Assembly (NCBI GenBank): GCA_047602405.1
Contig: JASGHJ010000002.1
Coordinates: 3,328,001 to 3,392,000 of the forward strand
Length of the DNA stretch: 64,000 bases
Direction: 5' to 3'
Source of the DNA: Anaeromyxobacteraceae bacterium
Lineage (GTDB): Bacteria > Myxococcota > Myxococcia > Myxococcales > Anaeromyxobacteraceae
Shown: piece by piece, positions 1 to 64,000 of the stretch
How positions within the stretch are numbered: position 1 is the stretch's first letter
Layout: each line of letters begins with the position of its first letter
Made by a program: the position numbers and the translations under genes
Notes under the pieces: generated by a model
The model's input: only the letters and a program-made list of their open reading frames with translations
Databases searched by the model: none
What the model was told of the DNA's origin: nothing

Positions 1-533
1 CCGCCGATGCCGAGGCCGGCGAGGAGGCTCGCCACCTGGAAGCCGAGCTCGGAGAGCACCGCCACGACGCCGAGCGCGAGGAGGACGATCTTCGCGAACT
101 TGCGACCGCTCGGGAGGAAGCCGGCGAGCGAGGGGTTGCTCCGCGTCCAGGGCGCCACGCTCATGAGCCCGAACGCGACGTTCACCGAGCGGAAGCCCGC
201 CCAGAAGAGCGTGAAGAACATGCCCGAGCGGACGACGCGCTGGAGCACGCCGGCCGCACCCGGGCCGAGGTCCAGGATCGGCTCCGCGAGCGTCGCGAGG
301 GCGAAGGTCCACAGCAGCGTGATGGGCGCCGAGAGCCGCTCGAGGAGCTCGTCGTCCCAGGTGGTCTCGGTCCGGGCCGCGACGTGCCCGAGGATGCGGC
401 GGGTGGCCCAGCCGAGGAGCGATCCGAGGAGGAGCGCGAGGACGACCAGCAGGGGGATCGCGATCCACTGCCACCAGGCGAGGCCGCCCGGGCCGAGGGC
501 CCGGAGCGCGTGCGGGAGGTGCTGCTCGATCAT
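1..533 (-). CDS. Small-conductance mechanosensitive channel (MscS family), partial; runs off the window start
   Basis: Own translation from ATG 533: MIEQHLP...TETTWDDELL...LSELGFQVASLLAGLGIGG, with several TM helices and the MscS TM3 motif. Confidence 0.85.
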   Translation of the reverse strand, partial: MIEQHLPHALRALGPGGLAWWQWIAIPLLVVLALLLGSLLGWATRRILGHVAARTETTWDDELLERLSAPITLLWTFALATLAEPILDLGPGAAGVLQRVVRSGMFFTLFWAGFRSVNVAFGLMSVAPWTRSNPSLAGFLPSGRKFAKIVLLALGVVAVLSELGFQVASLLAGLGIG

Positions 534-582
534 GGGCGGGAGGCTATCGCACGACGGCCCGGGGTTGGGTAGAACCCTGCGC

Positions 583-855
583 ATGCGGATCGAGATGGAG
601 GCGTTCGAGGAGGGGACCGAGATCATCCGGGTCTACCTCGCGCTCAAGGTCGACGAGGCGACCGCGGTCGAGCGGGCGCTCGACGCGGCCGGCGTGGAGT
701 ACGGCGTCGAGGTCGAGGACATCGTGCAGCCGAACAACCTCGGCCTGCGCACGACCCGGAGTGCGGCCGGCTTCTGGATCCGCGAGCCCGCGCTCGACGC
801 CGCGGAGGCCGCGCTCGTCGCGGCGAAGCTCGAGAAGGGGCTCGTGCTACGGTAG
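583..855 (+). CDS. Small hypothetical protein (possibly DUF2007-like)
   Basis: ATG 583 (MRIEMEAFEEG...), typical high-GC3 codon use, stop 9 nt before the next gene. Confidence 0.65.
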   Translation: MRIEMEAFEEGTEIIRVYLALKVDEATAVERALDAAGVEYGVEVEDIVQPNNLGLRTTRSAAGFWIREPALDAAEAALVAAKLEKGLVLR

Positions 856-864
856 GCGCCCGTC

Positions 865-2370
865 GTGAGCACGATCCCCGATCGCCGCGCCCTCGTGGTG
901 GACGACAGCCTGGCCGCCAGGACCGCCGCCGCACACCTCATCGAGCCGCTCGGCTTCGACGTGGACCTCGCAGAGGACGGAGGGGCTGCGCTGCGCCTGC
1001 TGGAGCACGACGGCACCTACGACCTCGCGCTCGTCGACATCCAGATGCCCTCGCTCGACGGCCACGAGCTCGTCCGGATGATGCGTGCGCGCGGCAACTT
1101 CACCCCGGTCGTGGTCACGACCGGCGCCGTCGGTACCCGGCAGGTCGCCGCGGTGCTGAAGGTCGGCGCGAACGACTTCCTGACGAAGCCGATCGATCCC
1201 GTCCAGCTCCATCAGGCCGTCGCGCGGGCGCTCAACCTCGCGCCCGACACGCTCCGGCCCGAGACCCCGCGCGTCCTCGTCGCGGGCGACGCTGCCCTCC
1301 TCGCGACGGTGAGGGAACACCTGCCCCCCTACGTCGAGCTCGACCGCGTCGAGCCGGGTGAGGTCGACCCCGCCCTCCTCCGCGCCGCCTACCGCGCTGC
1401 GGTGGTCCGCCTCGGGGAGCCCAGGAGCTCCAGCCGCCGCGAGGAGGCCGAAGCGATCGCCTCGCGGACCGCGGAGGCGCTCCGCGCCACGCAGCCCGAG
1501 GCCGGGCGCTTCCTCGTCACACCGGACGCGGCCCCCGACCTCGGTTACGACCAGGCGCTGCCGGAGTCGACGCTGGCGGAGGCGCTCCGGACCTGCGTGT
1601 TCCCCGGCGCGGTCCGCCCGCTGGTGCTGAGCGATGACGCGCTGATCCGGGTGGCGTCGTTCCGGGGCGCACCCTCGTCGGAGCGAGCGTACTTCGAGGT
1701 CGTACTCCGCCGCCTGCGGAGCACGATCGCCCAGCTCGGCCCGACGCCGTCCCTCGTCGTGGATCTCTCGCGAGTGCCGGCCAGGACGGCCGAGGTGGAG
1801 CGTCTCGCGACCGAGGTGGTGGGCTCCTTCGAAGGGAACGACGACGGCCCGGTGATCTGGGTACCCATCGCGCTCGTGCCCTCGATCCAGCGGCTCGCGC
1901 TCCGCGCACGCATCCGCCCTCCCGGGCTGGTGCGCGCGCCGCGCGCGCTCTTCCGGTGGACCCCCGATCTCGCGACCGGAATCCAGGCCATCGACGAGGA
2001 ACACCAGGAGCTCTTCCGGAGGGTGGAGGGGCTGCTGGTCGCGTCGCGAAGCGGACGGGGCCACCAGGAGCTCACGGCGGCCTTCGAGTTCCTCGAGCAG
2101 TACACCGCGCACCATCTCGCGGAGGAGGAGGCCCTCATGAAGCAGAGCGGCTACCCCGAGCTGGGGGCACACGTCGGCGAGCACTGGGAGTTCTCGGCGC
2201 AGCTCCGGGCCTTCGCGGCGGAGCACGCGAGGGAACACTACTCGGATGACCTCGCGGCGCGCGTCGGGCGGTCCCTGAGCGAGTGGATCTACCGCCATGT
2301 CCGCCGGACCGACCGCGCGCTGGGACGGTTCCTCGCGCGGGGCGGGAAGCCGCCGGAGACGGAACGGTAG
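865..2370 (+). CDS. Response regulator receiver domain fused to a C-terminal hemerythrin domain
   Basis: N-terminal LVVDDS...LVDIQMPSLDG...FLTKP; C-terminal TGIQAIDEEHQEL, HHLAEEEALM, HVGEH, HVRRTD di-iron ligand pattern. Confidence 0.88.
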   Translation: MSTIPDRRALVVDDSLAARTAAAHLIEPLGFDVDLAEDGGAALRLLEHDGTYDLALVDIQMPSLDGHELVRMMRARGNFTPVVVTTGAVGTRQVAAVLKVGANDFLTKPIDPVQLHQAVARALNLAPDTLRPETPRVLVAGDAALLATVREHLPPYVELDRVEPGEVDPALLRAAYRAAVVRLGEPRSSSRREEAEAIASRTAEALRATQPEAGRFLVTPDAAPDLGYDQALPESTLAEALRTCVFPGAVRPLVLSDDALIRVASFRGAPSSERAYFEVVLRRLRSTIAQLGPTPSLVVDLSRVPARTAEVERLATEVVGSFEGNDDGPVIWVPIALVPSIQRLALRARIRPPGLVRAPRALFRWTPDLATGIQAIDEEHQELFRRVEGLLVASRSGRGHQELTAAFEFLEQYTAHHLAEEEALMKQSGYPELGAHVGEHWEFSAQLRAFAAEHAREHYSDDLAARVGRSLSEWIYRHVRRTDRALGRFLARGGKPPETER

Positions 2371-2394
2371 GCGGCGTCGCGCTTCGCCTCACAG

Positions 2395-4299
2395 TCAGAC
2401 CCGCTCGCTGCGCCTCCTCCCGAACTGGCCGTCCTTCCAGACGACGCCGTTCACGCGGAACTCGACGGCGTCGGGGAAGATGCCGGTGATGGTGGCGAAG
2501 CCCTCGTGGACCACGACGAGGTGGTGGTAGGCGCAGAGCGGCATGCGGTTCCAGTCGTCCTCGGAGCCGCCCCGGCTGCGAAACTCGATGTGGTGGCCCT
2601 GGCAGCTCCGGCGGCTGCACCCCGGGAACTGACAGCGCCGGTACTTCGCGCGCTGCTTCTGGGAGACGGTCTTCGGCTTCGTGCGCTCGTTGCACCAGGC
2701 CTGGATGAAGTGGCGGGCGAGCTCGCCGAGGAAGGCGCCGTCGAGGCGGGGCTCGGCGGGCGGCTTCGGCGTTGCCTCGTCTTTCCCGTGCTTTCCGTCG
2801 TGCTCGCATCCATCCACGCAGGGGGCTGACTCCTCCGCGGGGCGCTCCTCCGGCACCCGCCTCATCAGCGACACCTGGAACGCCTGCTCGAGCAGCACCG
2901 CGACGCTCCGCGGCACCCGGGCCTCGAAGAACTTCAGCGCAGACATCTGCGCGTCGGCCTTCGCCTGCACGACCTCCCTCAGCTCCACCACGGTCAGCTT
3001 CTCGGCCCGCTGCGCCATCTGGAGGAGGTCGACCTGGGGCACCTCCTTCAGGAGGAGGAGCTTCGAGTAGGTGAGCCCCATCTCCTTCGCGATCCGGAGC
3101 TCCGGCTTCTCCCAGAGGTGCTTCTCGAGCGCGGCGCGGGTCTCGATGGTGCGGGCCGGGACCCCGAGGCGCTCGGTCGCGTAGTGCCGGAAGTCCACGA
3201 ACCCCGCCTCGCGGTGGGTGTGCGTGCCCTTCACGACGGCCGAGCACCACCCCATGAAGTCGTCCCAGGCCTTGAGCTCGGAGGCGATGCCGAGGCCCGT
3301 CGCCATGAGCTCGTCGTCCGTGGCGAGGGCGTTCGGATCCACGTCGAGGGCCGCGACGGCGTGGACCGGGTCGAGGACCTCCCAGTGGGAGGTCTCGTCC
3401 TCGAGCTTCGCCTCCGCGGCGTCGCGCTTCGTCTGGACGTCGAGCGGGTGGAGCCGCCGCTCCACGGCGCGCTCCGCCTCGGCGGCGACCGACTCGTCTC
3501 CCGGGTGCTCCGACAGGTACTCCTGCGCGAGCGCCTCGAGCTGCACGTGCCGGTGCGAGCTCTCGACGAGCTCGCCCGCGAGGGCCATGGCGCTGCGGAG
3601 ATCCGCGTGGTCCTCGTCGGAGATCGGCACGCGCAGCCGGACCCACGGCTCCTCGTCCGCCTCCGCCTCCTCTGCGGCCGCATCCGGCCCCGGGAGCGCC
3701 TTCCGCTCCTTCAGGGCCTCCTTCACGAGCTGCTTCAGCTTCCGCACCGGCTGGACCTTCGCCTCCTCCACCCAGCGCTCCTCGTCGTCGCCGGCCGCGA
3801 CCGGCAGGACCGCGAGCGCCGCCGACGGGGTCACGAGCCCCTCGTACGCAGCGGCCCTCAGCAAGGGCCGCTCCCGGAGCGCCTTCGCGAGCTGCGCCGC
3901 CACCTGCGCCGCGCGCCGGCGGACGCCGAAGAGGTTCTCGGTGAGGTCGCCGAGGTTCGAGAACCCCTGCCGGGCGAGGCGGTCACCCTCCGTGAATGTG
4001 GCGAAGATCGCGCCGAGGCTGAGCTCGAGCGCGCTGCGCATGCAGGCGGCCTGCGCGAGCGCGCGCTCGAACTTCTCCGGGCCGCCCTCGCCGCGGAGGA
4101 CCAGCTCTCGAAGCTCGAGCATCGTGAAAGACGGGTACTCCCAGCGCGGCGCGTGCAGGTCCCAGCGCTCGCGGAGCGGATCCCTGCGGGCGGCGTCGTT
4201 CGCGGCGGCTACGGTCGCGGCCGCGCCCGTCGGCTCGGCACCCGGAGTGAATTCCGGGAGCGCCGCCGCGACGAGCTCGCTGGCCGTGCACGCGTCCAT
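2395..4299 (-). CDS. HNH endonuclease with long helical N-terminus (DUF222/13E12-like architecture)
   Basis: C-terminal CQFPGC...QGHHIEFRSRGG...NRMPLCAYHH HNH/zinc motif. Confidence 0.85.
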   Translation of the reverse strand: MDACTASELVAAALPEFTPGAEPTGAAATVAAANDAARRDPLRERWDLHAPRWEYPSFTMLELRELVLRGEGGPEKFERALAQAACMRSALELSLGAIFATFTEGDRLARQGFSNLGDLTENLFGVRRRAAQVAAQLAKALRERPLLRAAAYEGLVTPSAALAVLPVAAGDDEERWVEEAKVQPVRKLKQLVKEALKERKALPGPDAAAEEAEADEEPWVRLRVPISDEDHADLRSAMALAGELVESSHRHVQLEALAQEYLSEHPGDESVAAEAERAVERRLHPLDVQTKRDAAEAKLEDETSHWEVLDPVHAVAALDVDPNALATDDELMATGLGIASELKAWDDFMGWCSAVVKGTHTHREAGFVDFRHYATERLGVPARTIETRAALEKHLWEKPELRIAKEMGLTYSKLLLLKEVPQVDLLQMAQRAEKLTVVELREVVQAKADAQMSALKFFEARVPRSVAVLLEQAFQVSLMRRVPEERPAEESAPCVDGCEHDGKHGKDEATPKPPAEPRLDGAFLGELARHFIQAWCNERTKPKTVSQKQRAKYRRCQFPGCSRRSCQGHHIEFRSRGGSEDDWNRMPLCAYHHLVVVHEGFATITGIFPDAVEFRVNGVVWKDGQFGRRRSERV

Positions 4300-4383
4300 G
4301 CCCGCGATCCTGCCACCCCGGTCTGACGGTGAGAACGCATGATCCGGCTGGGGCTCAGGGAGGATTCGAGCCCCCGGGCCCCT

Positions 4384-4434
4384 GTCCCTCGTCTCCGCCC
4401 CCGCTGCGCGGGGGCTACGCTCGGGACGGACGGG
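4384..4434 (+). repeat. REP-like palindromic repeat, copy 1
   Basis: GTCCCTCGTCTCCGCCCC-hairpin-GGGGCTACGCTCGGGACGGACGG; flanks match 12804-12862 (reverse strand). Confidence 0.75.
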
Positions 4435-4551
4435 GGCGCCTCCCGCGCCGCCTGGCTCGGCCCCTGGCTCGGCCCCTGGCCCGCAGCCTGGCCCGCCGCC
4501 CGGCCCGCCCGGCCCGCGCGCTCGCGCAGGCCGGGCGGATCTCGGGTCAGC

Positions 4552-5454
4552 TCATCGGCCGAAGCCGACCGGCTCGAGCTCGACCTGCTCGACCAGCCAG
4601 CCGCCGTTCTTCATGAACCGCTCCCACATCGGACCCGGTGGGACGTGCGCCGGGTCCTCGGCCAGGCGTTCGCGCAGCCGGAACAGCCCGACCTGGTTCA
4701 CCCAAAGCGCCATCGGCTCACCGGCCGTGCCGAGGCCCACGGCGCCTGCGTCCGGCCGCAGCTCCCCGACGCCCCACGCGACGATCGACGTCGACAGCCG
4801 CTTCAGGTCGCCGGGCGCGTCCATGTAGACGGGGTCGAACGAGAACTGCAGCAGGTCCGGCATCGGCGCGCCCATCCGCGGGCTCACGAAGACCACCGTG
4901 TACTCGAGGTCCACGAGCGCGGCCTCCGCGCCGGTGGCGAGGTCGGCGGCCCGGGGGCCCCAGACCCAGGCGCTCGGCGCGGTCACCTCGTTCGAGGTGC
5001 CGAGGCCGTCCCCGTTGGCGTCGTTCCAGGGGTTGTAGCGGAGCCAGGCCGGCGCGTTCCGCGTGTGCAGCACGACCGTGACCTCGGCCCGCCCGTCCTT
5101 CAGCGGGCGCTCCGTGATGCTGCCCTTGAACCGCGTGCCCCACACCGGCAGCCCGTTCGCCGCGAGGTACCGGTCGACCAGCCCGGCGAAGTCCACCCGC
5201 ACGAACCTGCGGTACCCGTCCTCGAACTCGGCCCACCCGATCACGTTGCCGACGGGCGGCTCGGCGAGGAAGCAGGCCGCGTCGGGCGCGGTCCGGTAGC
5301 AGTACGTGCCCTGCGCCTGCACGAACTCCTCGATCGGGCGGTGTCCGACCTTGCCCGACCGCCCACCGTGCGGCCCCGCGAACGCGATCGCCGGGACCGC
5401 GAGCAACGACAGCAACACGAGCATCCACCTCGACCGCTGCCTCACGTTCCTCAT
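4552..5454 (-). CDS. Secreted hypothetical protein
   Basis: ATG 5454 after a GAGG RBS; signal peptide MRNVRQRSRWMLVLLSLLAVPAIAFA; strong codon bias. Confidence 0.75.
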   Translation of the reverse strand: MRNVRQRSRWMLVLLSLLAVPAIAFAGPHGGRSGKVGHRPIEEFVQAQGTYCYRTAPDAACFLAEPPVGNVIGWAEFEDGYRRFVRVDFAGLVDRYLAANGLPVWGTRFKGSITERPLKDGRAEVTVVLHTRNAPAWLRYNPWNDANGDGLGTSNEVTAPSAWVWGPRAADLATGAEAALVDLEYTVVFVSPRMGAPMPDLLQFSFDPVYMDAPGDLKRLSTSIVAWGVGELRPDAGAVGLGTAGEPMALWVNQVGLFRLRERLAEDPAHVPPGPMWERFMKNGGWLVEQVELEPVGFGR

Positions 5455-5673
5455 GGGAACCTCGCTGGTCTGGGGTTCGCTGCGTTGCCTCGGCCCGCGG
5501 CCGGGGCACGCGGGCGGCGGGTTCGAGCACCATCGGGTGCACGTACGATCCGTCCGCGCGACGCATGGTACGAGCCCTGCTGCCCACGGCAAGCCGATCC
5601 CTCGGGCTCCACCGTTGGACTGCGCCAGCGCCGCACGGAGGCGTCGGGTCACACCCGTTTCGTGCGTCCCGCT

Positions 5674-6120
5674 TCACCGCCGTTCGACGAAGCGCTTCAG
5701 GTCGTCCAGGTCCTCGAGGATCGCCTTCCTCAGCACGCCCCGGAAGAAGATCATCGGAAGCGACTTCACCTTCGCCAGGAGGCCTTGCGGCCGGGTCTCG
5801 TGCGAGCTCGTCACCACGACGTCTCCGTCGATCCCCGAGAGTCCCAGGTTCGTGATGAAGACGAAGCCGTCCAGCTCGGCCCGGGTCTCGTAGAGCTCAC
5901 CTTCGACCGCCGCCGTGATCCACTTCTCCACGGCTGCGGATTCGCCGAAGAACAGCCGGGTCTCGCGCCACCTCAGCCCGACGAGCCCGGTCGCGGGCTT
6001 CTCGAGGATCTCGATCTTCTGCACGCCGCTGAGGATGTCCGCGGCGCCCCGGATGTCGCTGACGGCGGACCAGACCGCCGCCCGGGTTCCGTTCATCGTG
6101 ACCTGGGCTTCCACGATCAT
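5674..6120 (-). CDS. SRPBCC/polyketide cyclase family protein
   Basis: 148 aa: AAVWSAVSD...VGLRWRETRLFFG...DLDDLKRFVE. Confidence 0.8.
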   Translation of the reverse strand: MIVEAQVTMNGTRAAVWSAVSDIRGAADILSGVQKIEILEKPATGLVGLRWRETRLFFGESAAVEKWITAAVEGELYETRAELDGFVFITNLGLSGIDGDVVVTSSHETRPQGLLAKVKSLPMIFFRGVLRKAILEDLDDLKRFVERR

Positions 6121-6223
6121 GGTGCCCTCCGGGTCCGGCGGTCGAAGGTGCCAGGCTGCCGGGGCAGCACGGCATGAACAAGCCCCGCGCGCGGTGACCC
6201 GCGTGGGCCGATGACGCCTCGCC

Positions 6224-6301
6224 TCAGACCCGCTCGCTTCGTTCCCTCCCGAACTACGAGCTCACTGGCCGCACACGCGTCCACGCCCACGATCCTGCCA
6301 C
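6224..6301 (-). repeat. Miniature, internally deleted copy of the HNH gene (both ends only)
   Basis: 6224-6255 matches 2395-2426 (28/32) and 6256-6301 matches 4271-4316 (41/46), directly joined. Confidence 0.85.
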
Positions 6302-6305
6302 GGAC

Positions 6306-8660
6306 CTACCGGACGAACGGCGGACCGTCGACTGCCGCCTCCGGCGCGCAGGCGAGCTCGCCCGCGTCCACGACCAGCGCGTCGGTCCGCGGCACCTCGA
6401 AGGTGACCCAGCAGGCCCGCGCGCCGGAGCTGAGCCGCGCCCGCCGCGGGCCCGGCGGGACGTCCTCCGCGAAGAGCCGCCCGTCCCGGCCGACCACGGC
6501 CTCGATGGAGGCGCCTTCCGTCTCGATGGTCAGCCGGGCCAACTCTGCGGGGACACGACCCTCCGCCCCCACGAACAGCGCCCGTCCGCGCAGCCCCTGG
6601 CGGCGCCGCGGCTCGAAGCGGACGACCACGCCGCCCCGGTGCGGCGGCGAGATCCGACGGGTGGTGGTGACCTCGACGCCCGGCGGGAAGGCATCGGGGT
6701 CGACCGAGAGGCGGTTCGGGTGGTGAGAGAGGAGATCGGTGACGATCACCCCCTCGCCCGACGCCGTGCCCACCGCGGTCCCGTTGCGCCGCACCGGCAC
6801 GCCCTCGGCGCCCGGGACCTCGACGAGCGCGAAGGCGTCCTGGATCGACCGCGTCGCAAGGAACGAGCCGCCGACCCACGCGAGGCCGCCCGCGACGCCC
6901 AGGTCGTAGGAGCGCCCCTCCGGTCCGCGGCTCGCGCGGGCCGTCACCTCGCCGCGTGAACCGAGCGCACGCACCTCCGCCGCGCCCGAGAGCTCGGCCT
7001 CGCCACCCGGGAGCTCGGTCCGTTCGCCGGAAACCCGCACGCCCACGCCCGCTCCGGGCGGCGGCGCGCGCTGCAGCTGGAACGCGGCCCTCCCGCGGTC
7101 GTCGCGCCAGCGCTGGTCGAAGCCTCCCCACCACCGCTCGGCGAGCGCGCCGGTGAGTGTGACGAACACCTCCGTGCGCCCGGCCGAGGTCCAGGTCCGC
7201 CGGATCGTGGCGGCGAGCTGGAGACCCCGGCCGAGCGGGCGTTGCCAGGAGCCGGCCGCGGCGAGGACGTCCGGGCCGCTCCGCGCGGAGGTGAAGGCGA
7301 TCGAGGCGCCGATCGTGCCCACCCAGGCGGCGCCGACCCCGGCGCCCAGCGAAGCCTCGAGCCGGTCGCCGGCGGCGGACGGCTGCAGCCCCGGCCGCGC
7401 CCAGCCTCCGGTGACGGCCGAGACCGCGGCGTGGATCCCCGCCGCCCGGGTCGCGCGGGCGTGCCGGAGCTCGGCGGCATACCCGGTGCCCGCGCCGGAG
7501 CGGCTCGCCCCGAGCGAGAGCTCGAGCTCGCCCAGCGGCCCGACGATCGCGGTCGCCGAACCGCCGGCGGCGACCGCCGTGGGATCGGCCTCGACGGAGG
7601 CGCCGACCGTGAGCGCCCGCGAGAGCCCGTGGCGTCCCGCCGCCACCGCCACCGGGGCGCCGTAGCGGAAGCTCTCCGCACCGAACCCCTCGCGGCCGAA
7701 GCCCGCGGCGAGGGTGAGGTCGGTGAGGCCGGGCAGGAGCAGCCGGGAGGAGAGGTAGTGGCGGGAGTCGAGGCGCGTCTCGCGACCGTAGGCGTCTCGC
7801 ACCACGAGCTCGACGGCCCGGCCGCCCTGGCCGGCGACGAGGTTCCGGAGCTCGAACTCGCCGGCCGGCATCCGCCGGCGCTGCACGAGCTGGCCATCGA
7901 CCCAGACCTCCACCTCCGAGGGCGTCTGCAGCACGCCCGCGAGGTCGAGCGCGGGCGTCGTCGTGAGCAGGGGCGCGACGGCGGGCGTGGTCTGGAACGC
8001 GATCCCTCCGAGCGCGACCCCCGAGAAGCCTGGGAGCCCGGACCCGACCAGGGCGTCCCCGACGGTGAGCCGCCCCCGCGCGTCCGGGAAGTCGCGGGTC
8101 GCGGCGGAGAGGAGGCGCACCGGAGCCCGGCGCTCCGGGAGGCGCTGGGTGAGCGTGGAGGCGAAGAGCCAGCCGTCGATGGGGCGGACCGCCGCGTCGG
8201 CGGTGAGGTCGAGGTGCTCCTCGCCCCGCGGCCCCGAGCGCGAGAGGTGGGCGCCGTAGTTGAGGAGCGCCGAGCGCGCCTCGAGCACCTCGACCCCGGC
8301 GGCGTCGGGGCGCGCGAGGTCCACGAGCGTCCGGCGCAGGAGCCGGGGTTCGGCGGTGAGCTCGAGCGTGGCGGAGGCCTCGTCGACCGCGAAGCCGACG
8401 CCCGGCGCCAGCGCGCGCAGGGAGACCCGCCCCGCGTCGTCAGCGGGGAGCCGCGCGACCTCGCGGAAGCCCGCCTCTCCGAGGTCGCTGGCGGCTACGA
8501 GCACGTCCCCGTCCGCGGCGAGGACCACGAGCCGGACGCCCTCGTCCTCGGTGTTCACGAGGAGGCGGAGCACGGCCCGGCGCGCCGCAGGACCGTCCGC
8601 CAGAGCGGGCAGGGCCGCAGCCGCGACGAGGGCGGCGAGGGCTCCGAGGGCGGCACGCAC
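6306..8660 (-). CDS. Fimbrial outer-membrane usher (Csu/sigma clade)
   Basis: 784 aa with signal peptide, RLTVGD, PSEVEVWVDG, VVRDAYGRE, LLLPGLTD; downstream of chaperone and pilin. Confidence 0.9.
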   Translation of the reverse strand: MRAALGALAALVAAAALPALADGPAARRAVLRLLVNTEDEGVRLVVLAADGDVLVAASDLGEAGFREVARLPADDAGRVSLRALAPGVGFAVDEASATLELTAEPRLLRRTLVDLARPDAAGVEVLEARSALLNYGAHLSRSGPRGEEHLDLTADAAVRPIDGWLFASTLTQRLPERRAPVRLLSAATRDFPDARGRLTVGDALVGSGLPGFSGVALGGIAFQTTPAVAPLLTTTPALDLAGVLQTPSEVEVWVDGQLVQRRRMPAGEFELRNLVAGQGGRAVELVVRDAYGRETRLDSRHYLSSRLLLPGLTDLTLAAGFGREGFGAESFRYGAPVAVAAGRHGLSRALTVGASVEADPTAVAAGGSATAIVGPLGELELSLGASRSGAGTGYAAELRHARATRAAGIHAAVSAVTGGWARPGLQPSAAGDRLEASLGAGVGAAWVGTIGASIAFTSARSGPDVLAAAGSWQRPLGRGLQLAATIRRTWTSAGRTEVFVTLTGALAERWWGGFDQRWRDDRGRAAFQLQRAPPPGAGVGVRVSGERTELPGGEAELSGAAEVRALGSRGEVTARASRGPEGRSYDLGVAGGLAWVGGSFLATRSIQDAFALVEVPGAEGVPVRRNGTAVGTASGEGVIVTDLLSHHPNRLSVDPDAFPPGVEVTTTRRISPPHRGGVVVRFEPRRRQGLRGRALFVGAEGRVPAELARLTIETEGASIEAVVGRDGRLFAEDVPPGPRRARLSSGARACWVTFEVPRTDALVVDAGELACAPEAAVDGPPFVR

Positions 8661-8666
8661 GTGCGG

Positions 8667-9428
8667 TCAGGGCGCGGGAGCGGCCGGCGCGGCCGCGCAG
8701 CCCGTCGGCGGCAGCTCGAGCGTCGCGGGCGGCAAGCTCGTCCCGTCCGAGAGATCGGCGGCGACGGAGAGCACCCGCGCCTCGCGGCAGTCTGCCTCAT
8801 CGAGCCTGAGCGAGTAGACGGCCGCGGCGCCGGCGAGCACGTACCACCCTCGGGCGTCCCGCTCGAAGCGGGTCCGGCCCGCCGCGTCCTTGCCGTCGAT
8901 GCGCAGCCGCCGGACCCTGGCGTGGACGTTGCCCGGGTTCTCGAGCCTCACGTGCACGAGCCCGCCGTCGAGCCAGATCCGCGCGAGGTGCCGGCGCGGC
9001 GCCTCGCGGTCGGGCTTCACGAACAGCGGCACGCCGAGCCGGAAGGTCATCTTCACCCGGGGTTGCCCCGGCTCGTCCACCGGCAGTTCCTGCAGGTAGA
9101 CCCGGTAGGCGCGCTCGCCGTCCGCGCCGTGCGGGGCGGCGTCGAGGCCGACCCGGACCACCCGCTCCTCGCCGGCGGCGAGCCGCAGCAGCTCCGGGAA
9201 GATCACGAGCTCCGGCGCGGGGTCGTAGCGCTCCGCTCCGTCCTCGCCCTGCGTCCAGCGGGCGGCCTCCACCTGGAGCGACGCCGGAGCGGCGCCGGTG
9301 TTCCGCACCACGAGCGCCGCCGAGCGGCGGGTCGCGTCGAGGACGAGCGGGATGGGCTGCACGTCGAACGGACCCGCGGCGGCGAGCGCCGGGGCCAGGG
9401 CGAGGAGGAGCGGAAGCGCTCGGATCAT
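8667..9428 (-). CDS. Fimbrial periplasmic chaperone (PapD/CsuC-like)
   Basis: ERVVRVG...ERAYRVYLQELP...GVPLFVKP...NPGNVHAR motifs. Confidence 0.9.
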   Translation of the reverse strand: MIRALPLLLALAPALAAAGPFDVQPIPLVLDATRRSAALVVRNTGAAPASLQVEAARWTQGEDGAERYDPAPELVIFPELLRLAAGEERVVRVGLDAAPHGADGERAYRVYLQELPVDEPGQPRVKMTFRLGVPLFVKPDREAPRRHLARIWLDGGLVHVRLENPGNVHARVRRLRIDGKDAAGRTRFERDARGWYVLAGAAAVYSLRLDEADCREARVLSVAADLSDGTSLPPATLELPPTGCAAAPAAPAP

Positions 9429-9435
9429 GGCCGCC

Positions 9436-9993
9436 TCACCAGTCCACGGCCACGTTCACGACGTCGGCGTAGCTGCCGTTGGGCGGCGTCGGGTTGAAGA
9501 GCCCCGAGTCGAAGATCCGCCCGTACACGGTGAAGGACTGCGTCGCGCCGGAGGCGACGCCCACCTGGCCGCGGGCGCCCACCGAGACGAGGCAGCCGAC
9601 GCGGCCGGGGACGCAGGCGCTGCCCCAGATCGTGGAGTGCGCGGGGTCCTGGTAGAGCTGGTAGGCGAGGAGCTGGAAGGGATTCCCGCCCGCGAGCCGC
9701 ATGTTGCGGGTGCCGAGGATGCCGCCGGGCCCGACGATGGGGACGTGGTTCTGGCCTTCCGAGATCTTCAGGAGGTAGTCGGTGCCCTCGGAGCACCGCA
9801 CCTCGATGGTGCCCTCCGCGGTGACGGCCGTTCCGGAGAACGCGCCGAACCCGACATCGGAGGCCTTCACGTCGGTGCACGCGCCGACGACGGTGGCGGT
9901 GACGTTCATGGAGGTGTTGATGGAGCCTGCGGACGCCTGGCTCGCGAGCAGCACGAGGCCTGCGAGGGCGGCGAGCGACAGCTTCGACTTCAT
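9436..9993 (-). CDS. Spore coat protein U / Csu-type pilin
   Basis: Signal peptide; VTATVVGAC...FG...IEVRC...LAYQLYQD...TVYGRI...GSYADVVNV. Confidence 0.9.
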   Translation of the reverse strand: MKSKLSLAALAGLVLLASQASAGSINTSMNVTATVVGACTDVKASDVGFGAFSGTAVTAEGTIEVRCSEGTDYLLKISEGQNHVPIVGPGGILGTRNMRLAGGNPFQLLAYQLYQDPAHSTIWGSACVPGRVGCLVSVGARGQVGVASGATQSFTVYGRIFDSGLFNPTPPNGSYADVVNVAVDW

Positions 9994-10272
9994 GTGGGTG
10001 GGTCCTGTCTCGACCTGCGCAGGGGGACGCGGTCGCACGTAGCGTCACCCTGACCCCTGGTGAAAGACCACGCGCTCGCTTGGGGCGCGCCCTCCCGGTG
10101 GGGTGGCCCACCCGAGATTTGACGAGTGCACCCGGAGAGCGGTGGCGCGGATGTGCTAGCGAGCCGCGCTCGCAGGCGCGGAGCTCGGGCCGGCCGACCC
10201 GCACCACGGCCCGTGACAGGCCCCCCAGGGGCCCCTTCCTCTCTCCACGCACGATTCGATACCGTTCTCGCC

Positions 10273-11238
10273 ATGGCCCACTCCCGCGCCCTCGCGATCC
10301 TCGCGCTCGTCGCCCTCCCCGGACTGGCCCTCGGGGCCGACGGGTGGCGCGAGCTACGCACCGACCACTTCGTGCTCCTGACCGACGCCCCCGCGGGCGA
10401 GGCCCGCGAGACGCTCGACCGGCTCGAGGTGGTCCATGGCGCCGTCGAGGGCGCGCTCTTCTCCGGACCGCGCGCGAGCGCCCCGCTGCGCGTCGTCGCC
10501 TTCTCGAGCCGGCTCGACTTCGCCGAGCACGCCGGGGACGCGACGAGCGCCAGCGTGAGCGTCGGCGGCGAGCCGGCGATCCTCGTCCCCACCGGCGGCG
10601 ACGCGGCGGGGCTCCCGGCGCTCGTCGCGCGGCAGCTGCTGCGCGAGGCCTACCCGCGAGCGCCCATCTGGCTCGTCGACGGCCTCTCGGCCTGGGTGAA
10701 CACGCTGAACCCGACGGCCGCCTACCCGGGGGCGGGCCCCCGGGCCTCCGTCGATCCGGGCGGCCGGACCATGGCCGTCGGCGGGGTCCCGGCGTACGCG
10801 CTCGACCGCGTCCGGCCCTGGTTCGGCGGCCTCGCCCGCGTGCTCACGCGCCAGGAGCCGTTCCCGCGGACCTACGAGGAGCGCGGGCCCGACCTCGCCT
10901 GGGCGCTCGTGCACTACCTCCAGCAGCGCCACGCCAGCGCCTTCGTGGACTACCGGGCGCGGCTCGCCGCGGGGCGGGAGCCCGAGGCGGCCTGGCTCGA
11001 GGCCTTCCCGGCCTGGGATCCGAAGGACCGCGCCGCCATGAAGGCGCTCGACCGGGAGGTCGGCACCTACGTCACGCGCGGTGAGTTCGCCTACCGCAAG
11101 GTGCCGCTCGTCACGCCCTCCCTGGAGGTCCGCGAGCGCCCGCTCTCCGAGCACGAGGTGAAGGCGCTCCTGCGCGGGTTGCCGCTCGCCTGGAAGCCGC
11201 CCCGCTTCGGCACGCCCGAGCCCGGCGAGGGCTGCTGA
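10273..11238 (+). CDS. Secreted hypothetical protein (DUF1570-like)
   Basis: Signal peptide; WRELRTDHFVLLTD, PIWLVDGLS, AWALVHYL motifs. Confidence 0.65.
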   Translation: MAHSRALAILALVALPGLALGADGWRELRTDHFVLLTDAPAGEARETLDRLEVVHGAVEGALFSGPRASAPLRVVAFSSRLDFAEHAGDATSASVSVGGEPAILVPTGGDAAGLPALVARQLLREAYPRAPIWLVDGLSAWVNTLNPTAAYPGAGPRASVDPGGRTMAVGGVPAYALDRVRPWFGGLARVLTRQEPFPRTYEERGPDLAWALVHYLQQRHASAFVDYRARLAAGREPEAAWLEAFPAWDPKDRAAMKALDREVGTYVTRGEFAYRKVPLVTPSLEVRERPLSEHEVKALLRGLPLAWKPPRFGTPEPGEGC

Positions 11239-11388
11239 CGGTTCGCCGGCAGGCGCGCGGCGACCGGAACGCACGCCGAACTGGTCAGCGCGGCTCGACG
11301 GTCTGACCCCGGAACGACACCGCGGCCGGATCGTCCCGCACATGCCAGCCGCCAGCAGCTGCCCGTCGGGGCGGCGCCCCGATCCCCC

Positions 11389-11847
11389 TCACAGCCGCAG
11401 CGTCGCCACGAGCCGCCGCGGGTCCAGCAACAGATCCAGCCCGTCGTCGATCGAGAGCACGAGCACGTCCGCGGCGGTGGCGAGCGCGCCCGCCATGCCC
11501 TCCGCCCCCACCACCGCGATCCCGAGGTCGGCCGCGGCGAGCATCCCGGCGTCGTTCGCGCCGTTCCCCACCGCGACCACGCCCGCGCGCGTGGAGACGA
11601 AGCGGGCCTTGTCCCGCCCGGTCTTCACCTGGACGAGCTCGACCGGGAGCCCGGCGAGCGCGCGCGCCGCGAGCCCGTAGGTGTCGGCGGTGAGCACGGT
11701 CACCTCGAGCAGGCGGGAGAGCGACACGAGGCGCTTCTTCACCCCGGGGAGGACCCGGCCGCGCGCGGCGATGGTGCCGTTGAGATCGAGGGCGAGGTGC
11801 TCGAGCCTGAGCGACGTGCGGCCGGGCACCTTCACGGTGAGCGCCAT
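11389..11847 (-). CDS. HAD-family hydrolase (soluble P-type ATPase-like)
   Basis: LDLNGT, LTADTYG, VAVGNGANDAGML motifs. Confidence 0.85.
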   Translation of the reverse strand: MALTVKVPGRTSLRLEHLALDLNGTIAARGRVLPGVKKRLVSLSRLLEVTVLTADTYGLAARALAGLPVELVQVKTGRDKARFVSTRAGVVAVGNGANDAGMLAAADLGIAVVGAEGMAGALATAADVLVLSIDDGLDLLLDPRRLVATLRL

Positions 11848-11856
11848 CCGGCGAGG

Positions 11857-14429
11857 TTAGCGTTTCGCGAGCCGCCTGTGCAGGCGATCGAGCGCCGAGA
11901 CGAGGTCCGGCCGCTCCTCGAGCACCGGCCGCAGCGGGTCGTCGCCGAGCCGCTCCGCCCGCGCGAGCGCGTTCCGGATGGTGAACCTCGCGGGATCGAG
12001 CTTCCCGTTCACCTCGCTCCACTTCAGGGGGGTCGAGACCGGCGCACCCGGCCGGGGCCGCACCGTGTACGGCGCGGCGATGGTCTTGCCGTGCCCGTTC
12101 TGGAGGAAGTCCAGGTAGACCTTCCCGCCCCGCGCGCCGACCGCGCGGGCGGTCGTCGAGATGTCGCCGTGCTCCGCCTCGAGCGCGCGGGCGAGGAGCT
12201 CCGCGAGCGTGCGCGACTGCTCGTGGGTGAGCTGGCCTCCGAGCGGCACGAGCACGTGCAGGCCCTTCTGCCCGGTGGTCTTGCAGTAGGAGGGCAGGCC
12301 GAGCTCGTCACAGAGGGCGTGCGTCGCCTTCGCGAGCTTCACCACGTGCGCGAAGGGCGCCTCCTTCGGATCGAGGTCGACGATGCACCAGTCCGGGCGC
12401 TCGAGCGACCCCGTGCCGCCCGGGCGCGGGGCCCGGCTCGACCAGACGTGGATGGGGATGGTGCCGGTGTTCGCGATCCGAGGCGAGCCCATCCTCGTCG
12501 TCGACGAGGAAGTACTGGATGTCGCGGTCGGTGTCGCTCGCGTGGATGGTGACGGTCCGGATCCAGTCCGGCGCCCACTCCGGCGCGTCCTTCTGGAAGA
12601 AGCTCTTCCCCTCGATGCCGTCGGGGTAGCGGGTGAGGACGAGCGGCCGGTCCTTCAGGAACGGCAGCATGAACGGCGCGATGGCGCGGTGGTAGGCGAA
12701 GAGGTCCGCCTTCGTGATCCCCTCGCCGGGGAAGAAGACCTTGTCGCCGTTCGTGACCTGGACCCGGGGCTTCGAACCGACGACAGCCGACGGCTTCCCT
12801 TCACCGTTCGTACCGAGCGTAGCCCCGGGACGCGGAGCGTCCCCGGGGCGGAGACGAGGTACGTCCCGCACCGCCTCCTCCACCTTCTTGTCGTCCCGCA
12901 CGCGCACGAAGACGGGATGCCGGAGCAGCCCCTCGTCGGTCCACTCGCGGTAGCTCACCTCGACGACGAGCCCGGGGCTCGACCCAGGTGTTCCCCTTCC
13001 CCCTCGGCACCGGACCTCCGCACGGAGGCGTGGCCCGCGCGCGCGGCGCGAGCCGCGCGTGGATCGCGTCGAGGAGCTTCCCGTCGAAGCCGGTCCCGAC
13101 CGAGCCCGCGTACACGAGCCCGCTCCCGTCGAAGACCGCGAGGTGCAGGGCACCGAACCGCGCCCGCGCGCCCTTCGGCGCGGTGAAGCCGACCACCGCG
13201 AAGTCCCCCGCCTTCGTGGTCCGGACCTTGAGCCACGCGCCGGAGCGGCCGGCGCGGTAGGGCGCGTCGGCCTTCTTCGCCATGACGCCCTCGAGGCCCA
13301 TCGCCTGGACCCTCTCGAAGAGCGCGACGCCCGCCCCCGGCACGTGGTCGGCGTAGCGGAGCGCGCCGAGCTTCGGGAGGAGCTTCGCGAGCACCTCCTT
13401 CCGCGCGAGGAGCGGCAGGTGCCGGAGGTCGAGGTCGCCGACCGAGAGGAGGTCGAACGCGAAGAGCGTCGCCGGCCGCTCGAGCGCGGCGCGCGCGACG
13501 TCGTCGGCGCGGCCGGCCTGCGCGCGCCCCTGCAGCTTCTGGAAGCTCGGGCGGCCGTCCGGCTCGAGCACCACCACCTCGCCGTCGAGCCGCGCGTCCA
13601 CCGGCAGCGCCGCCACCGCGCGGGCGAGCTCCGGGTAGAGCGCGGTCGCGTCCTGGCCGCTGCGGTACGAGAGCGTCACCCGCGCGCCGCGCCGCTCCGC
13701 GGCCAGGCGGTAGCCGTCGTACTTGAGCTCGAAGAGCCAGCCCGGATCGTCGAAGGGCGCGTCGCGCGACTGCGCCAGCATGGGCTCGAGCGGGATCTGC
13801 CCCGCGAGCGGCCGCGCCCCGAGCCGGCGCGCCTCCCCGAGCACCTCGCCCGCGCGCGAGGCGCCCTGCGCGAGCTCCTCCACCGTGAGCCCGGAGAGCA
13901 CCGAGGCCTCCTGGAACGGGCGGTCCTTCCCGGCCCAGCCGTCGCCCCGGTGCTTCATGAGGAGCCACTGCTGCTTCCCGCCCTCCTGCTTCTTCGTGCG
14001 GACGAGCGTCCACTCCCCGCGCAGCTTGTAGCCCTCGAGCGTGAAGACGAGCTTCCCAACGCGCAGCCCCTCCTCCGGATCGGCGTCCACCGGGCGCCAG
14101 GTCCCCCGGTCCCAGAGGATGACCGCGCCGGCGCCGTAGTTGCCCGCCGGGATGAGCCCCTCGAAGCCCGCGTACTCGACCGGATGGTCCTCGACCTCGA
14201 CCGCCATGCGCTTCTCGGCGGGATCGGCCGACGGGCCCTTCGGCACCGCCCAGCTGCGCAGCGTCCCGCCGAGCTCGAGGCGGAAGTCCCAGTGCAGCCG
14301 CCGCGCGGCGTGCTTCTGGACGACGAACAGGCGCGCGCCGTCCTGGCCCGGCGCCGCGGCCGGGCCGAACGGCTCCGGCGTGCGGCCGGGGTCGCGCTTC
14401 TTGCGGTAGCGGTCGAGGCGGTCGGGCAT
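11857..14429 (-). CDS. ligD: NHEJ DNA ligase D (phosphoesterase-ligase-polymerase) with two +1 frameshifts, probably sequencing errors
   Basis: FVVQKHAARRLHWDFRLE, ELKYDGYR, EGVMAK, LRHPVF, RYPDGIEG, DLDP, KTTGQKGLHV across three frames; removing one base at about 12975 and 12480 restores one ORF. Confidence 0.93.
12804..12862 (-). repeat. REP-like palindromic repeat, copy 2, inside the ligD ligase-polymerase linker
   Basis: GTACCTCGTCTCCGCCCC-GGGGACGC/GCGTCCC-GGGGCTACGCTCGGTACGAACGG; same flanks as 4384-4434. Confidence 0.75.
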
Positions 14430-14451
14430 GCGCCTGCCTGTGAACCGAATC

Positions 14452-15649
14452 TAAACGACCGTTCGTGATTCGCGATCAGCGGCAAGGCCGCGGACCGCAG
14501 GGAGAAAGTTGAAAGGGAAGGTCAACCCATCGATCGTTGCGGTTGCGAGACCAGCAGCGAACTCGGAGGAGACCTTCCCGTGCACAACATACCGCGGCTC
14601 GATCGTGCCGTGCGACGCAGACTGATCCGCCGCGCCAAGAAGGCCAAGGACCCGCACACCGCCCTCCGCTTCCTCATGATCGCCAAGCTCGGACAGGGAC
14701 TCTCTCGACAGCAGGTCGCCCGCGACCTCGCCTGCGTCCCGTCCACCGTGGTGAAGGCGGCGCAGCGGTTCGCCGACGCTGGGGAGGAGGGCCTGCTCGA
14801 TCAGCGCGCCTTCAACGGCGTCCGCAAGGTGGACCTCCGGTTCAAGGAGGAGCTCGAGCGGGTTCTGCACTCGGTCCCGACCGAGTTCGGCTGGCAGCGC
14901 ACGACCTGGACCCGCGAGCTGCTCGGCTGCGAGCTGGAGCGGCGCCAGCTCCCGCGAGTGGCTCCGTGCACGATGGGCCGGGCGCTCTCCGCGATTGGGG
15001 CGCGGCTCAGGATGCCGAAGCCGACGGTCGCCTGCCCCTGGGAAACAGGTCGCAGGAAGCGCGTGCTGGCGAGGTTGCGTCGCGTCGCCAGGAACGCCAC
15101 GCCGGAGGAGCCGGTCTTCTACGAGGACGAGATGGACGTCCATCTCAACCCGAAGATCGGTCGCGACTGGATGCCGAGAGGGCTCCGGCGCTACGTGCTC
15201 ACGCCCGGCCAGAACAGGAAGCGGTTCGTCGCCGGTGCGCTCAACGCCACGACCCGCAGGATGACCTGGGTGGAGGCGCCGACCAAGGCGAGCGAGCTCT
15301 TCCACAAGCTCGTGTGGAAGCTCCTGGGCGAGTACCGCGCTGCGCGGCGCATCCACCTCATCCTCGACAACTACATCATCCACTCGAGCAAGAAGACAAA
15401 GCGCTTCCTCGCCCAGTTCGGCGACCGCGTCGTGCTGCACTTCCTGCCCCCGTACTGCCCCGACGACAACCGCATCGAGCGCGTGTGGCTCGACCTGCAC
15501 GCCAACGTGACGCGCAATCACCGCTGCAAGACGATCGAGGAACTGATGGTCCAAGTCATCGCCTTCCTGCGCGCCTACAACCAGCGGAAGAAGCTCAACC
15601 CTTCACTCAAGCTCGCGGCCGGTGTTTCCGGATCGCGATCGGTCGTTTA
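14452..15649 (+). mobile_element. IS630-family insertion sequence
   Basis: Ends TAAACGACCGTTCGTGATTCG and (reverse complement) TAAACGACCGATCGCGATCCG match 18/21; TA duplicated within a C-TA-G target; lower GC than flanks. Confidence 0.93.
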
Positions 15650-15650
15650 G
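14580..15650 (+). CDS. IS630-family DDE transposase
   Basis: N-terminal HTH; FYEDE, ILDNYIIH, LPPYCPDDNRIERVW; the TAG stop is formed by the target site. Confidence 0.93.
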   Translation: MHNIPRLDRAVRRRLIRRAKKAKDPHTALRFLMIAKLGQGLSRQQVARDLACVPSTVVKAAQRFADAGEEGLLDQRAFNGVRKVDLRFKEELERVLHSVPTEFGWQRTTWTRELLGCELERRQLPRVAPCTMGRALSAIGARLRMPKPTVACPWETGRRKRVLARLRRVARNATPEEPVFYEDEMDVHLNPKIGRDWMPRGLRRYVLTPGQNRKRFVAGALNATTRRMTWVEAPTKASELFHKLVWKLLGEYRAARRIHLILDNYIIHSSKKTKRFLAQFGDRVVLHFLPPYCPDDNRIERVWLDLHANVTRNHRCKTIEELMVQVIAFLRAYNQRKKLNPSLKLAAGVSGSRSVV

Positions 15651-15750
15651 GCCGGCGCCGGGCCCCGCGCAGGGCGTGTCGCTCCGAACCCGATATCGGA
15701 CGCCAGCGGAAAGGGCGCGCGCTTGCGCGCACCTCTATTATACTTCTCGC

Positions 15751-16705
15751 GTGGCCCCTCGCTCCGTCGCCACCGGCACCATCTCCTTCGGGCTCGTCTC
15801 GATCCCCGTGCGCCTCTACGCGGCGACGCAGCCCTCGGCGTCCATCTCCTTCAACCTGCTCCACGCGAAGGACGGCTCGCGCCTGAAGCAGCACTACACG
15901 TGCGCGAAGGACGGCGAGAAGGTCGAACGCGACGAGATGGTGAAGGGCTACGAGTTCGCGAAGGACCGCTACGTCACCTTCACGGGCGAGGAGCTGAAGG
16001 CGCTCGACGAGATCGCGTCCCAGACGATCGACATCGCCGAGTTCGTGCCCGCCTCCGAGGTCGACCCGGTCTACTTCGAGAAGGCCTACCACCTCGGCCC
16101 GGACAAGGGCGGCGGCAAGGCCTACAAGCTCCTCGCGCTCGCGCTCGAGAAGAGCGGCAAGGCCGCGATCGCGCGCTACGCCGCCCGCGGCAAGCAGTAC
16201 CTCACCCTCATCCGCGCCCGGGCCGGCCGGCTGCTCCTGCAGCAGCTCTACTACGCCGACGAGGTCCGCCCGCTCGACGAGGTCGAGGTCGACGACGCGC
16301 AGGTGAAGGACCAGGAGGTCCAGCTCGCGCTGCAGCTCATCGAGCAGACCGCGAACGCGCGCTTCGAGCCCGAGAAGTACGAGGACTCGGTGAAGCAGCG
16401 CGTCCTCGAGGCCATCGAGCGGAAGGTCCAGGGCCAGGAGATCCAGAATCTCGGCGCCGGTCGAGCCGCAGGCCCAGGTCATCGACCTCATGGAGGCCCT
16501 CAAGGCGAGCCTCGCCGCGCCCGGGGCCTCGACCGCGCCGGCCGCCGCCCACGCGGAGGCCGCGCCGCCCAGGTCGGGGCACGCCGCCCCCGCCGAGCCC
16601 GCCAACGAGGCCGCACCCCAGGCGGACACCGGCCGCCGGGCCGCGCGCCGCGCCCAGGCCGCGAGCCACGCGCCCGCGAAGAAGAAGACCACTTCCCGCA
16701 AGTAG
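15751..16705 (+). CDS. ku: NHEJ DNA end-binding protein Ku (+1 frameshift at about 16447, probable error)
   Basis: GTISFGLVSIPVRLY, VKGYEFAKDRYV, VIDLMEALKASL and a basic tail. Confidence 0.93.
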
Positions 16706-16711
16706 GCGAGC

Positions 16712-17554
16712 GTGCCATCTTCCGGCGGCGTGTGGGGCTACGGCACCGAAGACGTCGCGCGCATGCTCGAGCTCTCGCCGGGCCAGGTGCGCAAGCTCGC
16801 CTCGGCGGGGTTCGTGACCCCCGCGCGCGGGCCCAAGAACACCCTGCGCTTCTCCTTCCAGGACCTCGTGCTGCTCCGCGCCGCGGCCGGGCTCGTGCAC
16901 GCCCGGGTGCCGGTGCCACGCATCCGCCGCGCGATGTCGGCGCTGCGCGCACAGCTCCCCGAGGGACGCCCGCTCGCGGCCGTGCGCGTCGCCGCCGACG
17001 GCCGGAACGTCGTCGTGCAGGACGGCGGGTCCCGCTGGCAGCCCGCGACCGGCCAGGTGCTGCTCGACTTCGAGGTGAAGGACCTCGCGCGCAAGGTCGC
17101 GCCGATCGTGCGCGCCGCCGCGAAGGCGCGCGGCCCGGCGCCGCTCGACGCCGAGAGCTGGTACCGGTGGGGCTGCGATCTCGAGGACGGCGCCCCCAAG
17201 GAAGCCCGCGCCGCCTACCGCCGCGCGCTCGCCGCCGATCCCGACCACGCCGGAGCGCACCTCAACCTCGGGCGGCTCCTCCACGAGGACGGCGACCCCC
17301 GCGGCGCCGAGCTGCACTACCGCCTCGCCCTCGCCTCCCCCGAGCACGGCGCGCTCGCGCAGTTCAACCTCGGCGTCGCGCTCGAGGACCAGGGGCTGCA
17401 CGACGAGGCCCTGCTCGCCTACGCGCGCGCGCTCGAGGTGGACGCCGCGCTCGCCGACGCGCACTTCAACGCGAGCCGGCTCCTCGAGCGCATGGGCAAG
17501 CAGGCCGACGCGCTCCGCCACCTCGCGGCGTACCGGCGGCTGACGGTGCGGTAA
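16712..17554 (+). CDS. MerR-type HTH plus TPR-repeat protein
   Basis: YGTEDVARML...RFSFQDLVLLR followed by TPR motifs (AHLNLGRLL, AQFNLGVAL, AHFNASRL). Confidence 0.85.
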   Translation: MPSSGGVWGYGTEDVARMLELSPGQVRKLASAGFVTPARGPKNTLRFSFQDLVLLRAAAGLVHARVPVPRIRRAMSALRAQLPEGRPLAAVRVAADGRNVVVQDGGSRWQPATGQVLLDFEVKDLARKVAPIVRAAAKARGPAPLDAESWYRWGCDLEDGAPKEARAAYRRALAADPDHAGAHLNLGRLLHEDGDPRGAELHYRLALASPEHGALAQFNLGVALEDQGLHDEALLAYARALEVDAALADAHFNASRLLERMGKQADALRHLAAYRRLTVR

Positions 17555-17682
17555 CGGCTGCGGGGAGGCCGGCGGTCGACACCGTGCCGGCAGGTCACGA
17601 GGCCACGCCCTCCGGCGGGCCTGCAACCTGCCCACTTCACTCGGGGAGCGCGCCGGGCACGGGATTTGCTGATCGTGCGCGC

Positions 17683-18168
17683 ATGACCGGCTCGCGCTCC
17701 CGGGTCGCTCTCGTGCTCCTCCTGACGACGCAGGCCGGCTGCTTGCATCGGCTGTCGCGCCAGGTGAACGGCAAGGACACCGCCGAGCGGGCCGGGGAGC
17801 CCGACTCGTACTCGCTCGTCGGCGAGGTCAGGGACTTCGCCACGATGGCGGTCGTCCCCGGTGCGGTGGTGGAGGCCACCTCGGACGTGCCCGGCTACGT
17901 GCCCAAGGTCACGATGGACGGCCACGGCGGTTTCGTCGTCACGGTGGCCATGGTCCCCAGGCACAACACCGGCCAGGAGCAGCTCGTGAAGGGCCTGATC
18001 GTCGGTGACCCCTACCTCGGAGAGCGCCTCGTGCGCGAGGTCGGCCTGCGCGCACGGGCCGGGACCCGCTGCTCCCCGGTGCTCCGGCAGGCGCCCCGCG
18101 AGTTCCCCCGGAAGCCGTTCTTCCTCTGGCTCGAGGACTGCGCCGGCCAGGAATCGACACACCGTTGA
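17683..18168 (+). CDS. Hypothetical lipoprotein
   Basis: Hydrophobic N-terminus ending in QAGC (lipobox-like). Confidence 0.55.
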   Translation: MTGSRSRVALVLLLTTQAGCLHRLSRQVNGKDTAERAGEPDSYSLVGEVRDFATMAVVPGAVVEATSDVPGYVPKVTMDGHGGFVVTVAMVPRHNTGQEQLVKGLIVGDPYLGERLVREVGLRARAGTRCSPVLRQAPREFPRKPFFLWLEDCAGQESTHR

Positions 18169-18194
18169 CCGTCCTCGCGGTATGACCTCGCGCC

Positions 18195-18449
18195 ATGCCG
18201 CCGAAGGCCCCGCCCCTCTTCATCCGCATCCCGCCCGAGGAGCGCGTCCGCCTCGAGGAGCTGACCCGCGGCATCGAGACGCTCGACGGCGCCGTCGCGC
18301 GCCTCGGCGAGCCGGACACCCGCGCCCGCCTCGGCGGCCACGCGGAGCTCTGCTACGGGCGGCTCTCGGAGGTCGCCGAGATCCGCGTGAGCGGCTTCGG
18401 CGGCCAGGGCGTGCTGGTGTCGATCGTGCCGAGGGCCGCGAGGCGGTGA
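18195..18449 (+). CDS. Small hypothetical protein
   Basis: 84-aa ORF with typical codon bias, followed by a hairpin. Confidence 0.55.
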   Translation: MPPKAPPLFIRIPPEERVRLEELTRGIETLDGAVARLGEPDTRARLGGHAELCYGRLSEVAEIRVSGFGGQGVLVSIVPRAARR

Positions 18450-18547
18450 CTGAGCGGCCGCCGGGGCCCTGAGGCCCCGGGGCGCCGGCGAAACGTCCGC
18501 CGAATCAAGTTACTGTCCGTGAATGTTCACCGGCCCCATAAGCGCGA

Positions 18548-18579
18548 CGGGCAGGGCCGCGCGGACACGGCCCTGCCCG
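18548..18579. terminator. GC-rich hairpin between convergent genes
   Basis: CGGGCAGGGCCG-8 nt-CGGCCCTGCCCG perfect 12-bp stem; no clear U-tract. Confidence 0.5.
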
Positions 18580-18599
18580 AAGACACGTGAAGAACCGCC

Positions 18600-19589
18600 C
18601 TAGTACCCCTGCGGCGGCGGCCGGGGCGCGGTGCGCGGCGGCACGACCGAGGTGTTCCGCACGGCCTCGGCCGGCGTCGCGGTCTTCAGGACGTTCATGG
18701 CCGCGGCGATCATGCCGCCGACGTCGGAGAGGGTGGCGGGCAGGATCACCGTGTTGTTGGTCTTCGCGAGGTTGCCGAACTCCTTCACGTACTGCTCGGC
18801 GACGCGCAGCTGGACGGCCTCGATGCCGCCCTGCGAGGAGATCGACTCGGCCACCTTGCGCAGGCCCTCGGCGGTCGCGGTGGCGATCGCCATGATGGCC
18901 TGCGCCTGGCCGTCGGCCTCGTTGATCTGGCGCTGGCGGTGGGCCTCGGACTCCTTGATGACCTGCTGCTTCTTGCCCTCGGCGTTGTTGATGGCGGCGT
19001 CGCGCTCGCCCTCGGAGGTGAGGATGACGGCGCGCTTCTCCCGCTCGGCCCGCATCTGCTTCTCCATCGCGGCGAGCACGTCCTGGGGCGGGGTGATGTT
19101 CTTGATCTCGTAGCGCAGCACCTTCACGCCCCAGGGGTTCGTCGCCTTGTCGAGCTCGGCGACGACCTGGCTGTTGATGTGGGCGCGCTCCTCGAAGGTG
19201 CGGTCGAGCTCGATCTTGCCGATCTCGCTGCGCAGCGTGGTCTGCGCCAGCTGGGTGATGGCGTAGTAGTAGTCGCCGATGCCGTAGGACGCGCGCTGCG
19301 CGTCGAGCACCTTGAGGTAGAGCACCCCGTCGACCGCCACGGTCACGTTGTCGCGGGTGATGCAGGTCTGCTCGGGAATGTCGAGCGCCTGCTCCTTCAG
19401 CGTGTGCTTGTAGCGGATGGCGTCGATGAACGGCAGGAGGATGTGGAAGCCGGCGTCGAGGACGGCGTTGAACTTGCCGAGCCGCTCGACGACGTAGGCG
19501 TTCTGCTGCGGCACCACCACCGCCGTGCGGATGATGACGATGACCGCGAAGATCGCGAGAAGGATGACGACCGCGAGGCCGAATTCCAT
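18600..19589 (-). CDS. SPFH/stomatin-like (band 7) protein
   Basis: VVERLGKF, ITRDNVTVAVDG, MEKQMRAEREKRA. Confidence 0.93.
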   Translation of the reverse strand: MEFGLAVVILLAIFAVIVIIRTAVVVPQQNAYVVERLGKFNAVLDAGFHILLPFIDAIRYKHTLKEQALDIPEQTCITRDNVTVAVDGVLYLKVLDAQRASYGIGDYYYAITQLAQTTLRSEIGKIELDRTFEERAHINSQVVAELDKATNPWGVKVLRYEIKNITPPQDVLAAMEKQMRAEREKRAVILTSEGERDAAINNAEGKKQQVIKESEAHRQRQINEADGQAQAIMAIATATAEGLRKVAESISSQGGIEAVQLRVAEQYVKEFGNLAKTNNTVILPATLSDVGGMIAAAMNVLKTATPAEAVRNTSVVPPRTAPRPPPQGY

Positions 19590-19616
19590 GGGGTCACCTC
19601 GAACCGACGCTGAAGT

Positions 19617-20039
19617 TCACTCCGCGCGGAGCCAGAGGGTGAGCCCCTCGACCCGCTCCACCTTGCACCGCTGCCCCGCCCTGAGCGGGATGCCCGACGA
19701 GACGCGGGCCGTCCAGGGCGTCCCGCGCAGCTCGGCGCGCCCGTCCTGGCCCTCTCTGACGTCCTCGAGGAGCGTCGCGACCTCGCCCACGAGCTCCTGC
19801 ACGGGCGGCCCGGCGCGCCGGGCCAGCCACTCCTGGATGGGCTTGCGGACGGTGAGGACGAGGCCGATCGAGAGGACCGTGAAGGCGATCCACTGGACGA
19901 TCGCCGGCGCACCCAGGGCCGCGAGCAGCGAGGTCGCGATCGCGCCCGCCCCGAAGAACAGGGCGAACAGCCCCCCGGGCGTGAGCATCTCGAACACGAG
20001 CAGCGCGAGACCGACCAGGATCCAGAGCCACCAGGCCAT
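19617..20039 (-). CDS. NfeD-family membrane protein
   Basis: MAWWLWILVG...GRAELRGTPWTA...VERVEGLTLW; usual partner of SPFH genes. Confidence 0.9.
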   Translation of the reverse strand: MAWWLWILVGLALLVFEMLTPGGLFALFFGAGAIATSLLAALGAPAIVQWIAFTVLSIGLVLTVRKPIQEWLARRAGPPVQELVGEVATLLEDVREGQDGRAELRGTPWTARVSSGIPLRAGQRCKVERVEGLTLWLRAE

Positions 20040-20166
20040 TCGAGCGTTCCCTCCCCGGGCGGGCTGCAACATACCACGCTGGACCCGCGCGCAGGCGGCC
20101 GGGCTCCCGCACGCACCGCGCCATGCGCACCTTGGGGCCCGGCTGCACACGCGGGAGGGAAGGCGA

Positions 20167-20670
20167 ATGGCGAGGAACACCAGCAGGACCACCACGGACC
20201 ACGAGGAGATCCGGCGGTGGGTCGAGGAGCGGGGCGGCACGCCGTCGGAGGTCGCCGCCACGGCGACGGAGGGCGACCCCGGGATCATCCGGATCGACTT
20301 CCCGGGCTACTCGGGCGAGGGGAAGCTCCAGCCCATCGGCTGGGACGACTGGTTCAGGAAGTTCGACGACTCCGGGCTCGCGTTCGTCTTCCAGGAGACC
20401 ACCGCCGAGGGCGAGCGGAGCAACTTCAACAAGCTCGTCTCGCGGGACACGGCGGCCGCGAAGTCGCGCAAGCGGGGCGGGGCGAGCACGGGCGCCCGCG
20501 GCGGCGCCGCGCGGCGGGGCGCGCGCACGAGCGGCCAGCGCGAGGCCGCCCGGACCACGGGCAAGCGGAAGGCCCCCCGGAAGCCGCCGGCCTCGCGGTC
20601 GGGCGGGAAGCGGGCGAAGCGCGGCGCGGGCGGCGCGAAGAAGCGCGGCCGCTCCCGCGGTCAGGCGTAG
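20167..20670 (+). CDS. Conserved small protein with Lys/Arg-rich tail
   Basis: TTTDHEEIRRWVEERGGTP...IRIDFPG...WDDWFRKFD...FNKLVSR; RBS GGAAGG. Confidence 0.75.
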   Translation: MARNTSRTTTDHEEIRRWVEERGGTPSEVAATATEGDPGIIRIDFPGYSGEGKLQPIGWDDWFRKFDDSGLAFVFQETTAEGERSNFNKLVSRDTAAAKSRKRGGASTGARGGAARRGARTSGQREAARTTGKRKAPRKPPASRSGGKRAKRGAGGAKKRGRSRGQA

Positions 20671-21545
20671 CGCCGGACGATCTCCGCGCAGAACGCGGCG
20701 AACGCCTCGGGCTCCCTCGGCGGACTCGTGTGGTCCGGCCGCACCCCGAGGTGCTCGGGCGTGAAGCAGCAGGTGGCGGTCACCTCGAACGGCTCGAGCG
20801 CCCGGGCGAGCCGGTCGAACCAGCGCTCGGAGTCGGGGCGGAACGCATCCGCCCAGCTCCAGCCGGTGCGCACCTGCCGCACGCCGAGCTCGCGCAGCCA
20901 GCGCACCCCCGCGTCGAGCCGCGGGTCCTCGAAGTGGAACCACTGGCAGACGCCGAGCGCAGGCGTGTGCTCGGCGAAGCGCCGGAGCGCGGGCTTCGGC
21001 GTCCCGTCCTCGCGCACGAGCCCCATGTAGAAGTGGCGGTAGTAGGAGGAGCCCTCGGCCTCGCGGTGGCGGGTGGTCGCCGGCCAGGCCCGCGGGAGGT
21101 CGAACAGGCTGTACCAGTGCACGCGCGGCGCGAGCCCGGCGAGGAGCTCGGCGGTGCGCACGAGGCCGAGCTCCTGGACCTCCTCCGCGCCGAACGAGGA
21201 CGCGCCCACCTCGGAGATCCAGACCGGCTTCTCGGTCGCGGCGGTGATCTCGGCGTAGCGCGACGGCCACTCGCGGAGCTGCCAGTGGTTCCAGTCGAGC
21301 GGGAAGCCGTGCACCGCCACGGCGTCCACCTCGTCGAGCCCGCCCTGCCGCTCGAGGAGCCCGAGGAAGCTCGCGTCGATGGGCGACATGCCCCCGAGGA
21401 CGCGGGTGAGGCCGGGCCGCTCGGCCCGCACGGCCGCGCCCGCGAGCCGGGCCATGCGGCTGAAGGTGGTCCACTCCGGATCGAGCTGGAAATCCCAGTG
21501 GGAGAGGTTGTTCGGTTCGTTCCAAATCATCACCGAGTCGATCAC
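20661..21545 (-). CDS. Glycoside hydrolase (beta-xylosidase-like, clan GH-A)
   Basis: IWNEPN acid/base motif, AVHGFPLDW, PVWISEVG nucleophile motif. Confidence 0.85.
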   Translation of the reverse strand: MIDSVMIWNEPNNLSHWDFQLDPEWTTFSRMARLAGAAVRAERPGLTRVLGGMSPIDASFLGLLERQGGLDEVDAVAVHGFPLDWNHWQLREWPSRYAEITAATEKPVWISEVGASSFGAEEVQELGLVRTAELLAGLAPRVHWYSLFDLPRAWPATTRHREAEGSSYYRHFYMGLVREDGTPKPALRRFAEHTPALGVCQWFHFEDPRLDAGVRWLRELGVRQVRTGWSWADAFRPDSERWFDRLARALEPFEVTATCCFTPEHLGVRPDHTSPPREPEAFAAFCAEIVRRYA

Positions 21546-22264
21546 CCGAGACCCCCGTCGGCCACCGTGCAGACGTAGAGCTCGGTCCCCGGGATGGCGC
21601 GGGGCGCGAAGCCGGCGGATCGCAGCATGGCCTCCGCGCAGGCGCGGTTCGGGATCCACCAGTTGGTCTCGTCGGACGCGTAGCGGTGCTCGACGAAGTG
21701 GAGCTTCGGCCACGCCGGGTGGTCGAAGACGTCGCGCTCGGCGAACGGGTAGTCGGGCGCGGCGCCGAAGTGCCCCTCGCTGCCGCGCAGCATGCTCTGG
21801 AAGACGAGCAGGTCCCGGCAGGCGTGCGCGCGGAGGAGGTCGAGCGCGAGCAGCGGGTGGCGCAGGTGGTAGAGCACGCCCATGAACAGCACCACGTCGA
21901 AGCGCTCCTCGAGCCGGGCGACGTCGTAGACCGACAGCTCGTGGAGCTCGAGCGTGACCCCGCTCACCTCCGCGGCGAGCCGCGCCTGGGCGAGGTAGCG
22001 CGGGTCGTGATCGACGGAGACCACCCGCGCCGCGCCGCGGCGGGCGAGCTCGATCGAGAAGAAGCCGGCGTTGCAGCCCACGTCGAGCACCGTCTTCCCG
22101 GAGAGGTCGGCCGGCAGCGCCGGCGCGAGGAGCCGCCAGACGATGCGCGGGTAGTCGCCGAGGAAGTGCCCCGGCGCGGTCTCGACGCCGCCGAGGTCGA
22201 GGTTGTGGAACCACGGATCGAGCGCGCGCACCCGCGCCTCGAGCCCCTGCCGATCTCCCGTCAC
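21542..22264 (-). CDS. SAM-dependent methyltransferase (TIGR04290-like)
   Basis: PWFHNLDL...HFLGDYP, VLDVGCNAGF, MGVLYHLRHPL, TNWWIPN. Confidence 0.88.
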   Translation of the reverse strand: MTGDRQGLEARVRALDPWFHNLDLGGVETAPGHFLGDYPRIVWRLLAPALPADLSGKTVLDVGCNAGFFSIELARRGAARVVSVDHDPRYLAQARLAAEVSGVTLELHELSVYDVARLEERFDVVLFMGVLYHLRHPLLALDLLRAHACRDLLVFQSMLRGSEGHFGAAPDYPFAERDVFDHPAWPKLHFVEHRYASDETNWWIPNRACAEAMLRSAGFAPRAIPGTELYVCTVADGGLG

Positions 22265-23022
22265 GTGCCCGCCCCCCGCCCCTCGCCAGCCGCCTCGGGC
22301 TCCGCGTGCGCGCGCAGCGTGACGAGGGCCTCGTGCCAGCCGTGCAGGGTCCCCACGTCGACGTACGCCCGGCCCGCCCGCACGCCCCGCGCCTCGCCGC
22401 CCGCGTCGAGCCACGCGTTCACGAGCGTGCCCACGTACGCGTCCTCCTCGCCGCGGGCCCGCCAGAGCGCGTGCCACTCGGCGAGCACCGCGCCGGTGAG
22501 CTTGAAGCCGCCCCACACCCAGCACGTGGAGGGCCGCTCGGCCTTCACCTCGATCCGGTCGACGCGATCGCCCGGGCCGGTCACCACGGCGTCGAAGAGC
22601 TCGGGGTGCGCGACCGGGAAGAGGAGGAACGAGACCCCGGCGCCGAGCGCGGAGAAGCCGTCCTCGGGGAACCAGACCGTGTCGGGCAGGCCCACGAGCA
22701 GCTCGTCCGTGGGCGCCACGAACGGCAGCGCCCGGAAGAGCGCGTCGCACAGGCCCGCCGGGCGCGGCTGCACCGCGTAGCAGATGCGGGCGGACCCCGC
22801 GCTGCCGCCCCAGTACTCGACGATGTCCGACTTCCCCGGCGAGATGACGAAGCACAGCCGGTCCGCCCCGGCGCGCAGCATCCGCTCGACGAGGTACTCC
22901 GACACCGCGCGCGGCCGCTCCACGCCGTCCACCCAGCGGCTGCCCACGGGCAGGAGCTCCTTCGAGAACGCGAGCGGCTGGATCCGGCTCCCCGCCCCCG
23001 CCGCCGGCACGATCCCCCACAC
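22261..23022 (-). CDS. Sugar-phosphate nucleotidyltransferase
   Basis: GIVPAAGAGSRIQPLAFSKELLPVG motif. Confidence 0.88.
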   Translation of the reverse strand: MWGIVPAAGAGSRIQPLAFSKELLPVGSRWVDGVERPRAVSEYLVERMLRAGADRLCFVISPGKSDIVEYWGGSAGSARICYAVQPRPAGLCDALFRALPFVAPTDELLVGLPDTVWFPEDGFSALGAGVSFLLFPVAHPELFDAVVTGPGDRVDRIEVKAERPSTCWVWGGFKLTGAVLAEWHALWRARGEEDAYVGTLVNAWLDAGGEARGVRAGRAYVDVGTLHGWHEALVTLRAHAEPEAAGEGRGAGT

Positions 23023-23024
23023 GG

Positions 23025-24125
23025 CTAGACCACCTCCCCGCGGACGGCCTGCCGCGGCGCCGCCTCGCAGCTCGCGACGAGCGCGCGGGCCCGGGCGTCC
23101 GCGGTGTGCTCGGCGAGGAACCGCTCCCGCGCGCGCCGCCCCACGCGCGCGAGGGCCTCGCGCGGCATGGCCACCGCGGCGGCGGCCTCCTCCGGCCCGC
23201 GCGCGACGAGGATCTCCTCGCCCGGGGCGAAGAACGCCTCCACGCCCGGGAACGCGTCGGTGAGCACCGGCACGCCGCACCCCGCCGCCTCGAAGAGGCG
23301 CGGGCTCGGGCCGTGGCCCGCCGCGGCCATCTCGGGCCGGGTGACGTTCACGGTCAGCGGCGACGAGCAGAAGAACGCCGGGTGGAGCGCCGGCTCGAGG
23401 TGGCGGACCCAGCGCACGTTCGGCCGCCACGGGAACCCGTCCCCGTACATCGCGCCCGCGAGCACGAAGGTCCGCGCCGGCAGGCGATCCGCCGGGGCGA
23501 GGAACAGGGCCTCGAGTCCGGGCTGTCGCTCCGGCGCGTACGTGCCGAGGTAGGAGCAGTCCCCGCGGAACGCCCCCTCCGCCGGCGCGGGCCGGTGCAC
23601 CGCGGGGTCGGCGAACCCGCAGAGCGCGGCCGTGCGCCGGGCGCCGAGCCGATCCTTCAGCACCTCGAGCGCGCGCCCCGCCGTGAACGAGAGGACGAGG
23701 TCGAACCCGCCCAGGCCACCCGGCGGCAGCCACGGGACCGGCTCGCCGGCCTCGAGCCGCGCGAGCGTCACGCCCGTGTCGAGGTCGTAGAAGCAGCGCA
23801 CCGGCCGGGGCGCCTCGAGGACGAGCGCGGAGGCGAGCGCGGCGTCGGGGCAGTACGACGTCACGATCGCGACGTCGGCCTCGGCGACGACCCTCGCGGC
23901 CTCGGCGTGGATCCCCTCGAGCCCGGCGTGCAGGCGCAGCGTGCCGCCCGGGAGCTCCGTGAGGTCGCGGTGGCTCGCGTACCAGGGCACGTCGCGCTCG
24001 AAGAAGGTGAGGTGGTGGCCGAGCCGCGCGAGGGCAGCCGCGAGCCCCCGCCAGAGCGTGGCGTGGCCGTTTCCCCAGGTCGAGCTCGCGGTGAGCCCGA
24101 AGGCGACGAGGTGGAGGCCGCGCAC
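23025..24125 (-). CDS. Glycosyltransferase (CgeB-like, GT-B)
   Basis: SSTWGNGHATLWRGL, FFERDVPWY, SPRLFEAAGCG. Confidence 0.88.
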   Translation of the reverse strand: MRGLHLVAFGLTASSTWGNGHATLWRGLAAALARLGHHLTFFERDVPWYASHRDLTELPGGTLRLHAGLEGIHAEAARVVAEADVAIVTSYCPDAALASALVLEAPRPVRCFYDLDTGVTLARLEAGEPVPWLPPGGLGGFDLVLSFTAGRALEVLKDRLGARRTAALCGFADPAVHRPAPAEGAFRGDCSYLGTYAPERQPGLEALFLAPADRLPARTFVLAGAMYGDGFPWRPNVRWVRHLEPALHPAFFCSSPLTVNVTRPEMAAAGHGPSPRLFEAAGCGVPVLTDAFPGVEAFFAPGEEILVARGPEEAAAAVAMPREALARVGRRARERFLAEHTADARARALVASCEAAPRQAVRGEVV

Positions 24126-24337
24126 GCACGAAGGTAGGCCTCGCCCGCGCCCACGGCAGGGGGCCGGGCGTCGGCGGACGGGCCCGTCCCGGACGGGCAT
24201 CCCGCGATCCGGCGACGTACGGGACGGGCGCGCCGCCGCTTGCTCGGGGCCCGGACCGCCGCTAGGGTCAACAGACGCTCCCCCTGCGGCCTCATCCCTT
24301 CAACCGTCGTGTGCGACGGACGCTTCGAGGTCTCCCC

Positions 24338-27300
24338 ATGCATCGTCGTCTCGCGGTCGCCTCCCTCTCGCTCGCCCTCGCCGTGGCCTGCGGCAGCCCG
24401 CCGGCGCCTTCGGCCCCGTCGCCCCGGCTCCCCAGCGTGAGCGATGGGGCCGCCCCCGCCCGGCCCGGGAACTTCGTCGTGCGGGCCACCGAGCGCCGCG
24501 AGCGCCAGGCCTCCTCGTTCCGGTGGGCGTCCGGCGAGGCCCCCGTCGCCGCCGCCTCCGCGCGCGCCGCCCTCGTCGCACGCGGCCCGGCCGCGCTGGC
24601 CCGCGCCCACCTCGGCGCGCTCGCCGGGGCGCAGGGGCTCTCCGCGGAGGACCTCGCGACGGCGGAGACCGCCGCGGTCCACGACACCGGCGCGGGCGCG
24701 ATCATCGTGCGGTTCAGGCAGCGCATCGGCGGCGTCGAGGTGCTGGGCGGCGGCGCCGCGGTGGCGATGGACCGCGCGGGCGCGCTCGTCGCCACCACCG
24801 GCGAGCTCGCCCCGGTCCGCGAGGTCCCGGAGGGCGCCGCGTTCACGCTCGGCGCCGCCGAGGCCGTGGGCCTCGCGCTGACCGACGTCTCCGGCCAGGC
24901 CTACGCGGCCGGCGACCTCGTCGCGGGCCCGGCCCGCGGCGGCTACGACACGTTCGGCCTGCGCGCCGAGACCGCGGGCGCCCGCGCGGTGAGCTTCAGC
25001 CGCGACGCGCGCGCGAAGCAGGTCTGGTTCCGCCTGGCCGGCGGGCTCGAGCCGGCCTGGTACGTCGAGATCGGGCTGCGCCCCGCCGGCGCGCGGGTCC
25101 CGCTCGAGTACGGCTACGTCCTCTCGGCGCGCAGCGGCCGCCTGCTCCTGCGCAAGGACCAGGTCGTCCACGCCGCGTTCACGTACCGGGTCTTCGCGTC
25201 GCCCACGTCGCCGTACACCCCGTACGACGGCCCGCAGGGCTTCGCGGGCTCGCCGCACCCGTCCGGCGTGCCGGACGGCTTCACGCCCCCGTACGTCTCC
25301 CCCGAGGACATCAGCATCCAGAACGCGCCGTTCTCGAGGAACGACCCCTGGCTCGCCGCCGGCGCCACCGAGACGACCGGCAACAACGTCGACGCCTACG
25401 CCGACCTCGTGGCCGACCAGAACAACGGGTTCACGACGGGCGACGTGCGCGGCGCCGTCTCCTCGGCCGGGAAGTTCCAGTACACCTACGACCTCGCCGG
25501 CGAGCCGAGCGTCGCGGCGAGCCGGCAGGCGGCGATCGTCCAGCTGTTCTACGTGAACAACTGGCTGCACGACTGGTACTACGACGCGGGCTTCGCCGAG
25601 GTGGACGGCAACGCCCAGGCCGTGAACTACGGGCGCGGCGGCGCCGACGGCGACGCGCTCGTGGCCCAGGCGCAGGACGTCGGCGGCACCGACAACGCCA
25701 ACATGGCGACCCCCTCGGACGGCGCCTCGCCGCGCATGCAGATGTACCTGTGGATCACCCCCACGCCGCAGTTCGTGAAGGTGAACTCGCCCGCCTCGGC
25801 GCAGCTCCAGGCGGCCGCCGGGGTCGCGAACGAGTTCGGCCCCCAGTCGTTCGACCTCACCGGGGACCTCGTGGCGGCCGTCAACGGCACGAAGGCCGAC
25901 GGCTGCACGGCGCTCACGAACGCCGCGGCGGTGAAGGGGAAGATCGCGCTCGTCGACCGCGGCAACTGCACCTTCGTCGTGAAGGCCAAGACCGCCCAGG
26001 ACGCGGGCGCCGTCGGCGTGATCATCCGCAACGTGAACGACTCGCAGGCGCTCAACAACATGGCGAGCGACAACACGCCCGCGGCGGCGTTGATCACGAT
26101 CCCCCCGATGCTCATCGGCCAGGCCGCGGGCAAGACCATCGGCGACGCCGTCGCCGCGGGGACGGTCAACGTCACGATGACGCGCACGAAGGCGCCGCTC
26201 CGGGACGGCGACCTCGACACCTCGATCGTCGCCCACGAGTGGGGCCACTACATCGCGCACCGGCTGGTGCACGACTCGACCGGCCTCAACAGCGACCAGG
26301 CGAACGGCATGGGCGAGGGCTGGTCCGACTTCCACGCGCTCCTCCTGATGGTGCGTGACGAGGACCGCAACGTCCCCGCGAACCAGAACTTCTCCGGCGT
26401 CTACGGGGTGGGCGCCTACGCGACCGGCGGGTTCGCCGCCGCGGGCGGCCCGAACGACTCGTACTACTTCGCCATCCGCCGGGTGCCCTACTCGACCGAC
26501 ATGACGAAGAACCCGCTCTCCTTCCGGCACATCCAGGACGGCGTCGAGCTCGTCCCGGCGGGCTCCACCATCCCCATCGCCTTCGGCCGCGACGGCTCCC
26601 TCAACTCGGAGGTCCACGACGCCGGCGAGGTGTGGGCGACGATGCTCTGGGAGTGCTACGCGTCGCTCCTGCGCGACGGCCGGCTGACCTTCGCGCAGGC
26701 CCAGGACCGCATGAAGCGGTACCTCGTGGCCCACTACAAGCTGCTCCCCTTCGACCCGACCTTCCTCGAGGCGCGCGACGCCCTCCTCGCGGTCGCGCTC
26801 GCCGAGGACCCGGCCGACTTCACCGCGTTCCACGCCGCCTTCGCGAAGCGCGGCGCCGGCATCGGCGCCGTGGGGCCGGACCGCTACGCGGCGGGCAACC
26901 AGGGGGTGGTGGAGAGCACGCTCACCGGCCCGCTCCTCACCGCCGCCGGCGAGGCGTCGGTCGGCGTCATCGATCCCGGCGCGTGCAACGACGGCGACGG
27001 GATCCTCGACAACGGCGAGACCGGCACGGTCTCGGTGACCCTCGACAACGTGGGCACCACCGATCTCGCGGCGGTCACCGCGACGCTCTCGACCACGGCG
27101 CCCGACAAGGTCTCGTTCCCGGCGGGCACGTCGGTCGCGGTCGGCGGCACGGTGCCGCTCGTCGCGCACGGCGGAGGCCAGCCGAGCACGGTCGTCACCT
27201 TCAAGCTCGCCATCGCGCACGCGGCCCGCGCCGAGGTGGTGCCGCTCACCCTCACCTTCCCGGCGGGCTACCTCACCGAGAACCGCACGGTGGCCGTGAA

Positions 27301-28628
27301 CCTGCGCGTCAACTACGACCAGGCCGCCGCGGTCAGCGCCACCGACGACTTCGAGTCGTCGCTCCAGGCCTGGACGACCGCGGCGCCGAACGGCGCCTCG
27401 CCGTGGACGCGGGTCGCGCTCGACGCCGGGCGGCACGTGATGCACGGCCCCGACGCGGGCCTGCCCCAGGAGACGAGCCTCGTCTCGCCCTCCATCGCGC
27501 TCGGGAACACGGCGGCGACCGTCACCCTGCACCAGCGCTACGCCTTCGAGGGGGACGCGGCGACGGCCTGGTTCGACGGCGCGGTCGTGGAGCTGTCGCA
27601 GGACGGCGGCGCCACCTGGGCCGACCTCGGCGCCGCGGTGAAGTACGGGACCTCGCCCGCGTACGGCGGCGCCCTCTCCAACAACCAGAGCCAGAACCCG
27701 CTCGCGGGCAAGCAGGCCCTCGTGGGCACGAGCCCCGGGTACCCCGCGTTCAGCGCGCTCACGCTCGACCTCGGCACCGCCTACGCGGGCAAGACGGTGA
27801 AGCTGCGCCTGCGCGTCGGCTCCGACGAGCTCGTCGGCGCCGCCGGCTGGGACATCGACGACGTGGTCGTCACCGGCGCCACCAACACGCCGTTCCCGGC
27901 GATCCAGCCCGACGCGCTCGTCTGCGCCGCCGCCGGCGGCGTCGCCGCCAGCGCGGGCGGCGCCCAGATCGCCGCCGAGAACACGCTCGTCACGCTCGAC
28001 GCCTCGGGCTCCGCCTCGGAGGACCCGTCGAAGGCGCTGACCTACGCCTGGACCCAGCTCGGCTCGCCCACCGTCTCGCTCTCGAGCACCACGGCGGCGA
28101 AGCCGACCTTCACGGCCCCGGAGGTCGCGGCCGACACCACCCTCACCTTCCAGGTGACGGTCTCGGACGGCGCGAGCGCCCCGAGCTCCGCCCAGACGAC
28201 GGTGAAGGTGCTCAACGTCAACAAGCCGCCCGTCGCGAGCGCCGGCGCCAACCAGTCGGTGAAGGGCGGCGACCTCGTGCACCTCGACGCCACCGCCTCG
28301 ACCGACGCCGACCCCGGCACCACCCTCACCTACGAGTGGACCCAGAATCTCCGGGGTGGCCGTCTCGCTCCTCGACGCCAACACCGCCACCGCCTCGTTC
28401 AACGCGCCCACCCTGCAGAACGCGGTCACCACGCAGTTCCGGGTGACGGTCTCCGACGGCGCGGCCACCTCGATCGCCAACACGATCGTCACCATCTCGC
28501 CGGCCGGCGGCGGCTCGGGCTCCACCACGAAGAAGGGCGGGTGCGGCACGGCCGGGGCGGCCGGTCCGCTCGCGCTCCTCGCGATCGCGTTCCTCCGGCG
28601 CCGGCGGTCCGCCGCCGGCGCGCGGTAG
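24338..28628 (+). CDS. M36 (fungalysin) metallopeptidase with PA domain, PKD-like domains and MYXO-CTERM-like tail (+1 frameshift at about 28346)
   Basis: AHEWGH, GMGEGWSD, EVHDAGEVW; PA motif IALVDRGNCTF; C-terminus KKGGCGTAG-hydrophobic-RRRR. Confidence 0.92.
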
Positions 28629-28967
28629 TCACTCGCGCTTCCGGGCCGAGGACTCGGGCTGCGACCAGCCCGCGTCCTCGCGCCGGTCCGCCTCGCCGCC
28701 GGGCGAGAGCTCGTCCTCCCCGCCCGCCTGCCGGGCGGGCGCCGTGGGGTCGGCGCCACCGCCGGACGCCTCCCGGGCCCGGCGCGCGCCCAGGCTCTCG
28801 TCCTCGCCTGCCCCCTCGGCGCCGCCCCGGGGCGGCTCGACCGGGATGTCGCCCTCCATCATCCCGGCCTCGGCGTCGGTCGTCCCCTGGCGATCGGGCT
28901 CCGCGCCCTCGCTCGAATCCGCCGTGTGCTTCCTGGCCTCGTCCCCGGGCTCCCTCGGCTCGCTCAT
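28629..28967 (-). CDS. Small acidic, probably disordered hypothetical protein
   Basis: 112-aa E/D/G-rich ORF that fills the gap exactly, 16 nt after the upstream stop. Confidence 0.55.
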   Translation of the reverse strand: MSEPREPGDEARKHTADSSEGAEPDRQGTTDAEAGMMEGDIPVEPPRGGAEGAGEDESLGARRAREASGGGADPTAPARQAGGEDELSPGGEADRREDAGWSQPESSARKRE

Positions 28968-28983
28968 GCCAGAAGGATGCGCA

Positions 28984-30291
28984 TCACCCGAGGGCGAGCG
29001 CGAGGGCCCCCGCGGCCAGCGCGGCCCCCTGCGCGGCCGCCACGCGGCGGCCGAACGGCCACCCGCCCGCGACCGCGGCCATCACCGCCTTGACGAGGGT
29101 GTTCGAGGCCACGCCGAGCAGGATGGTCACCGCGGCGACGCGCTCCCCCACGGAGGTGCGGGCGAGGTCGGCCATCGAGAGGGTGATCGCGTCCACGTCG
29201 GTGGCGCCGGCGAGGAGGCCGGCGGCGTAGGTCCCGCCCGCGCCGAGGTAGGTCGCCGCGCCCTTCGAGACGAGGAGCACGAGGCCGAACAGGAGCGCGA
29301 AGCGGAGCGCCGAGCCGAGCTCGAAGGGGTTCGCGACGGCGAGCGCGCCGCCGTGCGCGGCGCCGTCGCGGGGTCCGCCCGGCACCTGCCCACCGCGCGC
29401 GCGCAGCCACAGGAGGAGCGCCGCCAGGGCCGCGGCGCAGGCCGCCGCGGCGAGCGGGGGCGCGACCGCGCCGAGGAGCGCCGGGTTCGCGATCGCGACG
29501 AGCACGATGACGCGCGCGAACATCACCGTCGAGGCGAGCACCACCGCCACCGAGGCAGGCCCGGCGAGCGCCGGCGTCTCCCTGGCCCGGCCCGCCATCG
29601 AGAGCGTCACCGCCGTCGAGGACACGAGCCCGCCCACGAAGCCGGTGAGGCCGAGCCCCCGCTCGGGCCCGAGCAGGCGCACCGCGGCGTAGCCCGCGAA
29701 GGAGAGCGCGGAGATGAGGACCAGGAGCGCGCCGATCTTGAAGGGGTTGAGGACGTCGAGCGGCCCGAAGGTGCGGTCGGGGAGGAGCGGCAGGAGCACC
29801 ACCGCCACGATGAGGAAGCGCATCGCGGCCGCGAGATCCGCGGACGAGATCCGGCCGACGAGCGGGTGCAGCGCCGGCTTCGCCGACAGGATCGCGGCGG
29901 CGACCACCGCCGCCCCGGCCACCACGAAGACCCGGGCCGAGAGCGGCTGGAGGACGTCCTCCGCCGCGGCGACGACGCCGAGCGAGAAGGTGACCAGGAA
30001 CGCCACCTCGGAGGTGATGCCGCGGTGCCGGTCGCGCCAGACGTCCCCCGCGTAGTTCGTGCCGAGCCAGAGCACGAGCGCGAGGAACGGGATGGCGACC
30101 ATCACCGGCCCGTGCTGCCGGGCGCCGAGGCTCGCGAGCGCCCCGGCGAGCGCGAGCAGGGGGTGGGTGCGGGCGCCGCCCACGAAGGACGTCGCGTCGG
30201 ACGGGTCGCGGGAGCGCTCCCGCTCGAGGCCGATGAGGAAGCCGGCGGCGAGGGCGAGGCCGAGCGCGGCGAAGGGCTCGAGGGGCAGCAT
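28984..30291 (-). CDS. MgtC/SapB-DUF4010 membrane protein
   Basis: LIGLERE, GARTHPL, GITSEVA, GGLVSSTAVT, GATDVDAITLS. Confidence 0.9.
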   Translation of the reverse strand: MLPLEPFAALGLALAAGFLIGLERERSRDPSDATSFVGGARTHPLLALAGALASLGARQHGPVMVAIPFLALVLWLGTNYAGDVWRDRHRGITSEVAFLVTFSLGVVAAAEDVLQPLSARVFVVAGAAVVAAAILSAKPALHPLVGRISSADLAAAMRFLIVAVVLLPLLPDRTFGPLDVLNPFKIGALLVLISALSFAGYAAVRLLGPERGLGLTGFVGGLVSSTAVTLSMAGRARETPALAGPASVAVVLASTVMFARVIVLVAIANPALLGAVAPPLAAAACAAALAALLLWLRARGGQVPGGPRDGAAHGGALAVANPFELGSALRFALLFGLVLLVSKGAATYLGAGGTYAAGLLAGATDVDAITLSMADLARTSVGERVAAVTILLGVASNTLVKAVMAAVAGGWPFGRRVAAAQGAALAAGALALALG

Positions 30292-30380
30292 GCCCTGCGA
30301 TGCTACGCCCGCCCGTCCCCCACCGCAGCGTCGAAGTTCCACCCGGGGGCCGCGCGCCGCGGCGTGCACATCGTGGGCGG

Positions 30381-32371
30381 GTGACCCTGCGCCAGCTCCG
30401 GGAGGCCGTGCTCGGTTCGGACCGGGACGCCGGGGACCCCAGGGTCCTCGAGAGCATCACGGTGGGCGTCGTCATGGCGTGGATCGCCATGGGCGGCGAC
30501 CTCCTCGGCTCGTGCGTGTACGGCCCCGACGTCCTCACCCGCACGAGCGGCGGCAACCGCTCGGTGCTCGTGGTGGCCGGCCTCGCGACGGTGGTCACCC
30601 TCGGCGTGCTCGCGTACGCGTACACGCGGATGGTGGCCCACTTCCCGCATGGCGGGGGCGGCTACACCGCGGCGAAGCACGTGGTGAGCGAGAAGCTGGC
30701 GCTCGTCTCGGGCGTCGCGCTCGTGTTCGACGCGGGCTTCAACGTGGCGGTCTCGGTCGTCGCCTGCGTGGAGGCGGCCGCGGCGATGCTGCCGCCCGCG
30801 TGGAGCGCCGCGCGGCTCCCCCTCGCGCTCGGGCTCGTGGCGGTGCTCGCGTTCCTCAACCTCCGCGGGGTGAAGGAGTCGGTCGCGGTGCTCGTCCCCA
30901 TCGTGATCGCGTTCGTCGGCTCTCACGCGCTCGTGCTGGGACTCGCCATCGCCGAGCGGGCGGGCGCGCTGCCGGAGGTGATCGGCCGCGTCCCCGCCGA
31001 CCTCGGGGCGCTCGCGGGCGAGCAGGGCTCCTGGGGCGCGCTCGGCACGGTGCTCCGCGCCTACGCGCTCGGCGGCGCGATCTACACCGGGCTCGAGTCG
31101 GTCTCGAACGGCGTGCCGCTGCTCCGCGAGCCCAAGGTCCGCTCCGCGCGCCGGACCATGGCGCTCGTCGCGGGGATCCCGGCGCTCATCATCACGGTCA
31201 TCCTGGCCGCGTTCGTCCTGTACGGCGTCGCCCCCGAGGGTGACCGGCCGATGAACGCCATCCTCCTCCAGCACGTGTCGGCGATCCTCCCCGAGGGCCC
31301 CTGGCGGACGCTCGCGGTCTCGGTCCCGCTCGCCGCCGAGGCGGCGCTCCTCCTCATGGCCGCGCAGACGGGCTTCGTGGACGGCCCCCGCATCCTGGGC
31401 GCGCTCGCGACCGACCGGTTCCTCCCGAAGCGGCTCACGCGCCTCAACGGCCGGCTCGCGCCGGCGCCCGGCATCCTGGTGGTCGCGGCCATCGCCCTCG
31501 CCGCCGTCGGCGTGACCGGCGGCCGGCTCGAGCCGCTCATCGCGGTCTTCGTGGTGAGCGTCTTCGTGACCTTCTCCTTCAGCCAGTGGACGATGCTGAA
31601 GCACGCGCTGCGCCGGCGGCACCTCGGCACGCCCTGGCGGCCCGACGCGACGACCCACGCCGTGGGGCTCGCGCTCTGCCTGCGTGATCCTCGGCGGGAG
31701 CGTCGCGACCTGGCGCGCCGGCTCGGCGGTCGCGCTCAGCCTCGTGGCCGCGACGACCGCGCTCGCGCTCGCGATCCGGCGCCGCTACCGGGACCTCGCC
31801 CGGGCGGAGCAGCGGGTCGGCGCCGAGGCCACCCCGCCGGTCCTCCCGCCGGAGCGGCAGGGCCCGGAGGTGGCGCCGGGCCGGCTCATCGCGCGGGACG
31901 CCCCGGTGGCGATCCTCGTCCTCGGCGATCGCGCCGCCTACGCTCGCTTCGCGCTCGCGTGGCTCGCCCGGCGCGTGAACGGCCTGGGGGGCATCGTGCT
32001 CACGAGCATCGCGCTCCTCGACGCGGAAGCCGTGCAGGGCGAGGAGCAGCTGCGCGCGACCGAGCAGGACCGGCGGCGCCGCCTCGAGGAGGCCGCGGCC
32101 GACGTGCGCCGGGCGGGGCTGCCGGTCGCGATCGAGCTCCGGCGCGGGGCCGACGTCGTCGAGACCGCCGCGCGCACCGTGGGGGATCTCCTCCGCGGCC
32201 GGTCCGCGGAGAGCCTCGTGCTCGGCTTCCGCTCGGCGCCGGAGGGCTCGGCGGTGGACCCGCTCCTGCGCGACGACCTGGCGGTGCGGCTGCAGGCGCG
32301 GCTGCTCGCGGACGGGATCTCGATGGCGGTGGTCTCCGTGCCGCTCGAGAATCGCGCCGGCGGGCGCCTGA
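30381..32371 (+). CDS. APC-superfamily transporter (KimA/YdaO-like), +1 frameshifts at about 31682 and 32350
   Basis: GDLLGSCVYGPD, FPHGGGGY, TGLESVSNGVP, AQTGFVDGPR; correcting GAATC to GATC at 32349 gives a TGA stop at 32369-32371. Confidence 0.82.
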
Positions 32372-32436
32372 ACGAGACCGCCCGCCCTGGCGCGGCTGGC
32401 CAGGGCGGGCGGGGAACCGGCGGGGGATGGAGGGGA

Positions 32437-33879
32437 CTACAGGGACGGGAGGGTGGCCGGGGCCTTCGCGCCGAGCGGGGGCGCGCCGCCCGGCGCACCG
32501 ACCGGGAGCGGGCCCGCGTCGGTGGAGTAGCCGATGACGCCCATCTCCGGGATGTCGAGGCCGGCCACCTCGTCCTCGAGCGGGACGCGGTGCGCGGTGA
32601 CCTTGCCGATGAGCCACCACGCGAGCGCGGCCACGGGGGCGACGTACGCCACGTTCGCGAGCACGCCGATGACGTCCGCCGCGAACTGGCCGGCGTCGCC
32701 GTAGAGCAGGCCCGTCACCTTGCCGGCGACGCCGTTCAGGCCCTCGCCGTAGGTGCCGTTCGCGAAGATGCCCGTCGCGAGCGCGCCGAACAGGCCGTTG
32801 ACGCCGTGGACGGCGGAGGCGCCGACCGGATCGTCGATCTTGAGCTTCGAGTCGATGAAGACCGCCGCGACGACCACGAGCACGCCGGCGATGGCGCCGA
32901 TGAGGGCGGCCGCCCACGAGGAGACGAAGGCGCACGGGGCGGTGATGGCGACCAGGCCGGCGAGCATGCCGTTCGCGAGCCAGGACGGGTCCGGCTTCCC
33001 GAACTTCGCGACCACGAAGAGGTACGCCGCGAACGCGCCGGTCGCGCCGGCGATCATCGTGTTGGTCGCGACGACGGCGAGGCGGGTGTCCATGCCGGAG
33101 AGCGTCGAGCCGGCGTTGAAGCCGAACCAGCCGAACGCGAGGATGAACGTGCCGAGCATGACCTGCGGGATGGAGTGCGGCGCGATCGGGTGGATGGAGC
33201 CGTCCGGGCGGTACTTGCCGGCGCGGGGCCCGATGAGCTTCGCGATGACGAGCGCCATCACGCCGCCGGTGAGGTGCACGACCGAGGAGCCGGCGAAGTC
33301 GACGTGGCCATGGCCGAGGCCGAAGTTGGCGCCCAGCTGCGAGAGCCAGCCGCCGCCCCAGACCCAGTTCGCGTAGACCGGGTAGATGATGGTCGAGATC
33401 ACGAACGAGAAGAGGACGAAGGAGGTGAACTTCCAGCGCTCGGCCGCCGCGCCGGTCGGGATGGTGCAGGTCGTGTCCATGAAGCACATCTGGAAGAGGA
33501 ACGTCGTCGCGACGCCCGCCGTGAACATGTCGGTCGGGAGCATGAAGCCCGACATGCCGAAGAGCCCGAAGGGCTTCCCGGCGATCTCGATCACGAACTC
33601 CTTCGCGAGCAGCGGCTGCTCGCCGAACACCGCGCCGACGCCGCCCATCTGCAGGCCGAAGCCGATGAAGTAGAAGCCGATGATGCCGATCGAGTAGACG
33701 AGGAAGTTCATCGTCATGGTGTGCGCGGCATTCTTCGCGCGCGTGAGGCCGGTCTCGACGAGGGCGAAGCCGGCCTGCATGAACATGACGAGGAAGCCGG
33801 CCACCATCGTCCAGACGATGTTGAGGGCCGTCTGCGTGTCGGCGAGGTTCTTCGCCAGATCCGCGACCGTGGGTTCCAT
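32437..33879 (-). CDS. amtB: Ammonium transporter
   Basis: FMQAGFALVETG, DFAGSSVVH, FGWFGFNAGS, IDDPVGASAVHG. Confidence 0.95.
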   Translation of the reverse strand: MEPTVADLAKNLADTQTALNIVWTMVAGFLVMFMQAGFALVETGLTRAKNAAHTMTMNFLVYSIGIIGFYFIGFGLQMGGVGAVFGEQPLLAKEFVIEIAGKPFGLFGMSGFMLPTDMFTAGVATTFLFQMCFMDTTCTIPTGAAAERWKFTSFVLFSFVISTIIYPVYANWVWGGGWLSQLGANFGLGHGHVDFAGSSVVHLTGGVMALVIAKLIGPRAGKYRPDGSIHPIAPHSIPQVMLGTFILAFGWFGFNAGSTLSGMDTRLAVVATNTMIAGATGAFAAYLFVVAKFGKPDPSWLANGMLAGLVAITAPCAFVSSWAAALIGAIAGVLVVVAAVFIDSKLKIDDPVGASAVHGVNGLFGALATGIFANGTYGEGLNGVAGKVTGLLYGDAGQFAADVIGVLANVAYVAPVAALAWWLIGKVTAHRVPLEDEVAGLDIPEMGVIGYSTDAGPLPVGAPGGAPPLGAKAPATLPSL

Positions 33880-33949
33880 GGGGTAAGACTCCGTCGCTCC
33901 CGGGCCAGTCCGGGTCGGTGGTGAGGGTGGCGTTGCGGGACGGTGTCAG

Positions 33950-33965
33950 TGCAGCGGGCGTGCCG
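33950..33965 (-). promoter_or_regulatory. Sigma-54 (-24/-12) promoter of amtB
   Basis: Minus strand CGGCACGCCCGCTGCA (GG-N10-GC), 70 nt upstream of amtB; fits Ntr-type nitrogen control. Confidence 0.7.
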
Positions 33966-34163
33966 CGGGTGCGGATCGGCCCCGGACGCCCGGTCTGCGC
34001 GAACGCCGGGCAGGACGGCGTCGCCCGCTGCCCGCGAGCCGGGCAACCTCCGCCGGATCGTGACGGCGCGCGCGCGCGGGGAAGCCCGCGGGACGGGATC
34101 GGCCTGCCCGGAGGACGCGCAGCGGCGGCGCCGGAGCGGCCGGCTGCCGGGCCAGGCGCGGCG

Positions 34164-35552
34164 TCAGCCCAGGTGCCGGACGAGCTCCCTGCGCACGATC
34201 TGGCGCGAGGCATCGTCCGGGGCGACCGGCAGGGCCCGCTCGAGCATCTCGGCGGCCTTGCGGCGGAAGCCGCGCTCCTCGTAGAGCGCCGCGAGCGCGC
34301 GCAGGGCCGCGAAGTGCGGGCGGAGCTCGGTCGCGCGCTCGAGCGCGGTCATGGCCCGGAAGTGCTCGCCCTTCGCGCGCCACGCGCGGCCCAGCTGGTA
34401 GTGGGCGTCCGCCGACCAGGCGTTCGCCTTCGTGGCCTGCTCGAGCGCCTCGACGGCCTCGGGGATCTGCCCGGCGGCGAGGAGCTCCCGGCCCTTCGAG
34501 AGCGCGGCGTCGCCCTCCGCGCTCGACGAGCGGCGTGCCTCGGTGGCGTCGATGGCGGACTCGGTGCGGCGGAGCAGGTCCTCGAGCCGGAACGGCTTCT
34601 CGAGGTAGTCCTCGGCGCCGTAGCTCTCGCGGACGTCCTGCGCGAAGCGCCAGCCGCGGTAGATGGCGGTCATCATGATGACCGGCACCTGGCGGGTGCG
34701 CGGGCTCGCCTTGAGCCGGCGGCAGGCCTCGAAGCCGTGCAGGCGCGGGAGCATCGCGTCGAGCAGCACGAGGTCGGGGACCACCGCCTCGGCCTTCTCG
34801 ACGGCCTCCTGGCCGTCGGCCGCGGTCTCGACCGCGTAGCCCTTCGCCTGGAGCGTGCGGGAGACGAGGAGGCGGATCTCCGGCTCGTCGTCGACCACGA
34901 GCACGAGGCGCTTGCCGTCGGGCCGGGCCGGCAGGGACGGGTCGGGTGGGACCTCGATCTCGACCTCGGCCATCGGCTGCAGCGCGTCGGCGGCGACGGG
35001 CAGGTCGGCGTCGAGGTCGAGGTCGAGGAGGTCGACGTCGCTCGTGACCTCCGGGGTGGCGGTGAGCGCGAGCCCGGCGCCCTCCCCCGCGGCCGCGCCG
35101 CGCCAGGTGAGCCCGCCGGCCTCCCGCGCGTCGTAGGCCTCCCGGATGGCGCGGACGAGCGCGGAGTGCACCGCGACGTAGCTCGACACCTCGCGGCCGG
35201 TGACGAAGCGGACCTCGCCGAGCGTCTGCTCGTCGAAGGGCTCGCTCATCGCGAGGTGCAGCCGGCCGCCCTCGAGCGACACCGGCAGCATGGTGTCGCC
35301 CTCGGCGACCGCGCGCGGGACGTACTCGAGCAGCGTGAGATCGAGGGCCGAGCGGGAGAGGTCGATGCCGGGGACGCCGTGCCGCGCGGACAGCGCCTCG
35401 GCGAGCCGCGCCTCGGGGACGCCGTCCTCGAGCAGCGCCGAGCAGAGCGGCACGCCGGCCGCTCTCGCGGCCCCGAGCGCGCGCTCCACGTGGTCGCGGG
35501 TCGCGATGCCCCGCTCCACGATCACATCGCCGATGCGGACGGTCGTCGCCAA
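34164..35552 (-). CDS. Response regulator with N-terminal MshEN/GspE-N domain and C-terminal TPRs
   Basis: RIGDVIVERG...LHLAMSEP; LVVDDEP...LLDAMLPRLHG...YLEKP; AHYQLGRA. Confidence 0.85.
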   Translation of the reverse strand: MATTVRIGDVIVERGIATRDHVERALGAARAAGVPLCSALLEDGVPEARLAEALSARHGVPGIDLSRSALDLTLLEYVPRAVAEGDTMLPVSLEGGRLHLAMSEPFDEQTLGEVRFVTGREVSSYVAVHSALVRAIREAYDAREAGGLTWRGAAAGEGAGLALTATPEVTSDVDLLDLDLDADLPVAADALQPMAEVEIEVPPDPSLPARPDGKRLVLVVDDEPEIRLLVSRTLQAKGYAVETAADGQEAVEKAEAVVPDLVLLDAMLPRLHGFEACRRLKASPRTRQVPVIMMTAIYRGWRFAQDVRESYGAEDYLEKPFRLEDLLRRTESAIDATEARRSSSAEGDAALSKGRELLAAGQIPEAVEALEQATKANAWSADAHYQLGRAWRAKGEHFRAMTALERATELRPHFAALRALAALYEERGFRRKAAEMLERALPVAPDDASRQIVRRELVRHLG

Positions 35553-35651
35553 GCTTCCCTCCGGACGGACAGTCTACGCCCGCCCGGCGCCGGCCTTCCG
35601 TCCCAGGTTCGCGGCCGTGGGCGTTCCTCCCCCACGCCGGGCGTCCCTCGA

Positions 35652-36311
35652 TCACCCGACGGTGTCGGCGTAGGTCATCACGAGGTACAGCACGCTCTCG
35701 CCGCCCGCGCGGTTCCGGTACACGTGCGGGCGGTCCGCCTCGAAGACGATCGCATCGCCGGCGGAGAGCAGCTCCTTCTTGCCCTCGACCTCGATCTCCA
35801 CGGCCCCGGAGGCCACGACGAGGTTCTCGGTCGTGCCGGGGTTGTGGGCGTCCGCCTTCTCGACCCCGCCGGACGCGAGGCGCAGCTCGTAGAACTCGAC
35901 CCGGCGCGGCTCGTCGAACGGGAAGAGCGCCCGGGAGCTGAAGGAGCCGTCGGCGCTGCGGAGCAGCTTCGCCTGATCGGCGCGCAGCACGTGGGGGCCG
36001 GCGGACCCGCGGGCGCTGATGAGGGCCGAGAACGGCACGCCCAGGGCGGACGAGATCTTCCAGAGGACGTTGATGGTCGGGGCGCTCTGGCCGAGCTCGA
36101 TCTGCCCGAGCATGGCGCGCGACACGCCGGAGAGCTGGGAGAGCCGCTCGAGCGAGAGGCCGCGGTGGCTGCGCAGGCGGCGCAGGTTGCCGCCGACGAT
36201 GGGGGTGAGGTCCTGGGCCGGCGGGGGCGCGCCCTCGCGCTCCGGGGTGGGCCCCGCCGCCGGCCGGGTCGCCGCCCGGCGCCGCTTCGTCGTCTCCCGC
36301 GCGTTCTTCAT
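35652..36311 (-). CDS. XRE-family HTH plus cupin transcriptional regulator
   Basis: GNLRRLR...SGVSRAMLGQIELGQSAPTINVLWKI; GDAIVFEADRPHVYRN. Confidence 0.92.
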   Translation of the reverse strand: MKNARETTKRRRAATRPAAGPTPEREGAPPPAQDLTPIVGGNLRRLRSHRGLSLERLSQLSGVSRAMLGQIELGQSAPTINVLWKISSALGVPFSALISARGSAGPHVLRADQAKLLRSADGSFSSRALFPFDEPRRVEFYELRLASGGVEKADAHNPGTTENLVVASGAVEIEVEGKKELLSAGDAIVFEADRPHVYRNRAGGESVLYLVMTYADTVG

Positions 36312-36342
36312 GGGGACGAGGTTTTCCGTTACAACGGAGGCC

Positions 36343-37353
36343 TTGTCAACGCACGAGACCGCCCGCGGCCCCTGGCGGCTGACCCTCGTCACGAACCCGG
36401 ACGACTGTAACCTCGCGTGCGCGATGTGCCCCTGCTCGGCCCCGCGCCCCGCAGCCCGGCCGCGCAGGATGGATCCCGCGCTCGCGCTCGCCCTCCTCGA
36501 CGAGCGGCGGGGCTCCCACCTCGTGGAGGTCATCCCCTCCACGATGGGCGAGCCGCTCCTCTGGGCGGGCCTGCCGGCCCTCCTGGACCGCTGCGCCACC
36601 CTCGGCTTCGCCGTGAACCTCACCACGAACGGTACCTGGCCGGGGCTCGGGGTGGCCGGATGGGCGGCGAAGCTGCTCCCGGTCCTGTCCGACGTGAAGG
36701 TCTCCTGGAACGCCGCGACGCGGGCGACCGCCGCCGTCGTGATGCAGGGCCTCGACCTCGCGCGCGCCGAGGCGGACCTCGCGACCTGGGCCGGCCTGCG
36801 CGACGCCCACGCCGCCGCGGGCCACCGCCGCCCGACGCTGTCGTTGCAGGTCACCGTCCAGCGCGCGAACGTGGACGAGGTCCCCGCGATCGTCGCGCTC
36901 GCGGCGCGCCTCCGGGTGGACCGGGTGAAGCTGAACCACGTGCAGCCGCGCCCGGGGCTCGCCGTGACGACGGAAGGCTCCCTGCTCCGCGACGCGCGCG
37001 GCCTCGCGCGCTGGAACCGCGCCGTGGAGGCCGCCCACCGCGCCGCGGAGGCCTCGGCGAGGAACGGCTGGCCGCTGCGCGTCGAGAACGCGGTCCCGCT
37101 CCGCGAGGACCCGGACGACCGGGTCACGAGGGGCCGGTGCCCGTTCCTGGGCAGGGAGGCCTTCGTCCACTTCGACGGCCGCCTCGCCCCCTGCCCTCAC
37201 CCGGAGGCCGCCGCGCTCGGCGCCCTCGGCTCGGTGGCGGACGCGCCGCTCGGAGACCTCTGGGAGTCGGAGGCGTTCCGCGCGCTGCGCGACGGCTGGC
37301 CCTCCCACCCGCTCTGCCGGGCCTGCGCCTTCCGGGCGCCGGGCGGGGCGTGA
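36343..37353 (+). CDS. Radical SAM enzyme with SPASM/twitch domain
   Basis: CNLACAMC, GEPLL, TTNGT; CPFL...DGRLAPC...CRAC; TTG start after GGAGG. Confidence 0.88.
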   Translation: MSTHETARGPWRLTLVTNPDDCNLACAMCPCSAPRPAARPRRMDPALALALLDERRGSHLVEVIPSTMGEPLLWAGLPALLDRCATLGFAVNLTTNGTWPGLGVAGWAAKLLPVLSDVKVSWNAATRATAAVVMQGLDLARAEADLATWAGLRDAHAAAGHRRPTLSLQVTVQRANVDEVPAIVALAARLRVDRVKLNHVQPRPGLAVTTEGSLLRDARGLARWNRAVEAAHRAAEASARNGWPLRVENAVPLREDPDDRVTRGRCPFLGREAFVHFDGRLAPCPHPEAAALGALGSVADAPLGDLWESEAFRALRDGWPSHPLCRACAFRAPGGA

Positions 37354-37368
37354 ACACGCGTGCCCCCG

Positions 37369-37519
37369 CCGTGGGCATCGGTGTCCGTGGGAGCCCTCCC
37401 CGTGGGCATCGGTGTCCGTGGGAGCCCTCACCGTGGGCATTGGTGTCCGTGGGAGCCCTCCCCGTGGGCATCGGTGTCCGTGGGAGCCCTCGCCGTGGGC
37501 ATCGGTGTTCGTGGGAGCC
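37369..37519. repeat. 31-bp tandem repeat, about 4.9 copies
   Basis: CCGTGGGCATCGGTGTCCGTGGGAGCCCTCN starting at 37369, 37400, 37431, 37462 and 37493; no spacers. Confidence 0.95.
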
Positions 37520-37762
37520 AAACGGGCCTCCGCGACAGCGCTTGCTCGGACGGGTTTGAGACGGAACAGATCGCCGGAACCGTGGCTGTTCCACGGCGGT
37601 GATCGCGCAGCACGCCTGCGGACCATGTGCGCGTGACGGCGTCGTGCGCTCGAGCGCACGGCGCCGTCCCCGCGCGATGGTTCCTTGGCCTGCATTGCGA
37701 GATGTGGAGACGGTACCTCGCCCGTCGCTCGCTGCGCGCTGCTGCGGAGGCCCGTATGGCTC
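37515..37762. repeat. 248-nt structured element, unit A
   Basis: Closed by GAGCCAAACGGGCCTCCGC / GCGGAGGCCCGTATGGCTC (18/19 complementary); inverted homolog at 37937-38184. Confidence 0.85.
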
Positions 37763-37936
37763 TCGGGCGTGGAGGACTGACGTCGGCCGTGACTGCTGGG
37801 TGCTGATGAACGACCAACGATGGACGATGGGCGATGGGCGATGGGCGTGTGGCAGTTTGCCCGCCGCATCTTCTTCACCATCAGTTCCGCACTTGCACCC
37901 CAGCATCATCGGCCGGCCTCAGGCCGCTACCTCCGA

Positions 37937-38184
37937 GGGCGAAACGGGCCTCCGCAGCGGCGCGCAGCGAGCGACGGGCGAGGTTCCGTCTCCACATCTG
38001 GGCATTGCAGGCCAAGCGACGAGGGCGTGTGACGGCGCCTGGCGCTGCGCGCAAGGCGTCGTCGCGCGCAACTCGCGTGCAGGCCTGCTGCCACGATCAC
38101 CGCCCTGGAACAGCAACGGTTCCGGCGATCTGTTCCGTCCCAAACCCGTCCGAGCAAGCGCCGTCGCGGAGGCGCGTTTCGCCC
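37937..38184. repeat. 248-nt structured element, unit B (inverted relative to A)
   Basis: Closed by GGGCGAAACGGGCCTCCGC / GCGGAGGCGCGTTTCGCCC (18/19 complementary). Confidence 0.85.
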
Positions 38185-38212
38185 CCACGGCACCGACCGC
38201 CGTCGACCGCTC

Positions 38213-38240
38213 GTCCTTCGACGAGCTCAGGACGAACGGG
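38213..38240 (+). repeat. REP-like repeat, short copy 3
   Basis: GTCCTTCGACGAGCTCAGGACGAACGGG shares the GTCC..TCG...GCTC.GGACGAACGG frame with copies 1 and 2. Confidence 0.6.
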
Positions 38241-38267
38241 CACGGGCGAACGGAGAGGGCCCCCGCC

Positions 38268-38913
38268 TCACGCCCGCTCGACGCGGATCGCGTCCTCGAG
38301 CTCGTTCACGGGCGGCGTCGCCGCGCCGGGCTCGCGGGGGAAATGCACCGCCAGGCGGGCTCCGCAGAGCGCGATGGCCTCGACGAACCCGCCGGCGGGG
38401 TCGCCGGTCCCGAGCCGGGCCGTGAGCGCGCGGACGGCCTCGCTCCAGCCCGCCTCGCCAATCTTCTCGTGGATGCCGCGGTCGCCGAGGACGATCGCCT
38501 CGCGCTCGAAGACCGAGGCGAACACGAGCACGCCGGTGCCCTCGGCCGTCCGGTGCAGGCCGTGCTCGTGGAAGGCGCGCAGCGCCCGGGCGTGCACGGC
38601 CTCGTCCATGGAGCGCCGCCCCGCGAGGACCCGCTCGAATCGGATCCCATGCGCCGAGGAGGACGCCCAGGAACCCCGCGGCGAGCTGGACCGCGACGAG
38701 GCCCACCACGCCACCCTCGGGGTGCAGCACGAGCCACAGCCCGGTCGCGAGCGCCCCGAGGGCGAGGCCGCCGCGGGCCCGCGTCTCCGGGTAGGGGTCG
38801 CTCTTCTCGACCACCACCGGCACGATCTGCCCGCGCGAGAGCGCCTCCGCGCGGCGCACCGCCTCCTGCACCCGCGCCCGATCGGCGTCGCCGAAGGCCC
38901 TGTCGAAGTCCAC
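38268..38913 (-). CDS. TPM-domain membrane protein (+1 frameshift at about 38638)
   Basis: AVRRAEALSRGQIVPVV; GLHRTAEGTGVLVF...LGDRGI...NELED. Confidence 0.85.
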
Positions 38914-38924
38914 GCGCGCGCCTC

Positions 38925-39696
38925 CTACCAGCGCCCCGAGGCGCCACCGCCCGAGAACCCGCCGCCACCTCCGGACCAGCCGCCGCCGCCGCCCCCGCCG
39001 CCGAAGCCGCCGAACCCGCCGCCGCCGATCCAGGGGCCGCCGCCACCCCACCAGAACCGGCGCCGGCGCCGGCCGAAGCCGAACACGCCGCGCAGCACCG
39101 AGGTGAGGACGATGAACGCGAGGAACGCCGCGAGCGGGAACTGCCCCGGGCGGCGCGCCGGCTGCGACCGCCGCGGCGCGGGGAGGTCCTGGACGGAGGC
39201 GCCGAGCGCGCTCAGGATTCTGGTGGCCCGCGTCGAAGAGGCCGTCGCCGTAGCGCCCCTCGCGGAAGGCCGGCGCGATCGCGTTGCGGATGATGCGGGA
39301 CGACTGCACGTCGGTGAGCGCGCCCTCGATGCCGCCGCCCACCTCGATGCGGACCGCCCGGTCCTGGACGGCGACCACCACGAGCACGCCGTCGTCGCAA
39401 TCCCGCGTCCCGAGCCGCCAGGCCTCCGCGACGCGCATCGAGAACGCCTCGATGGCCTCACCCTCGGTGGTCGGCACGAGCAGGAGCTGGAGCTGCGGAC
39501 CGGCGCCGCCGTTCGAGGCCTTGCCCGCGCGGGCGAGCTCCTCGAGGCGGGCGACGTCGGCGCGCGCCAGCACGCCCGCGCGGTCGACGACCGGGCCGGT
39601 GAGGGCCGGGACCGCGACCTCCGCGCGTGCCGGCCCGGCGGCGAGCGCCGCGAGGGCGAGCGCGCCCGCGGCCGCGAGGGTGCCGAGGCTGCGCAT
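38925..39696 (-). CDS. TPM-domain protein with Gly-rich tail (+1 frameshift at about 39218)
   Basis: VVDRAGVL, DDGVLVVVA..DRAVRIEVG.GIEG.LTD, GGGGFSGGGASGRW. Confidence 0.88.
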
Positions 39697-39707
39697 CGGG
39701 CGCGCCG

Positions 39708-40298
39708 TCACTTCCCGAAGTTGACCTTCGGGGCCTCGGCCGCGTTCGCGGTCGTGGCCGTGAACTGCGGCTTGGGCTGCTTGTGGTACATGAGCCCGTT
39801 CGTCCAGCTGGTGGGCGGCACGGTCACGAGGTTGTTGAAGCCCTGCACCTGCTCGATGTACCGGCGGCGGGCGGTGGCGATCCGGTTCTCGGTGCCCTCG
39901 AGCTGCGCCTGCAGGTCGCGGAAGTTCTCGTTGGCCTTGAGCTGCGGGTAGTTCTCGGCGACCGCGAGGAGCCGCCCGAGCGCGCCGCCGAGCTCCTGCT
40001 GGGCGGCCTCGAACTTCTTCAGGTTCTCGGGGGAGAGCTGGTCGGCGGTGATGTTCACCTGGGTGGCCCGCGCGCGGGCGGCCACGACCGCCTCGAGCGT
40101 CTCCCGCTCGTGGGCCGCGTAGGCCTTCACCGTCTCGACGAGGTTCGGCACGAGGTCCGCGCGGCGCTGGTACTGGTTCTCCGTCTCCGCCCAGGCGGCG
40201 GCGACGGCGTTCTCGGCCTGCGGGATCGACTGGAGCCCGCAGCCGGCGAGCAGGACGGCCGCGACGGGGACGGCGAGCCACGAACGGGTGCTGGTCAT
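39708..40298 (-). CDS. lemA: LemA family protein
   Basis: YQRRADLVPNLVETVK, ENYPQLKANENF, LEGTENRIATAR. Confidence 0.95.
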   Translation of the reverse strand: MTSTRSWLAVPVAAVLLAGCGLQSIPQAENAVAAAWAETENQYQRRADLVPNLVETVKAYAAHERETLEAVVAARARATQVNITADQLSPENLKKFEAAQQELGGALGRLLAVAENYPQLKANENFRDLQAQLEGTENRIATARRRYIEQVQGFNNLVTVPPTSWTNGLMYHKQPKPQFTATTANAAEAPKVNFGK

Positions 40299-40360
40299 GC
40301 GGCCAAGCTAACGCACCCCGGAGAAGGCGCAAGCGGCGATACGGCGCGGCGGGGTTCCCC

Positions 40361-40906
40361 CTACCGCACGTCCACCGAAAGGATGCTCGAACCCGGCGGG
40401 CACCAGATCGGGTTCACCGGCGTGTAGACGAAGAGGACCGGCACCGACGCGGGGCAGAGCGAGCAGACCGTGTCGGGCGGCCCCGGCTCGAAGCGGACCT
40501 CGACGGCGTCGGGGTGCCAGGTCCACTGCGCGTCGCAGTCGGGCTCCGGGGCGAGCTGCAGCACGGGCAGGTTCGGCGTGGACGTGGGGTTCGAGAGCAG
40601 GACCTGCGCCTGCGAGATGAAGGTCGCCGAGGTGGTCCAGAGCTTCACGGTCTGCCCGCACGACTCGAGCACCACGAACGCACCGTGGGTGCGGTTCGCG
40701 CACGAGCCCGTCGTGAAGTCGGTGCAGGCACCGGAGACGCACGCCTTGCCGGAGCCGCAGACCGTGCCGCACGCGCCGCAGTGCTCGGGGTCGGCGGCGA
40801 GGTCGACGCAGGCGCCGTTGCAGACCTCGAGGCTGCCCGGGCACGGCTGGGCGTTCATGCAGCCCGCGAGGGCGGCGAGCGCGGCGGCGGAGAGGAGGCG
40901 GCGCAT
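40361..40906 (-). CDS. Cys-rich lipoprotein (Stig1-like module)
   Basis: LAGC lipobox; CNGACVDLAADPEHCGACGTVC...CVSGAC. Confidence 0.8.
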   Translation of the reverse strand: MRRLLSAAALAALAGCMNAQPCPGSLEVCNGACVDLAADPEHCGACGTVCGSGKACVSGACTDFTTGSCANRTHGAFVVLESCGQTVKLWTTSATFISQAQVLLSNPTSTPNLPVLQLAPEPDCDAQWTWHPDAVEVRFEPGPPDTVCSLCPASVPVLFVYTPVNPIWCPPGSSILSVDVR

Positions 40907-40932
40907 CGCGCGAGATCGTAGCACCGGTCCGG

Positions 40933-41589
40933 CTACTCCGTGCTCTCGAACCAGCGGAAGTCGACGAGCACCGCGGCCCCCAGCAGGAGCCGGCGCAGGG
41001 GCGCGTCGGCGCGGCCGAAGCTCACGAGGAAGGTGTCGGCGTCGGTGAAGAGCTCCGAGACCGCGCCCGACCACCGCTTCTCGATCCGCCCGAGCTCGAG
41101 GTCCGACTCGCCGCGCGTCACCACGAACGTCCACGGCCGGAACCACGGGCCGGTGATGCGGGCGAGGAGCCGTCCGTCGGGCGCGACCACGTCGAGCCTC
41201 CGCCGGAGCAGGGAGAACCGCTGCTGGATCGTGCCGAGCGGCTGGCCGCCGTCGCCGGTGACCTCGAGGCGCGCGAACAGCCAGGTGAACGGCCGGTGGA
41301 GCTGGAGCGCGCGGGGCCCGGCGCCGCCGTCGGAGGCGGCGACGACGCGCATGTCGAACGGGCGGTTCGCCTTCAGGAACCAGCGCGCGAGCAGCCGGCC
41401 CGCACCGCCCGTCTCCTCGAGGGCCCAGCCGGCGAGCGCGCCGTCCTCGGTGAGGAGGGCGTAGCGGTTGGGGGACTCCCAGCCGACGAGCTCGGCCCAG
41501 TCGCGCGCCTGCCGGACGACGAGGCGCGGCGCGGCGTCGAGGGTGGTCGCGAGGGGGGCGGTGACGGAGGGCAGGGCGGCGCGGCGCAT
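40933..41589 (-). CDS. Phospholipid scramblase/LURP-like protein
   Basis: WESPNRY, RPF, GRIEKRWSG...ELFTDADTF. Confidence 0.85.
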   Translation of the reverse strand: MRRAALPSVTAPLATTLDAAPRLVVRQARDWAELVGWESPNRYALLTEDGALAGWALEETGGAGRLLARWFLKANRPFDMRVVAASDGGAGPRALQLHRPFTWLFARLEVTGDGGQPLGTIQQRFSLLRRRLDVVAPDGRLLARITGPWFRPWTFVVTRGESDLELGRIEKRWSGAVSELFTDADTFLVSFGRADAPLRRLLLGAAVLVDFRWFESTE

Positions 41590-41632
41590 GCCGCATCCTA
41601 CCCTACCCTCCGCCCACCTCGGCGCCCTGGCC

Positions 41633-44284
41633 TCAGCGCACCACGAGCTGGCCGATCGCGAAGTCGCCGAGCTCGGCGGTGTCCTTCCCGAGCCGGTCGC
41701 GCACGGCCGCGCGCGCGCCCGCGGCGAGCGCCGTCCCGTCGAGCACCGTGCCCGGGCTGGCGCCGGTCGCGAGCCTGAGGCGGACCGAGAACACGGTCGC
41801 GCCGAGGGCGAGCGTGGTGTCGGTGGTCTTCGCCCCGGCGCCCGCCGCCTTCTGCGACACGCCCGCGAGGAGCACGTTCGCCGCGGGGCCGGTGGTGGCG
41901 AGGGCCGCGGCCACCGCCTTCGGCGCCGTGCCCAGCGTGAACGCCACCGTCGCCGGCTCGACGAGGAGCGTCGCGTCGGCGACCACCTTGCCCGGCGCGA
42001 GCGGCAGCGCGAGGCCGGCCCCGTAGGAGGCGACGAGCCCGTTGCCGGTCACGAGGTCGAGCTGGACGACCGACGCCGTGGACGCGGCGTTGCGCACGAG
42101 CCGCACGCGGCCGCCCGGCGCGGGGTCGGTGTAGACGAGCCCGTGCACGGTCGAGGTGGCGGAGGCGGTGCGCGCGAGCGCGGTCGCGGTGAGCGACTGC
42201 GCGCCGAGCGTCGCGAACGTCATGGGCACCGGGATGCTCGGGGGCTGCGTGCCGTCGAGCACGATCGCCGGGGGCGCGGCGGCCCCCGGGTCCGAGGTCG
42301 CGAAGGTGACGGTCGCCGCGAACGCCGGGACCGCGTTGCCGTAGGCGTCCTTCACGGTGAGCGTCCCGGTGACCTCCTCCCCCGCGTTCGCGTCGGCGGG
42401 CAGCGAAAGCGCGAGGAGCGCCGCGCCGGGGTGCACCGTGAGCGTGGCGGTGGCGTCCGTCAGGCCGGCGGAGGAGGCGGTGAGCGCGGCCGTGGGCGCC
42501 GTCTCGAGCGTCACCGTCGCGAGCCGCACGCCGGCGTCGGCAGGCCCGGCGGCCGGCAGCCGCGCCGCGGGGTCGTCGGAGGTGAACGCGACCGCGCCGG
42601 TGAAGCCGGTGGCGAGGTTGCCGTGGAGGTCGCGGGCCTCCGCGGTGACCGCGAAGGCGTCGCCGGCGTCCACCGCGGAGGGCGCGCCGGCGAGCGCGAG
42701 GGCCACGGCCGGGGCCGGGACGATCGGGTGCTCCACCCGCCCCGTCAGCGCGCCCGAGGAGGCGAGGATCGTCTGGTCGCCGGCCGTGTAGAAGCGCACG
42801 CCGCTCACGGACCTCACGCCCTGGTCGCCGGGGGCGAACGCGACGTCCGCGATGGAGGGCGCGCCGAGGTCGGTGTTCGCGAAGGAGACCGTCCCGCCGA
42901 ACCCGGTGGCGACGTTGCCGTACGCGTCCCGCACCGTGGCGGTCAGGACGTGCGCGTCGTCGACGACGTAGCTGCCCGCGAGCTCGAGCCCGATGGAAGC
43001 CGGTGCGCCGTGGCCGACGGTGACGGTGGCGGTCGCCGGGGGGAGCCCCGCGGCGGTGGCCGTGACGGCGTGGGCCCCGGCGGTGCGGAGGGTCACGCCG
43101 ACGGCCGCCCTGCCCGCGTCGCCGGGGGCGAGCGTCACCGCGGCGGGCAGCTCCGCCGCGGGGTCGTCGCTCGCGAGGCCCACCGCGCCGGTGAGGCCGG
43201 CCGCGTTGCCGAAGGCGTCCCGCGCCTGCAGCACGAGGGCGAACGGCGTCCCGGCGGCGGTGGAGGCGGGCGCGCCCGAGAGCGCGAGGGAGGCCGGCGG
43301 ACCGGCGAGGACGGTCTTCGACACGCGCGCGACGAGCGCGCCGGAGGTCGCGGTGATCGCCTGCTCGCCGGCGGTGCGGAACTTCACCCCGGGCACGACC
43401 TTCACCCCGAGGTCGGGCGCCGCGAACGTGACGGCCGCGATCGCGGGCGCCGCCGCGTCGGTGCCGGTGAAGGAGACCGTCCCGGTGAACGCCGTGGCGG
43501 CGTTGCCGTACGCGTCGAGGGCGCGGACGGTGAGCGTGTGGGCGGCGTCGGCGACGCCGGTGCCCGCGAGCTCGAGGCCCAGCGAGGCCGCGGGGCCCGG
43601 CGCGACGTCGACGTTCGCGGTGACGGACGGGAGGCCGGTGACGGCCACCGAGACGGTGCGGGTGCCCGGGGTGCGCAGGCTCAGGCCGACGGCCTTCTCG
43701 CCCGCGTCGCCGGTCGCGAAGGTGACCGGCCCCGGCAGCACGGCGGCCGGGTCGTCGCTCGTGAAGGTCGCGGTGCCGGCGAAGCCGGTCGCGACGTTGC
43801 CCGACGCGTCCCGCGCCGTGAGCGTCGCCGCGATGGGCGCGCCCGGGGCGGTGGCCGCCGGGACGCCGGCGAGGACGACCGCGGCGGCCGCGCCCGGCGC
43901 GACCGTGGTCCCGGCGGCGCCGCGGACCCCCGCCGTGTCGGCGGCCGAGACGAGCTGCGCCCCCGCGGTCTTGAACGTGACCTGCACCGTCTTCGTGCCG
44001 GCGTCCGCTGCCGCGAAGACGAGCGGCGCCGGCAGCACGGCCGCCGCGTCGGTCGAGGTGAGGGTGACGGTGCCCGTGTAGCTCGCGAGCGTGCCGCCCG
44101 CGGTGCTCGCGACGGCGACGGTGACGCTCGCCGGCGTGCCCGCGGTCGCCGTGGCCCCGAGGGTCACGACGAGGCCCGCCGGCCCGGGCGGCGTCGGCTT
44201 CGGCTTCGAGTCCTTGGAGCAGGCCGCGAGCGCCGCGAGCGCGAGGGCGGCCACGACGAGGCGCGTGGAGGGGGTCGTCTTCAC
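41633..44284 (-). CDS. Surface lipoprotein with 7 Ig-like repeats and a cohesin-like C-terminal domain
   Basis: LAAC lipobox; about 97-aa repeats with DAxGNxATxFxGxVxFxSxD; GTG start overlaps the upstream TGA. Confidence 0.8.
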   Translation of the reverse strand: MKTTPSTRLVVAALALAALAACSKDSKPKPTPPGPAGLVVTLGATATAGTPASVTVAVASTAGGTLASYTGTVTLTSTDAAAVLPAPLVFAAADAGTKTVQVTFKTAGAQLVSAADTAGVRGAAGTTVAPGAAAAVVLAGVPAATAPGAPIAATLTARDASGNVATGFAGTATFTSDDPAAVLPGPVTFATGDAGEKAVGLSLRTPGTRTVSVAVTGLPSVTANVDVAPGPAASLGLELAGTGVADAAHTLTVRALDAYGNAATAFTGTVSFTGTDAAAPAIAAVTFAAPDLGVKVVPGVKFRTAGEQAITATSGALVARVSKTVLAGPPASLALSGAPASTAAGTPFALVLQARDAFGNAAGLTGAVGLASDDPAAELPAAVTLAPGDAGRAAVGVTLRTAGAHAVTATAAGLPPATATVTVGHGAPASIGLELAGSYVVDDAHVLTATVRDAYGNVATGFGGTVSFANTDLGAPSIADVAFAPGDQGVRSVSGVRFYTAGDQTILASSGALTGRVEHPIVPAPAVALALAGAPSAVDAGDAFAVTAEARDLHGNLATGFTGAVAFTSDDPAARLPAAGPADAGVRLATVTLETAPTAALTASSAGLTDATATLTVHPGAALLALSLPADANAGEEVTGTLTVKDAYGNAVPAFAATVTFATSDPGAAAPPAIVLDGTQPPSIPVPMTFATLGAQSLTATALARTASATSTVHGLVYTDPAPGGRVRLVRNAASTASVVQLDLVTGNGLVASYGAGLALPLAPGKVVADATLLVEPATVAFTLGTAPKAVAAALATTGPAANVLLAGVSQKAAGAGAKTTDTTLALGATVFSVRLRLATGASPGTVLDGTALAAGARAAVRDRLGKDTAELGDFAIGQLVVR

Positions 44285-47200
44285 GGCGTGCTCCCGAACT
44301 TCGCGAGGAGGGCGCTGAGATCGTCTTCCTGGATCAGCGCGGGGTTCGCGCCGCCGAGGTCGAGGTCGCTGTCGTAGAACGGGACGGTGGGGATCGCGAG
44401 GTTGCCGAGCGGGGGGACGCCCAGGCGGCTCGCGAGCGCCATGACGTCGAAGGGATTGACGAGCCCGTTCGCGTCGAAGTCGCCCGTGCCGGCAGTGGCC
44501 GAGGGCTCGCTCTTCACCTGCAGCTCCCACATCCCGCGCCCGAAGGTCGAGGCGCGCACGACGCCGCCGCTCCTCGAGATGGCGACGTCGGTCACGCGCA
44601 CGAGCGGGAGCCCGACGCCGACGCGGGCCCAGGTGAGCCCGCCGTCGGTGGTCCGGTACAGCCCGAGCTCGGTGCCCGCGTAGATCGTCTGGTCGGTCGG
44701 GTCGCTGTAGTCGTAGCGCACCACGTAGATCCCGACGTTGGGCAGGTCGAACCCCGTGCCGTTGCCGTGGAAGGCGGTCCAGGTGGCGCCGCCGTCGGTG
44801 GTCCGGAAGAGGCGCCCGACCTCCGCCGGGATGGGCACGACCGCGAAGTTGCTCGCGTTGAGCCCCGCCGGCGCGTTGGACGAGACGAGGTACGTGAGGC
44901 GCGGGTCGGCGCCGCCGAGGCTGGCCGGGTTGCGCGGCAGCGCGACCGAGCTCGTGAAGGACACGAGGAAGGCGTTGCCGCCCGAGTCGTTCGCCCGGAT
45001 CGACGTCGCCGCGCCGGTGACGGCCACCGTCCCGGCCTGCGTCTTCTCGGTCACGATCGCGGCGCAGCCGCCGTTGAGCGGGAGCCCGTACAGGCGGGCG
45101 GGCACCCCGTCCACGGTCGCGTTCGTCAGCACGGTGGGGCCGATCCCGCGGATCGTGCGGTTCGTCGCGCTGCCGCAGCCGGTGATCCCGTTCGTGAGCC
45201 GGCTGAACGAGACCTGGTCGTTCTCGTTCGGGCGGAAGCGCCAGACGTTCTGGTTGGTGACGGAGGACACCCAGCCGTCGCCGAGGTCGGCGTACCGGAT
45301 GAAGAACGGCTCGCCGTCGCCCGCGGGAAGGACGCCCGCGAGGCTGATCGACACCCAGTTCGTGCGCTCGGTGCCGCGCTCGATGCGCGTCGGCACGCCG
45401 CAGTCGCGCGCGCGGGGGCGGCAGAAGCGCCGGGACTGCTGCACCGAGGCCCAGAGCACCGGGTTCCGGCCGGCGGGGTCGAGCGCGACCGCGGTGCCGA
45501 TGCCGTCGCCCCCGATGAGCTGGTCCCAGACCTTGAGCTCGACCGAGGTCGAGATGACCTCGTTGTCGGTGTTGAGGGCCCAGCGGGTGCCGTTGTCCTG
45601 CAGGCCCGAGAAGAGGACGCCCGGGTTGCCCGTCGCGGGGTCCCCCGAGCCCACCGAGTACATGAGGTGGGTGGCCATGCCGTAGCCCGGCTGGTCCCAG
45701 TGCACCTGCTCGCCGACGTCGGCGTCGAACACGTCGCGGGAGAGGAAGAAGCCGCCGTCGTTGCCGCCGAGCACGACCGCCTTGCCGTTCACGCGGTAGA
45801 CCGAGGCGGCGTGCCAGTCGGCGTGGGCGTAGGGCAGCGGACCCTTCGCGGTGGTGCCGCGGCCGCTCGTGGGGAGCCAGTGGCTCACGAGCTCCCAGGT
45901 GGCGCCGCCGTCCCGGGACCGGACGCTGCAGAGGTCGCCGGCCGCGAACACGTTGTCGGGGTTGCCCGGGTCCACCGCGATCGCGAGGTCGTAGTAGGAC
46001 TGCGCGTGGCCGAGGTTCATGGTCTGGCAGTCGGCCGAGCCGGTGGTCGGGTTGATGGGCGCGGTCACCGGGGCGGTGTTCCGCGAGACCACGGTCCACG
46101 TCGCGCCGCCGTCGCCGGACCGGAGGATGCCGGCGGTCGAGTTGCCGTCGGTCTGGCTGGCCGCGAGCGCGTAGACCCGCGCCGTCGCCGGGTCGGCCGC
46201 GCGCGCCACGCCGAGCTCGATGCGGCCGATCGCGCCGGTCGCGAGGAGCGCGGCGTCGAGCGCGCCGGTGGTCCGGGCCGAGCTCCACGTCGCGCCTCCG
46301 TCGAGGGAGCGCCACACGTCGCCGAGGTTGCCGAGCGCCGCGTTCGGCGCCGGGCAGGCGGCGAGGTTGCCCATCTGCAGCGCCGTGTTGGGGCCGTTGA
46401 GGCCCGGGCAGGCGTAGACGCCGCTGACGACCCAGCCGTTCCCGCCGAGCGAGGCGACGGTCCAGAGCCCCTCCCGCGAGGCGGCGTAGGCCGCCGGCTT
46501 CGGCAGCGGGACGATCGAGCGGGTCGCGCCGCCGTCGGTGGTCACGAAGAGGCCGGCGTCGGTCGCGAAGAACGCGTGGTTCGCGTCGAGCGGATCGACC
46601 GCCACCTCGCGGACCGCGGACGCCGTGACGGTGGCGCCGTCCGCGGGGTGCACCGCGGTGAGCATCGACACGGGCGACCAGGTCGCGCCCCCGTCGATCG
46701 TCTTCGAGAAGGCGCCGAACTGCTGGTCGACGTGGTCGCCGAGCCCCACGTAGAGGACGTTGGGGTCGGTCGCCGCCACGTCGAAGCTGCCGATCGCGAG
46801 GGCGCCCAGCGTGTCCGTCAGCGGGATCCAGCTCGGCGTCGCCGGCGCGGCCGGTGAGCTGCCGAGGCCGGTCGTCTTCCACAGGCCGCCGCCGGAGGTC
46901 GCCGCCCAGGCGATCGCCGGGTTCGTCGGGTGCAGGCGCAGCGCGTTCACGCGACCGGCGTCGGCGGCCTTGTAGTAGGTGCCGTTGAACTGGTTGCGCG
47001 CCCAGTACGGGCCCATGGTCCGCCAGGGCGCCGCCCCCTGCACCGACGGGCTCTGGCCGGCCGGCACCGGGCCACCGGGCGCGAGCGCGGGGTCGGTGAT
47101 CCAGCGCGTCGCCTCGAGCCCGGCGATCCGGGCGAGGTCGGCGAGGTACTCGGGGCCCGGCACGCCGAGCTCGATGGCCGAGTAGAGGCCCCTCAGCAGC

Positions 47201-47469
47201 GCCTCGTCCTGCTCCTCGCCGGGCGCCTCCTGGCCGGGCTGGTCGCCCTCGAGCAGCGCCATGAGGCCGCTCTCCGCCTCGGGCTGCGGCAACCCGGTGG
47301 GGAGGTCGTCGATGCCGCGGCGGGCGGCGTCGAACGCGGCGGCGGCGAGCGCGCGCAGGCGCTCCTCCTGGTAGGCGCGGTAGGCGCGCGCGACCGCGGG
47401 CGCCGCGGCGAGCGCGGCGAGCACGGCCGCGAGGCCGGCGAGGGCCACGGTCCGGCGAGGCTTTCTCAA
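44281..47469 (-). CDS. Secreted BNR/Asp-box beta-propeller protein (glycosidase-like) with C-terminal dockerin-like domain
   Basis: TTG start after GGAGG; signal peptide; seven [S/T]xDGGxT[W/R] Asp-boxes; GDFDANGLVNPFD...DLDL...IQEDDLSALL. Confidence 0.82.
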   Translation of the reverse strand: MRKPRRTVALAGLAAVLAALAAAPAVARAYRAYQEERLRALAAAAFDAARRGIDDLPTGLPQPEAESGLMALLEGDQPGQEAPGEEQDEALLRGLYSAIELGVPGPEYLADLARIAGLEATRWITDPALAPGGPVPAGQSPSVQGAAPWRTMGPYWARNQFNGTYYKAADAGRVNALRLHPTNPAIAWAATSGGGLWKTTGLGSSPAAPATPSWIPLTDTLGALAIGSFDVAATDPNVLYVGLGDHVDQQFGAFSKTIDGGATWSPVSMLTAVHPADGATVTASAVREVAVDPLDANHAFFATDAGLFVTTDGGATRSIVPLPKPAAYAASREGLWTVASLGGNGWVVSGVYACPGLNGPNTALQMGNLAACPAPNAALGNLGDVWRSLDGGATWSSARTTGALDAALLATGAIGRIELGVARAADPATARVYALAASQTDGNSTAGILRSGDGGATWTVVSRNTAPVTAPINPTTGSADCQTMNLGHAQSYYDLAIAVDPGNPDNVFAAGDLCSVRSRDGGATWELVSHWLPTSGRGTTAKGPLPYAHADWHAASVYRVNGKAVVLGGNDGGFFLSRDVFDADVGEQVHWDQPGYGMATHLMYSVGSGDPATGNPGVLFSGLQDNGTRWALNTDNEVISTSVELKVWDQLIGGDGIGTAVALDPAGRNPVLWASVQQSRRFCRPRARDCGVPTRIERGTERTNWVSISLAGVLPAGDGEPFFIRYADLGDGWVSSVTNQNVWRFRPNENDQVSFSRLTNGITGCGSATNRTIRGIGPTVLTNATVDGVPARLYGLPLNGGCAAIVTEKTQAGTVAVTGAATSIRANDSGGNAFLVSFTSSVALPRNPASLGGADPRLTYLVSSNAPAGLNASNFAVVPIPAEVGRLFRTTDGGATWTAFHGNGTGFDLPNVGIYVVRYDYSDPTDQTIYAGTELGLYRTTDGGLTWARVGVGLPLVRVTDVAISRSGGVVRASTFGRGMWELQVKSEPSATAGTGDFDANGLVNPFDVMALASRLGVPPLGNLAIPTVPFYDSDLDLGGANPALIQEDDLSALLAKFGSTP

Positions 47470-47668
47470 GGTGACCTCCGGGTGACGGGAGAGCGAGCGG
47501 GCGGCAGGGTGGCATGCTCCGCCTCCGGACGCCGCGACGTAAAGCCACACCGTCACGCGACAGGTCCCTGATCTCGAACACCTGCGCGGCCCCCTGACGG
47601 GGCGGAGGGCGCGTTGACGCGGACTCGGGGAGGGGGTTTCATGCCCCGGCCATGAGGCTCGCCGGCGC

Positions 47669-48112
47669 GTGATGCGCTTCCCCGAGGGCTGGCGGGATAT
47701 CTTCGCCGCCGTGCGCCGCATCCCGCGCGGCCGGGTGGCGACCTACGGGCAGGTGGCCGTCGTGGCGGGCCGGCCCGGCCGCTCGCGCCTCGTCGGCCAC
47801 GTGCTCGGCGCGCTGCCCGGCACCGGCGAGAAGGTGCCCTGGTTCCGGGTGATGGGTCAGCGCGGCCGCGGCCACGCCGGGATCTCCATCCTCGACCCGA
47901 TGGGCGCGGGCGTGCAGCGGGACCTGCTCGAGCGCGAAGGCGTGGAGTTCGACGCGCGCGCGCGGGTCGACCTCGGACGCTTCGGGTGGCGGCACCCGGC
48001 GCTCGTCGCCCTCGCTACTCCTCGGCGCGCACCGGCGAGAGGTGCCAGATCTCGTCGGCGTACTGCCGGATCGTCCGGTCGGAGGAGAAGCGACCGGAGC
48101 GGGCGACGTTGA
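47669..48112 (+). CDS. MGMT/alkyltransferase-like protein
   Basis: IPRGRVATYGQVA, RLVG, VPWFRV (Trp in place of the catalytic Cys, ATL type). Confidence 0.85.
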   Translation: MMRFPEGWRDIFAAVRRIPRGRVATYGQVAVVAGRPGRSRLVGHVLGALPGTGEKVPWFRVMGQRGRGHAGISILDPMGAGVQRDLLEREGVEFDARARVDLGRFGWRHPALVALATPRRAPARGARSRRRTAGSSGRRRSDRSGRR

Positions 48113-50531
48113 GGATCGCCATCCGGTTCCACCGCTCCGCGTCCTGGTAGGCCGCGTTCACCTGGTCCTGGCAGGCGCAGTACGCCGCGAAGTCGGCCAG
48201 CACGAGGTACGGGTCGTGGTCGAGCAGCGCGTCCACGACCGGCTTGAAGAGCCCCGGCTCGCCCGGCGAGAAGACGCCCGAGGCGATGGCGTCGAGGGTC
48301 TCCTTGATCCGCGGATCGGCGTAGTAGCGCTCGCGCGGGTGGTAGCCCTTCGCCTTCAGCGCCTCGACCTCCTCCACGGTCATGCCGAACAGGAAGAAGT
48401 TCTCGGCCCCGACCTCCTGGCGGATCTCGACGTTCGCGCCGTCGAGCGTGCCCACGGTGAGCGCGCCGTTCATCGCGAACTTCATGTTGCCTGTGCCGGA
48501 CGCCTCGGTGCCGGCGGTCGAGATCTGCTCGGAGACCTCCGCGGCCGGCATGATCCGCTCGGCGAGCGAGACCCGGTAGTTCCTGAGGAACAGGACCTTC
48601 AGCTGGTCGCGGGTGGCCGGATCGGCGTTCACGACGTCGCCGATGGAGTTGATGAGCTTGATGTGCCACTTCGCCATCGCGTAGCCGGGGGCGGCCTTCG
48701 CGGCGAAGAGGTAGGCGCGCGGGTGCGGCCGGTAGCTGCGGTCCGCCTTCATCCTCAGGTACTCGGAGGCGATCCGGACCGCGTTGAGGAGCTGGCGCTT
48801 GTACTCGTGGAGGCGCTTCACCTGCACGTCGAAGATGGCGTCCGGGTCGAGCGCGACGCCGTGCTCGGCGAGCGCGATGGCGGCGAGCTTCTCCTTGTTC
48901 TGGCGCTTCACCCGCCGGAAGAGGCGGCGGAAGCCGGCGTCCCCGGCGAGCGGCGCGAGCCCGGTGAGCCGGGACGCGTCGGTCACCCACTCCGGCCCGA
49001 GGGCCTCGGTGATCGCGCTCGCGAGCTCGGGGTTCGCCTGCTGGAGCCAGCGGCGGGGGGTGACCCCGTTCGTCTTCGAGTTGAACTTCTCCGGCCAGAG
49101 CTGGTTGAAGTCCTTGAAGAGGACCTTCTTGAGGAGGTCGGTGTGGAGCTCGGCCACCCCGTTCACCGAGCGGGAGCCCACCACCGCGAGGTTCGCCATG
49201 CGGACCGACTTCGTCGCCCCCTCCTCGATGAGGCTCATCCGCTGCACCGCGGCCTCGTCCACCCGGCCGGAGGCGCGCATCTCGTCGAGGAAGCGGCGGT
49301 TGATCTCGTAGACGAGCTCGAGGTGGCGCGGCAGGACTCGCCCGAAGAGGTCCACCGACCACTTCTCGAGCGCCTCGGGCATGAGGGTGTGGTTCGTGTA
49401 GCCGAACACGCCCTGGCAGATCTTCCAGGCCCGCTCCCACTCGAGCTCGTGCTCGTCGACGAGCACGCGCATGAGCTCGGCGATGGCGATCGAGGGGTGG
49501 GTGTCGTTGAGCTGGATCGCGACCTTGTCGGCGAAGGTGTCGAAGTCGCCGTGCACCTTCACGTGGCGGTGGACGATGTCGTGGATCGAGCAGGAGACGA
49601 AGAAGTACTGCTGCTGGAGGCGGAGCTCCTTCCCCATCACCGTCACGTCGTTCGGGTAGAGGACCTTCGAGATGTTCTCGGAGAGGTCGCGGTCCTCCAC
49701 CGCGGCGAGGTAGTCGCCCGCGTTGAAGTCGGCGAGGTCGAGCTCCTGCGCGGCGCGCGCGCGCCACAGGCGCAGCGTGTTGACGGTGCCGTTCCTGTAG
49801 CCCGGGATCGGCACGTCGTACGGCATGCCCATGACGTGGCGGGCGTCGACCCAGCGGACCTTCTGCTTGCCGTTCTCGACCGCGTGCTCGGTCCGGCCGT
49901 AGAGCGACACCGGGACGACGCGCTGCGGGCGCGGCAGCTCCCAGGCGCTCCCGAAGCGGAGCCAGTCGTCGGGGCGCTCGACCTGGTAGCCGTTGCGGAT
50001 CTCCTGGTCGAAGATGCCGAACTCGTACCGGATGCCGTAGCCGTAGGCGGGGTACGCGAGCGTCGCGAGCGAGTCGAGGAAGCAGGCGGCGAGGCGGCCG
50101 AGGCCGCCGTTGCCGAGGCCGGCGTCGGGCTCCTGGTTGAGGAGGTCGGTGAGCTCGATCCCGAGGTCCTTGAGCGCGGCCTTGAGCGGCTCGTACAGCC
50201 CGAGGTTGATGAGGTTGTTCTCGAGCGCCTTGCCCATCAGGAACTCGAGCGAGAGGTAGTAGACCCGCTTCGCGTCCTGCTTGTAGTAGGTCTGCTGCGT
50301 CTCGATCCACCGGCGCATGAGCCGGTCGCGGACGACGTGCGCGACGGCCTGGTAGCGGTCGAGCGCCGTCGCCTTGTACTCGTCGACGCCCAGCGTGAAC
50401 TGCAGGTGGTCGGCGAACGCGCGGGTGAGCGCGATCGAGTCCGACGCCGTCCGCGCGTTCGGCAGCTCGCGGGCGCGCTCGAGCGCGGCCGCTTCCTGGG
50501 GTGCGGAGACGGTCTTCCGGGGCGGGCTCAT
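48015..50531 (-). CDS. glgP: Glycogen/starch phosphorylase
   Basis: LGNGGLGRLAACFLDS, QLNDTHP, KRLHEYKRQ, EASGTGNMKFAMNG. Confidence 0.97.
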   Translation of the reverse strand: MSPPRKTVSAPQEAAALERARELPNARTASDSIALTRAFADHLQFTLGVDEYKATALDRYQAVAHVVRDRLMRRWIETQQTYYKQDAKRVYYLSLEFLMGKALENNLINLGLYEPLKAALKDLGIELTDLLNQEPDAGLGNGGLGRLAACFLDSLATLAYPAYGYGIRYEFGIFDQEIRNGYQVERPDDWLRFGSAWELPRPQRVVPVSLYGRTEHAVENGKQKVRWVDARHVMGMPYDVPIPGYRNGTVNTLRLWRARAAQELDLADFNAGDYLAAVEDRDLSENISKVLYPNDVTVMGKELRLQQQYFFVSCSIHDIVHRHVKVHGDFDTFADKVAIQLNDTHPSIAIAELMRVLVDEHELEWERAWKICQGVFGYTNHTLMPEALEKWSVDLFGRVLPRHLELVYEINRRFLDEMRASGRVDEAAVQRMSLIEEGATKSVRMANLAVVGSRSVNGVAELHTDLLKKVLFKDFNQLWPEKFNSKTNGVTPRRWLQQANPELASAITEALGPEWVTDASRLTGLAPLAGDAGFRRLFRRVKRQNKEKLAAIALAEHGVALDPDAIFDVQVKRLHEYKRQLLNAVRIASEYLRMKADRSYRPHPRAYLFAAKAAPGYAMAKWHIKLINSIGDVVNADPATRDQLKVLFLRNYRVSLAERIMPAAEVSEQISTAGTEASGTGNMKFAMNGALTVGTLDGANVEIRQEVGAENFFLFGMTVEEVEALKAKGYHPRERYYADPRIKETLDAIASGVFSPGEPGLFKPVVDALLDHDPYLVLADFAAYCACQDQVNAAYQDAERWNRMAILNVARSGRFSSDRTIRQYADEIWHLSPVRAEE

Positions 50532-50715
50532 GGGGGCCGAATCTTAACCGCGGGAGGGCCCTCGGGGGCGGTCACGCGGCCACCCGACGCGCGCGCGGGG
50601 GCGTTTTGAGATTGTTTGCATCCCTGGCCCGGGACAGCTCCCTGGCCGCAACGCGGCAATCGGCCTCGCCCCCCGGGGGAAGGGCGCTATCGCCTGGGCA
50701 GCGCCGGGGCCCCCC

Positions 50716-52113
50716 TCAGCGGCGCGGCAGCGCCGAGGCAAGGTCGCCGTACAGGTGGATGGCGCTCTTCACGGCCTTGTGGAAGTCGGAGACGAGCAGG
50801 CTCTCGTTCTCCGAGTGCGGGTTCGAGAGGGGGTCCTCCACGCCGATCAGCAGGGCGGGCACGCCGCCGAGCGCCTTCGCGAACGGCTCCACGAAGCCGA
50901 TCGACCCGCCGCAGCCCACCGGCAGCGCCGGCCGGCCGTAGCCCTTCTCGAGCGCGCCGAACGCCGCCTTGAACGCGGGGTGGCCGACGTCGGTGATCCA
51001 CGGCGCGCCGCTCGTGAGGTGCTTCACGGACACCTCGACGCCCCACGGCGCCACGCGGCGCAGGAAGTCCTCGAGCATGCGGGCGACCTCCTTGTCGTCC
51101 TGGTCGGGGACGAGCCGGATGCCGACGCGCGCCCAGGCGGAGTCGTTGATGATGTTGCGGGCGTCCTTGCGTGAGGACGCCTGGATGGCGTTCACGCCGA
51201 CGGCCGGCTGCCACCAGTTGATCTCGAACGGGTGAGCGCCGCCGAGGAGCTGCACGCCGGGCTTCATCCTCACCTGCTTGCGGAACTCGTCCTTCGAGAT
51301 CGGCAGCTGCTCGATGCCGCGCTTCTGCTCGGGCGAGAGCTTGCGGACCCGGTCGTAGATGCCCGGGATGGCGATGCGGCCGTCCTCGGTCTGCAGCGCC
51401 GCGAGCATCTTCGCGAGCGCCATGGCCGGATCGGGCACCGGGCCGCCCCACATGCCCGAGTGGACGCTCTGATCGAGCGCGCGGACCTCGACCTCGACCG
51501 TGACGAGGCCACGCAGCGCGATGGTCACGCTCGGCACGCCCTGGTCGATGTTGCCCGTGTCGGTGAGCACCATCGCGTCGGCGTCGAGCTTGGAGCGGTA
51601 CTTCTCGAGGAACTGGCCGAGGTGATCGCTGCCGATCTCCTCCTCGCCCTCGACGACGATCTTCACGTTGAGCGGCATCCGCCCGGCGGTCTTCACCCAG
51701 GAGTCGACCGCGGCGGCGTGGATGAGGATGCCCGCCTTGTCGTCGGCGGTGCCGCGGCCCCAGAGCCGGCCGTCCTTCTCGACCGGCTCGAAGGGCTTCG
51801 TCTTCCAGAGCTCCTCGTCGCCCGCGGGCTGCACGTCGTGGTGGGCGTAGAGGAGGAGCGTCGGCGCCTTCGGGTCCTCGATGCGCTCGCCGAAGACGTA
51901 CGGGTGGGTGCCCTCGACGCGGAGCACCTCGACCTTCTGGAAGCCGCGGCCGGCCAGCACCTTCGCGGCGGCCTCCGCGCTCCGGACGACCTCGGCCTCC
52001 GGGAAGCCCGGGAAGGAGACGCTCGGGATGCGCACGAGGTCCTTCAGCTCTTCCAGGTAGGTCTTCGCGTGCTGTTCGTAGTGCGAGAGCGCCTTCTCGA
52101 CGGGGGAGGACAT
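50716..52113 (-). CDS. M20 family metallopeptidase/dipeptidase
   Basis: YAHHDVQP, GRGTADDK, EGEEEIGS, HSENE. Confidence 0.93.
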   Translation of the reverse strand: MSSPVEKALSHYEQHAKTYLEELKDLVRIPSVSFPGFPEAEVVRSAEAAAKVLAGRGFQKVEVLRVEGTHPYVFGERIEDPKAPTLLLYAHHDVQPAGDEELWKTKPFEPVEKDGRLWGRGTADDKAGILIHAAAVDSWVKTAGRMPLNVKIVVEGEEEIGSDHLGQFLEKYRSKLDADAMVLTDTGNIDQGVPSVTIALRGLVTVEVEVRALDQSVHSGMWGGPVPDPAMALAKMLAALQTEDGRIAIPGIYDRVRKLSPEQKRGIEQLPISKDEFRKQVRMKPGVQLLGGAHPFEINWWQPAVGVNAIQASSRKDARNIINDSAWARVGIRLVPDQDDKEVARMLEDFLRRVAPWGVEVSVKHLTSGAPWITDVGHPAFKAAFGALEKGYGRPALPVGCGGSIGFVEPFAKALGGVPALLIGVEDPLSNPHSENESLLVSDFHKAVKSAIHLYGDLASALPRR

Positions 52114-52135
52114 GCCGGGGTGTATAAACCGGTTG

Positions 52136-53251
52136 ATGCCGTCCGTCAGCGCGCCCTCTCGGGACCCCTCCGCCGCGGCCCGGGCCGTCCTGGCCGCCAG
52201 CCTGGGGGTCACCCGCATCGCCCGGATCACCGGGCTCGACCGCCTGGGCGTGGAGGTCGCGAGCGCGATCCGCCCCGGCGGGCACGTCCTGCAGGTCACG
52301 AACGGCAAGGGGACCTCCCGCGGGATGGCCGCCCTGGGCGCGCTCCTCGAGGCCGCCGAGCTCGTCGGCGCCGAGCGTGCGCGGCTCGACCGCTGGGGTG
52401 ACGAGGCGTCGCTCGCCGCGCGCGGGACCGCGGTCATCGGGCCCGGCGCGCTCGACCCGGCCCTCGGCGAGGAGGCCCGGCGGGTCCGGATCGCCTGGCG
52501 GCTCGGCGAGGACCTCGTCGCGGGCGGCCCGGTGCTCGTGCCGGCGCAGGCCGTCCACTGCCCGCCCCCGGACGGGCCCTCGCTGGGCCCTGCCCTGCTC
52601 TCCTGGACCTCGAACGGCATGGGCGCCCACACCTCGGTCGCGGCCGCCGTGCTGCACGGCGTGCTCGAGCTCGCCGAGCGCGACCAGCTCGCGCGGGCGT
52701 TCCCGGAGGGGTTCACCGAGCGCGAGGTGCGGCGCCGGCTGCTCGACCCCGCCTCGCTCGTCGCCGCGGCCCCCGAGGCGGCCGGCCTCGCCCTCGAGCT
52801 CGAAGCGCGCGGCCTGCGCGTGATGCTGCTCGACGCGACCGGTGAGCTCGGGTTGCCGTGCGCCGCGGCCTTGCTGCTGGAGCCCGAAGGCCCGGTCCCG
52901 CTCGCCGCCGGCTACGCGTGCCGGACCGGGCGCGACCGGGCGCTCGTCGCCGCGCTCCACGAGGCCTGCCAGTCGCGGGCGACCGAGATCCACGGCGCCC
53001 GCGAGGACGTCGACGAGGCCGGCGAGCGGGAGGAGGAGCTGGACGTGCCGCTCATCCAGGGCCGCCGCGACGCCGCCGCCATGCCGGACCTCCGGGTCAC
53101 GACGCCGGAGAAGGCGCTGAAGGCCGTGCTCGCGAGGTTCGCGAAGGCCGGGATCGGGCAGGTCGCCGCCGTGCCCCTCGACGCGCCCGCCGGCTTCCAC
53201 GTGGTCCGCGCCGTGGCGCCGGGGATGCTGGTGTCGCCGCTGTTGATGTAG
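52136..53251 (+). CDS. ycaO: YcaO-family protein (TfuA-associated type)
   Basis: GVTRIARITGLDRLG, NGKG, LEAAE, SNGMG, ELAERD, EACQSRATEIHGAREDV. Confidence 0.9.
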   Translation: MPSVSAPSRDPSAAARAVLAASLGVTRIARITGLDRLGVEVASAIRPGGHVLQVTNGKGTSRGMAALGALLEAAELVGAERARLDRWGDEASLAARGTAVIGPGALDPALGEEARRVRIAWRLGEDLVAGGPVLVPAQAVHCPPPDGPSLGPALLSWTSNGMGAHTSVAAAVLHGVLELAERDQLARAFPEGFTEREVRRRLLDPASLVAAAPEAAGLALELEARGLRVMLLDATGELGLPCAAALLLEPEGPVPLAAGYACRTGRDRALVAALHEACQSRATEIHGAREDVDEAGEREEELDVPLIQGRRDAAAMPDLRVTTPEKALKAVLARFAKAGIGQVAAVPLDAPAGFHVVRAVAPGMLVSPLLM

Positions 53252-53276
53252 GCCGGCGCCCCGGCGCATGGATCCA

Positions 53277-53324
53277 CCCCCCTCTCCCTCAGCTCCACTG
53301 GGAGTAGAGGTCCGGGGCGAGGGG
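53277..53324. repeat. Degenerate CCCCTCTCCC...GGGAG..AGG..GGGG.GAGGGG REP-like palindrome
   Basis: Imperfect palindrome between convergent genes. Confidence 0.5.
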
Positions 53325-53352
53325 AGCAGACAGAGACGATCTTCGTCAGCCC

Positions 53353-56300
53353 TCACTTCTCCAGCTTCACCGTCCCGAGATCGAGCTCCTGTCCGGCCAG
53401 CAGGCTGACCGTGCGGGACCACGGTTTATAACCCCGCGCGAAGATCCGGACCGTCTCCTCGCCCGGCGCGAGCCCTCCGACCCGGAGCACACCCGACGCG
53501 GCCGCACCAGGGTCGAAGGGCATGCCTTCGGGGTCGCTCGAGACGTTGCGGATCCCGGCGCCCAGCATCGCCGGCAGCGGCTTCCCGCCGGGATCGACGA
53601 CCCGCGCCACGAGCCTCGCCGGAAGTTCCACCGGGATGTCCGCGACGAGTGCCTCGCCCGAGTGAAGGTGTGCATCCCGAGCTCCCGTCCTGCCGTCTTC
53701 CGTGAGCACGATCAGCCTCGCCGGGATGGCAGGGACCTCCGCGAGCTCGAACCGGTCGGACGCGAAGCGCCTCGTCAGCACGTCGGTCGTGAGCCCTCCG
53801 CCCGAGGGGTAGACGAGTACGAGCGTGAAGCCCCTCACGGGCTTCCCCACCGGATCGCTCACGCGGCCCCGGAGCGGTGCACCCGGCCCGAGCTCGATGC
53901 GCACCGGGTTCTCCCCGGGCGCCACCACCTTCCTCGTCGCGCGGCAATCCGACCGCGCGTAGACGGTGACTCCGACCGTTTCCGCCGAGACCTGGAGCCC
54001 GACACGGCCCTTCTCGTCGGCGCGCAGCAGCGTCGAGGACTGGTCGCGTTCGACCCGCACCGACGCGAACGCGGCGGGGGACCCTCCAGGCTCCGTCACC
54101 TCGACGGTGAGTGAAGGTGGCGTCACCGGCAACGTGAGCTCCACGTGCTCCGTCCCCCCCGCGGTGACCTCGAAGGATCTGAACTCGCGCCTGGCCATCG
54201 ACGCGGGGTTGTCCGTGCGAACCGCGAACGCCTTCCAGGCGCCCGCCGAGACGCGCGCGCGGAACCGACCTCCCCGGTCGACGCGCGCCTTCACGGACTC
54301 GACATTCTGGTTCCAGAGGCCGAAGCGCTCCGGGGCGATGAAGGCCTGCACGACGCCCTCCAGGGGGCGACCGTCCTCTCTCGTGACCGACCCCTCGACG
54401 GTCCCGAGTGGTGCGAGCACGAAGTCGCTCCGTGCCGCCTTGCCAGGCTCGACCCTCAGGACGCGAACGGCGGGCGAGTCGCCGTCGCCCAGCCAGGCCC
54501 GCACGATGGTCTGGCCGGGCCTCACGGTAGGAAGACGGTAGCGACCGTCCGTACCGCTCACGGCGCGCGCCTCGCCTTCACCGCCCGACCAGATCGTGCC
54601 GCCCCGGATCCGCGCACCGGCGACCGGATTTCCGTCGGGATCGGTCACGCTGCCCTCGACGCTCCCGTTGGCCTCGAGACGGAAGTCCTGGAGGAATCGC
54701 TCACCGGGGAGGAGCGTGATCCCGCTCGCCATCAACTTCGCCCGCCCGTCCGCGTTCGCGTCCACGTCGTACTCGCCGGCCGCGAGCGGGCCGAACGCGT
54801 ACCGGCCATCGGCGCCGGTCAGGGCGCGCGCGAGCTCCCCGTCCCGCTCCCGGTTCGAGAGCAGCATGACCGCACCGGCGATCGGCGTCCCCTCTGCGCC
54901 GGTGACCCTGCCCTCGATCCCCGCGCCCGCGCCGAGCCGGAGCACGATCCCCTTCACGGCCTGGCCGGCCGCAAGAACGAGCTGCGACGGCAGCGCCCCG
55001 GTCTCTCCGCTCGCCTTCGCGGTGAGAACGTACGCACCGGGCACCACCTCGACCGCGAAGCCCCCCGAGGGTCCAGCCATGGCCGTGAACACCTCTCCCG
55101 TGCCGGAGAGCACGAGCTCCGCGTTCGGCGCGGCCCTGCCCTGCGAGTCGACCACGCGGCCCTCGATCGTCGCGGCAGCCTCGAGCTCGACCACGAGCGG
55201 GCTCGACGTCGGGAGCTCGAGCTTCCGCACGGCCGTGCGCGCCCGGCCGGGCGCCTCGGCCGCGAGCACGTAGGTGCCAGGGCCCGCGTCCGGGAACGCG
55301 AACGCACCCGTGGCGTCCGCCACGGTCCCCGCGCGCTCCTCCACGGGCGTGTCAGTCTCGGAGCGCCAGGACAGCGCTCGAACCAGCACGAGCGTCGCGA
55401 GTGGTACGACCGCACCGCCCGGACGCTCGATCACCTTCCCCGTGAGCCCCACCGCCGGCTCGAGCGCGAGCGCTACCGGCGTCGCGGGCTCGCCCTCAGG
55501 GCGCACGAGCTCGACCTGCTTCGCGGCGAGCCGCGCTGCGCGCGCGGAGACCATCCAGCGCCCCGAGGCAGCGGGGACGTCGACCGCGCCGTCCTCGCCG
55601 GTGTCCACCTCCGCCGCGAGCCGCCAGGCGGGACGATCGGCGGCGGGCGCCACCGGGAGCTCGCGCCAGGCGCGGACCCTCGCGCCTGCGACGGGTTTCT
55701 CGGCCGAGGTGACACGCACGCGGAGCACGCCGGACGACGCCGGCGGCGGTTCGTCGCGCGGGGTCGGAGGAGTGTCGCGGTCTCCCGGCGCGCGCTCACC
55801 GGGCGGACGCGCGACGGTGATCGCGCCGGGGGCCGGTCCGGAGCCGCCCCCGGGACCGCCCGCGCGCGGAAGCAGCCCGATGAGGAACGCCAGGGCGACG
55901 GCGCCTCCGATCGCGGGGAGCGCCCACTTCGGCGCGCTCGTCAGCGCGGCCGTCGCCGTACCGGCCACGGCACCCGACGCGGACGCCGGCAACGCCGCCA
56001 CGACCGCAGCTCCGAACGCCGCGCCGGGCGCGCCCGCCTCCGCGGCGTCGGCGAAGCGTCGGAGGAGATCCTCACGTAGCTTCCCGCGCGCCCGGGAGAG
56101 CCTCTGGTGCACGGCGGCTTCGCCGAGCCCGAGGAGCTCCCCCAACTGCGCGGTCGACCTACCCTCCAGGTAGTACAGCGCGAGCACCTCGCGCGCGTCC
56201 TCCGGCAATGCGTCGAAGGCCTCGTGGAGGATCGTGCGGCGTTCCTCGGCGAGCAGCCGGTCCTCCGGCGCGGGCCCCTGGTCCGCGGCGTTCGCGAGCG

Positions 56301-56610
56301 CGGCCTCGGCGGGCTCGCCGCCCAACGTCCGCCCGCGCCGTTCCGCGACCCGGCGGGCGCGCTGGCGGGTGACCTCGCGCAGGAACGGCAGGAACGAGCG
56401 GGGGCTGCGAAGCTTCGGGAGGTCGGCGTGGACGAGCAGGTAGACGTCCTGCGCGACGTCCTTCGAGGCCTCCGGATCCCGGAGTTCGGCGAGCGCGATC
56501 GCGGACACGAGGCGGCTCGTGGCCTCCACGAGCCGGCGAAACGCGTCGCGATCACCGCCGGCGGCGGCGACGACGAGCGGCTCGAGGGTTGAGGCGGAGG
56601 GATCGGTCAT
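53353..56610 (-). CDS. ECF sigma factor fused to a TM helix and repeated carboxypeptidase-regulatory-like beta-sandwich domains
   Basis: Sigma region 2 DVAQDVYL; region 4 LPEDAREVLALYYLEG...RLSRARGKLR; TM WALPAIGGAVALAFLIGLL; repeated GxVxDxxGxPxxGA motifs. Confidence 0.85.
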   Translation of the reverse strand: MTDPSASTLEPLVVAAAGGDRDAFRRLVEATSRLVSAIALAELRDPEASKDVAQDVYLLVHADLPKLRSPRSFLPFLREVTRQRARRVAERRGRTLGGEPAEAALANAADQGPAPEDRLLAEERRTILHEAFDALPEDAREVLALYYLEGRSTAQLGELLGLGEAAVHQRLSRARGKLREDLLRRFADAAEAGAPGAAFGAAVVAALPASASGAVAGTATAALTSAPKWALPAIGGAVALAFLIGLLPRAGGPGGGSGPAPGAITVARPPGERAPGDRDTPPTPRDEPPPASSGVLRVRVTSAEKPVAGARVRAWRELPVAPAADRPAWRLAAEVDTGEDGAVDVPAASGRWMVSARAARLAAKQVELVRPEGEPATPVALALEPAVGLTGKVIERPGGAVVPLATLVLVRALSWRSETDTPVEERAGTVADATGAFAFPDAGPGTYVLAAEAPGRARTAVRKLELPTSSPLVVELEAAATIEGRVVDSQGRAAPNAELVLSGTGEVFTAMAGPSGGFAVEVVPGAYVLTAKASGETGALPSQLVLAAGQAVKGIVLRLGAGAGIEGRVTGAEGTPIAGAVMLLSNRERDGELARALTGADGRYAFGPLAAGEYDVDANADGRAKLMASGITLLPGERFLQDFRLEANGSVEGSVTDPDGNPVAGARIRGGTIWSGGEGEARAVSGTDGRYRLPTVRPGQTIVRAWLGDGDSPAVRVLRVEPGKAARSDFVLAPLGTVEGSVTREDGRPLEGVVQAFIAPERFGLWNQNVESVKARVDRGGRFRARVSAGAWKAFAVRTDNPASMARREFRSFEVTAGGTEHVELTLPVTPPSLTVEVTEPGGSPAAFASVRVERDQSSTLLRADEKGRVGLQVSAETVGVTVYARSDCRATRKVVAPGENPVRIELGPGAPLRGRVSDPVGKPVRGFTLVLVYPSGGGLTTDVLTRRFASDRFELAEVPAIPARLIVLTEDGRTGARDAHLHSGEALVADIPVELPARLVARVVDPGGKPLPAMLGAGIRNVSSDPEGMPFDPGAAASGVLRVGGLAPGEETVRIFARGYKPWSRTVSLLAGQELDLGTVKLEK

Positions 56611-56696
56611 GGCGGGGCTCCCTGGGGAGGCGCCGTGGCGCCTTCACGCATAGCACAGGGAGCCCACCGTTCCTGACCGAACCGCTCCGGCCGGGG

Positions 56697-57047
56697 CTAC
56701 TTCAGGCAGACCGCCTCGACGTTGTTCCCGTCCGGGTCGACGAGGAACGCGGCGTAGTACCTCGGATTGTAGTCCGCGCGGATGCCGGGCTTGCCGTTGT
56801 CCTTGCCGCCCGCGGCGAGGCCGGCGGCGTGGAAGCGGTCGACCGACGCGCGGTCCTTCGCCTGGAAGGCGAGGTGGACGCCGCGGTCGCCCTTCGCGCC
56901 GTCGTAGATCCACAGCGCGGGCGCGCCGGGCGGGCCGAAGCCCGCGCCCGAGGCGTCGGGGACGAGCCCGAGCGGCTCGAGGGCGGCGGTGTAGAAGCGG
57001 GTGCTCGCGCGGGCATCCTTCACCCGCAGGCCGACGTGATCGAACAT
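56697..57047 (-). CDS. VOC/glyoxalase family protein
   Basis: MFDHVGL...HLAFQA...YYAAFLVDPDGNNVEAVC; RBS AGGAGG. Confidence 0.92.
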   Translation of the reverse strand: MFDHVGLRVKDARASTRFYTAALEPLGLVPDASGAGFGPPGAPALWIYDGAKGDRGVHLAFQAKDRASVDRFHAAGLAAGGKDNGKPGIRADYNPRYYAAFLVDPDGNNVEAVCLK

Positions 57048-57073
57048 GGTGTTCCTCCTCGTGTGGAGGAACC

Positions 57074-57919
57074 CTAGGACCTCGCGGCGAGCCGCTCTTG
57101 GAGGATCTTGCGGTCCCCGCGGGACGCGCGCCGGAACGCGCCCGGCGAGGCGCCGGCGGCGCGGCCGAAGGTGCGGACGAAGTTCGAGAGATCGGAGAAG
57201 CCGGCCTCGAGGGCGACCTCGGTGACCGGGCGGTCCGGCGTCCTCGCGAGCAGCGTGGCGGCGCGGCGGAGGCGGGCGCGCACGAGGTACTGGTGCGGGG
57301 TCGCGCCGACGACGGCCTGGAAGATGCGCAGGAAGTGGAAGGTGCCGAGGCCCGCCCTGCGTGCGGCGCCGGCGAGGCCGCTCGAGTCCTCGGGGTGATC
57401 GTCCAGGTACAGGGCGGCCTCGGTGGCGCGGCGGCGGTCGGCGGGGCTCGCGCGCGGGAGCCGGAGCGGCTTGCCCGTGGCCGTGCGCGCGAAGCGGGCG
57501 GCGAGCGTGAGGGCGGCCTCGTCCACCCCGAGCTCCGAGCGGCCCAGCGCGGCGTGCGCGGCGAGCTCGGCGAGGACGGCGAGCGCCGCGCAGGGCGGGA
57601 GCGCGCCGAGCCGCCAGGCTCCGCCGGCCTGCAGGGACGCGGCGAGCCCCGGTGAGAGGGCGATCGAGAGACACACGTCGCCGCCCTGGCCGTGGTCGTG
57701 CGTGCACGTGTACTCGTCGCCGGGGTGACCGACCAGCACGGAGCCGGGGACGAGCTCGTGGCGGTGGCCGCGGGTCAGGACCGAGAAGGTGCCCTCGCGG
57801 ACGAGGGAGATCGTGTGCGCGACGTGGGACTCGGGCGACGAGCGGGAGTCCGGGCCTTCCTCGCAGAGGTAGGTGGAGACGCGGAGGTCGGGGTCCTGGT
57901 GGTGGACCGTGCGGCGCAT
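57074..57919 (-). CDS. AraC-family transcriptional regulator
   Basis: FHFLRIF...TPHQYL...[20 protein letters not shown]. Confidence 0.93.
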
Positions 57920-57992
57920 GAGCCCGGTGTAACCGGGGCGGACGTGGGGTGCAGGGGAAGCGAAACGCCGGGCGTCCGGCCCCGTCGCTGGC

Positions 57993-58880
57993 TCAGCGGT
58001 ACGCCGCCCACATCTGGTTCGCGCGGGTGTCCTGACCGGCGGTGAACTCGAACATGCAGGCGTCGTCCGTGTAGTCCATGAAGTTGTGGATCGGGTCGAG
58101 GCCGGGGCTGCGGCGGTTCGGGCAGGAGTCGCGGCCGGTCGGGCAGCCGAAGGCGGCCGACTTCTCGGCGGGCGTGTCGCTCACGCCGTCGCCCTTGTTA
58201 CAGCCGCCCTGGAACGTGTGGTAGAGGCCGAGCCAGTGGCCGACCTCGTGGGTGGCCGTGTCGCCCTCGTTGTACGGCGCCGCGCTCCCGCCCGGCACCG
58301 ACGCATAGAGGATGACGACGCCGTCCATCGACGGGCTGCTCGCGTAGCTCCAGGGGAAGGTCGCCCAGCCGAGCAGGCCGCCGCCCATGTCGTTGGAGTA
58401 GACGTTGAGCGCGTTCGAGCCCCCCTGGCGCAACGCCGTCTTCATCTGGGTCTCGCAGCTCCCGCCGGTGCACGTGTACCAGGCGTCGTTGGCCGTGACG
58501 TCCGTCCCGGCGAGGGTGAAGGAGAAGCCCGAGGGGAGGTACGCGTCGTTGAGCACGGAGAGCTGGGCGCTGATCTGCGCGGCCGTCGCCATGCCGCCCG
58601 TGCCGCTCGAGTTCGTGATGTTGTGCCAGTACACCGGGATGCTCTTCGAGGCGGTCAGCGCCTGCTCGGAGACGCCCCCGATCGAGCGGAGGATGGCCTC
58701 GGTCTGCGCCTCGACCAGCGCGAACTCGATCTCCGACAGATCCGCGACCCCGCAGGTGCGCAGGGTCGCGGGCAGCACCTCGCCTCCGCCGGCGGGGGCG
58801 AGCTCCTCGGGAGATCCGCAGGCGGTGAGGAGCGCGAGGGGGACGGCGATCAGCGCGGCGACGCGCGGGAGGGCGTTCAT
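57993..58880 (-). CDS. M43 (pappalysin/ulilysin-like) zinc metalloprotease lipoprotein
   Basis: LTAC lipobox; [27 protein letters not shown]. Confidence 0.92.
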
Positions 58881-59000
58881 GGGGCGGCCTTTCCTGTGAG
58901 GGAGGAAGCCATCCTGAGGTGTGGGTGCGCCCGCGCGCGGGCAAGCGCCCCTTCCGGCCAGGCCCTGCCCGGCGCGCCCCTCGAGGTGCCGCGCGCCGCG

Positions 59001-62000
59001 TCAGGGCACCGGCGCGAACGCGCGGCAGGTGCCGAGGTGGTCGAGCAACAGCCGCACCCTCCCCGCCGCCACCGTGAACCGCGCCCCGGTGCCGGTCGAG
59101 AGGTCCCCATCGGCGTCGCGCGGGAGCTCGACCCACGTCTCCGCGGGCAGCCAGCGCGTGCGGCCGTCGGCGGTGCGGGCGAGGCCGCCTGCGCCGTCGC
59201 CGGCCCACCCGGTGGTCTCGCGGCAGACGACGCGCGCCTGCGTCGCGGTCCAGTCCGTGCCGGCGGTCGTGCCGTAGAGCGGGAGCTCCACGCCGACGAG
59301 CGTGCCGGCGCCCCACGACGCGAGCTGCGAGCGCGCGGTCACGACGCGTCCGGCGGCGCCGTCGGAGGCGTCGGAGAGCCAGTCGCCCTCGATCCGCCAG
59401 GGCTTCGTCACGGCCTTCCACCCGGCCGCGAGCGGCATCACCGCGGCCGCGAGCATGCGGTCGACGAAGCCGTCGCGGCTGGCGCGGGCGGACCCGAGCA
59501 GGCCCGAGCGATCGGCGTCGGGCCTGAGGACGAGGTCGAGCGCGCGCGGCCTGCCGAAGCGATCGGTGGCCGCCGGACCGGCGGCGCCCGGGCGCACGGT
59601 CGAGAGCGCCTGCGACGACGTCCAGGCGGGCACGCCGAGCCAGCGGGCGCCCGGGAAGCCCAGCACGGTGTTCGTGACGGTGTTCCCGCTCGTCCCGTAG
59701 AGCTCGGGGATCCCGTCGCGGTCCGCGTCGCCCGCGCCCCACGCGTCGCCGCTGACCGTCATGCCGGTCGCGATCGGTGGGCCGAAGTCGCCGCTCGGCT
59801 TGCCGGACGTCTCGAGCCCCATCTGCACCCAGACCGGGAACGGCCCCACCGTCGCGCCGAAGCCGACGAGGTCGAGCGTGCCGTCGGCGTTCACGTCGAC
59901 GAGCCGGATGTGGTTGAGGCCGCTCGCGGAGGTCGAGGTCTTCTCGAGGGCGAGCGGGCACGCGCCGGTGAAGCCGTGGACGTACACGGCCGCGGCGGTC
60001 GTCACGACGAGCTCGTTGCGGCCGTCGCCGTCGACGTCGCCCACCGCGGCGTCGAGCACGGCGCCGGGCTCGGTGAGCGTGCAGGGCGCGGCGAAGCGCG
60101 TCCCGCCGCCCGGGGTCGCGATCCAGGCGGCCACGTTCGTGCCGCCCGTCGCGACGAGGTCCTCCACGCCGTCGCCGTCGAGGTCGCCGAGGGCCACCCG
60201 GTCGACCGAGAAGCCGGGGTTCAGCTGGAAGGTCACCCAGGACGTCACCGGCCCCCGCGCCGCGGCGCCGCGGGCGAGCGCGATCCAGAGCGCGCCGCTC
60301 TCGTGGTAGAGCGCGTCCTCGCGCCCGTCGTCGTCGAGGTCGGCGCCGTCCACGAACCCGAACTTCTGCGTCCCGCCGCCGGCGTTCACGAACACACCGC
60401 GCGCGAAGTGGAACGGGTCGGCGGGGCCGTTCGCGGCCGTCACGAAGAAGCTCCCCGGCTCGCCGCTGAGCAGGACGTCGAGCGCGCCGTCCCCGGTCAC
60501 GTCCGCGAAGCCCACGTAGTCGGACGCGGCCTGATCGGCGATCCCGTCCGGGAAGAGCAGCGTGGGGTTCGCCGCGGCCTCGAGCCCGAGGGCGCCCTGG
60601 CCTCCGCGCGAGGTGCCGAGGAACGGCGCGACCGTGCGGAGGCTCGCGCGCGTCGCGTCCGCGACGAGCACGTCGGCGAGCCCGTCGCCGTCCACGTCGC
60701 CGGCGAGGAGGCCGCGCGTGCCCGGCGCCGCGGGGGCGCTCCCGTACGCGGCGAAGCTGCCCGCGGGGATCGCCGCCGCGCTCGAGTCCGCGAACACCCG
60801 CGCGGCCGTCGCGGTCGTCACCACCGTCGCGGGCTGGACGCCCTTCGCGCCGAGCCGCACCACGCGCTGATCCACGCCCGCGCCGGCGAGCGGCTGCGCC
60901 GCGAGCCGGAGGAGCTGCGCGTCCACGTCGTACGCCCACGCCGTCGTCGCGCCGGCGGCGGCGACCACGAGCCGGCCGTCGTCGAGCGCCGGCCCGGGCG
61001 CGTCCCAGTGGATGGCGAGCGCCGTGCCGGGGGTCTCGGCCTGCGCGAGCGCGTGCCAGCCGCCCGTGCGCGAGAGGACCCGCGCGCGCAGCGTGCCCAC
61101 GAAGTAGATGTCGGCCGCGAGCAGCTCGTCCACCCCGTCGCCGTCCACGTCTCCCGCGGCGAGCGCCGCGTCGACGGGCGAGGTCGAGTCGACGAACGTC
61201 GCGAGCCCCGTCGCGACGTCCTCGGCGGTCGCGGAGACCAGCCCGGCCTTCCCGCCCTTCACGCCGCGGCGCACCTGGATCGCGATGGGCACGCGCTTCG
61301 AGCCGGTGGGATCGCCGCTGCCCGAGCCGCCCAGGAAAGCGTAGGCGAGGTCCCCCGCCCCGTCGCCGTCGAAGTCGCCGATGGCGATCGCCCAGGGCAT
61401 GCCGACCGCGAGGTCGAGGTCCTGGGTGAACGTGCCGTCGCCGCTGGCGTGGAAGAGCCGGAGGCCGGTCGGGGTGCTGACCGCGAGGTCGTCCTTCCCG
61501 TCGCCGTCGAGGTCGCCCGCGGCGATCTTGGCGGCCACCGTGTTCAGGGAGCCGCTCGTCAGCACCTGCGGGGAGAGCGTGAGGCCGCCGGCCCCGCCGA
61601 GCGCGAAGCGCGCATCGTCCACCTCGGTCCGGATGGCGAGGTCGTCGAAGCCGTCGCCGTTGAAGTCGCCCACCGCGGCGCGCATGCGCCCGCTGACGCC
61701 GGCGAGGTCCGCGGCGGCGCCGAGCCCCCCCGCGGCGGTGCCCGGCCAGAACCGGATGCCTCCCAGGGACGTGCCCACCGACACGAGGTCCACGAGCTTG
61801 TCGCCGTTGAAGTCGCCCGCGAACAGGAGCGGCGAGGTCCCCGCCACCGTCAGCGTCTGCGCCTCCCGGTGGGTCGCGTCGAAGGCGCGCACGGAGTCGA
61901 TGCCGACCGCGAACGGCACGCCCACGACCACCCAGCCGCTCGCGGCGGTGTCGTCGGCGGCCCGCACGCGCACCTCCACGTCGTCCGCCCGGTCGGGCAG

Positions 62001-63276
62001 GTCGGCGCCCACGTCCCAGGCGAAGACGTGGAGCGTGGCCGTCGTCGCGTCGGCGTCGGTCGCGAGCCCGTGCCGGCCGGAGTGCTGCGGCGACGGATAG
62101 GCCGTCGCGGCGCGCCAGGTGGCCGCCCCGGCGCGGCGCCACTCCACCTCCACGTCGACCGGATCCCGCTGGCGATCGACGACCTGGTACTCCACGAACG
62201 CGAGCCCGGACGCCGCGCCGTTCTCGCCGCCGTACAGGGTCACGCTGCCCACGACGGGCGGGGACTGGTTCACGACGTCGACGGTCGCCTGCGCCCACGG
62301 GCCGTACACCGGCGCGCCCGGGAGCGCGTGGTCGACCGCGCGCGCGCGCACGAGGACGCCCGCCGCGTTGGTGAGCCCGACGCCGCCCGGCGTCGCCGCG
62401 GTGCCGAGCGCCGCGTCGGTGTGCCAGACCACGAGGCTCGGCTGCGCCGCGTCGAGCGTCGCCGCCGAGACGAGGTCGGTCACCGCGCCCTGCAGCGCCG
62501 GCAGGCGCCAGGCGTCGGCCGGATCGGAGGCGAGCCGGAACTGGACCTCCACGTCCACGAGGTCGGCCGCGGCGTCCACCGCGCGGAGCGTCACCGGCAC
62601 GGCGAGCGAGACCGTGGGCCCGGCGATCTCGAGGGCGGCCACCGGGGCCTGGTCCCCGACCGCGAACGGCTCGCCGAGCGCGGGAGCGCTCGACTGGGCG
62701 GGCGTGCCGTCGTCGGTGGCGACGACGCGCAGGCGGACGCCGGCCGTGTACGCCACGATCGTGGCGGGCGTGCCGTCGCCGGTGCGGTCGAGCTGGACCA
62801 CCGCCAGGCTGCACGCGGCGGACTGCGTGCCGCCCGCGGTGGAGTCGGCGAGCAGGTCCCAGGTGAGCGTGTGGGGGGCGCCCGCGGCGGTCGCCGCGAG
62901 CCCCTTCGGCTCCGCGGTGAGCGTCGCCGGGCAGAACGTCACGCCGTCGAGCGTGTAGGAGACCGCGAGGTCGACGTGGCTCTGGCCGGCGGGCGCGCCG
63001 TCCGCGTCGGAGACCACCACCTCGAAGTCGAGCGCGGTCGCCGCGCGCGTCGCCGTCGCCACCGCGCGCACCGTGGTCACCGGCACGGAGTTCGTGTCGC
63101 CGCCCTGGCAGCGGTTGCGGTTCGTGTTGCAGCGCCAGCCGGAGGGGCAGTCGGCGTCGCTCGCGCAGGCGAGCTGCGCGCCTTCGGGCAGATCGAGCCC
63201 CACGCTGCCAGCCGGCGGTCGCGACCACCAGGGCCAGGCCGAGGACGGGGAGCGGGTTCGCCGGTCGCTTCGCCAT
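59001..63276 (-). CDS. Large FG-GAP/VCBS-repeat lipoprotein (+1 frameshift at about 63208)
   Basis: Many GDxDGDGxxDL repeats; ATG 63276 after GGAGG; removing one base gives ...VVATAGC lipobox followed by a Cys-rich CASDADCPSGWRC module. Confidence 0.85.
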
Positions 63277-63443
63277 GCGGTGCACCTCCGGGGTCACCGC
63301 CAGACTAGCCCAGGGTCCGGGGATCCCACCGTGCGCGGCGTCACGGAGCAGCGGCCCGACGCCCCTGGCGGGCGTCGCCGGGTCCCGCGATCTCGGGACC
63401 GGTCCGCCCCCGGGCCCGGCCGCGGGCGTGGTAAGCACGGGCC

Positions 63444-64000
63444 ATGTCCCGCCGCGACGAGCTCGTCGTCTTCCTCGGCCCGTCCCTCCCCGCCCCGGTC
63501 GCGGAGCGCCTCGCCCCGTGCACCGTGCTGCCGCCCGCGCGGGCGGGCGACGTGGTCGCCGCGCTCGCGGCCCGGCCGCTCGCCATCGCGCTCGTCGACG
63601 GCTACTTCGAGACGGTGCCCTCGGTCTGGCACCACGAGCTCCTCGAGGCGCTCGAGGCCGGCGTCGCGGTGTTCGGCGGCGCGAGCCTCGGGGCGCTGCG
63701 CGCGGCGGAGCTCGAGCGCCACGGCATGGTGGGCGTCGGGCGCATCTTCCGCTGGGTGAAGTCGGGCGTGGTGGAGGACGACGCCGAGGTGGCGCTCCTC
63801 CACGCCCCGGCCGAGTGGGGCTTCCGGCCGATGACCCTGCCGCTCGTGAACGTGCGCGCGGCCGCCGAGGACGCGCGGACCGCGGGGGCGCTGAAGCCAG
63901 CCGAGGGGCGCGCGCTCGTGGCGGCCGCCGAGGGCATCCACTTCACCGAGCGCACCTGGCCCGGCGTGATCGAGCGGGCGGGGCTGCGCGAGGCCGCGCG
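63444..64000 (+). CDS. tfuA: TfuA-like protein, partial; runs off the window end
   Basis: Own translation: VVFLGPSL...PPARAGD...LVDGYFETVPSVWHHE...GGASLGALRAAEL...DDAEVALLH. Confidence 0.92.
   Translation, partial: MSRRDELVVFLGPSLPAPVAERLAPCTVLPPARAGDVVAALAARPLAIALVDGYFETVPSVWHHELLEALEAGVAVFGGASLGALRAAELERHGMVGVGRIFRWVKSGVVEDDAEVALLHAPAEWGFRPMTLPLVNVRAAAEDARTAGALKPAEGRALVAAAEGIHFTERTWPGVIERAGLREAA

Follow-up and report, generated by a model that had tools for sequence, protein, structure and literature searches.

The described systems closest to the element reported here are REPs and the doublets that they form, i.e., REPINs and BIMEs. In the excerpts on which we draw, these are defined by a tetranucleotide and by a RAYT gene that the REP itself flanks (PMC3116915, PMC8266576), and heterodimers are described as common among REP dimers (PMC3733652). 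A second system is the Ssn family, whose layout, in the available part of its description, is a single-domain GIY-YIG gene flanked by inverted hairpins; there, cleavage of single-stranded DNA by Ssn is demonstrated but transposition is not, and mobilisation by Ssn is only hypothesised (PMC11893778). How bacterial palindromic repeats spread and stay folded is an open question, above all for families without a RAYT gene.

The locus lies in a 64-kb window, i.e., the whole stretch of DNA that was analysed (64,000 nucleotides). An earlier, sequence-only reading of this window had picked out two inverted homologues of 248 nt, A and B, in the gap between a radical SAM and a TPM gene. Both were present where it placed them, 85% identical and folding strongly on either strand (z against shuffles of -7.7 and -8.0 for the two strands of arm A, and of -5.1 and -7.9 for arm B), and Pfam identified the neighbours as a radical SAM/SPASM gene and a TPM-domain gene (Table 1). 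Their extent had to be redrawn: the similarity described as reaching about 13 nt outward and 40 nt inward proved to be a conserved arm of ~295 nt, plus a 13-nt outer lead and a further ~20 nt of inner tail. The stems that had been named were found in the sequence; the differences between A and B, taken to be compensatory, are not all so, and arm B has a C.C mismatch in its outer stem and a flipped apical loop.

Table 1. Features of the window element and its immediate neighbours (window coordinates).
Feature	Coordinates	Strand	Evidence or remark
Radical SAM/SPASM gene, left neighbour	36379..37353	+	Pfam PF04055 and PF13186; 3' end toward element
Four extra 31-nt stutter copies	37369..37492	+	Each copies the outer lead with the start of arm A
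Outer lead of arm A	37493..37505	+	Degenerate 13-nt lead precedes nearly every arm
Arm A, type a outer stem	37506..37800	+	Profile match, folds, pair counts and typing
Arm A, core	37515-37762	+	248 nt
Arm A, closing stem	37512-37541 with 37736-37765	+	
Arm A, REP-like local hairpin at outer end	37507..37536	+	Predicted; DNA fold of first 34 nt -6.0 kcal/mol
Arm A, side hairpin	37569-37604	+	
Arm A, central long hairpin	37610..37693	+	Loop TCGA, not the usual GCGNAGC cap
Spacer	37801..37898		Two conserved inner tails flank a variable middle with 7-nt stutter (37818-37847)
Unoccupied variant of IS1111-type target motif	37875..37891	-	Core CT 37883-37884; differs from predicted guides
Arm B, type b outer stem	37899..38192	-	
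Arm B, core	37937-38184	-	248 nt
Arm B, central hairpin	38007-38088		GCGNAGC cap flipped to top strand
Outer lead of arm B	38193..38206	-	
Small-palindrome family copy (33 nt)	38207..38239	-	Faces element; family also flanks small GIY-YIG nuclease gene
TPM-domain reading frame, 3' part of right neighbour	38268..38714	-	Pfam PF04536; 3' end toward element

The stutter copies belong to a tandem repeat (37362-37519; period 31, 5.1 copies, 93%), and comparable stutters occur at other loci. The outer lead of arm A, where the stutter units start, is likely to be the left end of the element. The REP-like hairpin at the outer end of this arm is predicted to be an alternative to the long closing stem. 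A 9-bp direct repeat surrounds the window copy, within what chance allows. Further to the right, both TPM-region genes (38268-39674) appear to be split by frameshifts; relatives' contigs are without one base at 38638 and 39218, which suggests that the frameshifts are errors of assembly.

A profile search of its own genome (G000; 98% complete, in two contigs) for further copies found 31 arms at 16 loci, i.e., 15 inverted pairs and one single arm. All 15 pairs share the orientation of the window pair, and 30 of the 31 arms are paired. The repeated unit is a pair of ~700 bp, and the window holds one of the 16 loci. The sequence-only reading had seen neither these loci, nor the polar pair as the repeated unit, nor its targeting by IS110 elements (below). 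The end hairpin on its own was found in the masked G000 genome, by a scan with a profile of the end, only as stutters adjoining arms. Internally deleted pairs, with only the outer 110-220 nt of each arm left, lie at C2:2545330-2545754 in G000 and at C5:307625-307850 in the same-genus genome G010. As a post hoc observation, the 1.95 Mb around dnaA (C1:1-1957000; dnaA at C1:1062236) contains no giant repeat, all 16 loci lying outside it.

Beyond its own genome the repeat was scarce. A DNA search of 41 relatives gave matches in eight genomes at E 0.001, and only those in G000 and G010 extended over more than ~50 nt. In DNA and covariance-model searches alike, the same two were the only positives among 92 family genomes; the covariance model gave two positives among 150 genomes of the order, and a DNA search of 401 genomes of the phylum gave three matches of which two were true, these wider searches scoring few candidates per genome, so that diverged relatives can be missed. 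The third phylum match was a chance match of 39 nt within a reading frame. Sequence-pattern searches of genome contigs returned zero and one match, the latter from a record of the genus Anaeromyxobacter. A similar search of metagenomes returned at least 119 stretches, and among the matches listed one was true: a contig (L131) with one arm, at a site orthologous to a G000 locus. Pattern searches of viral contigs gave two chance matches in coding DNA, and none; the plasmids searched held no copy, and our literature searches found no description of this repeat family. Its occurrence is limited to two genomes and one contig among those searched.

To compare the arms we aligned 32 of them, i.e., 29 of the 31 from G000 (two truncated arms being excluded) and three from G010. 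All are built from a closing stem of 30 bp, a hairpin at the side and a long one in the centre, and there are three types of the outer stem, two of the next stem and three of the hairpin base. The types of the two sides of these helices agree in 31, 32 and 32 of the 32 arms, with the sides up to 260 columns apart, and the nested inner and outer blocks occur in 14 combinations. Normalised mutual information was 0.83-1.0 for paired columns versus 0.27-0.51 between levels. The copies thus exchange inner blocks while their helix sides stay matched; in simulations of random conversion tracts, about 70% of the informative tracts would break a pair. The sides of the apical block, typed with a crude classifier, agree in only 24 of the 32 arms.

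Exactly one type-a arm was found in 14 of 15 pairs (permutation p 0.0017), normally joined to one type-b or type-c arm. This test used 14 pairs from G000 and one from G010, a truncated pair being excluded, though it is also an a plus b pair. In none of 30 cases was the closest relative of an arm its own partner. With one type-a arm in nearly every pair and the partner never closest, what is repeated is a heterodimer with a polarity. Between whole elements the best mean arm identity is 95.5%, so that none is a near-identical copy of another. Distances between left arms did not correlate with those between right arms (Mantel r 0.06, p 0.26), so that it is the polarity and the near-universal pairing that argue for movement of the two arms together; the correlation of right-arm with spacer distances was r 0.25 (p 0.054). 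Block exchange could explain the missing correlation between left and right arms.

Covariation points the same way as helix-side matching. Over 63 named pairs, 90.7% of 2016 cells were paired, and 17 of the pairs change on both sides. The covariation score was 0.200, versus 0.089 for shuffled and at most 0.073 for slid alignments; because the alignment comprises a few subtypes of related copies whose cells are not independent, and the tested structure was derived from the same alignment, this score is not a probability. The linkage of helix sides is a stronger argument for selection on the fold. The earlier suggestion that selection acts on the fold of each unit, rather than on pairing of A with B, has thus held up: arms are never closest to their partners, and helix sides stay matched despite recombination of the inner blocks. 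In predictions of equilibrium folding, pairing of A with B outscored self-folding in 8 of 10 pairs; therefore, the fold of the single arm needs a kinetic state or one in which the arms are separated. The interleaved GGAACAG/CTGTTCC pairing, proposed as a possible pseudoknot or switch, was complete in only 6 of the 20 arms of that subtype, whereas a nested GGAAC/GTTCC hairpin was complete in 17 of the same 20, so that the pseudoknot or switch was not supported. A coding role for the arms was rejected, the indels being out of frame and each frame being interrupted by stops in some of the arms.

Taken together, we consider that this gene-less, two-armed repeat is probably non-autonomous selfish DNA of the REPIN/BIME kind, with unlike arms that are each predicted to fold as single-stranded DNA. 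We envisage that, on a strand exposed on the lagging side or in an R-loop, an arm would fold on itself into a nested hairpin capped by GCGNAGC. A single-strand nuclease that reads hairpins, supplied in trans, would cut at the outer ends, and the pair would be copied elsewhere in a way that leaves no target duplication. Elements would be lost once their arms had ceased to fold, and the unlikeness of the arms, with their position in convergent gaps, would be likely to limit the cost of a 300-bp palindrome.

The reading that survives best beside this one is that the arms function as RNA, i.e., that convergent read-through transcripts each fold their own arm co-transcriptionally, the element being kept by the host to stabilise 3' ends or as an insulator. 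The gene gaps that hold the pairs are all convergent (13 of the 15 by codon bias, one by Pfam and one by reading frame), so that each gene reads the nearer arm in the same sense, and the SpoVR gene upstream of the single arm also reads it in that sense. By comparison, a small palindrome family of this genome (below) lies in convergent gaps in 49 of 158 called contexts. Co-transcriptional folding would also explain why arms fold on themselves despite the stronger pairing of A with B. The strands, however, do not favour RNA. As the sequence-only reading had noted of G-U wobbles, there was no preference: G.T and A.C occupied 106 versus 103 cells of the 32-arm alignment, one invariant G.T neighbouring one invariant A.C. 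Neither strand folds better, and, as RNA, the top strand was the better folder in 12 of the 32 arms. A DNA mini-hairpin cap, GCGNAGC, was present in 27 of 32 arms, 26 times on the bottom strand (N being C in 14, A in 11 and T in one) and once, in arm B of the window, on the top strand. In the excerpted text of PMC13037366, GCGNAGC is described as a DNA mini-hairpin of unusual stability that occurs at single-strand origins; the RNA counterpart of a related tetraloop form is reported to be far less stable.

No promoter or terminator match was found at the arms, and no Rfam family reached its gathering score in the window, the 23 weak matches being generic hairpins (best 47 bits, versus a cut-off of 168); the family is not in Rfam. 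Of 24 sequencing runs listed, all small shares, four were compared with the element; the one RNA run among them gave a single contig of 269 nt, at depth 2, over arm A, too little to bear on expression. The repeat is also missing from 11 of the 16 orthologous sites in G010 and from 90 of the 92 family genomes searched, which argues against an RNA kept by the host, and we regard this explanation as unlikely. Of the two alternatives originally offered, the single-stranded DNA substrate of REPIN or MITE type fits these results; the non-coding RNA is weakened by strand neutrality, the DNA-type cap, multiple copies, restriction to one lineage and the lack of promoter or terminator matches. On our best reading the element is a non-autonomous DNA repeat, REPIN/BIME-like but giant, rather than a structured RNA.

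Which enzyme might move such a repeat? RAYT genes or reverse transcriptases had been suggested as neighbours to look for, and neither was found in that position: no RAYT-like gene carries the ends (20 of the 22 RAYT-like loci of G000 and G010 were scanned, and none had an arm or arm end), and no reverse transcriptase match lies beside an arm. G000 and G010 have eleven RAYT-like matches apiece, and several of these are copies of a single 1.2-kb element that has ends of its own; beside one RAYT-like gene (flank at G000 C2:1325570) is a tandem region with a 150-nt period. A search for IS91-type families gave no matches anywhere, controls included, so that its silence carries no weight.

A small palindrome, of which one copy abuts the window element, leads to another candidate. 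There are 289 strict copies of it in the genome, versus one in 2 Mb of shuffled DNA. It often contains an inserted GNA-capped hairpin and is denser on contig C1, and seven copies form an array with a 157-nt period at C2:3676079-3677037. Inverted copies lie on both sides of a 102-aa single-domain GIY-YIG gene (G000 C1:1892792-1893096), which has five tandem palindromes upstream and one inverted copy downstream; its product has a Pfam GIY-YIG match and no NCBIfam match. The same layout of gene and palindromes was found at four loci of three other genomes (L356, L361, L357 and L358).

The end of the palindrome that faces the GIY-YIG gene also faces the giant element, at 5 of the 31 arm ends of G000 with none reversed, at all five traces in G010 and on metagenome contig L131 (9 of 16 loci overall), and two arms contain the palindrome as an internal module. 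Relative to transcription in tandem gaps it shows no bias of orientation (48 versus 46). Only this palindrome, and not the giant arms, flanks the GIY-YIG gene; in two genomes the cassette and palindrome are present and the giant repeat is absent. Two empty G010 sites hold the palindrome alone, and convergent gaps are in any case a frequent setting for it (49 of the 158 contexts called; a further 131 of the 289 copies were uncalled). The published SRM motif had 72 matches in the genome; the cassette region contains none of them, and none comes to within 100 nt of an arm.

This link is circumstantial, and makes the GIY-YIG cassette the leading candidate mover. If our preferred reading is right, the Ssn-like cassette would be a tentative choice of mover and one of the RAYT-like genes a slightly less likely one, while a lost or other enzyme would come somewhat short of an even chance. 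The fuller proposal, of a polar, two-armed 700-bp single-stranded-DNA element for which the mover is a tiny Ssn-like GIY-YIG nuclease and not a tyrosine transposase, with copies recombining when folded, we hold to be unlikely as a whole. Under it, one exchange between two folded arms would swap both sides of an inner helix, giving nested mosaics with matched sides. If this is true, GIY-YIG hairpin systems would here have a large cargo for the first time, and an RNA-guided IS would be its hyperparasite.

Comparison with G010 bears on the age of the family. At the 16 orthologous sites (flanks 85-98% identical) there were one full pair, two partial pairs and two scars that join the outer ends directly, the rest being without clear trace. 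Shared sites carry other arm subtypes or a reversed arm order, and G010 has no private site. With no private site and with scars, the empty sites may be losses, and gain in G000 is inseparable from loss in G010; nor do the empty sites give exact element ends, because the gaps have turned over. A 675-bp gap in G010, considered as a sister family, was rejected since it contains a gene. The 15 pairs showed no target-site duplication (longest word shared by the flanks 5.4 nt, versus 5.6 nt in controls). The family may be old and decaying.

These results would suit a relic, spread ancestrally by an enzyme now lost and kept by gene conversion together with selection against unstable palindromes. The scars, the want of private sites and the changed subtypes or order at shared sites fit such a history, as do the failure to find a mover among the scanned genes and the absence of near-identical whole copies. 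Conversion would, however, often mismatch helix sides (about 70% of simulated informative tracts), yet these agree in 31-32 of 32 arms, and selection against palindromes would favour losing self-pairing rather than keeping it. We therefore think it rather improbable that the family is only such a relic.

Retroposition was also considered. The make-up of each arm, in which small stems and a single long hairpin accompany the closing stem, is loosely like that of retron RNA, and msDNA-like repeats have reportedly been found in Nannocystis exedens. On this reading the arms would be retroposed copies of a structured RNA, resembling msDNA or a SINE, that a reverse transcriptase had produced and whose 3' tails were stuttered; the inner tails do finish in simple-sequence stutters, and the genome has eight reverse transcriptase matches. 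None of the eight, however, lies beside an arm, and seven belong to near-identical copies, 1.94 kb long, of a group II intron-like element that has a reverse transcriptase frame of 484 aa. Retroposition would, moreover, leave unexplained the polar tail-to-tail heterodimers and the lack of strand bias, and there is no target duplication; it is very unlikely. The intron-like elements are at G000 C1:439597, C1:557811, C1:2073934, C2:769786, C2:1212582, C2:1713502 and C2:1787451, most of them a few bases after a stop codon that is itself followed by TAGG-like sequence.

Four of the 15 pairs enclose a 1470-bp IS110 element of IS1111 type. The copies are 0-2 nt from the first copy, have the core CT and one rebuilt target, and sit in pairs of different arm types. 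The element encodes DEDD and Transposase_20 domains and has sub-terminal inverted repeats, a short core and a 277-nt non-coding right (3') end; sub-terminal inverted repeats with a long right end that carries a 3' bridge RNA are ascribed to the IS1111 group in the available part of PMC11208160. A degenerate target motif occurs eight times in the genome, always beside arms, in the non-hairpin inner tail of the repeat, and four of these occurrences are IS junctions. No unoccupied perfect target is left in G000, the free copies differing from the predicted guides. These guides are two right-end segments that match the target halves and vary with the insertion site across homologues: the left one matched insertion sites at 33 of 40 positions versus 15.0 expected (p 2.5e-5) and the right one at 23 of 35 versus 16.3 (p 0.004), with eight and seven elements, respectively, two near-duplicates and one interrupted copy having been dropped and another being without its left end.

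Homologues of the IS in other genomes have no arms around them, and its protein was not found in viral contigs. One homologue, from another genus (L310:2843-5453), is inserted in an array of GTAG-type REPs that a guide segment matches; in another (L309) a stretch of ~180 nt, itself structured, interrupts the predicted guide region of the right end. For the IS110 the repeat is a landing site, which makes the IS a parasite of the repeat and not its mover; such behaviour is already known.

Classical MITEs have target-site duplications, like ends and a partner transposase with the same ends. Enclosure of a transposase gene by four pairs could suggest a MITE with 300-bp terminal inverted repeats, of which the IS110-containing copies were the autonomous form. 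The insert, however, possesses ends of its own together with a duplication of the CT core, and is near-identical in its four copies, whereas the enclosing arms are 62-70% identical within these pairs; with armless homologues elsewhere and no target duplication, this reading is already largely refuted and very unlikely. A decaying local inverted duplication of no wider meaning, plausible only from the window seen alone, is refuted by the 16 loci, the covariation and the polarity, and we give it practically no credence.

The family is ten times the size of REPs, and since its few copies have clear subtypes, their sequences are enough to reveal selection on the fold, block exchange and polarity. 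With it, the question whether DNA is moved by small GIY-YIG nucleases gains a defined substrate. It is also a case with three levels, i.e., host, repeat and RNA-guided IS, in which the IS fills all perfect targets and the copies left free do not match its guides exactly.

With classical bacterial MITEs, the giant repeat shares short length, absence of genes, inverted ends and a variable middle; it differs in having no target-site duplication, unlike arms that fold on themselves, and no partner transposase sharing its ends. The msDNA-like repeats of Nannocystis exedens are reportedly likewise repeated hairpin DNA in a myxobacterium; no giant arm has a retron beside it. Against the available description of IS1111-group IS110 elements (PMC11208160), nothing essential is different, the passenger being a new member aimed at a new repeat. 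The Ssn/SRM system, as described in the excerpts of PMC11893778, likewise has a single-domain GIY-YIG gene flanked by inverted palindromes, and here the palindrome abuts and enters the giant element; the differences are that the SRM motif is unmatched here and that the nuclease gene has no giant arms on either side.

The giant repeat works like a REPIN or BIME but lacks two features of membership, the tetranucleotide and the flanked RAYT gene. The REP tetranucleotide is usually GTAG in the available accounts; GTAG is found in 0 of 32 giant arms, GTGG preceding the end hairpin in 20 of 32. A RAYT gene lying between copies of its own REP is expected as well, and none of the 20 RAYT-like loci scanned, out of 22, carried an arm or arm end. 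By those accounts, REPs are 20-50 nt long and doublets lie 71-110 bp apart, as against arms of ~300 nt and elements of ~700 bp, at 16 loci rather than hundreds. In common with REPINs, REP dimers and BIMEs (PMC3116915, PMC3733652, PMC8266576, as excerpted), these are gene-less intergenic inverted doublets with preferred heterodimers and tandem end stutters, enriched in convergent gaps and targeted by IS110-family elements. The palindromic units are inverted around a spacer and predicted to form hairpins, with 30 of 31 arms paired. Each giant arm, moreover, consists of two inverted REP-like hairpins around a structured spacer, which makes the giant repeat a doublet of doublets, with fixed polarity.
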